The notes below the pieces were generated by a model that had not been told where the DNA came from, did no database searches, and saw only the letters and a program-made list of their open reading frames with translations. From Spizellomyces punctatus DAOM BR117 (taxonomy: Eukaryota), in NCBI GenBank assembly GCA_000182565.2, contig KQ257458.1: a stretch of DNA of 64,000 nucleotides, one strand, 5' to 3'. Within the stretch, counting starts at the first letter, position 1, and each line of letters starts with the position of its first letter. Of the stretch, positions 1 through 64,000 are shown one piece after another. A program made the translations under genes and the position numbers.

Positions 1-317
1 TAAGTTACCATCTGAGTAGGCGGGACCCGGCGAATGCGGGACGTACGACCGATTGCCGAGACACTAACTGATCAAGCAGAAGGTGCGCGAAAATATCCAA
101 TACCCTTGCTCTTATATCTTTTATTATAGAAGCCTGCAAATGGTCGCCATCCACAGTGTCCTTTTAACCCCACTTCAAGACACATGCAGCTTCAATGCAG
201 GAGTCAGCCGCATACGTCTCTTGACACCTGATTTTGTAAGGATCGGGAGACCAAGACCAGAAGCGCAGTAGTTCGATATGTCCACGTGACAAGAATCTGC
301 ATGAGTCAGCAGTTGAT

Positions 318-337
318 CGAAGCTCCGCGAAATTTCC
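318..337 (+). promoter_or_regulatory. Heat-shock element upstream of small HSP gene
   Basis: cGAAg-cTCCg-cGAAa-tTTCc: four contiguous inverted nGAAn-type pentamers (one imperfect) about 190 bp upstream of the HSP20 ATG; a TGAGTCA (AP-1-like) site lies at 302-308. Confidence 0.6.
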
Positions 338-409
338 AGCGAGCTCAACTAGAGTCTTGTTGGTACCAGACTACATGAGTTTTGGACACATCATCGCATT
401 TTCTTAGGG

Positions 410-416
410 TATAAAA
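410..416 (+). promoter_or_regulatory. TATA box of HSP20 gene
   Basis: TATAAAA 112 bp upstream of the ATG at 522. Confidence 0.6.
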
Positions 417-521
417 GCGGGTCATGTCGTTCGGCAGGGAAAGCTATCCAGTGAATTTGGAATTGGTCTAGTACATATCAAAGTCTGTACATTGCCAAAT
501 CTTCGTTGTTAAGATCTCAGA

Positions 522-1067
522 ATGACCATTCCCCGGCTTCTTCCTACACTTCTTCGGGACTTTGACCGAGCCTTCTCATCGCTAGAGGAACCTCTGTCAC
601 AAGCTCTCTTTGCACGTCCGTTGCGTGGTGCACAAGCAGCGAACGTATATCGCCCGGCTGTTGATGTGTCTGAAACAAAGAATGCGTACCTTATCGAAGC
701 AGAGCTACCAGGCGCCCGGCGTGAGGACATTGATTTAGAATTCACGGACAGCAATACCATTGTCGTAAAGGGGAACATTGGGCCAAAAGAAACTGCGCAG
801 TCATACACAGACGCATCCTCAGCAACGTCGGAGGCCTCAGCTGTAACGACCAGCAACACTGATGCGCACACCCCTACAACCATCTCAGCGGAGATCCCTA
901 CATATTGGACTCAGGAACGTACCCTCGGTTCTTTCCGAAGATCGTTTACGTTTCCGACAGCGGTAGATTCTGAGCGAGTACGAGCCGTCTTCAGAGACGG
1001 GGTTTTGTCAGTGCATGTGCCAAAACCTGAACAGAAGGTGAACAAGATCAGCATCACAGCGGAGTAA
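522..1067 (+). CDS. Small heat-shock protein (HSP20/alpha-crystallin domain), intronless
   Basis: PAVDVSET..AELPG..EDI and ER..GSFRRSFTFP..A.FRDGVLSVHVPK motifs, C-terminal I-x-I (KISI). Confidence 0.95.
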   Translation: MTIPRLLPTLLRDFDRAFSSLEEPLSQALFARPLRGAQAANVYRPAVDVSETKNAYLIEAELPGARREDIDLEFTDSNTIVVKGNIGPKETAQSYTDASSATSEASAVTTSNTDAHTPTTISAEIPTYWTQERTLGSFRRSFTFPTAVDSERVRAVFRDGVLSVHVPKPEQKVNKISITAE

Positions 1068-2319
1068 CCAGTTTAGTGCATTAGTGTTGTTTTTAGTTTT
1101 TTTTGTTCTTTATGTAAACTCTGTTGTCTACCTTACTAGCATGGCTGTGTTTATTATAAATAAATCTGAATGAAAGATCAGTCATCCGAGATGGGCTGTT
1201 AATCTGACCCGCTTCTCCGCATCTTGTTGGGATGAGCGGAAGCCGGCCGAGGCATCGGTTCCCTCACATCATTTTAGCAGCAAATCCGTCAGTCTAATCA
1301 ACAAGTGGCAGGACCTGCCAAGGAGTTCCGGTAGCGTCTTTGCAAAATAATAAATATCAAGGAAAACCATCCCCCAAAGAAAACTTGGTCATGAAATTGG
1401 GTTATTGAAGAGGGCAAAGCAAAGAAAAAAAAAAAATAGCCAAGGTTTGACAACAGACATGTGAAAAGAAAGCCATGTACGTAAATGTATGTTGCATAAG
1501 CACTGCCGCGTGCCGCCCCTCATGGCTAAAGTGTTCTAGTGTTCTGGTCGTGGCAATACCTCTTACCAAACGTTTACCTGAACGACAAAAGGGCATCCTG
1601 ACACAAAAACACACATACAGTGACGGCTTTGCAAACAGCAGAGTCGGATGCTTTTTTGGCTTTTGCAGATGAGATCGTGAAAGCCGCTTGGAAACTTACC
1701 CAATAGCGACAGTTTTTGTCCACGTTGGGAAGGCCAACCGTTTGCCACCACAGCAAACCGTCTTCTCCAAGTTCCGACATTTTGTCATGCGCATTTTTTG
1801 TTTTTTGCCTTGCTCCCTTTTCGCTTTTTTTTCGCTCGTCATCGCTCGTCTTTTTGCTGCTTCAATACCCTTGAATTGGACAAACTGCGGCAGGAAGGGT
1901 CACCATGCTAAGCCTAGTTATCATCACGTGCATGTTTACCAGCGATATGTAAAGTGTGATATTTCACACTTTTCGTAGATACCAACGACAAAAGAAAAAA
2001 ACTTTTGAGTTTTGAATTGATGAGCAGAAAAAAAAAGGGACATGAAGAAGGCAGAGTGAATTTCTATTTCCTGGCCGAACGTAAAGCGCGGTATAGAAAA
2101 TAGCAGTCCGCCCTTTTTAGCTTTGTGGGGGCAAGAAGTCGGTCTAATGCCATATCAATGATCCATTCCAAACCTTCTGCCGTGTGCGAGAGTACCGCAA
2201 CGTGAAAGGGACAGGGCTTCATACGATTGGCCTTCCGTCTCACAGTAGACAAAGACCAGGACACGTTCCGTCGTTAAACATCTTTATCGGCGCTTTGAAG
2301 CACCATTCATCTGTTGTGC

Positions 2320-3864
2320 ATGGAAGCTTCGTCATCAGAGGGGATCGCTGAGCCTGAGAACAACACTCTCTTGCAGGATCGCATTTCGGGCGTCCAGTCC
2401 CTACCTAGGGAGTTTGGTCGTAGCGGGGCGGCTGGCAGCTCGCCGCCCCCCTCCAAGACGGTCGGGGCGGAATTGGAAAGAGGCCGCATCGAAGGCGTGT
2501 TGAGCGAACCAAGGCAACAGAAAGAAGAGCAAGGAAGTTCGTCGTCTCTTGCGTCAGAGCCTCTACGTACGTATCGCCTTGTTGATTATTTATAAGACGT
2601 GGCGTTTTTTTTAACTAGGGTGCTGTACATGGTTACATAGGACATAGACATCGACCACTCCACTCGTCGTTACCCCCATTACCAGGCCCGCCACTCACCG
2701 AATACCTTTCTCATGAGCGCTTTACAAATCGCTCATCCTCATCATCGGGGTCCTGCGAGTCAGTTCCCCACTCGACCCTAAAACCACAGGATTGCCCGGC
2801 TCGACCTTCTTCATCACCTGGTGGGGAAGAGGCAGCGCGGTCCACGGACAATACGCGACCGTCACAAGAACGACAGACCCACCAAGGAGAAGGACAAAGA
2901 CGTTCATCCGTCGCACAACAAGTTCAAGCATCGATGAGCAGACTGCAGGACGAAGATGTGCGGCAACTTCTTTTACTTAGCTCGTTGGTACATGCCGATG
3001 TGAGAGACTCGGTCATAATGGCTGCACACCATGCCAATGAGAAGGCCTCTGGTGTTCGTGGTAAAGCAAATGCTTATGAAGGCGCGGCAGTTACCGACCG
3101 AGGTGGAGTTGGATTGGTGACATCTATTGGAGGGTATGCGGCTTCGGCAGCGGAAGCGTCTGTAGAGAGGCTATCGTCTCATGACACGTTTCGGGAAGTA
3201 AATGTCAGGTCACCACATCCACTTACGTTACCTGTCCGAACAATGCCCTCGTCTCCAATACCGTATTCTTCCGCCTCGGATGATTCGTACCTTCGGCCGA
3301 TACAGGCCACTCAGCAATATCCTGCCACAGCACCTTCCCAAACACCTTCGCCGCTATCGTATTCACCACCTTTATACTCTCCCCCTCATCCTGCCGTTCC
3401 CGATCTAAGAAGTGGGTCTCGCCCAGAGGCAAGAGGTCAAACGAGACAGACAAGCGTGCCTTCACAGGTGCTATCTCGGGAGGGAGCAGCACCAGTCTCA
3501 CCGACCGCAAGTACACGCACACAATCTCGAGATCAGTCGAGACCATTCCGGTGTAGCCAATGGTAGATGACTTTGCCTAGATCTGTTGTTCTTTCTAGCC
3601 TCTCATCACAGTTCTTGCTAAATCCGCGTCTCACCCAGCTCTGCAGCATTTAACCGCCGACACGATCTTTCCCGCCACGTTCGAATTCACGAGGGTATTC
3701 GCCCGTACTTTTGCACCCAATGTGGCCGTGGGTTTTCGCGTCAAGACGCTCTAGCACGACATCACGCTAATGCGCGAGGTACCTGCCGACCCCACACCCC
3801 AATGGACCAGCGACGAGCGTCTGGGTCTATGGGAGAAGGAGAAGAACGTAGATATGGAATGTAG
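2320..3864 (+). CDS. C2H2 zinc-finger transcription factor with two C-terminal fingers; 3 exons
   Basis: Exons 2320-2566, 2641-3562, 3639-3864 (GT-AG introns, phases consistent). Spliced C-terminus reads FRCSQCSAAFNRRHDLSRHVRIHEGIRPYFCTQCGRGFSRQDALARHH; low-complexity S/P-rich N-terminus. Confidence 0.85.
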
Positions 3865-4257
3865 AGTTTACCTTTCTTTTTTTTAGTTGCATTTTTTTCA
3901 GTAGTACCGTAATACCCTTATACATGACTTAGTATTAGCATTGATTGCATTATATAGCGACACGATATACTCTAATACGGCCAATAAGTAACTAATAGAT
4001 ATAATATATAATAACCTAGTGATTGTGCCCGCAGGCTGATTTGTTCATGGAAGTGGAAAACTGTAACTGTAGGGGGCTCTATAAGGATATTGGCCACAAG
4101 GAAATAACAATGGTTCTCGCAATACCAGCGTTACCATTATATTTCTCGATAATATATTTTTACCCAACTTTCCAGCAAAATATATCACAGTAATTTGAAC
4201 TGTCTCGCATCACCAATCCCTATTGACAGTCTCTGCAAAGCACATTCACAATCACGC

Positions 4258-5878
4258 CTACCCCTTCTTCACTTTCTTAACTCCATCACCTTGAACATTA
4301 CCCCCATCCAATCCGTCGAGTCCCTCAAGCTGGACCGAACTTCCCACCCTTTCCAGCTCTTTCTTCAATCCCTTCAATTCCTCGACATATCTTCGACTAA
4401 ACACTTCAAAATAATAATTTGCCCCATTATATGTCGCGACGCACAAGCTCCCCATCAATGCAGCCGCATTAAGCCATTTGAATCGGTAAAATAGATACGT
4501 GGGGGCGATTGTAATGAGGGTATAGACAAGCTGAATAGCCATAAATACTGCAGGTTGATATGCAGGACGAAATCGCTTGGCCGCCCTGTAGATGAGGGAC
4601 TGTTGATTGGCCAGCATCCATGTCGTACTCGTAGCATAGCCTGCTTTGATCTTGTCTGCGCGCATGGTCCAAACAAAGACCCAGTACGCGGCTTGCCAAA
4701 ACACGTAGGTCGCGACCGAAGTGAGCATCATTTGAGAGAAGGATATATCTGGGGGATTCGTAGAGAGGGACAAAAGGTGGTCGGGAAGAATGCGAAGGGC
4801 GTGTTGGTGATGAGGCTTTACGACCCAACGACAGATAAAGAGCGTCAAAGGAGGGTCAAAGTGAATGAGGAGCGACGTAACCTTGTCCAGCGAGTGGAAG
4901 ACGAGAGAGTTTCGCCAAGCAGTTATAGCAATGAGTACCGGCCCGTTGGCGAGACCCCAGGTAGCCGCAAACAAATTAGCGTGCGAGCCCGGGAATGCGA
5001 GGTATAAGATCAACAGCGCATTCACAAAGTAGCACATATCAAACATGAAATAATGCCATCGCTTCCTCCTATACACTATCAGTCTCATCATCAGCAAGAC
5101 AAAAGTCTTTACGACATAAAACCAGGGAATAACTTCTGGCCAAACCCCGACTAGTAACGCGGTAACCCACATATTGGTAACCCCGACCACAAACGCTAGC
5201 TTGTCCCTTTTTTTAACAGCTTCTGGGCTCTGCTGCATTTTCAACAACCGCAATTGGTTGTTGACAATCCGTTTTTGGGTATCTACCAGCTTTCGGAACT
5301 TGCGACCAAACGGCGTTTGCTCGAGTCGATCTCGCTGCGCTGAGAATGTGGATGAGAGGACACGGATCCAGTCTGAGCCGACCAAGTCAAATGAAGAGAG
5401 ATCATCATCAAAATCTAGTAGGTCAAAGTCCAGCGCTTGTATGAGGGTATCGCTAGTGGCGGAAAGTGTTGGCGAAGAGGCGGGAGAGTCGTCGACGTCG
5501 CCATCCTGAGCTGCCGGTACGCCATTGATGTCGTCTCTGGACGGAGAGTCCGCGGTTGAGGAAGAGGTAGCACTAATGGGTGTATCAATACGTTCTGGCG
5601 GTTTTGGTTCCGAGGGTTCCGGCATCAGAGAATTGGAGCGTCTCAAAAAACTTGGGAAATCGTCTCCGGCTTGCAATATGAGGTGGTGGTCGTTGACGCT
5701 TCTGGCAAAAACTTGTCGTAGCTCGTCTGCAACACCTTGTGCGTTTTCCTTTGGAGGCTTACTTGCGTTCTAAATATGTTATGTATTCACGATGAGGATC
5801 AAACCAAATCACAAATTGTAGATTGACAGGAACAAGCCGAGACAGACGACACGGAGCTGGTAGTGAAGTCATTTGCAT
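4258..5878 (-). CDS. GPC1: Glycerophosphocholine acyltransferase (GPC1/DUF2838 family); 5' exon uncertain
   Basis: HYFMFDMCYFVN, WRNSLVFHSLDKVTSLLIH and YNGANYYFEVFS motifs, multiple TM helices. The frame stays open to an AG acceptor near 5770; the start is probably in an upstream exon (ATGs at 5872/5878). Confidence 0.85.
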
Positions 5879-6793
5879 GTCCCAATTTGGAAATAATTAC
5901 GTACGTAATCCAAAGTACGTCAATAATCAGTTTTTTGGACCAAGAAACTGTTGAAGAGACATAGAACGAACAAGGGAGAATCTGTAGGCCATCTGTAAAA
6001 GGCGACTAGTGCATTGCTTGCACCAGAATCGTAACTTATTCTCTAGTTATCCGTTCTTGAGTTATTGCAAATGCTTCAATTACCAGACGTCAAAACCCCG
6101 ACAGATGAATGATGCTATCACAAGTAGTCAGGAAACGTTTGAGTAGGAAAACATTTCTCTGCGACACGAGAACAGCCCAAAGAGGCATATGCATTCTTCT
6201 ATCGAGTTTGTTCTCGAGTGTAATCAAAGTAAAATTGTAAAATCTGTCAACGTCATTCAATGTCAGCCTTCCACCTTATCAACAATCTTTGCGGAATGTT
6301 GTATGGATGCCTTTCAATCTCAAGTGGGGCGAGGAGCACCTATCTTACTGATATAGTCAGCCATGTAACATTATGAACACTTGTTCAGTGGTCCGATGTC
6401 CGTCTACACACTACTACATCAACAAGGTAATGCGGAACATTTAGCCGGAAAGGAGAGAACACTGGATTATAGATCAGATTAGGATGTCAATACGGGGGGG
6501 ATATATCGAAAGCCTAAATGCATGTATGCCAAAAATAGCTACGGTCGCCCCATGATGAGGATCACCCCAAAAAGTAATGCTCTTATGAATCACTACGAAA
6601 CGGTCCGATACTATGCGCGGCATCACAGGGTAATAATATCCCAATTGTATGGAAATTCCGGGGATGCTCATGCCATAACTTTTTAAAAATGACATTTGAG
6701 ATGAGTTTATGCTGTCAGGGCCCCTTTTGACAAAAGCTGAATTCATCTGGTCGATTGGACAACGTACAGAAAGTGCAGATCGCCCCCCAAAGG

Positions 6794-8245
6794 ATGGATT
6801 CATCATCACCACCAGCCACTGAACCTCCACTGCAGCAACAAACAAGAGCAACCCGTTTCCTAATATTCCTTACGACAACGACAACTACGATGGCCCGCAT
6901 CTGGTTGGCGTTTGTCGTGGCTTTCTTGATTTTCATGGCGATTCACCCCAAGCCCGGCATACTTCCCAAAAAATCTGATTCAGTCGCATTATCTTCCGAC
7001 GACGAGGCAGTCAACATTCATATATTGAGCGCTGGGGATCGAGGTGCGGTCGTGGGTATCCCAGCATTGTTTGGTGCACCGATACAAAAGCCAGCAAAAG
7101 TGCGAATCCTGATTCTCGAAAACGAAACTGGATGTAGACCGTTCAAAAAGCCGCTTCTTCTTGCGAATCAGCAAACCGACGATGCGTACATTCTTCTTCC
7201 ACGCGGACACTGTCCGTTTGATGTCAAAATACTCAACGCCCAGCGCGCTGGATTCAAAGGTGGCATCATCTACAATATCGCAACGTCGCCTTACTATGAT
7301 CACCCTGTGCGTATGTCAGCTGTCGATGCAACGGACGCTGAAGTGCAGATTGCCGCGCTCTTTGTTACAGATTTCGATGGACAGATTTTGAAAGAGAGCG
7401 CTCAATGGGGGCAAGGTGTAGGCGTAGTTAGAGCCTTGATCAAGTCTGCAAATGAGAAGCTAGATTCAGATCAGTTACCATCAGGACAACGGAAATATCC
7501 TCACGTTATTGACCCGGATCAAGCGTGGGACGGCGTCTTCACGGGCATTTGGGGTGACGCCTTGGTGTCCGCCTTGTGTTTTTTCCTCGGTGCACTAGGA
7601 GCGATGGCCGTAGGAGCGGCGTTGGTTCTGCTTCACAACAGAATATTTGGTCCCATTCCTTTGCAGTCACCACGACCAGGGACATCAGCAATGATCAAGA
7701 TCATAGTAGGTGAGGATGGTGAAATGCAGGTTGAGAGGGTCAGATTGCGACTGCGAACGGTAACGCAGGAAGATTTGGATGGATTGGAATTGAAATTCGG
7801 AAAGACTGAGGAGAAGGATGGAAAAGGATTCTCGACGGATTGTTGTGCTATCTGCATTGATGAGTTCAAGATTGGATGTAAAGTGAGGGAACTGCCTTGC
7901 CGACATGTGTTTCATCAAAGCTGGTAAGAAAAGGACGTAAATTGATTGATTGATTCCCCATATATCTAACTGAAATCACCACACAGCATTGACCCGTGGC
8001 TCCTTAATCATGCTCTCGTCTGTCCCACCTGCAAACGTGAGATAATTCCTCAGCTTTCAATAGCCAGCCCATCAGCCGTCTCCATCAATGTGAACGACCA
8101 TAGTCCGTTGCTGGACGCGCATTCAGGGTCTTCACTGCCGGCTGCTGCCGTGCAAAACGTCATTGCCTATTTTGGGTCCTTTTTTGGAACTCGAAACAGC
8201 TCAGAGCCTGTTGAGGAGGTTCTTGGTATGGACGGGTTATTTTAG
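6794..8245 (+). CDS. PA-domain/TM/RING-H2 E3 ubiquitin ligase (RNF13/RMR-like); 2 exons
   Basis: PA motif RGHCPFDVKILNAQRAG, TM helix, RING-H2 CAICIDEF...LPCRHVFHQSC|IDPWL..CPTCK across intron 7924-7986; alternative start at 6890. Confidence 0.9.
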
Positions 8246-8530
8246 GTGATAGCAGTTTGCTGTGTCTGCGTTCGAGATTCTTGTCAGTTATAGTGGGAAA
8301 CTGGGAGCTAAATGTGTGCTCGCAAATTCACATCGCTACTAAGGGTGTGACTTAGAGTCATATAGTTCGTAGTAGATGGAGGATGGAAGTTTCGTAGACA
8401 GAAAACTGTATTCATAAATACGTTGGGTTCCTATTCAGAATCGCTGATGCTTAAGAGGAGATTTTCTTTCTGCTTTGGAGCTCAAAAGTCTACCGAAATG
8501 GAGGATACATGTATCTAAAAACAAATCTCT

Positions 8531-10122
8531 TCAAGTCCATCTGCTCTCCAAATTCAAATGAAAGCTCCTCATCCGTCCTGCATCAATAGGCTTATAGAAC
8601 CCAGGACCAGGCCTACTCCGTCCGTCTGGATCAGTCCCAAATCTCGGTGACGAACTCACAAAAGCAGCCTTTAAGGACGGTGCTTTGCGGAGGATAATAT
8701 CAGCTGCCGCAGCTAGGTCGTAGCGACCGGGACCTGGATTGGCGATTGGTGGGACGTTGGAGCCTGGGATGGAGACGTGGTTTGAAAGGGGTGTTGCGGG
8801 CCGTGGTGGTGGAGGGGCTATAGAGAGGGGTGGTCCAGGTCGTCGGCTGTGCGGAGCCAAGGATGAGTGGTCAACGGACACAGATAGACAGTTTTGCGGG
8901 CTTACCGGATATGTGAACCTTGATCTGGTGAAGGTTGGAGGTTGTACGCTCCCGGACCGGGATTATTCACCGTTTGTCTTTGGAATGTTGGTGCAAGTGT
9001 CAGCAAGGAAGAGAAGGATGCAAGGCCCACATTGCCACCCTTACTTTGATGTTAAATTGGGCCTTGCAGTTGCTTTAAAAGCCGCGACAGCCGCAGGTAC
9101 ATGCTTTGCAATTGTTTCCTCCTGGACAATGTAGGCACCTAATACCATCGAACAAGTTCCATAAAAGGCAACGAATAAAAAATTCAACTAGATCAAGATA
9201 TTCCCCAGCAATAAGCCGACGTACCAGGTGGAGGCGCATCCTTGCCAGGCATTGACGCAGCATCATTAATCGCACTCCTCTTACTCCGACTCACGAAAGC
9301 GCTCCTTGCTCCCGCCTCTTCCGCACCACCACCATCTCCCGCTCCCGGTCCTGCTTGTGCTCGTCTGGGTGTTCGTTCGGGAGCATAATATCCAGGCCCA
9401 GGGGTTGGTCGATCGAACCGTGCACCCCAAGACGGTATAATTGCTGATGACGGTGGTGGGGGAACGAGGGGTGCGCGGAAGGCTGGGGACGGATTGTGGG
9501 TTATGGAGTGACTGTAGGTGGGTTCACGCGGATTGTATTTGGTTGGGTTGCCGTGGATAGGTAGATTGGTTTCGAGATCGGTTGGTGGTTTGTGGAATCG
9601 TTTCGACTAGGGAGTGGAATGAAACCTAAGCAGTTGCTTTGACGCAGTGAAGTATGCATCTCGTAGTGATACCTTTGATACAAATCCGACCCCATAACCC
9701 TTTTGCGAAAAGGATCCCCCATCTCCAAGTTCCTCATTCGGTTTGGATCGGTAGTAACCCGGTCCCGGTAATTCATCCTGTAACTCAAAGCGAGTTAAAA
9801 CTTGTAATCGATCCATGTTCGGGAGGACTGCATATTGTTCGCAAATACCAATCTCTTATTGAATCTTGGTGCGGTTGAATTGAAGCCTTTTTCTTCACGA
9901 TCATCAAAATGGAAAGTTTGAAACTTGGTAGGAATGCTTGGGGGATGTATGAAAAGCTTGAGGTGCCTTTTTTTGCCTGCAGGTCCGGTTGCTGTTTATT
10001 AGATACTTTATTATGACCAAGATGAACCCAAATTTACCTCTGCGTTGCCCTTTCCCCACATCATGACTGATGGTAGTCCGCAATGTGTCGACCGCAGTCG
10101 GCGCTGCTGTAGCAACCGCCAT
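8531..10122 (-). CDS. STPG1: Sperm-tail PG-rich repeat protein (STPG1/SHIPPO-repeat family), multi-exon; exon borders only partly resolved
   Basis: N-terminal SIPTKFQT...EKGFNSTAPRF, then repeated PGPGxY units (LPGPGYY, NPGPGRY, RPGPGFY) and F.S..PRF motifs. Confidence 0.75.
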
Positions 10123-10484
10123 GACGCTGCTTGATACGATATATGCTACAAAGTCTGGTCGTAGTCGATCCAAGATCTACACGTATGCATTTTAAAATGC
10201 TCCGAAGAGACATGCCCGCGATTACGCGGGTCACTATATTTAGATGCTCACATGGGTAATGAGTTGCTACACGAAATCTCTTGCAGGATACCGTTCGAAC
10301 ATGTGAATGGCATAATCTTTAAAAGATTCCAACAGCAAGAGGATTTTAAATAAAAAAATAAAAAAGATAACCATGTAAAGTAATCCGATCAAATCGGGAA
10401 AGGAGGCATACACATCTTGTACAGTCATTTGTATTCATCAGCCCACTGGACCGAGTTACAAAATCTCTAAAACTACATGTTTAT

Positions 10485-10961
10485 TCAGGCGTTTCCTCGG
10501 TGCTTTTTCGTCAGCTTTTCCACAGACTGTTCCTGAAGTGATTTCAGATCATCGTGTTTGTGATGATGACCGCGATCGGCCTTGACCTTTGATCCGAACA
10601 AGATTCAATGAGCCTCAAAGAACGACTGCATCGCAATACTCAAAATAACTTACCGCAGCTTCTGATGTTGATGCCATCTCTTCAGCCCATCCTCCATCTT
10701 GGTTGAAATGAGAAGAGGTATCCTTCTTTCCAGCTACATGGGCAACAAAGCCTTAGTGGTTGGCTGACATGTCTACTGTGCCTGATGGATATGCAACGAC
10801 ATACGTTTTGCTTTTGGGGCATCCCGTTGAATCTTCTTTGGGTCATTATCGTTCATGTGTGCGCCAAGGCCCTGAGACATGCAGCGAATTTGCGGTGTGC
10901 AAAGGCCCCTGACTGGGGATGTGCGGAGGAATGCAACACGGAAGGAGGACAGAGCGTTCAT
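10485..10961 (-). CDS. Small conserved fungal protein with putative mitochondrial presequence; 3 exons
   Basis: Introns 10734-10804 and 10587-10653. Spliced product MNALSSFRVAFLRTSPVRGL...NDPKKI...GWAEEMASTSEAA|VKADRGH...; Arg-rich amphipathic N-terminus; W..LAS.SEA.VKADR-like motif known from small uncharacterised fungal proteins. Confidence 0.7.
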
Positions 10962-11407
10962 GATGATCGGATGTAAGGTATTTTGGTTGGGAGAATATAT
11001 AGAGAGTTTGAGCTTTAGAGTTGGTATATAAATGTGTGGATGGGCGAATGCGATCCTTTTTATATGTGCGGATGGGGTCAAAACAAAATGAAAGCAGGAT
11101 GACGAACGATGGGCGGAAGGTTGCGTTTGGGGGCGACGCGGAGGATGTGGCTTTTGCTAATGACATAATAGCCTCATTTTACTCACATTTAAATGTATAA
11201 AATGTCCTTTGTCACGGGACTTGGCTTTGGTCATTGAACTGGGAGCGAACTTGCGCACAGTGGCCATAAACTGGGCAGCTTGCAACGAAGGGAAGCAAAA
11301 CAAAGCTTGGTTTTCAGACTGTATGTATTATAAAAAGAGAAATACTAGCAATAGCAAAACTATGGTCCATGGTCCAACAAACAGGACTAAAATTTCCTCC
11401 GATATCC

Positions 11408-11608
11408 CTACTGCATCATCTGACCCCTCCGCGCCTGTGATCGGATATTTGTTGCAAACATGGGTGCTGACGCTTGCATTGGTGAGCCTCTAATTGCCCG
11501 GGTATGAGGAGTTGTGGTGCGGATGGTGTTTGTGCTTGGAATGGGGGCGGCGGTTGCAAGAGCGATGATTACGGCAAAGGTTAGGAGGAGAATGGTTTGG
11601 ATGTGCAT
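11408..11608 (-). CDS. Small secreted peptide (66 aa), unknown function
   Basis: ATG start, clear signal peptide MHIQTILLLTFAVIIALATA|AP; ATAAAAG TATA-like site about 105 bp upstream. Confidence 0.55.
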   Translation of the reverse strand: MHIQTILLLTFAVIIALATAAPIPSTNTIRTTTPHTRAIRGSPMQASAPMFATNIRSQARRGQMMQ

Positions 11609-12996
11609 GATGATACAGTAGAGGCTGTTTAAAGCGTGATGAGGTTTGACGCGAGTGACTGGATAACAAAAGACGAAAGTGCGTGAAGGGGAAAACAGTT
11701 CTTGTTACCTCCTTTTATGCTGTTAGTCTGCTATCTCAAAGGAAGCTACGGCTTGACAAGTTTGTCATCAAAGCAAAAAACTCATGGGGAAGGGGGGAGG
11801 CGGAACACACAACACAGATAGTCAAATGACAAGTATTTTACTGAAGAATGCAGACAAATTGGCAGAACTGTCCCCAATTGTCGCTTTTACCGAGCGAATT
11901 TCTCTTGTGTGCTTTCTGTTGGAACACACGCGTCGTCACACTTTTTTTTTTTTTTTTTGTTAAGTGTTCGAACACCCCGCCCGCCTTCGCCCCAACTTAA
12001 AGTTTCAGGATTTCATGCGCGGACTTGTAAGTTGAAACTGTTAAAGAATGTTCCTTCTTTAAAGCCGTAAGCATGCGGATGGATCGGGTTCTGATTACCT
12101 ACGTAGTCAGTCGAAAAAAGAAGGGTTCGACCGTCCAAAGAAGACGTCGAAACCAACAGATATATGAACCAAGTATTAGGTGAAGGATCAGGGAGAAACG
12201 CCATCAAATACGCTCAAGAGTTTGGAGGAGATGGACTGACGTCCCAAATGTCCAGGACACGATCCTTTGCATAAACTCAAGCGTCATGATGGTCCTTTTG
12301 TTCCTTTAACAGGGAATTTGTCCAGTTCTTTATTGTTTACATTGTGGTGAAAACGTCTAGGAAAGTAATCCCGCACTAGCCAAAAGAGCAACCCTTTGCA
12401 GCAGTGTCAACAACCAAAGGACTTGTGGCTACCCTGTATTCTCATATTTTTTTATTCTTTTGTTTTCTTTTTTTATGATTCTTTTCATTGTAACTCCAAC
12501 CTAAGAGAGTCTACTCGCTTGGATTACTGAATTACCGGAATGTAGCTCTTTCATTGTAACTCTATTTATTTTTTGTCTCCATTAAGAAACTTTGGAGCAG
12601 ATGCTGCAAAAAATGGGGTTTAAAGCGACATTGTTTGCGCTTTTGTACGCTTTCATTAGACCTATCGCAAAAGATTCTCCACAATCATATCTTCGAACTT
12701 TGCGTTTGGGCAATAGCTCTTGGTTGGAAAAAGAGTTGATGGAAATTTGTTTTTGCCTTACAAAGTTGAAAACTTTTTGTGAGCGATCAAGCATGTACTG
12801 GTTATACTTGTCACCCAAAAAAGTGCGCAGTACTTGAAGAACCCTTTTGAGGCAATCTCTTTCAAGATTAATGGTCTGGAAAGCTGGCCCATGCAATGTC
12901 GGACATTTGACCAATATAGTACAGTTCATAGTTATTATGTAGAGGAGAGCACCTAAGTGTATGAGAACATCTCTTTCATCTATCAACGCTATTCCA

Positions 12997-15900
12997 TCAT
13001 ACCCCCATCTCTATCACATCCCCCTCTCTTGGCTCCCGCTTAACACTCTTATACACCTCGCCAGCAAGTACAAAAAATAGTACACTTGCCCACACAAGTC
13101 CCCATTCCCACGATATGGGTGCCATGCCCATAACACGGGCAATCGACTCGACCATCGTAACAACAACAAGAGTCGTCACAACCACAACAAAACTCGACAT
13201 CCAAACTCTATCATCCCAAGTAGCTTTTAATCCACGTTTATTCATCCATTGCAATCCTTTCGATCGGACATGAATGGCTTGAACCATCAACACCAATGAA
13301 AAAACACATAAAAGTGTTGCGCGAGCTCGATACAATCCACGACACCCTTCGTCAAAGTTCTCATCACATTTCACACTCTGTACACCCCCCTCGACAAACA
13401 ATGCAGTATAAAAGGATCCCAAGAGCAGGCATGTCATGACAAAAGTGTAAAACCCGAAATCCATGACAATGTCCTTATTGAAAAGAGATTCCGTTGCGGG
13501 GCGTGGTGGTTCAGACATGAGTGTTCTTGCGGCGGGTTGAGTCGATAGGGACGCAGCAGGGGGTGACATGATGATATACAAATATACCATTTCAAGTGTC
13601 GAAATGGGTGATACTGGACTCCCCTGGGGATCCTTTATCCATAGATTCCCCATGACAACAAGCGCACACGCACCAAGTCCAATCCAGTAATAAAGCAAGA
13701 ACCGTTGAATGTTGCGATAAATTCTTCGTCCCTCCGCAATAGCTTTTATAATCGTGTCAAAATTGTCGTCGGTGAGAATCATGTCTGAGGATTGTTTGGC
13801 AACATCGGAGCCACTTTGACCCATTGCGATGCCTACGTGGGCGATTTGGAGGGACGGAGAGTCGTTGATTCCGTCACCCGTCATGGCGGAGATGTAGCCC
13901 CGACGTTTAGACGCACGAATCATGCGGACTTTAGTTTCGGGTGTGCAGCGTGCGACAATGAGGGGGAGAGAAGGAAGAGCGTCGATCTCTTCGTCAGTGA
14001 GGGCGTCAAAGAGTGGGCCGGTGGTCGTCATGTGTGTTGTATTAGAGTTGCCTGCGGTCGGATTGTAGGACGGCGGGAGGAGCGCGATTTCCTTGGCAAT
14101 AGTGATGGCTGTGCTGAGGTGGTCCCCTGTTAGCATATGCACTGAGATCCCAGCTTGGTGCGCTTGTTGGATTGCGTATTTCGTTTCTGGACGGGGACTA
14201 TAACGAAATTGTCAAGAAACCACCCGATGAACAACAACAAGCAAATAAAGCAAAAAAAACTCACGGATCATAAATCCCACAGCATCCCACCACTTGCAAC
14301 CCACTCTCTACCTCTTCTCTGACCTCCTCATCATTTCCTTTCCATACCTTCCAGCCCATGACCATCACCCTCAAGCCCCGCGCAGCACACCCCTCCACCT
14401 CATCCAAAACACGATTTTCATCCATACGCCCGTCTCCTGTACAAAGCGGCAAGACGCTCTCAGCAGCCCCTTTGGTAAAGACATGCAAACACCCCGCCGG
14501 ATCTCTCACTAATACCGACATCCTCTTTAGGGTGGAATCAAAATGGTGTTCGTGTACGATTGTCCAGCCCATGGATTCCAGTGTTGGTTTGGAAGAGTTA
14601 AACGTGCTTGCAAGGCTTGCAAGCGCGGTTTCGGTGGGTGAGCCTGTAGGCAGCGGTTTCAATATCGTTGGGTCAGCCAAGGCCTTCTTGTCGGGTATGG
14701 TGTTCTTGTCCGATGGAGAAAGCATCTCGGTCACATTAGTCGTATTGCATAGTGCGCAACACTGGATAAAGCGTTCCAAACTTGGCTCCAGCGGCATATG
14801 AGGATTCACCTCCTCCTCTTCCGTCCCTCCATTTTTGATGACTCCAATGCGCCCGGATGATATGGTATACACTCCTATCTCTGGTACCCATACCCTAACC
14901 ACCGTCATACGAGCCTGCGTCAATGTCCCCGTCTTGTCCGAAAAGATAATATTGACTGCCCCCAAAGTTTCCAAACACTTTAACCTCCTCACGACTGCGC
15001 GCTGTCGAGTCATTTCTTTGCCACCCAGGACCAACGTCACAGTCAAGACTGTTGTTAATCCAGCGGGGAGAACAGACAAGGCGGCCGTGAGAGCATATAG
15101 ACCCACATCATACGGAACGCGAAACTTGTTGACGGCCAGAACCGTCAGTCCAAACACGATAGAAGTCGCAAGGAGACCCAAATACATTTTCCATAACGAT
15201 TTCTGAATCTGTGTGGACTCTTCTTGTTTGGTTGATTCGTTGAGAGTTTTGGCAATCTTTCCTACCTCTGTCTTCATTCCCGTCGCCACCACCACCCCCT
15301 TCCCACGACCCTTGACCACCGTCGTCGAAGCATACGCCATATTCACTCGATCTCCCAACGCCTCGTCCTCTTTCACCATTCCAACCTTTTTCTTGACTGA
15401 AACTGCCTCACCCGTCAATAACGCTTCATCCACAAGCAACCCACTCACTTCCATCAACCTTACATCCGCCGCAACTTTATCACCTGCCTTCAACACCAAA
15501 ACATCCCCTGGGACCACTTCCTCGGTGCCCACCACGACAGGTATCATCCCATCTCGAAGTACCGTACAAGTGGGAGACGATAAAGCCTTGAGAGCCGCCA
15601 AAGTCCGCTCCGCAGCAGCCTCCTGCGAAAACGACAAATAAACATTCAAAACAGATAATCCACATAAAAGTCCACCCGTGACGGGATCTCCCAAGGCAAA
15701 CCCCGCAGCACCCAACCCAAAAAAAATCCAATTCATGGTATCCCGGAGTTGACGGAGGAGGATGTGATACCATCTTATAGGGGGTGTAGGTGTCAGGGTA
15801 TTTGGGCCGTACTCGGCGAGTCGGGCGGGTAGATCATGATTGGAGAGGCCCGTAGGAGATGTAGACAAGTGAGTATAGACGGCGTCGAGGGGAAGGGTAT

Positions 15901-16015
15901 GCCAACTCTGTAGATCGCTTGTGGGTCGTTCGTCTTCTAAAACCAATCCATCTGACGCTTCTTTTGACGTAATGTCACTAGAGTGTGACATTTCTTCCGA
16001 CATGTGCCTACCCAT
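12997..16015 (-). CDS. P-type ATPase, type IID (ENA-like Na+/K+ efflux pump), divergent; 2 exons
   Basis: DKTGTLT phosphorylation site, KGA, IYDP|PR across intron 14198-14264, MLTGD, TGDGINDSPSL (the NDSPSL form typical of ENA), LLTGEA actuator loop. Confidence 0.85.
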
Positions 16016-16782
16016 CTACGAGATGCCGCTTAAGCCGAGTAACAAATCGACCTCCCACTCCCTTTTAAATACTGACTTGCAAACGCCGTGTCTCTCCCCA
16101 ACAAAAAAAACATCCCCAATAAAACGCTCGAAAAAAACTAGAACACCTTTAAGCGGAACTTGAACACTCTCATTTGCCCCAATATAGTATTATTTCCACC
16201 ACGTGGTATAAGGTTACATGACTGTGCCGATGACGTGGAAACGGGGAAGATGGCTTGTGACTGTGCCGTCATGACTAACTCAATTATTGTGACTGTGCCG
16301 CACAAGCGGGGAAGGAAGTGGGATTGTCCGCGGGCGCCGGGCGGGTTTTACTACGGCGGGGAAATGCGAGCGACGGGAAGTTGACGGGAGATTGACGGCG
16401 GGACGACGGGCGGATGACAAACTGTCCGGTTTGGAGAAAAACGGACTGATGAGAAACGTACGTTGGGACATGCTTTGAGCTGGTTACTCGTACGATCTTT
16501 TAGAGCACTCTGTTTGCCAAGGTCTACTCAACTCAACATGAAAAATCACACACTTAAAAAAAAAAATCTCTGGTTTTTTGTCTATTTACCGTTTTGGGAT
16601 CATCCAAAAAGGTAACTCTTTGTTCGGCGTAGACTTGCCTCCGCAACGAGAGGGGGACCCGAACTTGAACGCACATGCCAAAAAAACATTGTGAAGTCGC
16701 TTATTTGACAGCCAAACGCATATCTCCCGTCCCCATTCATCTTATCCTCATCACCTTTATTCCCAACAAACACAACCCAAAA

Positions 16783-17424
16783 ATGCCTCTTACACACCCC
16801 ACCACACTCGAAACCATGGCCCAAGCAATAGACCAAGAAATGGACCAAGAAATAGACCAAGAAGACCAACCCCCCTCCTACGACTCCCTCGACCCCTCCC
16901 CCCTCCTCGACACCCTAATGGCCCAAGCCCGATCCCAAACCCCTCCAAAAAAACCCCCACACAAAGACGACGAGGATGTCCTAGATAGACTATGTGAGCG
17001 CCTCGTCGGGCTTGTCAAGGAAGCTACGGAAGCTGTTGAGGATGGGGAGGTGGTCATTTATGATAGTGATGAGTTTGAAGAGGATGAGGGTTGGAATATG
17101 GAGAGACGACAATTTGTACGAAGTGTTGAGTATCCGAAAGTGGGTCCGAAATTGGATTCGCAATATGACATGCATACGGTGCCCCATGTGGATTTGGGTC
17201 TACATTGCCATCACACCCATATCCCACCGATAACGCCACCAACACTCTATACATCCCTAACAACGTATTTAACTACCCGGATCCCAATGTTGAAACCAGC
17301 TGTGGAAGCCTTTCATCGGCACGTCTATGCAGCATACACTGGAGCAATAGGCTACGTCCTACCCAAACCCTATTGCAACTGTCATCAAACGACAAAAGCC
17401 AAGACGAGACGAGTCACGTTTTAA
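16783..17424 (+). CDS. Hypothetical protein (acidic/Pro-rich)
   Basis: Long ORF with ATGs at 16675/16783/16816, short DQE(M/I) repeats, AT-rich 3' UTR; no recognised family. Confidence 0.5.
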   Translation: MPLTHPTTLETMAQAIDQEMDQEIDQEDQPPSYDSLDPSPLLDTLMAQARSQTPPKKPPHKDDEDVLDRLCERLVGLVKEATEAVEDGEVVIYDSDEFEEDEGWNMERRQFVRSVEYPKVGPKLDSQYDMHTVPHVDLGLHCHHTHIPPITPPTLYTSLTTYLTTRIPMLKPAVEAFHRHVYAAYTGAIGYVLPKPYCNCHQTTKAKTRRVTF

Positions 17425-17847
17425 TTGGATATCTATGCCTGGGTGGGTATACATGAATATATGTTTTTATAAAAAGAAAACCAAGTGTTGGTTTGCATTG
17501 TAGAATAGTTTTGTTTTTTTAGATAATGTGTAATATAGAGTATATTAGGAAACTATGTTATGTAACTGTATGATATAGTGGTATAATACAAGAATTCAAC
17601 ACGGCATCGGCACGTCTATGCAGCATACACTGGAGCAATAGGCTACGTCCTTCCCAAACCCTATTGCAACTGTCATCAAACGGCAAAAGCCAAGACAAGA
17701 CGAGTCACGTTTTAATAGATATCTATGCATTGGGGGGAATGAAATATTTGCATTGTAGAATAGTTTTTTATTTTGGATAATGTGTAATATAGAGAGTATT
17801 AGAAAGTATGTTTTATAACTGTATGATATAATATGAAATACAAGGAT
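17314..17847 (+). repeat. Tandem duplication (offset 291 bp) of the 3' end and 3' UTR of the hypothetical gene
   Basis: 17314 and 17605 both begin catcggcacgtctatgcagcatacactggagcaataggctacgtcct and stay similar through the stop codon and UTR, with indels. Confidence 0.9.
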
Positions 17848-18098
17848 TGAGAAATGTTGCATTTGTTCAAAAGTCTAATGGGAAGGGTATACATCACACA
17901 CACATGTCACATCATAAAAAACAAAAACATACACAAAAAAAGCGCTCACTTATTGCATACTCTCAATATTACCCTTTACCAAAAGTAAATATATATATAA
18001 AAAAAAATACATTAAAAAAAAGCGACGAAAAAATCTGTACAATAAACAAAAAGCCCCAACAAAAATCCCCACTATTACCAATTCAAAAACAACACAAT

Positions 18099-21000
18099 CT
18101 ACACATTCCCTTGCCCCTTTTGATCATCATCATCATCATCATCAGCAACCCGTCGTAACTCCTCCGCAAAATCCCTCCAATCCAAAACACCTTCCAACCC
18201 CATTCTAAAAATCTGGAACCGGAATAGGTATTCATCGAGTGATCCAACCGGTTGAGTATCCTCGATTTTTCCTTGTTCTTTTTGATCTTTTTGATGGTCG
18301 GGTGGATGGGGTAATAACTCTGATTTGGATGATTCCTGTTCACCAAATTCCGCAACATTGCGTTCAAGTTCAACAGCCGCTTTCCGAGCCGCAACAACAT
18401 CCGTTTCATCTTCAGCTTGCATCATAGCCGATTCCCAATTTTGTTGTGAAGAATCAGAATCTAACCAGTCCCGCCAATTACTTGTTGATTGGGATTTATT
18501 GATCCACTCTGTGGTGAAATCACCATCTTGGATAACAATTTGGTCAAGCCGGCGTTTTTGGTTGGCTTTTCGGAGCATGTTTTCTTCAATCGTGTGTTCG
18601 CTTACGAAACGGTAAATGTGGACTTCGCGGGTTTGGCCGATACGGTGGGCTCGATCTTGGGCTTGAGCTTTTTCACATACAAAAAACACAATAAAAAAGA
18701 CTTTTTTCGAAATGATTTACAAATAATGAACACGGTACTCACCATCCATGGCAGGATTCCAATCACTATCATAAAAAATAACCGTATCCGCACCCGTTAA
18801 ATTCATACCAAGCCCTCCACTCCTCGTCGAAAGAATAAACACCAAGATACGTTTATCATTATTAAAGCGCTCCATTAAAAGTTGTCGGTGTTCGACTTTG
18901 GTGGTACCGTCAAGACGAAGGTATAAATGTCCATGTAAATTCAAGAATACTTCAAGAATATCCAACATGCGTGTCATTTGGGTGAAGACGAGAGCCCGAT
19001 GTCCACCCGCGATAAGGTCCCGCAATAATCGATCGAGGGTTTGTAATTTTCCGCAATCGAATTGAACGAGGCGTTTATCGGGAAACGACATTTCCAATCG
19101 GGTTTTTGAGTAACTTAGGGGGTCTTGTGTGCATTTTTGGGTTAATTCGTCGGCAAGGTGGGCGAGATCTACTGTTCGAGGGTACATGTATCCAGAGGGG
19201 GGGAGAATAGATCGAAAAGGATGTAAACGTGCACGAGGTGTAGTGCACGCAAACCGGGAAACAAGATCAGACATGGACAGCGACCGTTCAAAAGGGGTTT
19301 GAATCATGGAACGAAGGGTAGAGCTATAATCGCCAAATCGTCTTGGATCTTGACTGGCTTGGACAATATTATCCACGTCTCGGTATCCAAGTTTTCGGCA
19401 TGTCGCACGAAGAAGACGTCCATAGATGGGACCAACCGTTGCGCACCGTAAATGATTGACCCTCTCAACACCCATCCACCAATCCAATTCCTCTTTTGCA
19501 TGTCGCCATCCAAGAACATGTCGCCACTCTTGTAATGTTCGATACTTGTACGAAACCAATGTCCTCGCTTGCACTTGATTCACATCAGCTTGGCGAACAC
19601 GCGCCCGAATAGCATCCAAAGCCTCCAATTCACGTATCCGATCCCCTTCGAACCCAACCCACTCCTCAACACCAAGATCAACAACCCGTAATCCAAAATG
19701 CCCCAAATCAATCGTATCAATTGACAACAACAATTTTTTCCAAATCAAGATTTCCTCTGTTTCCAATAACCGACCAACAATTCCGCCCTCGGGTATCGCA
19801 AATCCAGTCACAACCGGCCGCTCCTCAAATAAATCAGGGTGATTACACACTTTACGTAATTGCATTAAAACGTTCACGATGGAAAGGTAATTCCCAGACG
19901 CTAAATCCTCTTTTGTTTTCGCTCGGGACATAAAGTCATCGTATAGAAATCTTTGGCGTTTACTTAGACGGCATTTTAGGACATGTTCGAATTTTCCGGG
20001 CATTTGTTTCTCAACGTCGGCTTTGAGGCGGCGGAGGATGTAGGGTCGTAGAACGGCATGGAGACGTGAGACGGAGGCACGTGTTTCATTGTCAGCCATG
20101 TCAGAAGACAAGACCAAAGAAGACGATGACGAAGAAGAAAGATGCCCATCACCCACAATCTGAGACACTGAAGTCTCAAACCACTCTTTGAATTCCTGCC
20201 GTCCAGCAAATCCCCCCTCGTCATAATCACCCGGCATCAAAAAGTACAATAAACTCCACAACTCCATTAAATTATTTTGGAGGGGTGTCCCAGTCAAGAG
20301 GAGACGTCGCTCCGTATTGAATCCCAATAAAGTCTGCCATCGCTGACTACGAAAGTTTTTGATATTATGCGCTTCGTCAAGAACAAGATAACACCACCGC
20401 TTCCGTCGAAAAATATGATGATCCCGAAGCACGATTTGGTAACTCGTAATACAGACGTGAAATGCGTTGGGTTTGGACCATCCTACGCGTTTCGCTGCAC
20501 GCTCCGGGATGGATCCATAGTATGTCAAAAGCTTGAACCCGGGTAACCATTTCTTGAATTCGCATTCCCAATTGAGCATAACGGATGTAGGAACAATCAC
20601 CAGATGTTGGCCCCATACGCCTTTTGAACATGCCAAATGAGCAAAGAGGGCAATCGTTTGAATTGTTTTACCCAATCCCATTTCATCGGCTAGGATACCA
20701 TTCAGGCCGCGCTCGTATAACCCTGCAAGCCAATCCAGTCCGACATGCTGATATTCTCGTAGTGAATGTTTTAAAAGAAAGGGGAAGGGGGTGGCTACGT
20801 GTGTGGTTGCCAGCGTTGTGCCCGTTGGTGCGTGCAGGGTATCGGAGGACGATTTAGTGGGGTTTGGAGCAGGTTCTGTTGGCGATGGTTCTTTATCATG
20901 CAGGGTATGACTCGCAGGAGAAGACGCAGGTTCATCAATGTCCATGGACACGGGTCCACCCCCCTCCTCTTTTGATACGTCCTTATCAGACCTATCACGG

Positions 21001-24000
21001 ACGTCTGATCCGTTCTCGTTGGGTTCCTCATCACTTGCAACGTGTCCTTTACTCTCAATTCCCATCTTGGCCTCTAGGTTTCCATCGATACCGTGTACCC
21101 CCTTGGAATACCCCAACGAAAAAGATCCAAACGATAGTCCACTAGAACCTCTTGAAGCACTCGACCCATTTTGTCGCCATCGAGGTTCCCGAACTTGCAC
21201 AATAACGACCTCATCTTCTTCTTCTTCATCTTCCTCATCATCATCATCACCATCTTCTTCGTCATCATTCTTCCAAGCAGGTCTCCACGTCGTGCGATAT
21301 CTAGACGCGCGTGCACCATCCACATTCAAAATTTCACTCTGGACCTCCATTCCTCCACTACGCACATCACCACGGGTATCACCCTCTTTCAAACGCCCCC
21401 TCCACTCCCTCACCGACTGAACATCCCCATCCAAATCCGAACGCAACCCGCAAACTTGACTATCATCCGATTCAAGCTCCCGTTCGACTCGCAAATCGTC
21501 ATGTCCTTTGGTGGGTATATACTCCAAATCATCATTGTGAGGTATTCTCCCGTTGGATGCCACGTATCGGACATCCGTGTCATTCGAATCATCCACTGAA
21601 TCACAAGTTGTATCGGAATCGGGTTCATCCATTTGATAAGCAAAATAATCATTCCCAACCAAGTGTTCAATAGGGACGTCCAAATCATTTACTAATTCCC
21701 TCATCTCGTCATCATCCGATTCGTCATCCACAACCAATTCAACATCCTCATCTTGAGTATCCACCGGTAAAAACTCATCATCATTATCGTGATCAGGAGA
21801 GACCGATACAGTAGGGGACGATACAACAGTATCAGCCCCATCACCATTTTCAAGATGATACGTAAAGTATTCATGGCCAACTAATGTTTCAACAGGGACA
21901 TCCAAATCATTTACTAATTCCCTCATCTCGTCGTCATCCGATTCGTCATCCACATCCAATTCAACGTCGTCATCTTGAGTATCCACCGGTAAAACCTCAT
22001 CATCATTATCGTGATCAGGAGAGACCGATACAGTAGGGGACGATACAACAGTATCAGACCCACCACCGTTTTCAAGTTGATACGTAAAGTACTCTTGGCC
22101 AACCAATCTTTCAACAGGGACGTCCAAATCATTTACTAATTCCCTCATCTCGTCGTCATCCGAATATTCTTCCCCATCCAATTCAACATCCTCATCCTGC
22201 ATATCCACAGGTAAAAACTCGTCATCATTGTCGTCATGAAAAGGTCCCACAGAATCTCCCCGATCATCCCCACTTTTACTTTTCTCAAAATACCCCATCC
22301 CCTCATCATCCAACTCATCCCTCGACAGTCCAACAGAACTATTACTAACAACATCCATATCGTCGTCTTGGGGAATGGACGATTGACGTCGTCGGAGGAA
22401 TTGGGAGGAATGTTCAATCATGCGGGTTAAGTGGCGTTTACCGGCTTCGCGTTGTTCTTCAGCTAAGAGTTTTGAATGTTGGATACGAATAATCTGCACA
22501 AGAAAAAAAAGGAAGGGCGTTTAGCGTAAAAATACCCAAGGTTGTTATGATGGGAGCACAACATACCGCTTCAACCAATTTCCACCGCTTCGTCAACTCA
22601 ACACGAACCTCCTTGAAACACTTTTTCCATTTCCGTTCCTGAGCCATCGCAGTCCGTTCACCAAGGGTATACCGTAACTCCCAATACTTTTGTACAGCCC
22701 GACTGGCAGCCCGCGTGACACGCAGGCGTTCCCGACCAGCATGCATAAACCCCCCACTAACAACTTTCATTTCCTCCAATAAACACGTCCAGTGCGTTTT
22801 GGGTGGCGGGTCCGGTTTTCGTTCCAATTGGGAGATGGTGAGGCCTTTAAGGAGGCCGAGACGTTTGAAGGCGGTGATACGGAGATCAATGGTCGCTTCT
22901 TTTTCGGCCCGGGATTGGAGGTCGGCGGGTGTGAGTTCTTCGTCGTCGATAAGACAAAAGGAGGAGAGGTATTCAGAGAGGTTTGCGAAACGGGCTATAC
23001 CGAGGTTTAGGAGGGTTGAGCGCGGGATGAGGGAGTCGATGGTTGAGGATGTGGATTCGACTAGAGAGGTTAGGGAGGTGCGGTGCCGGTTGGATGCGCC
23101 GCGCGTGCCCATGCGGTCTGTAGACTGCTGGTGATGAGCGGCAGAAGCGAGTTCGCTAGCAACAATGGCACGAATATCGCAATTTTGCAAATACTTTTAA
23201 AAAAAAATATATATATGTATATATAAATGAATCTTTTATGCTCGTCCACCTTGATAAAACCAATTTATAAAACTCACCTTTACAATCTTTTCCCCTTTAT
23301 CCGCCTTGATCCGCCCAGGATCAAACTCCAACAATGGAAAGTTATGTTCAAGATAATAGAGTTCTCGAGCACGGGTATCATACCGATCCAGTACATGGCG
23401 TAATCGGTTTTTTCGTCGTTCCATGGCATGTCGTTTTTGGATTTGGAGGGCCGAGAGGAGGGTTTGGCGTGTTGCGAGGTCTTGATCGGATTCACTTGTT
23501 GGTTCTTTAGGTTTTTTGATTCGTTTTTTTGGAGGCGTTGATTGGGGTTCTTGAAGGGTTCGTCGACGACGACCACGGGGATGGGTATGGGGTGGTTCTT
23601 GTCCAGTTTTCTGTTCAGTTGGAGGTTGTCGTCCAGATGTCATACCTTCCACATTCTTTCCCCGTAGTCGTCGTCCCCTGCCAACCCCATCATGTCCAAT
23701 CTCATCTTGCACCGGCACCTCCTCCTGACTCTGTCTTTGTACTCGTCTTGTACCATTCCCTACTCGCTGCCCACGTCCCCCTCCATTAGCACCACCATTA
23801 GTCCTACTACTACTACTACCATGACTATTCAAACTCCCTCCACTCTCCTCCAACTTTAGTTTCGCAGATAACCGCGTCGACCGCTTCGCACATACAGCCC
23901 CTTCATCAGACGGTTGTCCAGAATTCGGTATTTGCGCAGTCGAGTCTTTTCGAGGTCGTCCTGGGCGTCGTTTGGATGGTAATGGCACGGGGGTCACTGC

Positions 24001-24045
24001 CAATGCAAATGCCGATGCATTGTCGGGTGAATGGGATGGTGACAT
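18099..24045 (-). CDS. SWR1: SWR1 chromatin-remodelling ATPase (H2A.Z exchange); 4 exons
   Basis: AT-hook [11 protein letters not shown]-like region (HW..LLEEM), [36 protein letters not shown], split-ATPase insertion, [38 protein letters not shown]; introns 23194-23277, 22494-22566, 18668-18742. Confidence 0.95.
21630..22240 (-). repeat. In-frame 222-bp (74-aa) acidic tandem repeat, about 2.7 copies, inside SWR1
   Basis: Unit DNDDE(F/V)LPVD.QD.DVEL....[23 protein letters not shown] recurs at 222-nt spacing (for example caccggtaaaa at about 21762 and 21984). Confidence 0.9.
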
Positions 24046-24428
24046 GACCAGAGATATTCATTGGTGCATGATCAAAACAGAAAGGAGGGTGTCGAAAAGA
24101 TTGATATGTTGGCTTGAATGTCACAAAAGTCAAGTCAAACCGTGACCAGAATGTGTGAAAACTGCAAAACGACAAGGCGAACGCTTGTGTGATATCCAAC
24201 ATGCGTGTATCTGTGCGCGGTGTCATGGCAACAGGGATAGTCGCCTCCACGACATTCGCACCATCATACAAAACTGAACATGGTCTATGCAAAGCACACA
24301 CACAAGTCTCACGTTGCATAAAATACCACTTATTGAAACAAACAAACGAGATATACCATATTAAAAAAAAAAAAAAAGAAAAGAGTTCACTTGCTAAAAG
24401 AGCAAACACTTGAATCTACCCAAACCAT

Positions 24429-26831
24429 CTACCAAAATGCGACAACACCACCCACAACAGCACTCACAACAGCCCACAACACCCCCTTGACACCCATCGC
24501 TCCACTGTTGGCATCCTTGCTACCACTGGGTTTGGGCTCGGGGGTAACGGTATCCGCCTCATTCCACGTTGCATCCGCAGCAGCATTCGCAGCTCGCAAA
24601 TTAATGGTCGCGGCTTGAACAACGGGTGCACCGCGGTTGTCCACGGCAAACAACATCCAGTTGCCGGGAGGGGCAATGTTGGCGTTCGCGGGCGTCTTGA
24701 CCAATACCTTGTCTTTACCCCATTTGAGAATCTCGAGCTCTACGAGGCGTTGGTCAATGTTGAGAGTATGCGTGGAGGTGCCGTAGCGGATAAAGTGGAC
24801 CGCGGCGATTTTGGCACCCGCGGGTGTCGTGAGGGGGACCAGGATGGATTGACCGTATCCGGCCTTGGGCACGACAGAGGCAAGGTCGAGGGAGAGACGG
24901 TTCGGGATGGCAAAGTACGGGGGCCTGTAGACTTCGGCGCGCAATTCATAGGGATCGGTGCGGCGTTGGTTTTCGCCCGAATAGTTTTGTTCGTCACTGC
25001 CAGCAAACACGACAGAGCCGTCTGTCCGAAGGACAGAGGTGCCGTGGTAGAGGCGGGGAACAGTGGCTTCGGCGCCAACGACCCAGCGTTTGGGGTTCCC
25101 GACGGGCAGGGTTGGGTCAAAAATGACGGCCTTGTTGGTGGGTTCGCGGGCCATGTAGCCGACACCAGCGTCCCCTCCTTGGTGGCCGATACCCGATCCG
25201 CCAAAGATGCCCACTTTACCATCTGAAAAATCATACCGAGTCAGTTATAAATTTGACATACAAACGAGTCTCAAGTGGATCATACATACCGGCAAGATTG
25301 ATGGCTTGAGGCTGGGACCTTGCTATAGGCATGTCCTCGGGCACCCACGTGGCACCAGTATCCTCGGGGTTCGTGTGGTAACACCTCGCCGTGGCTGCAC
25401 AGTTTGAGCAATTGTCCCACCAGTGACGGGTAAAGTTTGCATTGTCCCATCCATCTGGAGTTGCCGTCCGATTGGTGCCTCCACAGACCCAGACGGTGGC
25501 CTTGTACCCATTCGCCTTTGTGAGCGGGTTCATCCAGTTTGTACCCGCGAACGGGAACGAGCGCGGGTAGACATTGTCTTCGGGGAGGGAAGGGCCAGGG
25601 GTCTCACCACCGTTTGCATAGTTGATGGTGGCGGAGCGGTTACCGGCGAGGGTAAAGACTTGGCCAGACTGGGGAAGAACGTAGGAGATGGGGTACATGT
25701 TGATGGGGAAAGTTTCCGCGAGGACATTAACGTTGACGGGTGCCGTGAGGTTCTTTGGTGTGGGCGCGGGGAAGATTTCGTACGTGGGATTGTTGACCAA
25801 GGGGTCTGTGGGCTTGAAGTACACCTTGTGCCCTCCAAGAATCATGGCACTATATCAAACAAGGAAAGGGATGAGCATGTGGTGTGTGTGAGAGAGGTGA
25901 GCAATTTTTAAAGGAAACGCACCGCTCGTCGGGCAAGGTAATGACGGTAGGGTACCAACGACCGCTATAGTCTCCACCCGTCTTGTTGGCACGCGTGTCG
26001 AGGGGCATCTCGCCAACCTTTGTCAAGACGCCATTGTTGTAGATACGAACATCCCGACGTCCATCACTGGGAGAATATATGTGGTGAGCTAGAGCGAGCT
26101 GCAAGCGAGCGATGCGTAGGCACATCCAACAAGAAAGAAAAAACTCTATCCGGTGATGCGTAGCACACTACCCATGGCAGCAAGAGACTCTAGAAACACA
26201 ATGACATGTGCCTGTTCCCTGGCCATACAGATTTAAGCCCCCACTTTTCTACTCACCTAGTGTAATTCTTTCCCTTGAAAGGCATGTTCCACTTTTGATC
26301 ACCGCCAGCAATCAAAATCGTGCCATCCGCCAACTGGGAAGCACCATTACAAAACGAATAGCCCTGCTGGGTATCGAATGCATAATTCTTCATTTCAAAT
26401 TTGTCATTTGTGATGTCGAATTCGCAAGCGTCTGTAAAGAAATCGCCGAGGTTCTTGTTGGGTTGGTAAATGGGCGAGGATTCGGCCCAGAGTGCTTGAG
26501 CGAGGTCACCGTTCCAAGCGAGGTTGGGGGTTCCGTCCGCGTTGAATCTGCGCCAGTCTGAGGGAATTTCGTGAAAGCGTTCCGAGAGGAGCAGCTTGTC
26601 ATTTGGGAGCAGTGCCATGTGGACTGCCGAGAGAGAGTGAGTACAAGTCCTAAATCCACTAATGCAAGAACAAACACTAGTAAACTCACCAGCAGCAACA
26701 CCCGTGTTTTGAGAAATAACCTGAAAAGCTCCCCCAACTGCAGGATCCACTGCCTGTTGTGCCAATGCCATAGGAGAAAGAGTAGAAAAGGCAGCAACGG
26801 CCGAAGCCATGAGAAACGTCCGACGGGTCAT
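24429..26831 (-). CDS. Secreted, probably GPI-anchored copper radical oxidase (AA5, glyoxal oxidase-like); 5 exons
   Basis: Signal peptide; ligand/cofactor motifs SFCNG, RWYPT, RLYHG, STHT; C-terminal APPG.WMLF Ig-like domain; hydrophobic GPI-type tail; introns 26624-26689, 26067-26256, 25850-25922, 25223-25289. Confidence 0.9.
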
Positions 26832-26841
26832 ATCCTCCTAT

Positions 26842-26873
26842 CCTACTAGCACTACTACTACTACTACTGTGAA

Positions 26874-26908
<35 letters not shown>

Positions 26909-27213
26909 AGAGAGAAAGCGGAGAGAGAGGAGAGAAAGATGAATAAAAAGAATAAAATCCCCCCCTATCTCCCAACAACACACAATTGATACTAAATAAA
27001 GAAATGTGGATGAATAAGAAGAAGAGAGAAGAAGAGAGTTATTTATAGCAAGTGTGAAAGTGGGAGAAATTCCGCTCTTTTTTTTTCTTTCCTAGAGTGT
27101 GTGTGTGTGTGTGACTCTCTGCGAGTAGTAGAGAGAGAGAGAGAGAGAGAGAGTAAAAAAGAAAGGAAATGCACAGCAAACAAAAACTCTCTCTCTCCAT
27201 GAACTAAACACAC

Positions 27214-27251
<38 letters not shown>

Positions 27252-27260
27252 CTAGTAGTA
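26842..27260. repeat. Microsatellite cluster (TAC)n, (GT)n, (GA)n, (CT)n
   Basis: Directly visible simple repeats in the 5' region of the AA5 gene. Confidence 0.9.
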
Positions 27261-27587
27261 ATCCCCCTTTGTATTCACTCTCTCTGTTGTAAAATTGCAA
27301 AGGAGAGAAAGGAGAGAGAGTTGTTGATAAATGTGCAAATTTTTACAATCAGCGGCCATGCTTGTATTACTCTCTCTTTCTCTTTTTACTCACACTCTCT
27401 CACCTACTCCTACAAGATTCATTCTCTCTCACTCTTTTTCCACGCCCAACCATGCAGCCTATGCTTCATTCATTTCCCTCTTGAATTCAGTCATGTCCAT
27501 ATGGATTCCATGTCATTTTCATGCATGTCTCCTTATTATTATGTCATTGTCCCATACGATTGCTAGGCGGGTTCACTATGGCATTGC

Positions 27588-27636
27588 CCGTGGCAGGCCG
27601 TGGCAGGCCGTGGCAGCCTGTGGCAGCCAGTGGCAG
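27588..27636 (+). repeat. 10-bp tandem repeat x5 with invariant GTGGCAG core
   Basis: ccgtggcagg ccgtggcagg ccgtggcagc ctgtggcagc cagtggcag. Confidence 0.85.
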
Positions 27637-28202
27637 TGCTCATCCCCATTGTTGCAAATTGGGAAAGAGAGGACACAGACCGTTATAGAATATTCTCATT
27701 TCCATTTGTGGCTTAGAACATGCACATGAGGTGGTGGCACAGTTACAGCCGTAGGGGGTTACAACTCTTTTTGCAAGTGATACGCGTTTGGCACCCAACC
27801 ATGTACGTGGGAACAAATGCGCAGTACACGCGCAAAGGGAGGCCTAGCAACAAGGGGGACCTAGCAACGCGGATGATGCCGCACTCATTGTGACTGTGCA
27901 ATTTAATTACGAAATGGCTCCTAGATCTTTCATGGTCATATTGCAATATGATCGAGAGCCTGGGATGAATGGATAATGTTTGCAAATAGTATCGCTGTTA
28001 AAGTGAAACCAAAAGTGCGCTGCCTGTGCTATAGAGCTATTTCACCTCCCGCTTGTCTTGAAATACTGACAAGTGTGGTGTACTAGTAAGCGCCGACTGG
28101 GCGTGGATGGAAAAGCCAATGCTCTTGATTACCCTCTCAAAGATTTCACCTGTTGAATGGCGACTAGGGCAAGGTCATGGTTTATAATGATACGACACTT
28201 TC

Positions 28203-29657
28203 TTATGGGATGACAATGGCAGCACCACTCCCTGGCTTGCTCGCAAAAACCACATCCCCCAGATTCTCGTCCGCATCCGGATCTCCTCTCCACTCGGGCC
28301 ATCTTTTATAGTAATACTCTTGCTTCAACACATTTATAAATTCACTCACACCCGTCTCGGGAACCAGCGACACCGTGCACCCACCCCATCCCGCTCCCGT
28401 TAGTCTCGACCCGTACGCACCCGCTCGGAGCGCCAAAGCCGTTAATTCATCCAATTCAGGGCAACTGCAGTCATACAGATCCCGACATGACGCTTGAGAG
28501 GCATTCATGAGGGCACCCAACTTTTGAAGCGAGGGTGGAGATTGGGTACAAGTATCGCGAAATTGGAACACACGCAGCGCTTCGCTATACACATGTTTGG
28601 CGCGTTTGTAAAGCTCAAATGTCGCTGCATGGATCACAATCGAGCCTATATACTTTTTCTCCAAATCTTGTACGGACATGTCCAATGCCTTTGCAACGTC
28701 CTCTCGCGTCCATGGTTCCTTTTTCAATGCCTTGTCCACCATCTCGATCATCTCCGTAAGTCCCACGTCTTCTCGCCCTTGTAGATCACCAAACACCAGT
28801 TCCTGCACCTCTCGCAACGTCATGCCCTCTCGTTTTGCACCCACAAACCGACTCAACACGGCTGCAGCCAACCGCGTCTCCACCACCCGGAGATTATAAT
28901 GCGTCGGCGCTGTCAGAGCCTTATCAGACACCACCAACGTATTCGCAATCACAAATACAGGCGGATCCTGAACAAGACCAAATACAACTGCTTCAACCCG
29001 CAACGTAGGATAAAAATGAATCAAACAAGGCCCATGCTCTGCCATCACTGAAATCGCTTGATCCATTCCCCCACATTGGACACCCGCATACCGTTCCCCC
29101 TCTATCGCCGCCATTGTTACATCCTTTTTACTCAATTCCACCCCATGTGCATATAGTGTTGTCAATACCGCGGAAACGACAAGGGCCGATGAGGACGACA
29201 CACCTGCACTCGGTGGCACATTTCCGGTCACCATGATATTCAATCCAATAGGATTCTTTAAACCCGCTTTTTGATATGCGCCCTTGTACCCGCACACAAA
29301 ATACGTACTCCAGTCATGTCCATTTTTCTCTACAATCGCTCCTGAATCCGTCATGTTGTATTCAACATGTGGGTACCGCGGATCCGTATTCGAACATGTC
29401 AATGCAAGATTTTGGACGCCCTTTTTGGGTACACGCCCAACAGCAACAATAACATCCCGTTCAATCGCCATGGGTAATACCCCAAACCCCGCGTAATCCA
29501 CATGCTCACCAATGAGATTCACTCGACCCGGTGCTCGTACGTAGAATTCGGGTGGGGAGCCATATTGGGATGTAAATGCTGATGTGAGATGTGTATAGCG
29601 GGGTTGGTTTGGGAGGGTGTTGAGTGCGTATGTCGGTGGTGAGGTGTTTGAAGGCAT
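28203..29657 (-). CDS. GAL1: Galactokinase (GHMP kinase, GAL1/GALK2 type), intronless
   Basis: APGRVNLIGEHVDY, P..AGVSSSSA, GGMDQ, YNLRVVE, GSRLTGAGWGGC. Confidence 0.93.
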   Translation of the reverse strand: MPSNTSPPTYALNTLPNQPRYTHLTSAFTSQYGSPPEFYVRAPGRVNLIGEHVDYAGFGVLPMAIERDVIVAVGRVPKKGVQNLALTCSNTDPRYPHVEYNMTDSGAIVEKNGHDWSTYFVCGYKGAYQKAGLKNPIGLNIMVTGNVPPSAGVSSSSALVVSAVLTTLYAHGVELSKKDVTMAAIEGERYAGVQCGGMDQAISVMAEHGPCLIHFYPTLRVEAVVFGLVQDPPVFVIANTLVVSDKALTAPTHYNLRVVETRLAAAVLSRFVGAKREGMTLREVQELVFGDLQGREDVGLTEMIEMVDKALKKEPWTREDVAKALDMSVQDLEKKYIGSIVIHAATFELYKRAKHVYSEALRVFQFRDTCTQSPPSLQKLGALMNASQASCRDLYDCSCPELDELTALALRAGAYGSRLTGAGWGGCTVSLVPETGVSEFINVLKQEYYYKRWPEWRGDPDADENLGDVVFASKPGSGAAIVIP

Positions 29658-32528
29658 GTGTGTGTGTGGATGCGATCCGGTTTTTTGTGGAATTGTCTAC
29701 GACGAGGACGCGAGAGGACGCGCACTCGTTGCTTGCACTCGACAGCTAAGCGCAGCACCCCCAACGCAACTATACCTGCATGGGATGATGCAAAACCAAA
29801 CGAAACCAGCCGAATTACATGACGGAGCACTCACCAAACGAACTGGTTAACAATTCCAAGTAGACAAATTATCCTATCCAGATATGTGCAACACCCGCTC
29901 TTCTTTTTTTTTTTTGCCATATGACACTGTACAGCTTTACTGCTATCAGACATTCCCTCATCTATTTCATATCAAAAACAAATAAACTGTTTAAAATACA
30001 CTTGCCAAATGACCATCACACGCTTTTTGCAGAAACAAACAGCAACCCCCCATCTACCCATGTTTACGATCCCAAACGGAAAGATGCATCATAAGAGGGA
30101 CGCCTATTATGAAAACGATGGAAACTTTCCTGCACGCTTTTTATTGTGATCAAAATGATATTGGACAAACATTTCATTCTAGTCTCCCACATTTCTATTC
30201 TCCAAAGTCTAACAACAATCTAGGAATCAAAACTCTAACTTGAACAAACGAGATACGAACCTTGTGTTGCATTGCTTATACTAAAGCAAGTGTATATTTA
30301 AAGGGGCTTTCACATACACTATACGTAAACTCGCATCGGAACGATGGAAACGATCCGCTTTCAGAAACTGCATCCATTAACAACAGCCAAGTTCTACGGT
30401 ACTTTATGGAAGGTTTGTAAGCATCCCATGTTTAGGATGCATCTTGGATGCATCTTGTGGTCATTTTTCGTGCATGAAAGCTTTAGTGTCACGCAGATCA
30501 ATGAATGAAGCAACTGATTATTGGTGACCTGCCAAGCTAAACAAAAGAGAAACACTCTTGATGCTTGTTGTGTGTATTGTTGGGTTAGATTCTCAGTGTC
30601 ACGCATGGTTTTACCACACTACAAGTGCCTTTTATCGCTAGTGTGAAGCAACAGGGCACGATGCGGAACTTGTACATTAGAAACGGGACGTCATTTACAA
30701 ACGTGTCTTTTTTTTTAAGGGAGAGGTGATATACAATAATGAGTGTGCGTTTCGTATACCGCATTTGGTCTGGTATCTAGGCAAGCCAAAAAGGTTCTTC
30801 CTTTTCGGGAGGCATACTTGTTGAGTAGAACTGTGGATACTTGCAAGAATGGACTTTGATCTGTCCCATGAGCAACCACGAAGATACCTTTGCGGTGGAT
30901 CGTGCACACGCAAGCAAGTGCCCAATATATTTATACGATTCCAAAGGTTTGGTGTACCGAGTATTTTAAAATGTTTTTGCGTACCTACTCTGGCTTAGTG
31001 ATTTTGCTGAACCTTTAGAGGACCTTTTAGCGGCGACGATGGAGCAAGGACACTGGATTACCTGTAACCCTTCAAAACCAAAACACTCCAAAATCACGAA
31101 TATGCAAAAAAAAACATACTTGCATCCAATAATAGTTTCAACAAATTACTGCCTCTCATCGCATTTCCACGACCCGAAAACCCAATTCAACAAAAAACCC
31201 CATGCACATGATCCATGGGGCGAGCTCATTGCGTATACACATACATATCCCAGTGTTTGCTCTCTACATTATCGCACATGTTTCCTTCTCGCGTAAATAG
31301 AGATCCCCTAGGCAAGGTTTTCACGTTATCAAGTCAACGCGGTTTGGACACATGGTATTCTTTCATGCCGTTTTCCCGCAGTTGAATGCCAGAGCCAAAC
31401 GACGCCAATTGCCACTTTTTACTCCCATTGCACATGGAATAAAAAACAGCAACATATATGGTGTGTCATATCCATATCAATTTGAGGTCCCCGTCCATTT
31501 AGGAGAGATCTGATACCGATATGAAAGTGCCTATCATTCAAAAAAATGCGAAATTATACGAGATGGCTTTGGTAAAACACACATCTCGGCAAACTTTCAA
31601 AAACATACCGCCGCGGGGTTCTCGCCAAAGGAGTATTTCCGATGGAGAAGTATTGGAAATTGAGCTTTTTTTTTTGATCCCCGCGGCACCTTTTTGCAAA
31701 GGTCATCAGATGAAATAAACTTTTACACAAACTTACGAGTCCACATCGCGTCCATCCTAACGTGTATTGGAATGCAGTATATCCATCCCCTCCTTCCTAT
31801 AATCAATATGGAATGTCACTGGACTCACATTCAATTCATAGACAATGTAATGCTTAGTCGCGTGTTCTTGTCAGCGATTTTGTAGTTTTGTGGGGTGTTT
31901 GTGTTGAGCCGATTGCAGGAGACGTTGGGAGCCTAGATTTGGATTTTGGTTGCGAGTTTTTTTGCGTGGTATGAATGAAATAGCTGTTTGTAAGCGTTAG
32001 GTATTGGAATGATGATACAGTTGAAATGAGAGATTCATGTAAAGAAATGAATGAAATAAACAGTGAATGCGGGAATTTATCATCATTGCCTTGTCGCAGA
32101 AAATGACCATGGCAAGATATTAAGAAACCCCGTAACTCAAATACTCAAAAACCCAAGAGAGCCATGAACTTTGACGTCGGTTGTACCTCTCATCGGTTAA
32201 TAACAAACGTAAACAAGTCTCTGTAGAAAACCGCGCGATGAAGAAGAGATTTGACTGAAAAAAACAAGGATTGTGGTTTCTTTGACCTTGTGGCGTTCGG
32301 AGTTCTGGGTTGTTAAGGGGGGTTAAAATGATCAGAGAAGGCCCCGAGCAGGTGGTGCATGTTCGGGAGAACCAAAAGCTTGCTTTTGTTCAAGATAACA
32401 ATGGGTATTTTTCTGAAAAACAGATGGTTAAAAGCAGATGGGGTCTGTGGTGACCACCTTTCTCATACCCTCTTAGTCGTTCCTTTGACATTGTGTGGAC
32501 AGCGAGATCCCCTCTCCTCTGTTCAGTC

Positions 32529-33581
32529 ATGTCCGTCGCGGAATCGTCCCCACTGGGCCTCATCCTTGAACCCACCATTGTATTTACAATCTTGGGTGCC
32601 GGAGTCTACTTTAACCGAATTCATTCCCCAGTCTACCCACCCAAAGATCCTCATCCCCCTCTCCCATACCGTGAACGCACCTTTTTCGGATGCAAGGTAT
32701 CAACACGGGATACCAGCGTCTGGCGAACAACAACTCTATCCCGCCTCCTCTTTCGATACCCTTTTATTATCGAAGTATGTTATTGGGTCCTTACGTACTT
32801 GGTTTACCAAGGAGCGAGAGGGGTAACGGCATTGACGTTTACGGAATCCACGACGGATCTCGCACGAGAAAATGGCATGTGGATTCTTGAAGTTGAGAAT
32901 ATACTCGGAATAGACACGGAAAGAGAATTTCAACGCTTTTTTTTGGATCGACCGTTTTGGATGGGGGTTTTGAACCGTGTGTATAGTTTTGTTCATATCC
33001 CTGCCACTGTTGGATTTTTCGGCTACATGTACTACCAAACCTCTTCTGCAACTTTTACTCGAATCCGTCGTACCATGGCCTTATGCAACCTCTATGCGTT
33101 CATCGTCTTTACGACATGGCCCGCCATGCCTCCGAGACTCTTACCCAAAGAATACGGGTTTATTGACACAGTCCACTCTACACGCATCGCAAGCGTGTGG
33201 ACCACCAACGCCTTTTGCAACCAACTCGCCGCCATGCCTTCCCTCCATTTCGGATACGCATTCATAGTCGGTACATCCATACTCGTACATGCACATTGGA
33301 AACCCCTTCGTATCCTTGGAGCCCTCTACGCACCCCTCATCCTCGTCGCGATCGTCGCTACAGCCAATCACTACTTTCTGGACGCCATTGCAGGCTTTTT
33401 TGTGGCTATCCTCGCGTATTTTACTAATAATGTCCTATTGAATTTATTGGTGATTGAGGATCTTGTTTTGTGGGTTTTACGAATTGAGAAACCGCCTACC
33501 AAGGAACAAGTCCAGTTTATGACTCGGGGAACTGATTATGAGAGTGAGGAGTCTATGAAAGTTTGGTATGAGAGAGTTTAA
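32529..33581 (+). CDS. PAP2-superfamily integral membrane protein (Aur1/Ipt1-like phosphotransferase family)
   Basis: WPAMPPRLL, NQLAAMPSLHFGYA and TANHYFLDAIAG motifs; several TM helices. Confidence 0.85.
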   Translation: MSVAESSPLGLILEPTIVFTILGAGVYFNRIHSPVYPPKDPHPPLPYRERTFFGCKVSTRDTSVWRTTTLSRLLFRYPFIIEVCYWVLTYLVYQGARGVTALTFTESTTDLARENGMWILEVENILGIDTEREFQRFFLDRPFWMGVLNRVYSFVHIPATVGFFGYMYYQTSSATFTRIRRTMALCNLYAFIVFTTWPAMPPRLLPKEYGFIDTVHSTRIASVWTTNAFCNQLAAMPSLHFGYAFIVGTSILVHAHWKPLRILGALYAPLILVAIVATANHYFLDAIAGFFVAILAYFTNNVLLNLLVIEDLVLWVLRIEKPPTKEQVQFMTRGTDYESEESMKVWYERV

Positions 33582-34761
33582 ATGATATTTTGGGGGTTTT
33601 TATCTATGTTATATGGGGGAACTTTTGATTTTATAGATTTGGGGGCAATTGATGGGTTGTCGTATATATATTTATATATCCCGAGCAACAAACGTTGTTT
33701 TTTCGTACTTTTATTTTTATAGACTGGGTCTTGATGAACATGATCTGATCATAAGGTTACATTGCAATCAGTAGATACTTTTCGCACTCGATGTACACGA
33801 GTTGTCACAAACCCTTTTGTATTCGTACAATGTTTTGCATTCTCTGAATATCAAATGAACATTACTGTCGCATTCGTTGTTGCGAACAACTAAAGTACTT
33901 GTAAGTGCTTTCAAGACACGTCAATCAAGTTAACAGCTCTCTTGGAAACGAGGACTGTCGTTCAAATGTTTCTTGCCGAAACCCACGAGGAACACTATGC
34001 AAGAAATTGAAAAGATGTGAAGCAACAGAACGATAACAAAAATGCTACAGCGTCGTGTGAAGACAGGCTCCAAAGAGCGGTCATAGCAGACTACCCCCTT
34101 TTCATTCATCTTAATGTGAGCTTCCCGCACTTGAAGCTAGACCTTGATTCTATACCTACGATTACTACCCTACTTGACTACTCATTGCAAAACACAGTAA
34201 GAGCTGAACTTTGAATGATGCTTTTCAAGAGTCATGCCCTGTGAAACTTGAATATCCAAAGCAATACGTATGCAAATGCGTGTGCTTCGGAACACGCTCT
34301 GGAGAGTGTTCCTTTTACGCTGCACGCGACACCAGAATCCAAATAAAGGCATCTCGAGCAAGTGTTCATTTTACATGTTTGGAAAGCATCTCCGAAAATG
34401 TCGGAGAGGAGTTTGATTTCAAATCCACCCATTCTGTTTGTCTTGGAGTTTTTTGGGGGACAATCGAAATCAAGACCTTTCTTTACCCCACCACCACACA
34501 TGATGACTACCCCACAACCTAAAAAACACTAAAAAACAACTCGTGAGGGGCATTTCAAATCTCAAGAGTCCGTGCTGCTCATTTCAAATACCCAAATTAT
34601 TTTTTTCTATTGTTTTTCTTGGGGGGAGCTCGGAGGTGTCGGACATGTTCACCTACTTGAAGGTATCTCCGCGTCCGCGAAACTGTTTCGTCATGGACGA
34701 TCCCCTTTGGGGGGTTTTCCTGCGATCGGACACGGGGGACGCGGTGCCCTCCCTTGTAGGC

Positions 34762-34769
34762 TATATAAA
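34762..34769 (+). promoter_or_regulatory. TATA box of GST gene
   Basis: TATATAAA about 120 bp upstream of the ATG at 34884. Confidence 0.55.
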
Positions 34770-34883
34770 CCCTCGTGTTAGACGCACTCCCGTTCTCTCG
34801 CAAAAAGTCGCACCTGCAAAGTCTCACACATTGCCGCTGACCCTGGAAACATACACAAACAAACAAATCTACGAGAGAAAACC

Positions 34884-35846
34884 ATGTCCGAATTCGATAA
34901 AGTAACACTCACATATTTTGGACTTCAAGGCCGTGCAGAAGCCATTCGACTCTTGCTTGAGGACGCTGGTACTTTTCATCATTTCTTTATACGTTTTGCG
35001 ATGGGTGTTTAACATTTACTTTTTTTTTGAAGGAATTCCTTACGATGACGTCCGTATCGTGGACAGGGACCAATGGTTAGAACTCAAAAAGGATACAGAT
35101 CGGTTCCGGTTTGGACAGATGCCCATGGTGGATTTTAATGGGTTTTGCGTTGTGCAGAGGTAACAAAGCACCATACTTTGACATTGTAGATCTAGTCTTT
35201 TTAATCTTTTTTTCTGATGGTAGTGCGACGATTATGAGGTTCATTGCGTCTCGAAAAGGGTATTACGGCGATACACCTCAAGAACATGTCCTTGTCGACA
35301 TGCTTGCGGATGGTACTGAAGATCTTCAGAGATTGTACTTGAAGGCCGTTTATAGTGATGATGCGGTATGTGATTGTTCACTTTTTACGCATTTCCCCGT
35401 TTTTTTTATGGCTGATGGTGTCGTATACTTTTTGCATTGGGTATAAAGGAAAGCACGACAGTGGCATTCTTGAAAAACGAAGCACCAGCCAAACTCGAAT
35501 ATTTTGAAAAAATCCTCAGTAAAGCTAATGGTGGAGCCGCTTATTTCACTGGTCCCAAGGTGAACATTCTCATCAAACAAATCCCAACACTCTACTCTCA
35601 ACCACACTCTAAAACACTTCCCAATTTATATAGGCAACATTTGCCGATATTTTCTTTTTTGACCTCCTCGACCGCCTCACGACTCTCCACCCCACCATCC
35701 TCGACCCCTTCCCCCTTTTGAAAGCGTTCAAAACTCGTGTTGCTGAGCGGCCTAATATCAAGAAATATCATGAAGCGAACAAGAGGCCTCAGTTTGTGAA
35801 TAACCCTTTTTCGACTAAACTAGGCTCCGAGAGGATTGTTTTTTAA
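34884..35846 (+). CDS. Glutathione S-transferase (Tyr-type; sigma/pi/mu-like); 5 exons
   Basis: Spliced: LTYFGLQGRAEAIRLLLEDAG...FGQMP...VQS.TIMRF...TFADIFFFD...RPNIKKY; introns 34969-35032, 35160-35223, 35366-35448, 35560-35633. Confidence 0.9.
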
Positions 35847-36632
35847 AGATGTTGAGATAGATTTTGTAAGGAGGTGTTAAATAGAAAATAGGTGGCTTTC
35901 CTGTATTCGAGATTGTTTTTATAAAGTAGAAACACTGTTTATTTCACAAGTGTGCTCAATATGATGTTGGATGTTACTGTAGTGCACTTTTTGCCAAGTA
36001 ACTCGATTGAATGTCACCGTAGGGTACACATCAATAAGATCTCGATTAACCGCCTCGATTGAAATGCGGTACCATAGCACACCTGTAGATCTGATTGTCG
36101 AGAATCTGATCTCGGTTCCCCCGCACATGCCTCACGTGGGGTCCGCGATGCGTGAAAGAGTGCTCAGTGAGACCTGATTTTCTGCAACTCCCTTCATTCC
36201 TTTCAGCAAAAAACTGACCTGTCCCCCCTCCTTTTCATCATTGACCCTTGGACAAACGACGACGACGGCAAAGACAAAAAGATGGGCTGGTTTGTGTGAA
36301 CGACCACAGCCGGACTTCCGAACGGGTTGACATAATCAATTTTTTTGGGAACTCTATTTTAGACTCGTGTTTTTTTGACCACGGGGGTGTTCAAGTGTTC
36401 AAAAAGTTGGTAACTTGGGTTTTGCCGTTTGGGATCATTTTGTGGAATTTTCAAAAAACCATCCGTTGGGTGAATGGCCTTTCATCGTTGTGGTTTGATT
36501 AGAACTTTCTTTATTGTTTAACGACTCAACAAGGCAACCTATTCCAAGTTTCTTTTCCGTCCCCCCACCTCCTGTTGTTGAGCGTGCTTTTTGTTGTTTT
36601 TTCATCCCCACACACGTGTCTATATCATCATC

Positions 36633-37750
36633 ATGTCTAAGAAACCCACCATCATGGTGTTGGGGGCCGGGTTCATAGGCTCGTATCTAGGCGCTCACCT
36701 AGCCAACAAACCAGATCTATGCAGCGTACACCTCATCGGACGCCAGTCCTACTTTACAACACTCCAATCAGCCGGCTCACTATCCGCCACAAGCCAATCC
36801 GGAACGACCGTCACAATCCCATATGAGAAACTCAACCTATACGACTCGGTCGATGCGTTTTGTACCGCTCATCCCAATGTCCATCCTACCTACATTATCG
36901 TCACCGTGAAACGCATCACTGCCCATCGTGCCTATGCCGATCTCAAGCGATGGGGCGAGAACCCAAACGTGACGGTCGTGACGATGATGAATGGCGTACG
37001 AGCAGCAGATGAGGCGAGAGACGTCTTGAAAGGGTGTGATGTAAACGAAGGGATGTGGCCATTCAATGTCATTGAAACCGATACAGGACACTTTGAGCAG
37101 GCATCCGGTGGGGATGTGTTTGTAGAGGATTCAGAAAAGGGGCGGGTACTCGCTGGTATTTTTCGCGAGTCGGGGATTCCGACTCAGGTTTCTGCTGATA
37201 TGCATGGAATACTCTATGGTATGTTTTTTTGTTTCTATTCGTATATTGTTTTCCATGTACAAGTTTGACACTTTCAAACACAGGAAAACTCTTGATCAAC
37301 CTCCACAACGCCATCTCCGCTCTCACAGGACTCCCCATTCAACAAGAACTCTCCACCCGATCCGCCCGACAAGTCTGGGCCCACTGCATGTCCGAAGCAC
37401 TCGACATTTACCGCGCAAACGGCATCAACCCCGTCTCCTTCCTCCCCCACGTTCCCCTCTCAATCATACCCTATCTCCTCTCCCTCCCAAACTTTCTCTT
37501 TCTCCGTCTCGCAACTCGCATGTTGTCGATTGACCCCCGCGCTACGAGCTCCATGTACGAGGACCTGCGAAAGGGCCGGCCAACAGAGATTGAGTATCTC
37601 CAAGGAGAGATTGTGCGTATGGGCCGTGAGTGTGGGATTGCTGCTCCTGTGTGTGAGAGGGTGGTGGGATTGGTCAAGGATGTGGAAGGAAAGGGTGGAT
37701 TGGGAAACTTGACGGGGGAAATGATTTTGGATGCATTGGAATTGATTTAA
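36633..37750 (+). CDS. panE: 2-dehydropantoate 2-reductase (ketopantoate reductase, ApbA/PanE); 2 exons
   Basis: GAGFIG Rossmann motif, TVK, MNG, G|KLLINLHN across intron 37219-37283, SSMYEDLRKGRPTEIEYLQGEIV. Confidence 0.9.
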
Positions 37751-37941
37751 TGGTGGTGTATTTTGGGGAATTTAAAAACTATACTTATTCAGTGTTTTTA
37801 ATTATGAATCCACCATGATATTTTCGCTGAGGAAGAGTTTTTTGTTCTTTTGTAATTTCTTTTTTTTTATATATTTTGAGTGCTCATGGTGGGTATTCCA
37901 TCAGCATGGGTATACACTAATAGGGTATAATGCCCACCCCA

Positions 37942-38922
37942 TCATCCTTCGGGAATTTCCCGAAGGATGATGGCGAGCATGAACCACGTCCCCCCCAACA
38001 ACATAAACACCTTATCCTCCATCAACTTCCACCCCAGTTCTATCAACTTTATAACCTCCTCAGCGATTAGTTCCCTCCCGTCCGTTGCTGCCCACTCCCC
38101 CCATTCACATGCCAGCTCCTTTGCCCCCATCCACCAAATCTCCGCATCCGCTACATACAGCGTCCCCACTCGCCACACCTCATCCATTACCCCTCTTCCC
38201 CACTCCTTCCCAACTGCCATCGCACACCCCCACCACCTCCCGATCGCCTCCATTGCCAGCGCGACGTGCATTGACACCGCCGTCCCGGTCACCGCCTCGA
38301 TGGCCTTGCTGCTCAATGCAAGGACCAATAACATCATAACGGCCATGATGGCCCAGGACGGTAAACTGAATGTGGAAGGTGTAGGGACATTATCGGTTTG
38401 TGTGCATACCGAGATGACCGTGGTCTCGGTTTCGGTCGAGACAGATGTAAAAGAGATTTGCTTTACGGACGGGACTTTTGGTGTGAGTTTGAGTGGAATA
38501 TCGGTGACTTCGACTGCTGAATCTACTCGTTCGGTTTCGGGTTTTTGTTCGGGTTCGGCGCTAGGTGCCGTTGAGCTCGTCGCTGGGGTATTCTCTGTAG
38601 TGTTTTCTGAAATGTCCGTTGAGGTATTCTTGGTAATCGTCATCTTTTTGGGGGTAGAGGTAGGTACAATCTCGAGATGGACTTTGTTGATAGAATGAAG
38701 AGTAGGCACCGGACGTTTTTTAGCTACTGCTGGTCTTTTCGATTTCGGCTCAGCTTTGGGAGACCATACCAGTCGAGTTGCAGTGATGGTCGTCATCTCC
38801 CGAGTTTCGATCATGCTTGCCATCCGTGCACGGGCGTGTGCACGGGCTTCATACCGAGTGAGAAGCGGAGCAGCCCAAAAGGATTCTGTCCAAGTGGATT
38901 CTGGTGTATAGGTATCGGCCAT
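37942..38922 (-). CDS. Hypothetical membrane protein (S/T-rich N-half, two hydrophobic segments)
   Basis: 326-aa ATG ORF with hydrophobic segments; ATAAAAAG upstream; no recognised family. Confidence 0.55.
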   Translation of the reverse strand: MADTYTPESTWTESFWAAPLLTRYEARAHARARMASMIETREMTTITATRLVWSPKAEPKSKRPAVAKKRPVPTLHSINKVHLEIVPTSTPKKMTITKNTSTDISENTTENTPATSSTAPSAEPEQKPETERVDSAVEVTDIPLKLTPKVPSVKQISFTSVSTETETTVISVCTQTDNVPTPSTFSLPSWAIMAVMMLLVLALSSKAIEAVTGTAVSMHVALAMEAIGRWWGCAMAVGKEWGRGVMDEVWRVGTLYVADAEIWWMGAKELACEWGEWAATDGRELIAEEVIKLIELGWKLMEDKVFMLLGGTWFMLAIILREIPEG

Positions 38923-40709
38923 ATTGAAGTTTATACAAGGACGGCAAAATGGATTTGATCACAATGCTGGGGTAGTGGGTAAGGAAGAAGGGGGAATGAC
39001 TCGCTCACCCATCTTTTTATGCTGCGTAAAGTTCCTCCCCCGGGACAAATGGTACGCAAGAATCTTCCGAATGATACATCCCCCCCCCCATGCCCAAGGA
39101 TCCCTCAATCCCCCAAAAGTGCGCTACACATCATTCCCTCCCTTAACCCTCAAAAAACGTTACCGCGTGCTCTTTTTTTTTTTTTACCATAGTAAGATGC
39201 TGACGAAGGTTGTTTTGGATGATCGTAAATCGACCGGGCCAGTATTCAACATTCCAGACACACATATTCCGTGCATCAAGTATCCTTAATCCGCGACATC
39301 CACGTACGCAACTCGTTTGATTCATCTCGACCCTCACGAACCCCTCTTTTAATACATGTCGCGCAACTTGCGTTTACCATAGGAGGCAAGCTGACGAGAT
39401 CTTTTGGGGGATTATGGGAGACTTTCAAGGTTTTGTTTTTGGTGTCTCTTTTTGTTTTGTTTTCTTTGTTCTATCAACGTTATGTGTCGCGGTCGCGGTC
39501 TGGTGAACAGATGGCGTAGATGTGCGTGTAGGGATGAACGAATATTATTGGATATGTTTCTTTTACAGTGTCTTTTTTGTTTGGACGAGATATCATGATG
39601 CAATAAACTGGCGTAAAAAAGTGGTCATGGAAAGAAGCGACAGATCTACGTGTGGCTGGGTGATCTACATGTAGGCAAACTGTCAGATCTGAACCTTGCA
39701 AAACATTAGATCCCGCCACATTGGGAAGGTGCATAGTGATTCAAGATAATCCAATTAATCGTACTCAATGTGTCGAGTCGCTGGGTAATACCTTTCAATG
39801 CAGGAAAATGTACATAGGTCCAATTACCCGTCGACAATGCACTCTGATGCAGATGGGTGCATGATCGCCAATGTGACTTGCCATGCCATGCATGAAATAT
39901 TAGTTCAGGTAAGGAGGCCACACTGAAGGTCCCTTTAATCATTAAGTCAGGTTCCTCCAATATATGTCAAATGTCACTGACGACTGAGATGGCTGTCAAG
40001 TTTTGCGTACATTGCCATGGTAGCATAAACACATATTGTAATAGTTGTTTGCTAGGAGTGGGATTTGGAGATGTGAGCGGGCGTGTGTAATCTAGTTAAT
40101 TTGAATAACGCTTCGGTTGAGTATGGCAGCTGTCTGGCGTACTGTCACCATTTGGCATTTTTGATGCATGTCCTTTTTCGTTACCAGACTGGTAAGTCTT
40201 TTCGTTCCATTTGTTTTTTTAAAATTTGTTTCCATTTACCTGATTATTGCTTTGAGCGGCACTCAACTCCTCGCAACATGCCTCTTTCTTTTGGAGTTAT
40301 GTTTTCTTTGGTAAGGATGAAGATCGGCCTGACCAGCGCAGCAAGACAAAGGAGTTGAAAGGGTTGTATTTTGTTCTTGGCATGCCAATGCTACATTTTC
40401 TCTGTGAATTCCGTCAGCAGTATGCCGAAAGGTACCTACCCAATACTCTAAACGTCAGGCTATCATGATGCTCTCAACTCCCACCCGGCAGACACTTTAC
40501 CTCAACGCAAGAGAAAGGAGCAAACGATGTGCACGGCAGGGTTAAAATCCCATGTGGACAAACAGCAGACAAAACATCGAATTCCCAACACTGTCAACAA
40601 AAAAAAGCAAAATGTCAAGTATCACGATTATAAAAACCCTCGCTCTCATCTCCTCCCTGTCCACACCAACATCCGCAACTTTTCTCTCGATCAAACGCCC
40701 AGCCCGAAA

Positions 40710-42022
40710 ATGCGCACCATCATTCTTTTTCTCCTCACTCTCTTTGCGACGGTCTCCAAAGCTCAAAACTGCGGGAACACGCAACATGAATTCGAGCTCT
40801 GCGCTAATGCGACTGTTCCATTGGGACATGGCGATCCAGTCGATCAGTGTAGTGGGTTGATTACGGGACAGCCGTATTATTCAAGGTGTTTGTGTGGTGC
40901 TTACAAGGTCCTTGTTTCGGTAAGTTTTCTGAACCGAATTTGCTTGTTTGTTACATGTTAAGGAACTTTCAATTGAGCTTTTGTCACTTGGTTAATCTCA
41001 CTCTTGTTTTCTGATAGTGCTATGCGGCGTTCTGTGCCCATGATGCTGGATACGGTTCGACCATGCAATCTCGCGATGTTCATTGTGCGGCCGCTCAGCT
41101 CTTTGAAAGCCCTGCTCCGTCTCCTTCGCCCATTGTTTTGCCGACTCCGACTCCGTCTCCGTCTCCATCTCCGTCTCCTTCCCCGTCTCCTTCCCCGTCG
41201 CCTTCCGCTGATCCTTCCCCCTCTCCTTCTCCTGCCGCTGACCCTTCCCCTTCGCCTTCGCCTTCAGCTGCCGCTGATCCTTCCCCCTCTCCTTCTCCTG
41301 CCGCTGACCCTTCCGCTTCCCCTTCACCTGCCGCTGACCCTTCCCCTTCCCCTTCACCTGCCGCTGACCCTTCTCCTTCCCCTTCTCCAGCTGCTGTCCC
41401 TTCCCCTTCCCCTTCACCTGCCGCTGATCCTGCACTCGCAGCGGATGTCGGGTTTGCAAATCTCATCGCACGAGCCGAGCCTGAAGACGTGGCAGCCGCG
41501 CCTGAAGATTTGGTGACAACTACGGAGATTCCGACCAAAACTGTAACGGTCACGGCTACAAAGTCCACTGTAACTGTCACGGTTCCCAAAACCACCAGCA
41601 CAGTAACGAAATCTACGGTAACTGTCACGGTCCCCAAAACTACCTCCACGCCGACAAAGACTGTAACCGCCACACATGGCGCCGCTGAACCCACCCCAAT
41701 CGTTGATCCCCTCCCCAATCCCAGCGTCCCCAGCATCCCCGAGATCCCCAGCCCCGGCTCTGAAGAACCGGTCGAAGAACCCAGCCCAAGCTTTGATCCC
41801 GTCCCCATTCCCATTATCCCCAGCCCCGGCAGCTTCCCCGGCTCCGGCAACATCCCCGACCTCCCGAACATTCCCGGCGTCCCCCACATTCCCCAACCTC
41901 CAGCTCCAAGCAGCCGTGTCCCCGGTTCCAACCTCTCCCTCTCGGCCGGAACGAAGGAAAAGGTTTTGTGGGGTGTCGTCCTAGGCTTGGTAGGCGTTGT
42001 AGTGATGGGCGTGGTAGCTTAG
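40710..42022 (+). CDS. Secreted GPI-type cell-surface protein: 8-Cys N-terminal domain plus Pro/Ser/Thr mucin-like stalk; 2 exons
   Basis: Signal peptide MRTIILFLLTLFATVSKA, eight Cys across intron 40920-41017, AADPSPSPSP repeats, TVTVT repeats, hydrophobic C-terminus. Confidence 0.85.
41140..41430 (+). repeat. Coding tandem repeat of about 30 bp (AADPSPSPSP)n plus (SP)n
   Basis: gccgctga(c/t)ccttccccttccccttc-type units, about 7-8 copies. Confidence 0.9.
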
Positions 42023-44486
42023 GTATATACGATAGTATCTGATTGGAGATGTGAATATGTGGTATATGTGGACATTTAAAAATGTGTACATCTATTGTGT
42101 TTTTAGTGTTCGGTTGATCCGAATTGAAAATATAGGTTTTTTTACCCGTTTGAGCCCAATGTCTCTCTCTAGTCTGTATCATTCCATTTTAAATGGTGGG
42201 TTGAGGAAATAGGATGAATTGCGCGAAGAGGATTACATTGGCAGAGGACTCCTGTGTGAGCGTAATAGGCCACTCTCTCCAAAATCACATCTTGATACAG
42301 TCACCATTAATTGTTATCAGGGAACGTTGTTCAGAGATAATGAATGGCGTGCAGAAATGGCTTGCGATTTCTTTTCCACTTTGATTCGCTTGGGCTTGAT
42401 CTTTCAATGGGATCGTTCTTGTGGGGGAAACCGAGTTTGGATCTTCCGCACTTTGCAAGATTTCACTTATGATGCCGGATGTTTGGGAGACTACGAAGAA
42501 CAACCAAAGGAAAAAGCAAGACGTATAGGCAGAGAGGCATGCTAACTTCCCTCAGAAACTGGAACGTTTTCTCCGGTAGATACCGGAACGACTATAAGCA
42601 TCGAGCGTTTGCCCCTCAACGACTCTTCACTAGGTCCGCAAAGCCTCTATTGGCATTTTTTGTTCTTTTGAAATCCTTTGTGACCCTCGATCATCTTCTT
42701 TCCTTTAAAAATCATACTCCCCAATCGTCTGCGTTGGAACAGGATGAAGCGAACAGTCGAATCACCTACGGTGGAGAATAATCGGAACCCGATATTACGG
42801 GCCACTCGGCTTTTAATAGGTTATGTAAAGGAGAAGAGATATTGCTGTAGTAAGTACAAAGACGGACTCAGGCGCCAAGCGAATCGGACACACATATTCC
42901 AATATTTGTTGGATGGACTGTTTCTGCTTGCCATCGTTCATGATTATGGCGACATCGCTAATGATGCAGTCCGTAAGGAGTCGATCCAATGAAACATCGC
43001 CATCAAAAAATTCAAACCTGAGAAAAGACGCATGGGGCAATAACGATGCTGCCGTATTTAGTAGTTGCATGGATGACGTCCCTTGTCCTTATAGGTTATT
43101 GATACTGGAGACATATTGAGCTACACTCAGAAGTTTTTTCAAAATTAGTGCACAGGAGAGAGTACGTGGAGTAGTGAGACGTCCATCCTTGGCAGGGCCA
43201 CAATACCTACAGAGGAATAGCCCAAACATCCGTCCATAGAAGGGTCATCGAGCAATATTCTGGCAGATGTGGTAGGTGTACCCCTCGGGAAGCAGTTAAT
43301 CGCACCAATTTGGCAGCACTGGTCCGCATATCACGTTTATTTCAGGAAAACGAACTCCTGCTTGCATTTACATTTCCGATGATAGCTTTGCAAAATCTAC
43401 GATTGGGAGATTACTTACGAATGAAGACGGCACATGCATACTGAATCAGCGTCGGAACGGTCTTGTTTTTGAAATCAGAAGGAGGTCATCGCGGAGCATG
43501 TACTGACCACCTCCCAGCAGGGAAAGAAATTGAGGTGGGATGATTGCTCGTAGTGTCAACGTTGATCAAATCCCGTTGTCAACAGCGCCCATATATACCG
43601 AGGATGGAAAGCACAGATAATTCCGCAGCCAAAGTGATACCCATTCTTTGGTTATTTAGCCGAAAATGTTTTAATTAATCTGTAGGGATAAGTAAACAAA
43701 TGGGGGGAGACAAATTAATTAACCCCCAAGAATGCGAGACACATATGCAGGTGCATAGACGTGCCACGATACAGTAGTTGCGATCCAAGGCGAGAAAAGG
43801 AGACCACTCCATTAACGAAGAGATCAGTGAGACATTTCAAAAGAGACCGTCTACAGCTTGACGGCTTCGCTCACGCTTCCTACCGAAGGGTTGGACTGTA
43901 CGCTTGATAGGCTTTGATAATCTGTAAAAACACACACATTGCATCATTACGCTCTAGGTTAAATCTTGAGTAGAGTTTCGCGGGGCTATTCTTCGTGGCT
44001 TCGGGAGCCGCCATAAGCTGGTCGTCCGGAATCATCAGCATGCACTGTAACTTTGAAATACATGGCTTGGCGGTTGGTCTATAACTATCTTGGCAATTTC
44101 GTTCAATAAGCTCTGGGCAAGGCTTTAGTAGGATAACAACATCGAAGCGACCTGCAGCACTTTGCTAAACTCGCCGAAACCTGCTAAGCGCGGTGCAAGG
44201 CTTCCACTGTCTTTAAATAATTTGACGATAGTAGTTACGTACATTTACGGTCATCTAATTCCTTAAGCACTCCATGCATAATTAATTGCCCTGGAGTACC
44301 GACTGACATCTAGTCTCTGAACTGCACTCCTATCATTATGCCCTGCAAACAGACCAGAATGACTTTGAGCTTGGCTGCTGATTGCCCATTTCAAGGTACC
44401 TGAAAGGCACCTATCATACGCTGACAAGTCTTTAATCTCTGTTCGATAATAGGTGCACATACAGGCTAATTCGACCGAGCCTGGAA

Positions 44487-45095
44487 TCACTGTTTCGCAA
44501 CCGGTGATAGACCAACCTCATCCTTCTCATCGCTGGCGCACTGATCCGCACGTACACATGATTTGGCCTGTACATATCCCTGGCAACAGTCATCCCACAG
44601 CTGCTTGCAAAGCTCCTTGTACTTGAACCAATTAGCCATTGCACCAACAATCGTAAATGAGCCAGACCACAAATTGAGTGTCCGTGATACTTGATCGTCA
44701 TCGAGTTCCATGTCTTTTTGCAAATACAGCAACGGTATGGCCGCACTTGCACCCAATACAAAAGCTGTCAACCATTTTGAACCCAACCGCTGATCGACAT
44801 CCAATTTCGCGCTCCGCATAAAGAAACATTTGAGGAGGATGATCCAGCCCAACAGGCCGAAAGCGAATTCAAAGAGAAGGGGAATGCGTTTCGTCCAGTA
44901 GGAATCGGGGAAGCACCAGAACACTAGATGGCATAGGCCGCGAAATATCACAGCGTGTGTAAACCAAAGGTCTGCGTAGAGGGGCCAAGTCGATTGTTCC
45001 GTTGGATCACTTGCGGCCCGCACTGCGGCGGGGGACGCCGTAGGCTTTGAAGGAGAGAGTGCTTCCGGTGAGGGTTTCTGAGACATCGAGGACAT
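44487..45095 (-). CDS. Hypothetical 4-TM membrane protein
   Basis: 202-aa ATG ORF with about four hydrophobic helices; TTAAAT TATA-like site about 45 bp upstream. Confidence 0.55.
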   Translation of the reverse strand: MSSMSQKPSPEALSPSKPTASPAAVRAASDPTEQSTWPLYADLWFTHAVIFRGLCHLVFWCFPDSYWTKRIPLLFEFAFGLLGWIILLKCFFMRSAKLDVDQRLGSKWLTAFVLGASAAIPLLYLQKDMELDDDQVSRTLNLWSGSFTIVGAMANWFKYKELCKQLWDDCCQGYVQAKSCVRADQCASDEKDEVGLSPVAKQ

Positions 45096-46307
45096 TTTCT
45101 ATGCGGACTACAAGTGAGCTGTTCATATGAACGCTTGTAATTTAAGGGACGATGCGCTGCTTTCAACAACTTACCGAGGTAAACCTGACAATAGATTTAA
45201 TTTAAAATGGGAGACTTTTGGCGCCAAGGGATCGCTTTTTTTCTATGAGGCTGTGCATATCCCGTGACTTTGCTTATAAAGAGTTGCTCACGTAAGCCGT
45301 GGCTGTAACCCATTATTATATTTTCATTTTAAGAATGTGAAAAGGTTTGGACAGCAGCGTTGGAGGAAAGATGACAATGGGCGAGGACAAGCAGAGAGTT
45401 GAATTAGGGGGAATATAGCCAAAAAAATGAGGTTTTCGACAATAAATATTGGGAAAAGATCACAGCCTCCTCTTTTGCGCTGCCCACAGCGATTCTTTGA
45501 CCTCTGAGCTTCTTTACTTTTTATTGGTTATGGATACTAGTGGCAATTTCACCGTTTTTCTTTCTTATCATCCTCGGCCCCTTTCACCGTCTTCCTCCTC
45601 ATCACCTCCCACATATCCAAGAATCCCAACCACTCTCCCCGCAACACACCCAGAGCCCACCCAAGAGGAACGAGAGCCGTTGCAGCCAACCCCATGCGAA
45701 ACAAGAAAATTGCAAACATTGTTTCTATTATGGAGGAAATAATTGGTTTGATGTGAGAAAAAAGAAAAAGGCCAGGAAACTGACAAGAAATGAGGAAGAA
45801 TGAACGAAAGCACCAGAGATAGAGAGAGCGAGAGAAGCAGTGAGAGAAGAAAAATGGAGTGAGAGAAAAAGAACGAAATATGTGTGTTTTTGTAAGAGTG
45901 TGTGCGCCAAAAATAGTGCGTTCATCTTATATCTTACAAAAGAATAGAATAACTTGGCGTGACCTGAAAAACACATGACCGTGATGCATGTCAGCGTTCG
46001 GCAACCGAGCTTCCATGGTAATAATGACTCTTAATGTTTAGAGAATGTATAATAGTCCCAATAATCTTATGGTGATCTCCTTCACATCTCATCCGTTTCA
46101 TGACATTGCACCCTCTACGTCCTTCCATCCTGTGCGTCACTTTTGCATGCCGTGCTGAATATCTTCAAAGCTTCTAAAGGCCTGGTGCGGTGCCGATAAT
46201 CATTTGAGTGATGGAAATCTAAAGGTTGTTCCCCAACATGTCTTGTCAAATCGTTGTCAGGAATGTCTGATGTGATCGGTATTATTTGCTGTCAAATTAA
46301 AAAATTA

Positions 46308-46362
46308 AGTTCCCGCCTGCTGCAGTTCCCTAGAGACCTGGGTTCGACTCTCGGCCAAAGCA
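46308..46362 (+). pseudogene. 5'-truncated tRNA-derived fragment (tRNA-Gly-like 3' half)
   Basis: ttcccgcctgc...gacctgggttcgactctcggccaaagca: T-arm/B-box GGTTCGACTC and an acceptor-side ggccaa(a)gca resembling eukaryotic tRNA-Gly(GCC), followed by TTTTT at 46376-46380; no 5' acceptor stem or D-arm. Confidence 0.5.
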
Positions 46363-46563
46363 CACATCATTCTGCTTTTTGTCAATGGGGTGAATGAGTA
46401 TTGCCTTTTCTGGACAGCCACAACGTGATTTACATCCAGATCTCTTGGCAGATTTCCTTTTCGCTATCGGTTTGCTCTTCAACCTTTGGTGTGGAAGAGT
46501 AGTTGGCTGTATCCCGTCTTTCGCTCATCCACACCCAGGTTGAGATAGACGCTCGAGCCCAAC

Positions 46564-47358
46564 ATGGCGGGTGCAAACCAAGCTATCGTTCAGCGCCGCC
46601 TAGTCGTACTGGGTATAGGTATCCTCTTTCTTATTCTTGGTCGCAAGATATACACTCGCCCTCGTCTCCTCGCTTTCGCTCTCCTACTCTTCAACATTCG
46701 CTCCTTGCCCTTTGCACACCATCTCCGCCTCTCCAAGCATATCGTTCAAGCCGGTCTCCGTCGTCGATGGAGACCTGCAGCCACTATCTGGGCACCGCAA
46801 TATTTGACTTACCGTGTCTGGCCTGACGATATGGACTGGAACTTGCACATGAATAATAGCACTTATAACAAGCATTTAGATTATGCGCGAACAGATTGGG
46901 CCATTGCAATTTTGGGATTGGATTTCAATAGAAAAGTCATGATCATGGTAGGGGGCGTTCAGTCGTTCTTTATGCGGGAATTGGGGCCATTACAGAAGTA
47001 TGCTATTGAGTCTACATTACTGGGCTATGATGAGTATGTTGTTGTCCCTGCTATACCACTTGATCTGAAAACAAATATTCAGACTGCTTTTGATCTCTTT
47101 AGGAAATGGATATACGTTCAACATCGCTTCATTAGCACCACGCCTCACAAGCCATCAACCGTACACTGCATTGCCATATCCAAATTGGTTCTGAAGGAAC
47201 CCAACGGCAAGACCCTCCCTTTCGGGCAAGCCCTCCACATAATCGGCTGTGCAGAGGCGATGTCGCCCCACAACGAAGAAAGAAGACTGAGGGGGATGGC
47301 AATAATGAGAGGCTTTGTTGATGGTGAACAGATGCTGTTGTTAGAAGGACGTTTGTGA
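46564..47358 (+). CDS. Hot-dog-fold thioesterase (4HBT-like/THEM6 family); likely intron 47034-47102
   Basis: RVWPDDMDWNLHMNNSTY..LDYAR, F.REL.PLQKY.I.S.LLGYDE|KWIYVQHRF. Confidence 0.85.
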   Translation: MAGANQAIVQRRLVVLGIGILFLILGRKIYTRPRLLAFALLLFNIRSLPFAHHLRLSKHIVQAGLRRRWRPAATIWAPQYLTYRVWPDDMDWNLHMNNSTYNKHLDYARTDWAIAILGLDFNRKVMIMVGGVQSFFMRELGPLQKYAIESTLLGYDEYVVVPAIPLDLKTNIQTAFDLFRKWIYVQHRFISTTPHKPSTVHCIAISKLVLKEPNGKTLPFGQALHIIGCAEAMSPHNEERRLRGMAIMRGFVDGEQMLLLEGRL

Positions 47359-47602
47359 CCCGATGGTAGTATAGAAGGTCAGTATAGAATGTCTATGAGG
47401 GCATTGGCTGGCTATTAGGAGAATAGAGAACGTATTTAGATCCGATAGGTAGAATCTGGACGATATGGCTTCTGGTGGACTCGACATGGAAGATTCATCT
47501 TTAACACAAGGCCTCACTAATATCGAGGTAGATATTTGACGACAGATACATGTAACTAATGCCAAAATAACCCCATATCCACTGTAAGTCGCTAATGAAC
47601 GC

Positions 47603-49627
47603 TCAAATCTCTATTTTCTCAGATTTCTGAATCAATGACGTGTTCTCTCCATATGGATCTTCTTCTTTCTCCTTGCCCTTACTTTTACGTGCCGTTTTCT
47701 CCTCCTTTACCTGCCCCATCTCATGAGACTCCCCGGTAGGGGCACCACCCTGTCTTGCAGCTTCAACCACTGACGCTGCAGACGCCCGTAACTCTGACTG
47801 GAGGTCCAACCGCTGCTTCCGTCGGTAAAGGAAGACAACCAAGGCAGTTACACCGACGACCAAGAATAACCCCGCAAGTTGTGTTCCAACCTTTTGAGGA
47901 ATGATTTTGCCTGGTCGACCAATGACGCCAGGGTCCAGTATAATGCTGTAATCTCTAGGTGGGAGATCCAGCTGTGTCCGGAGTGACTTGTCGAGGTTTT
48001 CCAGTCCAGTGATGATATATGTGTTGCCATCCAAAAGATTCAATAGGAATTTTTGGAAAGTAAGAGAGATGTTGGGGTATTTGGCCCCAGTTTGGGGAAT
48101 CGGACGACGGGCCAAGTTGACTTGCGAATAAATAAGACAAAGAGACACATCGCGAACAGAGCCATACGCTTGGCAAATCTGACGGTCAAGGAGGAATTGA
48201 GGGAACGTCCCCACCATCCTTGTACCGACTTTCAAAATCTTTTGCTTCTGGTATTCTGCGCTTGTTAACCATTCGACGGTTCGTAGCGCGGCGGCAGGAT
48301 TTTTGGAATGGCGATAAACACCCGTAAACCATCCGTCAATGGTCCCAACCCCTAACCCGTTCTCAAGCTGAGAAGGCACAGGTGCCACACCCCATCCGAA
48401 CCATGCAGATTCCAACGTGTTCATAATTTGAGGTAGCATCGAGGTCGTGGTGCGGAGAAAAATGGCATTCCCGTTGGTAAACCGCGCAATGGCTGCGTCC
48501 ATATCAGCTGTGCCTACATCAGCTTGGTCAAGGATACCGCTTTGGAGCCAATTGATAACACTTGCGAAAAGGCCAGCAACAGGTGTAGTCGCGATAGTGA
48601 CATCTCCTGTGTCGTTGACAAGTGCGGCACCGATGCCAGCTAACCATTCTGTAGCCATAGACGCCAGTGGTTCGCCTATGTATGACGGGCATAGCCTTAT
48701 GAGTACCAAATGAACAGATTATATGTGACAACGTCGAAGCTTACCAAACATGGCTCCAGTCAAACCGCACAGTGCTTGATGTTCCATCACCTTCTCTCCA
48801 ATGAGGATCTGTGCGGCCATTTCCTCCATTTCTGCGACAGAAGCAGGTGGGGAGTAATAGTTATAGCGAGTAAGCAGGTCCATGTTGTAGAGAAGTATTC
48901 CAAAAGAAAGCTCAGCAGGAAGGGCGACTGTGGTCATAACATTTCCAAGAATTCGTTAACAGGTGTTAACGCTTAATACGGAAGTTAACACCTACCCAGA
49001 CGATCCTTGATGACTCCACCCCTTGCAACCGCCCCAATATGATCCGATCCAAGAGTATCACTCCATGCCCACACATCAATCAAACAATCCGCCAACACTC
49101 CCACATAACTTGCTTCAACCCAAATTACATCAAAATCATCCTCCCCACTCGCACAAGCCTGGATAACACGCTGCACATACGCATCATAGTCAACATCCGG
49201 ACCAAAATCCTTCCAATGAACGGAAACATTATTGGCTTCCCCCCATGCCTGCTGGGCTAGTTTCAAATCTGGTGCATATGAATTATGGGCACGGTCATAC
49301 GGCATAAGCACTGTCACATTTCCCTGAGCAACCGCGGCATAGTTTGGGTTAGCAGAACTGCTGTCGTTGCGTGGGAGCCCCGATGGATAGTTGGTTCGAT
49401 TACCGGGATAAGGGCGAAGGGGTCTCGTCGTGGTTGTGAGAGACGAACGGGGACTGATGGGAGCGGGGGTAGCTAGTGACAACGACATTAGCTTCTTTGC
49501 TTTCTCAAGATGAGCATGCTATGATGGTAAGACTATTTGTACCTTGACTCGCTCCACCAAAGAGAGCATGAACGCTGAATGCCACCGCGGCAACTGCTTT
49601 CGCAGCTGCCCAGATTCTTCCCGGCAT
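47603..49627 (-). CDS. Type I membrane protein with bacterial-type extracellular solute (sugar)-binding domain; 4 exons
   Basis: Signal peptide; FDVIWVE, G|VALP...GILLYNMDLL.RY....PAS..EM, F.NGNAIF, GVAPVP, IDGWFTGVYRHSKNPAAA..VEWLTS.EYQK (SBP family 1 pattern); single TM then RRK tail; introns 49473-49542, 48928-48995, 48676-48744. Confidence 0.8.
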
Positions 49628-50276
49628 TTCTCAAATACGTTTAAACTCTACCCTGGTCAATAAAGGTATACGAAATGGACCCTGTTGTTTTGGAACGTCC
49701 TCTTAAGAACTCTGTAGAGAAAAAAGAACCAGATAGGTAAACAGATAATCTCCGATCCAGTACGAAGGATTACGTGATCTCGCGAGAACCACGTGACTCT
49801 CTTCACTTTCGACCATTAACGTTATCTGCAGTGCCAAGCATATTCCCATATTATGAATTTCGGCAGAGAAGACGAGGGTCAATAAAAGCTGTTTCTCAGC
49901 AGTCGTTTCCTCTCAGCGTGAGTAGGGTGAGAGACCAGGTCATGCCCTTTGCCCTTTCATGCTTTTGCTTCGTGTGCCTCTCGATTCATGTGTCCATCTT
50001 AAAATAAAACACATGAGCTCAGCATGTAATTCCCAAAAACTTTTCTTCCATTAATTAATGTCCGGAAAACAGCGCTGGCAGCGTCGACTTCAACGGTGCA
50101 TATTCCACGGCTCGTACATCCAACATGTTCTCGTCATCGGAGCCAAGCCACAGTGACCGCGTCTGAACTGACCCCATCGTCAATCTATGGCTTTTCGTTA
50201 CGGCAGCTGAAAACAAGCCCCAAGACGTCTTGAAGATCAGCACTTGCCAATTCCATTACACGCCCAAGCGCTAAAG

Positions 50277-51684
50277 ATGCCCTTTAAGCCTGTACCTACC
50301 AGAGTTTCATTGCCTTCTGTCAAGAAACCGCGCTTTTATCTGGGTACCACCGTTAGCACTAGACCCATTGCAGCGACAAGCGCCCAGAAACACAAGGATA
50401 AGAACACAGCCATGAGTCAGCAAGATGTAGAAATTCCTAAGCGGGCATTTGAGTTTCTTGGGTTTGGTGAAGAACGAGGCACCAAACCTAGGAGGTGAGG
50501 ACGAACTGCTATATTACAAAGTGATGATTTACTCTGGACGGGTCGTTGTATTTCCAGTCGAGGCATAACGGAGATTCGAGGACCCTACTATTCTGTAGTA
50601 GGCAAACGGTATCTCTCTGACGTACTGGAAACCTCTGGTCAATGGATCGACAGCCTCAAGGTGTACATCACTCCCCTATGATAATCTCCGTTCAACTAAT
50701 ATCAAACATGTAGTTCGCTGGCGGTTCATTTACTCTTCTTCCTGAGCGTGCCCTACGCGAACTTATCGACCTCGCCCATAGCCACAATGTCACGGTGTCG
50801 ACTGGAGGATTCATCGAACGGGTTTTGGTTCAAGGCACCGGTGTACAGGGTCGCAGAGAAATTGTTGATAAATACTTGGAGAAGTGTAAAGATGTTGGGT
50901 AAGCTCCAAGTTAAAGGGCTGGTCCAGGTTATCTGGCTTTTAACTGTTTGCTAGGTTCGATATTGTGGAACTGTCGAGTGGATTTATCACCTTACCTTTG
51001 GACGATTGGGCACGGTTAGTCGAACGTTGCCATGCCTTTGGAGTGAAACCTAAACCAGAGGTTGGAATACAATTTGGCGCCGGAGGGACTACGGAAGGTT
51101 TGTTCATAGTTCACGCATTCTGGAAAGATTAGTGAGTAACCGTTGGTCTATGTCATTAGCAAGTGTGCTTGAAGCTGAAGGAACAAAGGACGTGGATATC
51201 TTGATTTCCCAGGCAAGGCGCTTCTTGGATATGGGTAAGTCTTTCAACATTAGTTCAACAGGAGGACCAGCGTGTGAAATTGGGCCACGATGACAGGATG
51301 CGATATGATTATGATCGAAAGCGAAGGTGAGGGTCACAAACCTTTGACTTTATTCAACAAGACATTCATCCTATCAGTACGCAGGTATAACTGAAAGTGT
51401 TAAAACCTGGCGAACAGATGTTATATCCAAAATCGTCAGCGAGCTAGGTATCAAATGAAGGTGCATTACTTCATCTATCGTGACTGCTCACCTACAACCA
51501 AATAGGCTATCAAAAACTAATGTTCGAAGCCTCTGACCCTGAAGTCTTCACCCATTACATCAAGACCTATGGGCCAGACGTTAATCTCTTTGTAGATCAT
51601 AGCCAGATATTGCAGCTAGAGGGTGTACGACAGGGTATTTGGGGCGTAAAGGATGTTTGGGGGCGGGTTGCTTCATTCAAATGA
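50277..51684 (+). CDS. comA: Phosphosulfolactate synthase-like protein (ComA/HSA32 family); 8 exons, probable organellar presequence
   Basis: Introns 50495-50557, 50661-50713, 50899-50954, 51098-51159, 51235-51296, 51327-51384, 51448-51505 give KPRSRGITEIRGPYY...IDSLKFAGGSF...STGGFIE...VELSSGF...KPEVG...IMIESEGIT...LMFEA...GPDVNLFVDHSQILQLEGVRQGIWG. Confidence 0.9.
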
Positions 51685-52793
51685 GGAGGATGGCGCGGCT
51701 GGCATGGGATTATGGTAGAACATCCTAGCAAGCAGAAGAATTTCTGATCTGCAAGAAAAAGCCCCAGATACGGATCCTTTAAAAATATTCTTGATGAGAG
51801 AGAGATGCACAATCTTTCTCAACCTCCGCTTCTAGTTGTTTTTTTTTTTTTGTTTTTTTTCGACAGCAACTCAGATCGAAAAATCCCAAGGAAAAGTGGA
51901 CCGTTCATGGAGGAATAACTTTGTCGAACAAAAAGTGACCACGGATGTCAAGCAACGAGCCTGCCACCGATGCTGGGCATCCAGGCTTTGCTGTCCGACG
52001 TTGGAGAATCGTCTGTGCAGGAACACTCTTTTGACCAATGGATCCAACCGCTTGAGGTCCATCCAGGCTCCATTCAATACCCCAATGTCAAATGAGGCTT
52101 GCCCCTCAAAGTCCTCAGCAAACTTTGAAATTTTTTGTGTCCTGACTTGAATGTCACGATCATGCATTCCAATGCACATTTTAATGGTGAGTGCGAAAAG
52201 TCCCGACAGACTGTAAAGTGAAAGCGCAAAAATGGACCAGGAAAGACCAAAGGGCAAAGGATCAAAAATGAAAAACTAGGAAAAAGGTGAAATTATCTTA
52301 TGGTTTATCATGGCCAGCGAGCAAGAAAACATCAAGTTTGGGAAGCAAAAAAAAGAGGAAACGGCAGGAATTTTTAAGGCAAAGGAAGGTAGGTTGCGGG
52401 CAATCGGACCACTGTTACTCCCGCACAATGAACGGCTGAACCATGGAGGTTGTTTCTTGTCGTGGGGTCGTTGCTGACTTTTTTTGATTACGATTTTCAA
52501 AGTTTGCTAGCATTTTGCTTTTATCCCCATGTGGAGTTTGTTCATCGCCTTGTCCTACCCTGTCCGTTTTCCTGGTACACTCATCGAGAAATGGATGGCA
52601 GTTTTTTTTGTAAGACGGCAGCCGTCAAGGCAAGAAGGCAAGCATTCCTGCAAGGGTTTGGTCTTGTTTACTGTTCAACTGGCGTATTACTCGATCCAAA
52701 AAACAAAAAAAATATGGCTTTTAGTGGGTGTTGACCAGCTGCTTTACAATCACTGATTGTACAGAGTGGACAATAGAGCGAGCTGAAGCGTCA

Positions 52794-54923
52794 ATGATGG
52801 CCCTTCGACGTTTGCTTTCACATAATGGTACCCATGTCGGTATCCACAGGCGGCTCGAGATTGGCCCTCCACCGGATTACAGCGTGGTCGACTTTGGATT
52901 GATCGAGCGCATATACGGAACCTTTCTTGCTGTCTTGGCTGTGTGGTGGCTGGCCAGGTGCGTGGTTCTGAGCCGCTGCGGTGATTGCTTCTTTAAGCTC
53001 ATTTCTCGTTTTGTAGTTTGGGACTGTACATTCGTCGAAGACATACACCATGCATTGCAGAGGGAGGAGTGTATTTGACTGTCGTAGGAGCGATCAGTGG
53101 CTTTTTGGTTTGCGCTGATATGGGACTCCATGTGGTTTTAAAGAGATGGCCATGCAGTGCGACGATGTGGACAATCAATCTCGGTGTGGTAGGTTTTCAA
53201 CGTTCTTGTATAGGATGTTGAAGTGCTGTTAATAATATTGGTATCTACTTTAGTCCACTACTATCTTGACTATCTTCTTTCGGGGTGTCCTTGTATTTCG
53301 AAAATATAACCTCTGCCATTGGAAAGCATCCTTTTTTACGACCCTGTTCACCGACCCAATACCACGAGATCGGCCTCCAGTATCCTCAGCATCCTCCATC
53401 TCCGCCACTTCAGTAGCAACCTCGACAGAGGGCCTCGTTAGACCTAGAACCAGCCTAGGTCAACAGGACCAACAGCCAGCAGCAGTTACCTCCATGCGCC
53501 GTCGCCAGACCGAAGCCTCAGAACCCCATCTCACCAGCCACCTCGCGGTTTGGGTGACCCTCTTTGCAATATGGACGATCATCGCGCAAGTCCTGACAAG
53601 GCAAAACAGGCTGTGGCCTGCTGTCGATTACAGCGACACAAGTAACATGCGCTGCGCACTGGGATGGGAATATGCTCCCGTGACAGCCTTGTTGGCGCTG
53701 TACCTTTTCGTCGGATGTCCCCTCGCATCTATGAAACTGAGAGATGTGAATGATGCGTATGGCATTCGGACGGCGGTATGGACGGGAATTGCGGCGGGAA
53801 TTCCTGGTTTTCTATTTTACATTTTATGGGTCTTTTATGTTGAGCGGAAGTGGCCTGCAGTACTGGTTGTGTTCCCAGATCAACTCTGGGTAAGTTTTTA
53901 CATGCAAAGCTTCAACGTCATCAACGTTACAGCATCTCACTGTTTCTCCGTTTCCCAGACGATACTGGCTCAGGTAGCCAATCATGCAACAGCAGTCTTC
54001 GTTCCAGCTGTCAGATCTTTTACCGAGGAGAACCGGCGACGGAGCGTAACGCTCTGTCTCAACATGGAAAGCTTTCAGAAAGTTTTGAACAACCCAGTCT
54101 TGTTTGCAGAGTTCAAACAAGTTGCGATCGCTGGTGAGTATGCCCCTCAAATATGCCTACGTCCCAGGCATTGCGTGTCTTACGGTTTCTATCTGCAGAT
54201 TTTAACGTCGACAATGCACTCTTCTACGAGGAATATACATCCCTTCAAGATGCCGTTCTGGCCGCCTACACAAATTCTCCCAACACTACCGCACCAGCAA
54301 CAGCAACGCCATCTCCACGATCATGCTCAATATCCGAGACCCCGAACGGCATAGAATTAGAACCCATATCATACAACAAGCCCTCCGACATTGCACCATG
54401 GGTGGAGGAATCTCGGGATCCAAATTTCACATTACCTAGCCGCCCCAGCACAGTAGCCATTTTCGGACCCAGACGACGAAGTGTGGCTGATGCATGGTCA
54501 AAACGGAAAGAGCCGGTTATTGGATCATCTTCCAATTCTCCTTCCACAACCATCCAGGAACCTCCATCAACAATATGCAACCATACATCTCAGGTCCCAC
54601 GGGACTGGATCGTCCCACCACATCTCCTCGCTCGATTCCAGTCCTTCCATGATACTTTTACGAGTCGGAACGCGCCGCTAGAAGTTAACCTCCCGTCGTC
54701 AGTCGCAGACGTAATCCGCCAGGCGTTCATGAAGAGAGGATCCATTCATGTAGGAATCTTTGATGAAGCAGCAAAAGAAGTTGTTTGGAGCATGTTTGGA
54801 AATACTTTTCCGGCTTACTTGAAAGCCAGGGAAGAGGGGCCAAAGTGCACGGACCCAGATCGGTGGTGGAAAAGGTTTTGGGGTTGGAGACCAGGGAGAA
54901 GAAGAGCCGGTGTTGATGTGTGA
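52794..54923 (+). CDS. 7TM-RGS receptor (GPCR-like TM bundle fused to a split RGS domain); 5 exons
   Basis: Introns 52958-53016, 53189-53253, 53890-53958, 54134-54198; about seven hydrophobic helices with WPC and V.DAYGIR motifs; RGS box FQKVLNNP.LF.EFKQ.A..DFNVDNALFYE ... F....APLEVNLPS...IFDEAAKEV..SMF.NTFPAY. Confidence 0.85.
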
Positions 54924-55032
54924 CGGGACGAGGTACCCGGGAAGGAGGAAGGGTCTTTGTAAGAGTAGTGCGACTTGCTTTAATTTATTTATACGATTAG
55001 TTACAATAGAATAACTTAAGTTCCTCACCAAT

Positions 55033-55105
55033 TAGTGTATTAGCAAAAACAAATGTCAGTGCCTCCACACCAGGGAATAAACCGGCGACAACCGGTTCGG
55101 AAAAG
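55033..55105 (-). ncRNA. Candidate Fanzor omegaRNA scaffold / element right end
   Basis: Starts about 20 nt after the Fanzor stop; minus strand CTTTTCCGAACCGGTTGTCGCCGGTTTATTCCCTGGTGTGG...ATACACTA with a perfect AACCGG/CCGGTT hairpin (55080-55097); the 5' half resembles the SpuFz1 omegaRNA as I recall it, the 3' half is diverged. Confidence 0.6.
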
Positions 55106-55124
55106 CTAATCTAACCAATCTATG

Positions 55125-56523
55125 CTACGCTACGGCTGGAACACTCCTCCTGCTGAACACCTCTGGTCTACAGTGCCCATCCAACATTGATTGCACGATC
55201 GTTAGCATATTGCAGGTTGACAGCATATCTCGATTCCAGTAGCGCATCATCCAGGCTTGCTGCAAACAGTTAGGGTTGGCACAACCCAGCAATCCATGGA
55301 CTTTTTCAATCTTGCCTTTGTGACGGCGCCAAGGTCTTGAATGAGGTCATTGTTTGAAGCCTTTTTCAATGCCAGAGGAACAGTGAGGGCAGACAGATGA
55401 GGTCTTGTACTCATCAAGGAGGAAGCAGTTGATTCTGTTCCACTTAAAGAGGGTGTGCCAACCTTTCATCTTTGATGAGGTATGAAATCTTGCAGTTCGA
55501 CCGGCATCACTCCAATCACCCATCACAATGGTAAAGTTCCCAAACTTGTCACACAAGTTGGATATGAGGTTCGATTCACTCTTCTGATGGTTTATAAATG
55601 CATGCCACTTCCACCACATGTGGGCAGGATGCGAATAGAATTCCTTGCGACAATCCCAATCAGCGTGGCAAACAAGAAGGTAGCGAGTGAAGTCCATGAG
55701 GTTCATTGTTTTGTGGGATGGTATTCGTGATTCTATGAGATCAACTCCAGCTTCTTCCTTCATTGCTTCTAGTCTCTTTGCAAATCGACAGCTTCCAGTC
55801 TCCATGGCTCACTGGTTGGTGGTGTAGCGAAATGTCATACCATTGCTGTCTTGGCAGTAGAGAATGTCATGCTTGTTTGGGTCAATAATGATGACATTCT
55901 CTGCTGCTTGACAAGCAGGTAAGTTGTTCTCCACATAAAGCACTTTGGCCTCTGCCACCACCATGTTTGCTGACTTTCTTGCTCCATGCTTTCCATACTT
56001 GTCTGCTTCTGGGTGCTTTAGGTATACAGATACCGAGGTTCCATCTGTCATGATCGAGCCTTCAAACTGCATACTGCAGCGAGACCGAAAAGCTTTGGTA
56101 CATAGATTGCAGATGTGCAACCATAAATCAACCTTCTCTATGGCTTCTGCTTCTCGTCGTGTGATGCAAAGAACATGAGAGTAGAGGATGATGGTGTCGA
56201 TCCGCACATGGCTTTGGATGAGGGAGCAGTGAAGTGGGATGGCACTGAACTGTCGAAATCCATGCTTTTCATATAGGCTTGACACCCAACAGTATGCAGG
56301 AAAGAACATGAGAGGGTCTACAGCAATGGAATAGTGGCTGGTCATCAGAAAGGGGAATGTTAAGGGACCAAATCTCTTCTAGAAGTTCACTCTCTTCAGC
56401 AGTCAAGTCATCCAGCGATTCTGGCATGGTTTCGAAAAGGAAAACTGACTTTAAATAGCGTAGCTGAGTAAAGAAAGCTTTCTGTGCATCGCTTTTCAGT
56501 GGCAGCTGCCCTTTCCATCCCTT
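55125..56523 (-). pseudogene. Fz1: Fanzor1 RNA-guided endonuclease (SpuFz1-like), decayed and 5'-interrupted
   Basis: TDG.SVSV, RuvC-I IIDPN, GDWS, LLDEYKTSSVCPHC, CANPNC, RuvC-III YWNRD..STCNM, C-terminus RPEVFSR.SVPAVA*; TGA stops at 55809 and 55347, frameshift near 56335. Confidence 0.92.
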
Positions 56524-57123
56524 TGTAATGGATTTTTTATAGGTAGACTATGGTAAAGACAACTTGGGTCTCCTAGCAGGTTGTGTGGGTGTCCGTACTA
56601 GGAATCATAGTCTCCGAATCCTTTCTTTGGGCGTTGGTAGCGACTTAAGGGTGAGAGGCAAGGAGAGTCAGTTAGTTGTGAACCGAGCAGGATTTAGAGG
56701 CTTCTGTGTGGGTGATCAGGCTGTTGAAGCACTCTGTTAGGTTCCTGTTAACCTAAGATTGGAGTTGAGAAGCTAGTTGTGGGGATTTAGTGTTGCTACG
56801 GCTTCTGCCCACGACTTATTTTATTGAATACATCCTTTTTATACAAGATTCTTGGATAAACTGTTAAACTAAACTAAACTAATGGGTGCCGCTGCATCGC
56901 AACTGATTTATTGGTGGCAGTACCGATCTCTTCCTTTTCCACACTGGCTCGGGCCTCCACAGGTTGTACGAGGCATGCTGAAATCTAATGTGCCAATTGC
57001 CATTCTCCGAACCAGTTTTTTCAGTTGCGGTAACCCAATCGGTGGAGTTGGTCACGCGATTCGTGCTTCCCGCGTCCGATTTGGGCTTACTCATGATCTC
57101 TCGAAGACATCCTCATCATTACA
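56524..57123 (-). repeat. 3' LTR (600 bp)
   Basis: Bounded by the perfect 7-bp inverted repeat TGTAATG...CATTACA (TG...CA); abuts the PPT on one side and Fanzor coding sequence on the other. Confidence 0.85.
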
Positions 57124-57133
57124 TCCCCCCTTT
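57124..57133 (-). other. Polypurine tract
   Basis: AAAGGGGGGA on the minus strand directly before the TG of the 3' LTR. Confidence 0.8.
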
Positions 57134-57646
57134 GAAGAGCCAACGCACCGGCGCTCCGAGCGGGGGTGTTGGGATGTCAATTACCAGGTCGGTACCGGAT
57201 CTGTGGGGTCCGCTTCATCTGCATCTTGGTTCACGACCCAGATGATACTGGCACGGCCACTGATGTTGCAACAAAACCAGATTTGATCTGTTGCGGTATG
57301 AACGATGGTACCTGGGGTCACGTCAGGGCCAGTTCTGGTTACATAGAGGGCCGTAAAGGTCTCCGCGGCCCTTTTCAGGTTTGTCACGCGGAAATGGTAC
57401 TCTGCATGCTCGTGATGTCGGGGTCTGGTGAGCCTTGCAGAGGCTTCCGCTGCGTTTGCTGTCCTTAGGAGCACCATCCTAGCTGCTTCAATGATGGCAG
57501 ACGCAAACTCGTGGGCATCATCGTTCAGCCAATCGGTGAACGGAGCCATTTTTCGGCTTCCTGCCTCGTGTTGGGGAACCCCGCGGTCAAGCCAAGCGGC
57601 GCACGGAGCTGGGCGCCCTCTTTTTCCGGGTTTTTCACGTCAGCAA

Positions 57647-60600
57647 CTATTCCAACCACTGCTTCACCACCATCGGTGGCCTTGCTGTAGGGGTCCGCAA
57701 TGTGGTTTGTGAGGGGCTGGCCCACCGCGTAAGGTTTCGGAGCGTCAACTCCCAGCCAAAACTCATGCCCTGGAGTCTGCAGCGGCGCGTTGGGGTTGGT
57801 CCGAAGCTGATGAACCCAGGGTGAACCCAGGTAGCGATCGCAACCCCAAGGCGATCCAGCACGCCCTCGGCCTCGAAGTCACCTGAGTCTTCCTCCCAAG
57901 GGTAGCCAGACATGTACATGGAGGGTATGCTCACTCCTGCTTGTCCTCTGAGATCAGTGTTCATTGTGTTAGAAATGAAAGTTTTAGTTTCAGTGTCAAT
58001 AGAAGGGGTTTGCGAAGCAGAGTGAGTGTGTAAGGGAAGTAGGTCATGGGCGGTTGAAGAGGAACAAAGAGGGGGAGCATGCAGGGGCGTCCTTTTAAGG
58101 TCGTCACCGGCTGATTTTGACAGCTCAGATGCACATAAGCGTGATCGGGAGGCTTGGTGTGGCATTCTCGACTGGTGAGGTAAGCCACACAAAACTGGTT
58201 TTCTTTCTGGTGAGAGGGCGTGATTATCACGTGAGCTATTGTCCGGATAAACCGCGAAGCATTGGTGGTCGGAAGCATAAGCCGTATCTTCCGGGGTGTC
58301 GCCTGCAAGGCTGACTACCAAAGAGTCCTCTACTAGCGCGCTAGTGGGAGCTCTGGATCTCCAGTACTCTTCTAAGGCTTCAGAAGCCTCTGTTAGGGCT
58401 TCCTCTGGTTCCCAGGTATCCTCATGGGGTGGGTATCCAGACCAACATATTTGAAATTGACGTTTTCCATGCCTGGTTCAATGGTCTACTATCACTTCCA
58501 CTTCAAACTCGCCCTCTGAAGCGTCGGAATCCTCCGCTTGTGCTTCTGCAACCTTTTCCTCAGTTTTGGCGTTGACAGGCTTCTGGTACAGATGTAATTT
58601 TGATATGTGAAACCATGGATGAAGTCGTCTCATCTTGTCTGGCAGTTTTAACTCATAGTTGTCATGGAGAGGGTTACAGTCGGTCACCGTGACTGGTCCC
58701 AGCCATTTTGGGGCAATCTTGGACTCATACCCTGCTAGGTTTTTTGTGCTCAGAAGCACCTTATCTCCTCTCCGGAACTCCAAATGTTGTCGTGATAAAT
58801 CATAATATCTTTTCTGCAAATCCTGGGCTTCGATCATCAGATCTCGGATAAGGATGTTTAGGTTGCCGAGGTGTTTACAGAGCTCTTCTGCATCTGCATT
58901 TCTGGTTTCTGATGGCCTTTCGACGATATCCACCAGTGGATTGTGGGGCTCATAGCCTAGGTCCATTCTGAATCATGTCATTTTTGTCACCTTGTGTACT
59001 GTATCGTTGATAATGAATTCTGCAACCGGAAGAAAGGTGTCCCAGTCATCTAATCATGTGTTGACCATTGTGGTAAGGACCTGCAAGACCATTGCTTTGT
59101 CTCTCTCTGATTGTCCATCACCTTGAGGGTGGTAGGCTGTGGTGAGCTCTTGATTAATCTTTAGGTTTTTGCAGACCTCCTGCCAAAATCAACTCGTAAA
59201 CTTGGGGTCATGGTCCAAGATAATAGTCTCCGGAATGCTGTGCAATGGGATGTAGCATTCTATAAAGAGTTCCGCGACCTGAATAGCTGTCGCAGTGCTC
59301 TTGAGGGGCCATACGTGGATCCTCTTTGAGCATTTACATGCTATTAGCCAAAAGGCATCGTACCCTCTGGAAGTAAGTGGGAGCTTGGTTACGAAGTCAG
59401 TCGTGATGACTGTCCAGCGTCCCGGAGCTGGTGGTATGGGTTTCAGCAACCCCGGAATCAGTTGCGGTACCCTTTTTGAGCGTTGACAGATTTCACATCC
59501 TGTGCAGTGTTTTCTGAAATCTTGTGCCATCTTTGGCCACCAGACTTGCGCTGCAGCTCTGGCATAGGTTCTTTCGAATCCGAAGTGTCCTCCCCCCTCG
59601 TGAAAAAGCTTGCACACCTTGGGGGTGCAAGCAGGGGGCACGTAGAGGTGCCAAAGGTCTTCGGAGACTGAAAAATGGTGCCACAGCAGGTTATCTGCAC
59701 GTTGCCAGTCCTGAAGAAAGCGCGCGTTGGCTGTAGTGTAGGTGTCAGGGCTGGTCTCCCATAGGAGCGTGCGGGCCTGTTGGGCTATGGGGTGGAGCTG
59801 GCTGGTGAGGCCAGTGCGGATGGCAGCAATGAGTGCAGGCTGTAATGCCAGACGAAAGACGGCATCTGCCAGTGTTGAGGAAGGTGCAAGAGCCACTGGT
59901 GTGGTGCGCAGCCGTTGTCTTCCGCATTCCGCCACCCATATTTGGGTCGCGGTGGAGCAGAGGAGGGTTTCCGCTCCTAGTAGCCGTGAAAGTGTATCAG
60001 TGACAATGTGAAAACATCCTGGTTTGTGAACGATTGTCATCCATTCAGACCAGTAACTAAGATTGAGGGCCCAGCAGAGAAGCTTATGGTTCTCACCTTT
60101 GTATTTAGCGAGCCACAAAAGAGCTCGGTGATTGGTAATGACCATGAAAGGCAGGCCTTCGAGGTATGGGCGGAGTTTTCCGACGCCCCAAATGAGGCAT
60201 CCGGCCTCGAGTTCGATGGGGGGGGCCTTTTTTTCTGAGGTGGTGGTGCCTCAGGAATGGTAGCACAGCAGGCATTTAGAAGCATCCGGCTGTAACTGTT
60301 CGAGCATGACATTAAACGCTGTGTAGGAAGCGTCACTGTGAAGGGTGTAGGGGAACCCTTTTCTGGGTGCGGCAAGCACTGGAGCTGTTGTCAGAGCCTG
60401 CTTGGCGGCTGCGAAGGCAGAGTTTCGGGAATCGGTCCATGAAACTTCACACGCAATAAATCTGCGCAGACCTTGGTCGGGGCGCTTGCGAGCAAGGCGT
60501 CCGACACAAAAGGGGTCAATGGGCAAGTCCACCAGCGATGATTGGCATAGATTGACTGCCGGTTGGTCTGAGGAGCTAGATTTTGGATGTTGCGAAACCT

Positions 60601-63600
60601 CAAATCGGGCTCCGGTGGCTGTGATTGTAGGGGCCACCACCGTGTCGAGCATGGATGGTGAATTGAGCTTTTCAGTGCCTTTCTTTGGGTCAGCGCGACC
60701 CTTTTTAAGGTCTTGGTATTCGCGAACGCCCTCTTGGATAGCATCTTGCAGGGGTCGGACGAGTTCCACGTAGCGAGGGATGAATTGGGCATAGAACCCT
60801 AGGAGACCCACAAAGGACCATAGGTCACCTATGAATTTGGGTCATGGCCAATTGACTATGGTTGCAACCTTGTCTGGATCGGTAGCGAGACCCTGGGAGG
60901 AGGCAACGAAACTGAGAGCCGTGAGCTGGTGAAAGAGCCATTGACACTTGTCGAGTCTTAGGGTGAGTTTGGCTCTGGAACAGCGGTCGAGCCAGTCCGC
61001 GATGGCGTCTAGGGCTTCCGCGGCTGTCTCCGCTCGTGTATGGATATCGTCAACGAAGTTGTTGATATTTTGCCATTTGGAGGGACCCAAGGTGTCGTCC
61101 ATTACCCGACAGAAGTGCGAAGGGGCAGTCTTGGGTCTGAAGGGCATAAAGAGTGGTTCATAGATGCCGTCATGGAGTCTGATCGTGAGCCATTTGCGTA
61201 CCAATGCATCAGTGATGGCGATTTGGTAGAATCCTTTGTTTGTGTCACCTCCCAATATGTATCGGAATGGGACTGCGATGATCCAGTTCAGGATGTCGAG
61301 CATGATGGGAAAGGGATATGGGTCCCAGGCCATGCAGTCATTGGCTCGGCGATAGTCGAAGGCTACCTGCGGGGGTTTGTCTGCATAGCGAATGATAACA
61401 GGATTGCTGGTGAAGGTTACTTCGGTGGTTCGTTTCCACCTCTGAAGCCCCATCATGGTGTCTCACTCCGTCTCGAGGGCTGTCCGCTCCAATGGAGAGT
61501 ACAACCATGGCCTCGAAAGGGGTGGCAGAGCTGAGATAAATTGAGGTGCATAAGGAATCTTGGTGTAGTTCCCTATGAGATGACCCTCATAGCTGAAGGC
61601 TTGATGGAAGTGTCGTAGAATGTTGATTAGGGCCCAGACCACGGGTTTGGGTTGCTTGAGATCGACGTGGAAATGTTCCGCGTCTTTTAATTGGGCTTCA
61701 AAGGCCCCTGGAGCCTTCTCCGTAGAGTCGAGGTTCCATTTGTTCCAAAGTGTCTGCCATTCTTCTTTGGAAATGTTCTCTTTGGGGTCCGCAACCGAAT
61801 TATGGGTTGCAGTGGACAGTTTGAGGCCTAACGGGGCCATTGAGCTAGCTGCGGTGGCCTCAAGAGGGTTTTCGATGAGAAAAGTTTGGGCTGCCACATG
61901 CATCTGTCCCGTGATTAACATGGTTAATTTAGACTTCTGAGCTTTGGCTTTGGTCAGCCGTGGCATTGACACATCCTTCATGAATTCGCCCTGCTTGGTC
62001 TTGTATGGCGTGCCGCGCATGTGATTGGTGTCCAGCTCATCCGTTATGGAGCAAGGGATAAGGATGTCCAGATTCTTGAGCGTCACCGCAAAACTGGGTA
62101 ACGGGGGTTCCTGAACCAAGGTTTGGAGTTTCAAATGTCCCAGAATGTCATTGGCTAGGATGATGAGAGGTTTCCCGTATGCAATGACTCGGAAATAGGT
62201 GTGGAAAGTCAGGTATTCTCCTCCGTGGCCTTTGAGGGAAGTTTCGAGGCATACTGTCTTGGTAGATGAGATACGTCCACCAATGCCATTGAAAGCCATC
62301 GTTTCCGCATCCTGCAAATCGGTTTCGGAGAACAGAAGGCCCTGGTATGTGTCGGAAACCAGAGACTTGCAGGCTCCTGTGTCTAGTACCACAGGTGCCC
62401 AGAGCTGAGTGATGACGGCTAGCATCCAGCAAGGCTGCGTTTGGGTCTTGGTCTGGCTTTTGAGTACATCGCCTAAATCTACCGAGTAGAAGGCGTTGAT
62501 GGAAGGCACCGCGACCTCGAAATGGGGCGCGATGTCGTTACTTGTTGCTTCCGTAGCCTTGATCGCACTCTCAAAGTGCTCTCTAGATTTGTCATTTTGT
62601 GGTTTTGTTGTTTTATTCTGGCGAGCAACTTGTTCGATAGCCAGCATGACTATACACGTCCGTTCGCTCTCTTTGTGTCTTTGGAGACGTGGATGGTCTT
62701 TAACGTGCAGAAATTTGGGGTTTCCGCGACAATAATAATAGTCTGAGCAAACGATATTGCCTGTCAGGAGAAATGCCACCAGTTGCAGGTTGGCGTAAGA
62801 ATCAAAGATAACAGGATCTTCAGAGCTCCACATCAAGAATTTCTCGCGCTCATCGAGCCTTATCCAGGCAAGGAGGATCAAACGAGGGGTACCATCTTCT
62901 CGGACTTTTCGCAGGATTCGATCCTTGTCAGCTTCAGCTGAGGCAGCAATGTAGAGGTGGTGGGAACTCCACGTGACTGTGTAGGGGTCGTTCCCGAGGT
63001 GCCCAGCGCCTCGCTTTGGTTCTTTGGCGAAGAAGCTGAGCATGCGGGGGTTGTCGCCCATCATCAGAGCCACTTGTGGGGTGCCCCAGATGATGGCTAT
63101 GTTGTCCCAGACTCGGTCCCAGCCCTGCGTGGGCATGTGGGGGTCCTCTTCCTTGGTCACTGTGACCTTGGAAAGAGGTGCGGTCATCAAAATTGTTGAT
63201 TCCGAGTGCTCGGGTGAATGAAATAATCCGATGGTGTGGAATCCTTGATTAGCGGCAGCTGTCCTTTCCAGTTCTGAAGCCGAAAAAAGAGTCTCGGTGG
63301 TAGCAGACGTTGAGTCCAGCTCCACTATGTATGACTTCTTGGACTCCTGTTTGGGTTTCCAACCTGCGGGCATGGGTGCTCCGTATGGTCCCTTCTTTCC
63401 ATCTTCAGGATCTTTTCGGTTCGGGTTCTGCCAGCAGAAAACATTCCAATGCTTTTTCTGACAGAATTTGCAGGGTGCCGGTGGTTCCTTGTTGGGGTCC
63501 GGAACCATCTTCTGAGGGCCGTTGCGACCCTTTTCGGGGTTTCCGGTTTTATGTTGAGCCGTCTGCTTAGAGCCTTTGTTGGTTCCGGTCTTTTGTGACT

Positions 63601-63889
63601 TCTTCTGAGCTTCTGCAGCACCGCTGTAGCAAGGGTCTCGCTTTCTGGTGTCATCAGAGCCAAAATAAAGGCGCAGGAAGTCTTTTAATTTGGTCAGGTT
63701 CGTGACGTTACAGGATTTGACCATGATTTGGATGTCGCTGGGCAATTGTTCGACTATTAGGTCGAAATGCTGGTCAGCGGGACATTCTATGTTTGCCCGG
63801 TCGCCATAAGCGAGGCGCCGGAGATGAGTTTTGTGGTCGATGAACGCGAGAAAGCTGCGAAATTCTTTGGGGTTCTCATGGCAGCACAC
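57647..63889 (-). pseudogene. gag-pol polyprotein, single reading frame broken by in-frame TGA stops
   Basis: Zn knuckle CKFCQKKHWNVFC, protease VLDTGA, RT DYR / GFYQI / MPF / FVDD, RNase H SDAS / ELE, integrase H...GHFG..C..CQ, TDF, HPQGDGQSER, GPY/F-like WLGP, chromodomain EFEVEVIVDH...W.GY....TWEPE. Confidence 0.92.
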
Positions 63890-64000
63890 ATATTCAGTTT
63901 TGCGCTTGGACTTGGTTAGGGGATCTCGGAACTCTCAAAGCAGTTCTTCTTTCCACCTTTTCCAGGTCCATGAGCGAGTTTCCTGGGCTTCCAGAGTGTA

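What the first reader, a model, noticed from the sequence alone, without database searches (positions are those of the whole stretch)
55033..56523. Fanzor1 locus: eukaryotic TnpB/Cas12-related RNA-guided nuclease with adjacent guide-RNA scaffold
Seen: the minus-strand pieces 56523-56336, 56345-55809, 55805-55347 and 55346-55125 join into one RuvC protein. It has RuvC-I D (IIDPN), a GDW in place of the canonical RuvC-II E, a relocated E (DEYKTS) ahead of the CxxC...CxxxxC zinc finger, and RuvC-III NRD. All three predicted catalytic residues survive despite two stops and a frameshift. Established: this rearranged active site defines Fanzor1, the transposon-borne OMEGA nucleases that use an omegaRNA from the element's right end. 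From memory the sequence is very close to SpuFz1 of Spizellomyces punctatus, so the family is published and this looks like one dead copy. Inference: intact sister copies probably exist elsewhere in this genome.
Basis: partly seen in the sequence, partly recalled or inferred. Interest (0 to 1): 0.92.

Follow-up and report, generated by a model that had tools for sequence, protein, structure and literature searches.

The report
Dead copy of fungal Fanzor nuclease
This is a broken, front-truncated copy of the already well-studied RNA-guided nuclease gene SpuFz1 of the soil fungus Spizellomyces punctatus, still followed by its guide-RNA gene, so it is an ordinary relic of a known mobile element.

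Summary
Minus strand 56526-55128 encodes residues 166-638 of a paralogue of SpuFz1, the Fanzor1 nuclease of Spizellomyces punctatus. It is 79.8% identical over 465 aligned residues, and it matches PDB 8GKH at E 8.6e-228. The neighbouring gene is SPPG_05626 with exons at 100% identity, so the window is S. punctatus DAOM BR117 itself.

The copy is dead:
- Two in-frame TGA stops sit at Arg407 and Arg564.
- A 5-nt deletion near 56333 shifts the frame.
A degenerate Ty3/gypsy element abuts the break.

The metal ligands D383, N385, E541 and D606 and the four zinc cysteines survive, but many nucleic-acid contacts are lost.

The decay is mostly CpG-to-TpG. Of 48 aligned arginines, 25 are lost, 24 of them to H, Q, C, W or stop. 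CpG observed/expected is 0.42, against 0.86 for the window.

The omegaRNA scaffold lies at 55105-55033 and the predicted guide at 55032-55018. The scaffold fits 15 of 18 nucleotides named in the published structure. RNA reads of the family pile up exactly there.

The family, its 42 loci (19 full-length), the Ty3-disrupted loci and the omegaRNA are all published. The finding is already known and of low interest.

The parts
55018..55032 (-). Predicted 15-nt guide of this locus's omegaRNA (ATTGGTGAGGAACTT, the flank just outside the right end). The 4 nt before it are ACTA, not the CATA TAM.
   Evidence: Inferred from the scaffold/guide junction. 3500 RNA reads of a sister locus stop fitting at 55033, and one X5 contig stops at 55032 (table 7). 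The 15-nt guide length comes from PMC10432273. The sequence was printed. Expression of this particular guide is not shown.
55033..55105 (-). omegaRNA scaffold, 73 nt here against 75 in the published RNA. It has stem-loop 1, a 6-nt linker AUUCCC and stem 2, and it includes the right-end inverted repeat.
   Evidence: 15 of 18 scaffold nucleotides named in PMC10432273 section 10 fit, given two 1-nt register shifts. A pattern built from 14 of them matches once in the window, with 0.05 expected. The fold gives two stems and a 6-nt linker at -23.4 kcal/mol, z -3.0. RNA depth is 21370 in bin 55068-55134, against 3-8 for the neighbouring gene.
55125..55127 (-). Natural stop codon TAG of the Fanzor frame.
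   Evidence: it aligns with the C-terminus ...VPAVA of SpuFz1.
55128..56363 (-). Fanzor1 remnant in frame -3, residues 221-638 of SpuFz1. It covers WED/REC C-terminal parts, RuvC, the NUC zinc finger and the active-site residues.
   Evidence: tblastn gives 332 of 419 identical. PDB 8gkh_P matches at E 8.6e-228.
55347..55349 (-). In-frame TGA at the place of Arg564.
   Evidence: Sister copies read C where this copy has T (plus strand A>G at 55349: 1052 of 1123 X19 reads), so this is CGA to TGA.
55809..55811 (-). In-frame TGA at the place of Arg407.
   Evidence: The CGA ancestry is inferred from Arg in the sister proteins. The read row for this place was not among the 40 shown.
56328..56338 (-). 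Frameshift: a 5-nt deletion relative to sister copies.
   Evidence: Sister contigs carry 5 extra letters behind 56332 (X1 depth 9.97 of 20.7; X18 2 of 6 reads). X19 reads pile up beginning or ending at 56333 (tables 4 and 6). The frame changes from -2 to -3 between the two HSPs.
56332..56526 (-). Fanzor1 remnant in frame -2, residues 166-231 of SpuFz1.
   Evidence: tblastn gives 44 of 66 identical, E 1e-19.
56527..56541 (.). Break point. Fanzor homology ends here and a different repeat family begins. Residues 1-165 and the left end are missing from here on.
   Evidence: One search finds no match to residues 1-165 in the window. In one search, DNA depth changes from about 98 (56475-56541) to about 399 (56542-608). 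The variant reads at 56539/56541 are plus-strand RNA, like the upstream repeat.
56542..57646 (-). Repeated, non-coding stretch between the chromodomain frame and the Fanzor break. It is probably the 3' LTR/3' end of the Ty3/gypsy element. Its boundaries are not determined.
   Evidence: DNA depth is 3-4 times the unique level over 56542-56800. It lies downstream of the pol/chromodomain frames. No second LTR lies in the window.
57647..63934 (-). Degenerate Ty3/gypsy chromovirus-type retroelement. It holds a gag-like frame, RT, RNase H, integrase, SH3 and a chromodomain, broken by in-frame stops.
   Evidence: Pfam hits: RVT_1 2.6e-08, RT_RNaseH_2 7.4e-12, RT_RNaseH 1.8e-11, Integrase_H2C2 4.2e-19, SH3_Tf2-1 6.6e-09, Chromo 3.2e-09. 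The frames are listed.
52794..54923 (+). Neighbouring host gene SPPG_05626 (RGS-domain protein), convergent with the Fanzor remnant. It fixes the organism as S. punctatus DAOM BR117.
   Evidence: Exon matches: 54 of 54, 58 of 59, 270 residues with 0 mismatches and one gap of 23 columns that I read as an intron, and 242 of 242.

Best explanation
This is a decayed copy of the SPu-1 DNA transposon of Spizellomyces punctatus DAOM BR117. SPu-1 is the element that carries the Fanzor1 nuclease SpuFz1 and its omegaRNA.

In an intact element, the 638-aa protein binds a roughly 90-nt omegaRNA. [quoted passage not shown] The complex cuts DNA that matches this flank next to a CATA motif.

In this copy the protein gene cannot work. 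Its first 165 codons and the left end are gone, most likely split off by a Ty3/gypsy retroelement that inserted into the gene. A 5-nt deletion shifts the frame, and two arginine CGA codons have become TGA. About half of all arginines were lost, among them residues that hold the RNA and the target DNA.

The damage is dominated by C-to-T changes at CpG. That is the mark of deamination of 5-methylcytosine in a silenced, methylated repeat.

The omegaRNA gene in the 3' flank is much better kept. Whether it is still transcribed and used by SpuFz1 protein from intact sister copies is open.

Shown: identity, breaks, truncation, mutation spectrum, position and shape of the scaffold, and abundant family RNA at the scaffold.

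Inferred: the Ty3 insertion as the cause of the truncation, 5mC as the cause of the spectrum, and the guide coordinates.
For: Identity:
- PDB 8gkh_P (MBP-SpuFz1) matches at E 8.6e-228, and PpFz1 9cf0_P at 7.4e-39.
- 52 homologues were found, 23 of them named S. punctatus DAOM BR117, the best at 79-80% identity.
- P0003 carries D383, N385, E541 and D606 at the numbers given in the paper.
- 371 of 465 aligned residues are identical, over residues 166-638.

Organism: the exons of SPPG_05626 match at 100%.

Breaks: two TGA stops, the 5-nt deletion (table 4) and no match to residues 1-165.

Ty3/gypsy domains lie directly upstream on the same strand.

Residues kept:
- 4 of 4 metal ligands.
- 4 of 4 zinc cysteines.
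- 20 of 25 scaffold contacts.
- 2 of 13 heteroduplex contacts.
- 2 of 6 TAM contacts.

Mutation spectrum:
- In the DNA run X19, 127 places have 40% or more of the reads differing from the window. At 85 of them the window has A or T where sisters have G or C; 18 go the other way and 24 are transversions.
- Of the 40 rows shown (of 196), 32 are such changes, and 29 of the 32 lie in an ancestral CpG.
- Of 48 arginines, 23 are kept. The losses are 9 H, 6 Q, 5 C, 2 W, 2 stop and 1 L.
- CpG observed/expected is 0.42, against 0.86 for the window.
- Passages read in PMC12695648 state that in Spizellomyces 5mC is confined to transposons.

omegaRNA: as listed under parts.

Literature read as sections or passages:
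- PMC10432273: 42 Fz loci, of which 19 are full-length; 11 loci hold further genes, including Ty3/gypsy inserted 'in the Fz gene'; a 75-nt scaffold plus a 14-15-nt guide; TAM CATA.
- PMC3627910: SPu-1 is about 2.1 kb, with 33-bp TIRs and putative TA duplications.
Against: - The local Pfam copy gives no significant hit. The best is Cas12f1-like_TNB at E 0.081, below the cut-off, and there is nothing for the joined frame or for SpuFz1 itself. Family assignment therefore rests on PDB and protein-database matches.
- No Rfam family covers the RNA.
- The fit of the scaffold to the published numbering needs two 1-nt register shifts that I chose after seeing the sequence. Only the one behind 55065 is backed by sister reads. 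Three named nucleotides do not fit: G22 is C, C40 is U and G70 is A.
- The other half of the Fanzor gene, the Ty3 5' LTR and any target-site duplication lie outside the window. Insertion therefore cannot be told from deletion or rearrangement.
- In the ChIP run X19 the window's private letters are almost absent (for example 3 of 525 reads at 55666 and 0 of 212 at 56647), although the flank is at normal depth. This is unexplained, though X1 contigs do carry those letters.
- I could not see the paper's supplementary locus lists. That this locus is one of the 42 is an inference.
Confidence: 0.93

Rival explanations
1. Dead nuclease, live guide. The omegaRNA gene of this locus (55105-55018) is still transcribed and loaded in trans by SpuFz1 from intact copies. 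The remnant would then behave like the published 'ghost' SPu-1 elements, which have no Fanzor gene. This adds to the best explanation rather than excluding it.
For: The scaffold keeps 15 of 18 named nucleotides, including all named contacts of nt 5-20, the linker, and A72/A75. The two changes at C40/G70 keep a U-A pair and lie at the edge of the part the paper found dispensable. At 55065, 1837 of 10767 RNA reads carry neither the sister's extra G (4957 reads) nor the clipped form (3973 reads), so they are collinear with this copy. The paper shows that ghost omegaRNAs work with SpuFz1.
Against: No read could be assigned to this locus alone. The bins do not resolve 55018-55032, and the rows for the scaffold were among the 156 not shown. 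Over the adjoining reading frame, 0 of 66, 0 of 27, 0 of 18 and 0 of 14 RNA reads carry this copy's letters at 55225, 55280, 55319 and 55349. The numbers are small, so this is weak. The CpG decay and the near absence of the copy from the ChIP reads suggest silent chromatin.
Confidence: 0.25
2. The gene is still functional. The two TGA codons would be read through or spliced out, the frameshift bypassed, and a shorter N-terminus used.
For: The metal ligands and zinc cysteines are all kept. Some annotated sister proteins are also short, for example 492 and 392 aa.
Against: Both TGAs replace conserved arginines inside conserved blocks, with no intron-like gap in the alignment. The missing 165 residues hold TAM and guide contacts H21, T22, K25, R96, Q129, Q130, N133, Q148 and R157. 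Only 2 of 13 heteroduplex contacts remain. 24 of the 25 lost arginines follow the neutral CpG-decay pattern. No protein in the database matches this locus exactly; the best is 80%.
Confidence: 0.02
3. The 5' truncation is not due to the Ty3/gypsy element inserting into the gene. It would be due to an unrelated deletion or rearrangement, or the Fanzor copy was already truncated when it arrived next to the retroelement.
For: Neither the second LTR, a target-site duplication nor the other Fanzor half is in the window. The retroelement extends beyond 63934. The Fanzor remnant has lost more CpG (o/e 0.42) than the retroelement (0.58-0.82), so the two differ in age or methylation history.
Against: The retroelement's 3' end abuts the break within about 15 nt, on the same strand. 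The paper reports Ty3/gypsy inserted in the Fz gene at some loci.
Confidence: 0.3

Closest known systems
SpuFz1 (SPPG_07727, PDB 8GKH; Saito et al. 2023, PMC10432273) and its paralogues in S. punctatus DAOM BR117
   Same: It comes from the same genome and the same family. It is 79.8% identical over residues 166-638, close to the roughly 82% the paper gives for identity among SpuFz1 proteins. It has the same D383/N385/E541/D606 site, the same CCCC zinc finger and the same omegaRNA architecture in the 3' flank.
   Different: It lacks residues 1-165 and has two premature stops and a frameshift. Only 23 of 48 arginines are kept. The scaffold is 2 nt shorter, with C40U and G70A. It cannot encode an active nuclease.
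SPu-1 transposon (Bao and Jurka 2013, PMC3627910), the prototype Fanzor1 element
   Same: A single-ORF element with a right end that reads ...CACTA. The final TA fits the putative TA target duplication. Together with the conserved CA upstream of the left end, an empty site would read CATA plus guide, which is the published TAM (my inference).
   Different: The left inverted repeat is absent from the window. The element is interrupted or truncated at codon 166.
Ghost SPu-1 elements (134 loci without a Fanzor gene, PMC10432273)
   Same: A guide-RNA module is present without a working nuclease gene in cis.
   Different: Ghosts are about 550-nt elements with both inverted repeats and a distinct stem 2. 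This locus keeps 1.4 kb of decayed coding sequence and has a Fanzor-locus position for the scaffold, 19 nt after the stop codon.
Bacterial IS200/IS605 TnpB with its omegaRNA (for example ISDra2)
   Same: An RNA-guided RuvC nuclease whose guide RNA is read from the transposon's right end into the flank.
   Different: Here the RuvC-II glutamate is shifted to 6-7 residues before the zinc finger. There is no pseudoknot in the RNA, the REC domain is larger, and the host is a eukaryote.

Membership tests
Fanzor1 (SpuFz1 / SPu-1 family) | Significant full-domain sequence similarity to an experimentally characterised Fanzor1 | tested here: met
   8gkh_P matches at E 8.6e-228 over query 6-417. 371 of 465 residues are identical to P0003.
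Fanzor1 (SpuFz1 / SPu-1 family) | RuvC-I aspartate in a DPG/DPN motif | tested here: met
   IIDPN is present, with the D383 codon at 55883-55881 and N385 at 55877-55875. SpuFz1 itself has DPN rather than the DPG named.
Fanzor1 (SpuFz1 / SPu-1 family) | C-terminally shifted RuvC-II glutamate a few residues before the zinc finger | tested here: met
   In LDEYKTSSVCPHC, E541 lies 7 residues before C548. The feature is described and is shared with Fanzor2 and pro-Fanzor TnpBs.
Fanzor1 (SpuFz1 / SPu-1 family) | RuvC-III aspartate and CCCC zinc finger | tested here: met
   D606 (NRD) and C548, C551, C586 and C591 are all kept.
Fanzor1 (SpuFz1 / SPu-1 family) | Complete open reading frame of about 630 aa with the N-terminal WED/REC parts | tested here: not met
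   Residues 1-165 are absent from the window. There are two TGA stops and one 5-nt deletion. It is a pseudogene of the family, not a working member.
Fanzor1 (SpuFz1 / SPu-1 family) | [quoted passage not shown] | tested here: met
   The scaffold lies at 55105-55033. 15 of 18 named nucleotides fit, the pattern is unique, the fold shows two stems and a 6-nt linker, and family RNA piles up there with its edge at 55033.
Fanzor1 (SpuFz1 / SPu-1 family) | Both terminal inverted repeats, with CA upstream of the left one | tested here: not met
   No inverted repeat pair was found in the window and there is no left part of the element. It may lie beyond 64000.
Fanzor1 (SpuFz1 / SPu-1 family) | RNA-guided, TAM-dependent DNA cleavage | not testable with these tools
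   This needs biochemistry. It is not expected for this copy, given the breaks.
Ty3/gypsy chromovirus-type LTR retroelement (the upstream neighbour) | RT, RNase H, integrase and a C-terminal chromodomain in that order on one strand | tested here: met
   Pfam hits, on the minus strand 61462 down to 57647, interrupted by stops.
Ty3/gypsy chromovirus-type LTR retroelement (the upstream neighbour) | A pair of long terminal repeats | tested here: inconclusive
   No long direct repeat lies in the window. The 5' end of the element runs off the window.

The most novel reading that the evidence does not exclude
The remnant is a natural 'guide-only' relic. Its omegaRNA, whose protein-contacting nucleotides are intact, would still be made and loaded by SpuFz1 from sister copies, while the coding part has been methylated and eroded at CpG. 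This would show that the host's 5mC silencing and the Ty3 hit killed the nuclease gene but not the guide module. It would also offer a dated series (this copy, partial copies, ghosts) for how ghost elements arise from full Fanzor loci.
Probability: 0.15. Interest if true: 0.35.

Novelty: already known. Interest (0 to 1): 0.12.

Why it matters
It matters little beyond annotation. SPu-1/SpuFz1 is the prototype Fanzor, described in 2013. Its RNA-guided cleavage, omegaRNA, TAM and structures were published in 2023-2024, and the same paper counts partial and Ty3-disrupted loci in this very genome.

The useful by-products are:
- An exact map of one such relic.
- A clean example of CpG-to-TpG erosion in a chytrid transposon. 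It agrees with the report that 5mC in Spizellomyces is confined to transposons.
- The observation that the guide-RNA module outlives the nuclease gene.

Tried and rejected
- Pfam on the four pieces, on the joined frame and on SpuFz1 itself gave nothing above the cut-offs. The database lists PF26935 for the sisters, but the local library did not return it.
- Rfam at E up to 1 over 54600-56800 gave no family.
- The whole-genome search was not possible, because no genome is held for this window.
- A search for a second copy, a ghost element or the missing N-terminal part inside the window found nothing.
- The first attempt to name the organism, with frame 54138-54920, found nothing in the length range searched. 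The second query worked.
- SPPG_09290, which lies on a contig of the same length, is a different and more distant copy (58%), not a gene model of this locus.
- The look-up of sequencing runs listed no RNA holder of the stretch. This says nothing about expression.
- Locus-specific expression of the omegaRNA could not be read, because likeness was set to 80 to see the sisters.
- I considered RIP-like mutation. It is rejected as the main process because 29 of 32 shown transitions are at CpG and only 3 at CpA.
- I did not run a structure prediction. With 80% identity to a solved structure it would add nothing.

Full report
**What is there**

The last three are one frame, cut by TGA at 55811-55809 and by TGA at 55349-55347, and ended by TAG at 55127-55125.

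Read through with X at the stops, the 417-residue frame matches the MBP-SpuFz1 chain of PDB 8GKH at E 8.6e-228. It matches Parasitella Fanzor1 (9CF0) at 7.4e-39.

In the large protein database, 52 proteins match at E 1e-5 or better. Of these, 23 are named Spizellomyces punctatus DAOM BR117, and six of those are 600 aa or longer. P0003 (SPPG_07727, 638 aa) has D383, N385, E541 and D606 exactly at the numbers the structure paper gives, so I take it as SpuFz1.

tblastn of P0003 on the window gives residues 221-638 at 56363-55128 (frame -3, 332 of 419 identical). It gives residues 166-231 at 56523-56332 (frame -2, 44 of 66 identical). Nothing matches residues 1-165 apart from noise at E 2.6 or worse.

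**Whose genome**

The gene just downstream on the plus strand is SPPG_05626, an RGS-domain protein. Its exons match the window at 54 of 54, 58 of 59 and 242 of 242 residues, plus 270 residues with no mismatch and one gap of 23 columns that I read as an intron. The window is therefore S. punctatus DAOM BR117.

No database protein equals this Fanzor locus; the best is 80%. SPPG_09290, which lies on a contig of the same length, is another and more distant copy.

**How it is broken**

- The first 165 residues and the left end of the element are absent from the window.
- A 5-nt deletion near 56333 shifts the frame. Sister contigs carry five extra letters behind 56332, and DNA reads pile up at 56333 (tables 4 and 6).
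- Two TGA codons stand where SpuFz1 has R407 and R564. For the second, 1052 of 1123 DNA reads from sister copies read the C of a CGA codon (row 55349).

Residue bookkeeping against the contacts named in the paper gives the following:

| Class of residue | Kept |
|---|---|
| Metal ligands | 4 of 4 |
| Zinc cysteines | 4 of 4 |
| omegaRNA scaffold contacts | 20 of 25 |
| Guide/target heteroduplex contacts | 2 of 13 |
| TAM contacts | 2 of 6 |

**How it decayed**

I laid a DNA run at 80% likeness, so that sister copies align. At 127 places, 40% or more of the reads differ from the window:
- At 85 places the window has A or T where the sisters have G or C.
- At 18 places the difference goes the other way.
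- 24 places are transversions.

Of the 40 rows printed (of 196), 32 are of the first kind, and 29 of the 32 sit in an ancestral CpG.

At protein level, 48 arginines of SpuFz1 are aligned and 23 are kept. The 25 losses are 9 H, 6 Q, 5 C, 2 W, 2 stop and 1 L. The first 24 are each one transition away from a CGN codon.

CpG observed/expected is 0.42 in the remnant against 0.86 in the window, with TpG/CpA raised to 1.45.

This is the signature of 5-methylcytosine deamination. Passages read in PMC12695648 say that in Spizellomyces 5mC is confined to transposons. A RIP-like CpA preference is not seen. Methylation of this copy is an inference; I have no methylation data.

**What cut off the front**

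Directly upstream on the same strand lies a degenerate Ty3/gypsy element. It has a gag-like frame, RT, RNase H, integrase zinc domain, SH3 and chromodomain, from 63934 down to 57647, with in-frame stops.

It is followed by about 1.1 kb of non-coding repeat, present at 3-4 times unique DNA depth. This repeat ends within about 15 nt of the point where Fanzor homology begins.

The paper reports 11 Fz loci holding further genes, including Ty3/gypsy inserted 'in the Fz gene' (section read). Insertion into the gene is thus the likeliest cause. However, the second LTR and the other half of the gene would lie beyond 64000 (one search finds no LTR pair), so this is not shown.

**The guide RNA**

[quoted passage not shown] Its section 10 names 18 scaffold nucleotides.

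I set nucleotide 1 at 55105.
- U5, C6, C7 and U16-G20 all fit (8 of 8). G22 does not; the window has C there.
- With one nucleotide fewer between 20 and 29, A29, C32, C34, U35 and G37 fit (5 of 5). C40 is U.
- With one more nucleotide missing behind 55065, A72 and A75 fit. G70 is A.
- In total, 15 of 18 fit.

I chose the two shifts after seeing the sequence. The second is independently supported: sister reads carry an extra G behind 55065 (4957 of 10767 RNA reads; 29 of 240 DNA reads).

A pattern of 14 named nucleotides matches once in 64 kb, with 0.05 expected. The 73-nt stretch folds into a stem-loop, a 6-nt linker AUUCCC and a long second stem at -23.4 kcal/mol, z -3.0. That is the published layout. 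The U at 40 pairs with the A at 70.

RNA reads of the family reach a depth of 21370 in 55068-55134 and 5660 in 55001-55067, on the strand of the Fanzor frame. The depth is 109 falling to 0 over the coding part, and 3-8 for the neighbouring gene. I set the strand sense from the neighbouring plus-strand gene and from the published sense of the omegaRNA.

The reads stop fitting at 55033 (3500 reads) and at 55106-55113 (24211 reads in three piles). These are the two ends of the scaffold.

The guide of this locus should therefore be 55032-55018. The four letters before it are ACTA, not CATA, so the occupied site would not be cut.

SPu-1 has putative TA duplications and a conserved CA before the left end. 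An empty site would therefore read CATA plus the guide match. This last point is my inference.

**What stays open**

- Whether this locus's own omegaRNA is made cannot be read, since likeness was set low to see the sisters.
- Over the coding part, none of the RNA reads at five checked places carry this copy's letters, but the numbers are small (66, 27, 18, 14, 14).
- One result is unexplained. In the ChIP DNA run, the window's private letters are almost never read (3 of 525, 1 of 159, 3 of 105, 0 of 212 at four places), although the unique flank has normal depth. Contigs of another run of the same organism label do carry them. A ChIP target that favours active chromatin would explain it, and would agree with a silent, methylated copy, but the target is unknown to me.

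**Comparison and verdict**

This is a pseudogene of the SpuFz1/SPu-1 family in the very genome where Fanzor was first found (PMC3627910, passages) and later shown to be an RNA-guided nuclease (PMC10432273, sections 7 and 10 and passages; PMC11423790, passages). It meets the sequence and RNA criteria of the family. It fails the criteria of a complete frame and of two inverted repeats.

The shifted RuvC-II glutamate is real, but it is shared with Fanzor2 and related TnpBs, so it does not define Fanzor1 alone.

The finding is correct and already known. I could not open the paper's supplementary locus lists, which probably include this locus.

Noticed in passing
window 57647-63934 (minus strand): A Ty3/gypsy chromovirus-type retroelement with gag-like frame, RT, RNase H, integrase, SH3 and chromodomain. 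It is broken by in-frame stops. CpG observed/expected is 0.58-0.75, so it is less eroded than the Fanzor remnant (0.42). Its 5' end runs off the window.
   Followed up: partly
window 56542-56800: This repeat, presumed to be LTR, is transcribed on the plus strand at depth 157-625 in the RNA run X18. That is antisense to the retroelement's coding frames. The reads are family-wide at 80% likeness, and none carry the window's letter at 56647 (0 of 344).
   Followed up: no
window 55100-56800, run X19: The window's private letters are nearly absent from the ChIP DNA reads, although the flank has normal depth. Contigs of run X1 do carry them. The locus may be silent chromatin depleted by the ChIP; this is unresolved.
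   Followed up: partly
window 55033-55067: At least three sister omegaRNA classes are visible in the RNA reads. One is collinear with this copy down to 55033 but has an extra G behind 55065 and its own roughly 15-nt 3' extension (3500 reads). Two diverge at 55067 inside stem 2, with conserved but different continuations. These may be the canonical and ghost scaffold types of the paper.
   Followed up: partly
window 54921-55032: The element's right end sits only about 95 nt from the stop codon of the convergent gene SPPG_05626. A contig of run X5 that covers the gene's 3' end with no differences stops at 55025, inside the predicted guide. The transposon therefore landed at the very end of that gene's transcript.
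   Followed up: no
window 21634-22299: Three tandem copies of a 222-nt unit (91% and 69% to the first) lie inside a 1267-aa open frame (18717-22520, minus strand). This is presumably a protein with 74-residue repeats.
   Followed up: no
window 41116-41463: A run of 12/18-nt periodic repeats lies inside open frames on both strands (41018-42022). It is probably a low-complexity coding repeat.
   Followed up: no
window 17314-17425 and 17605-17716: Two 112-nt direct repeats, 97% alike and 291 nt apart.
   Followed up: no
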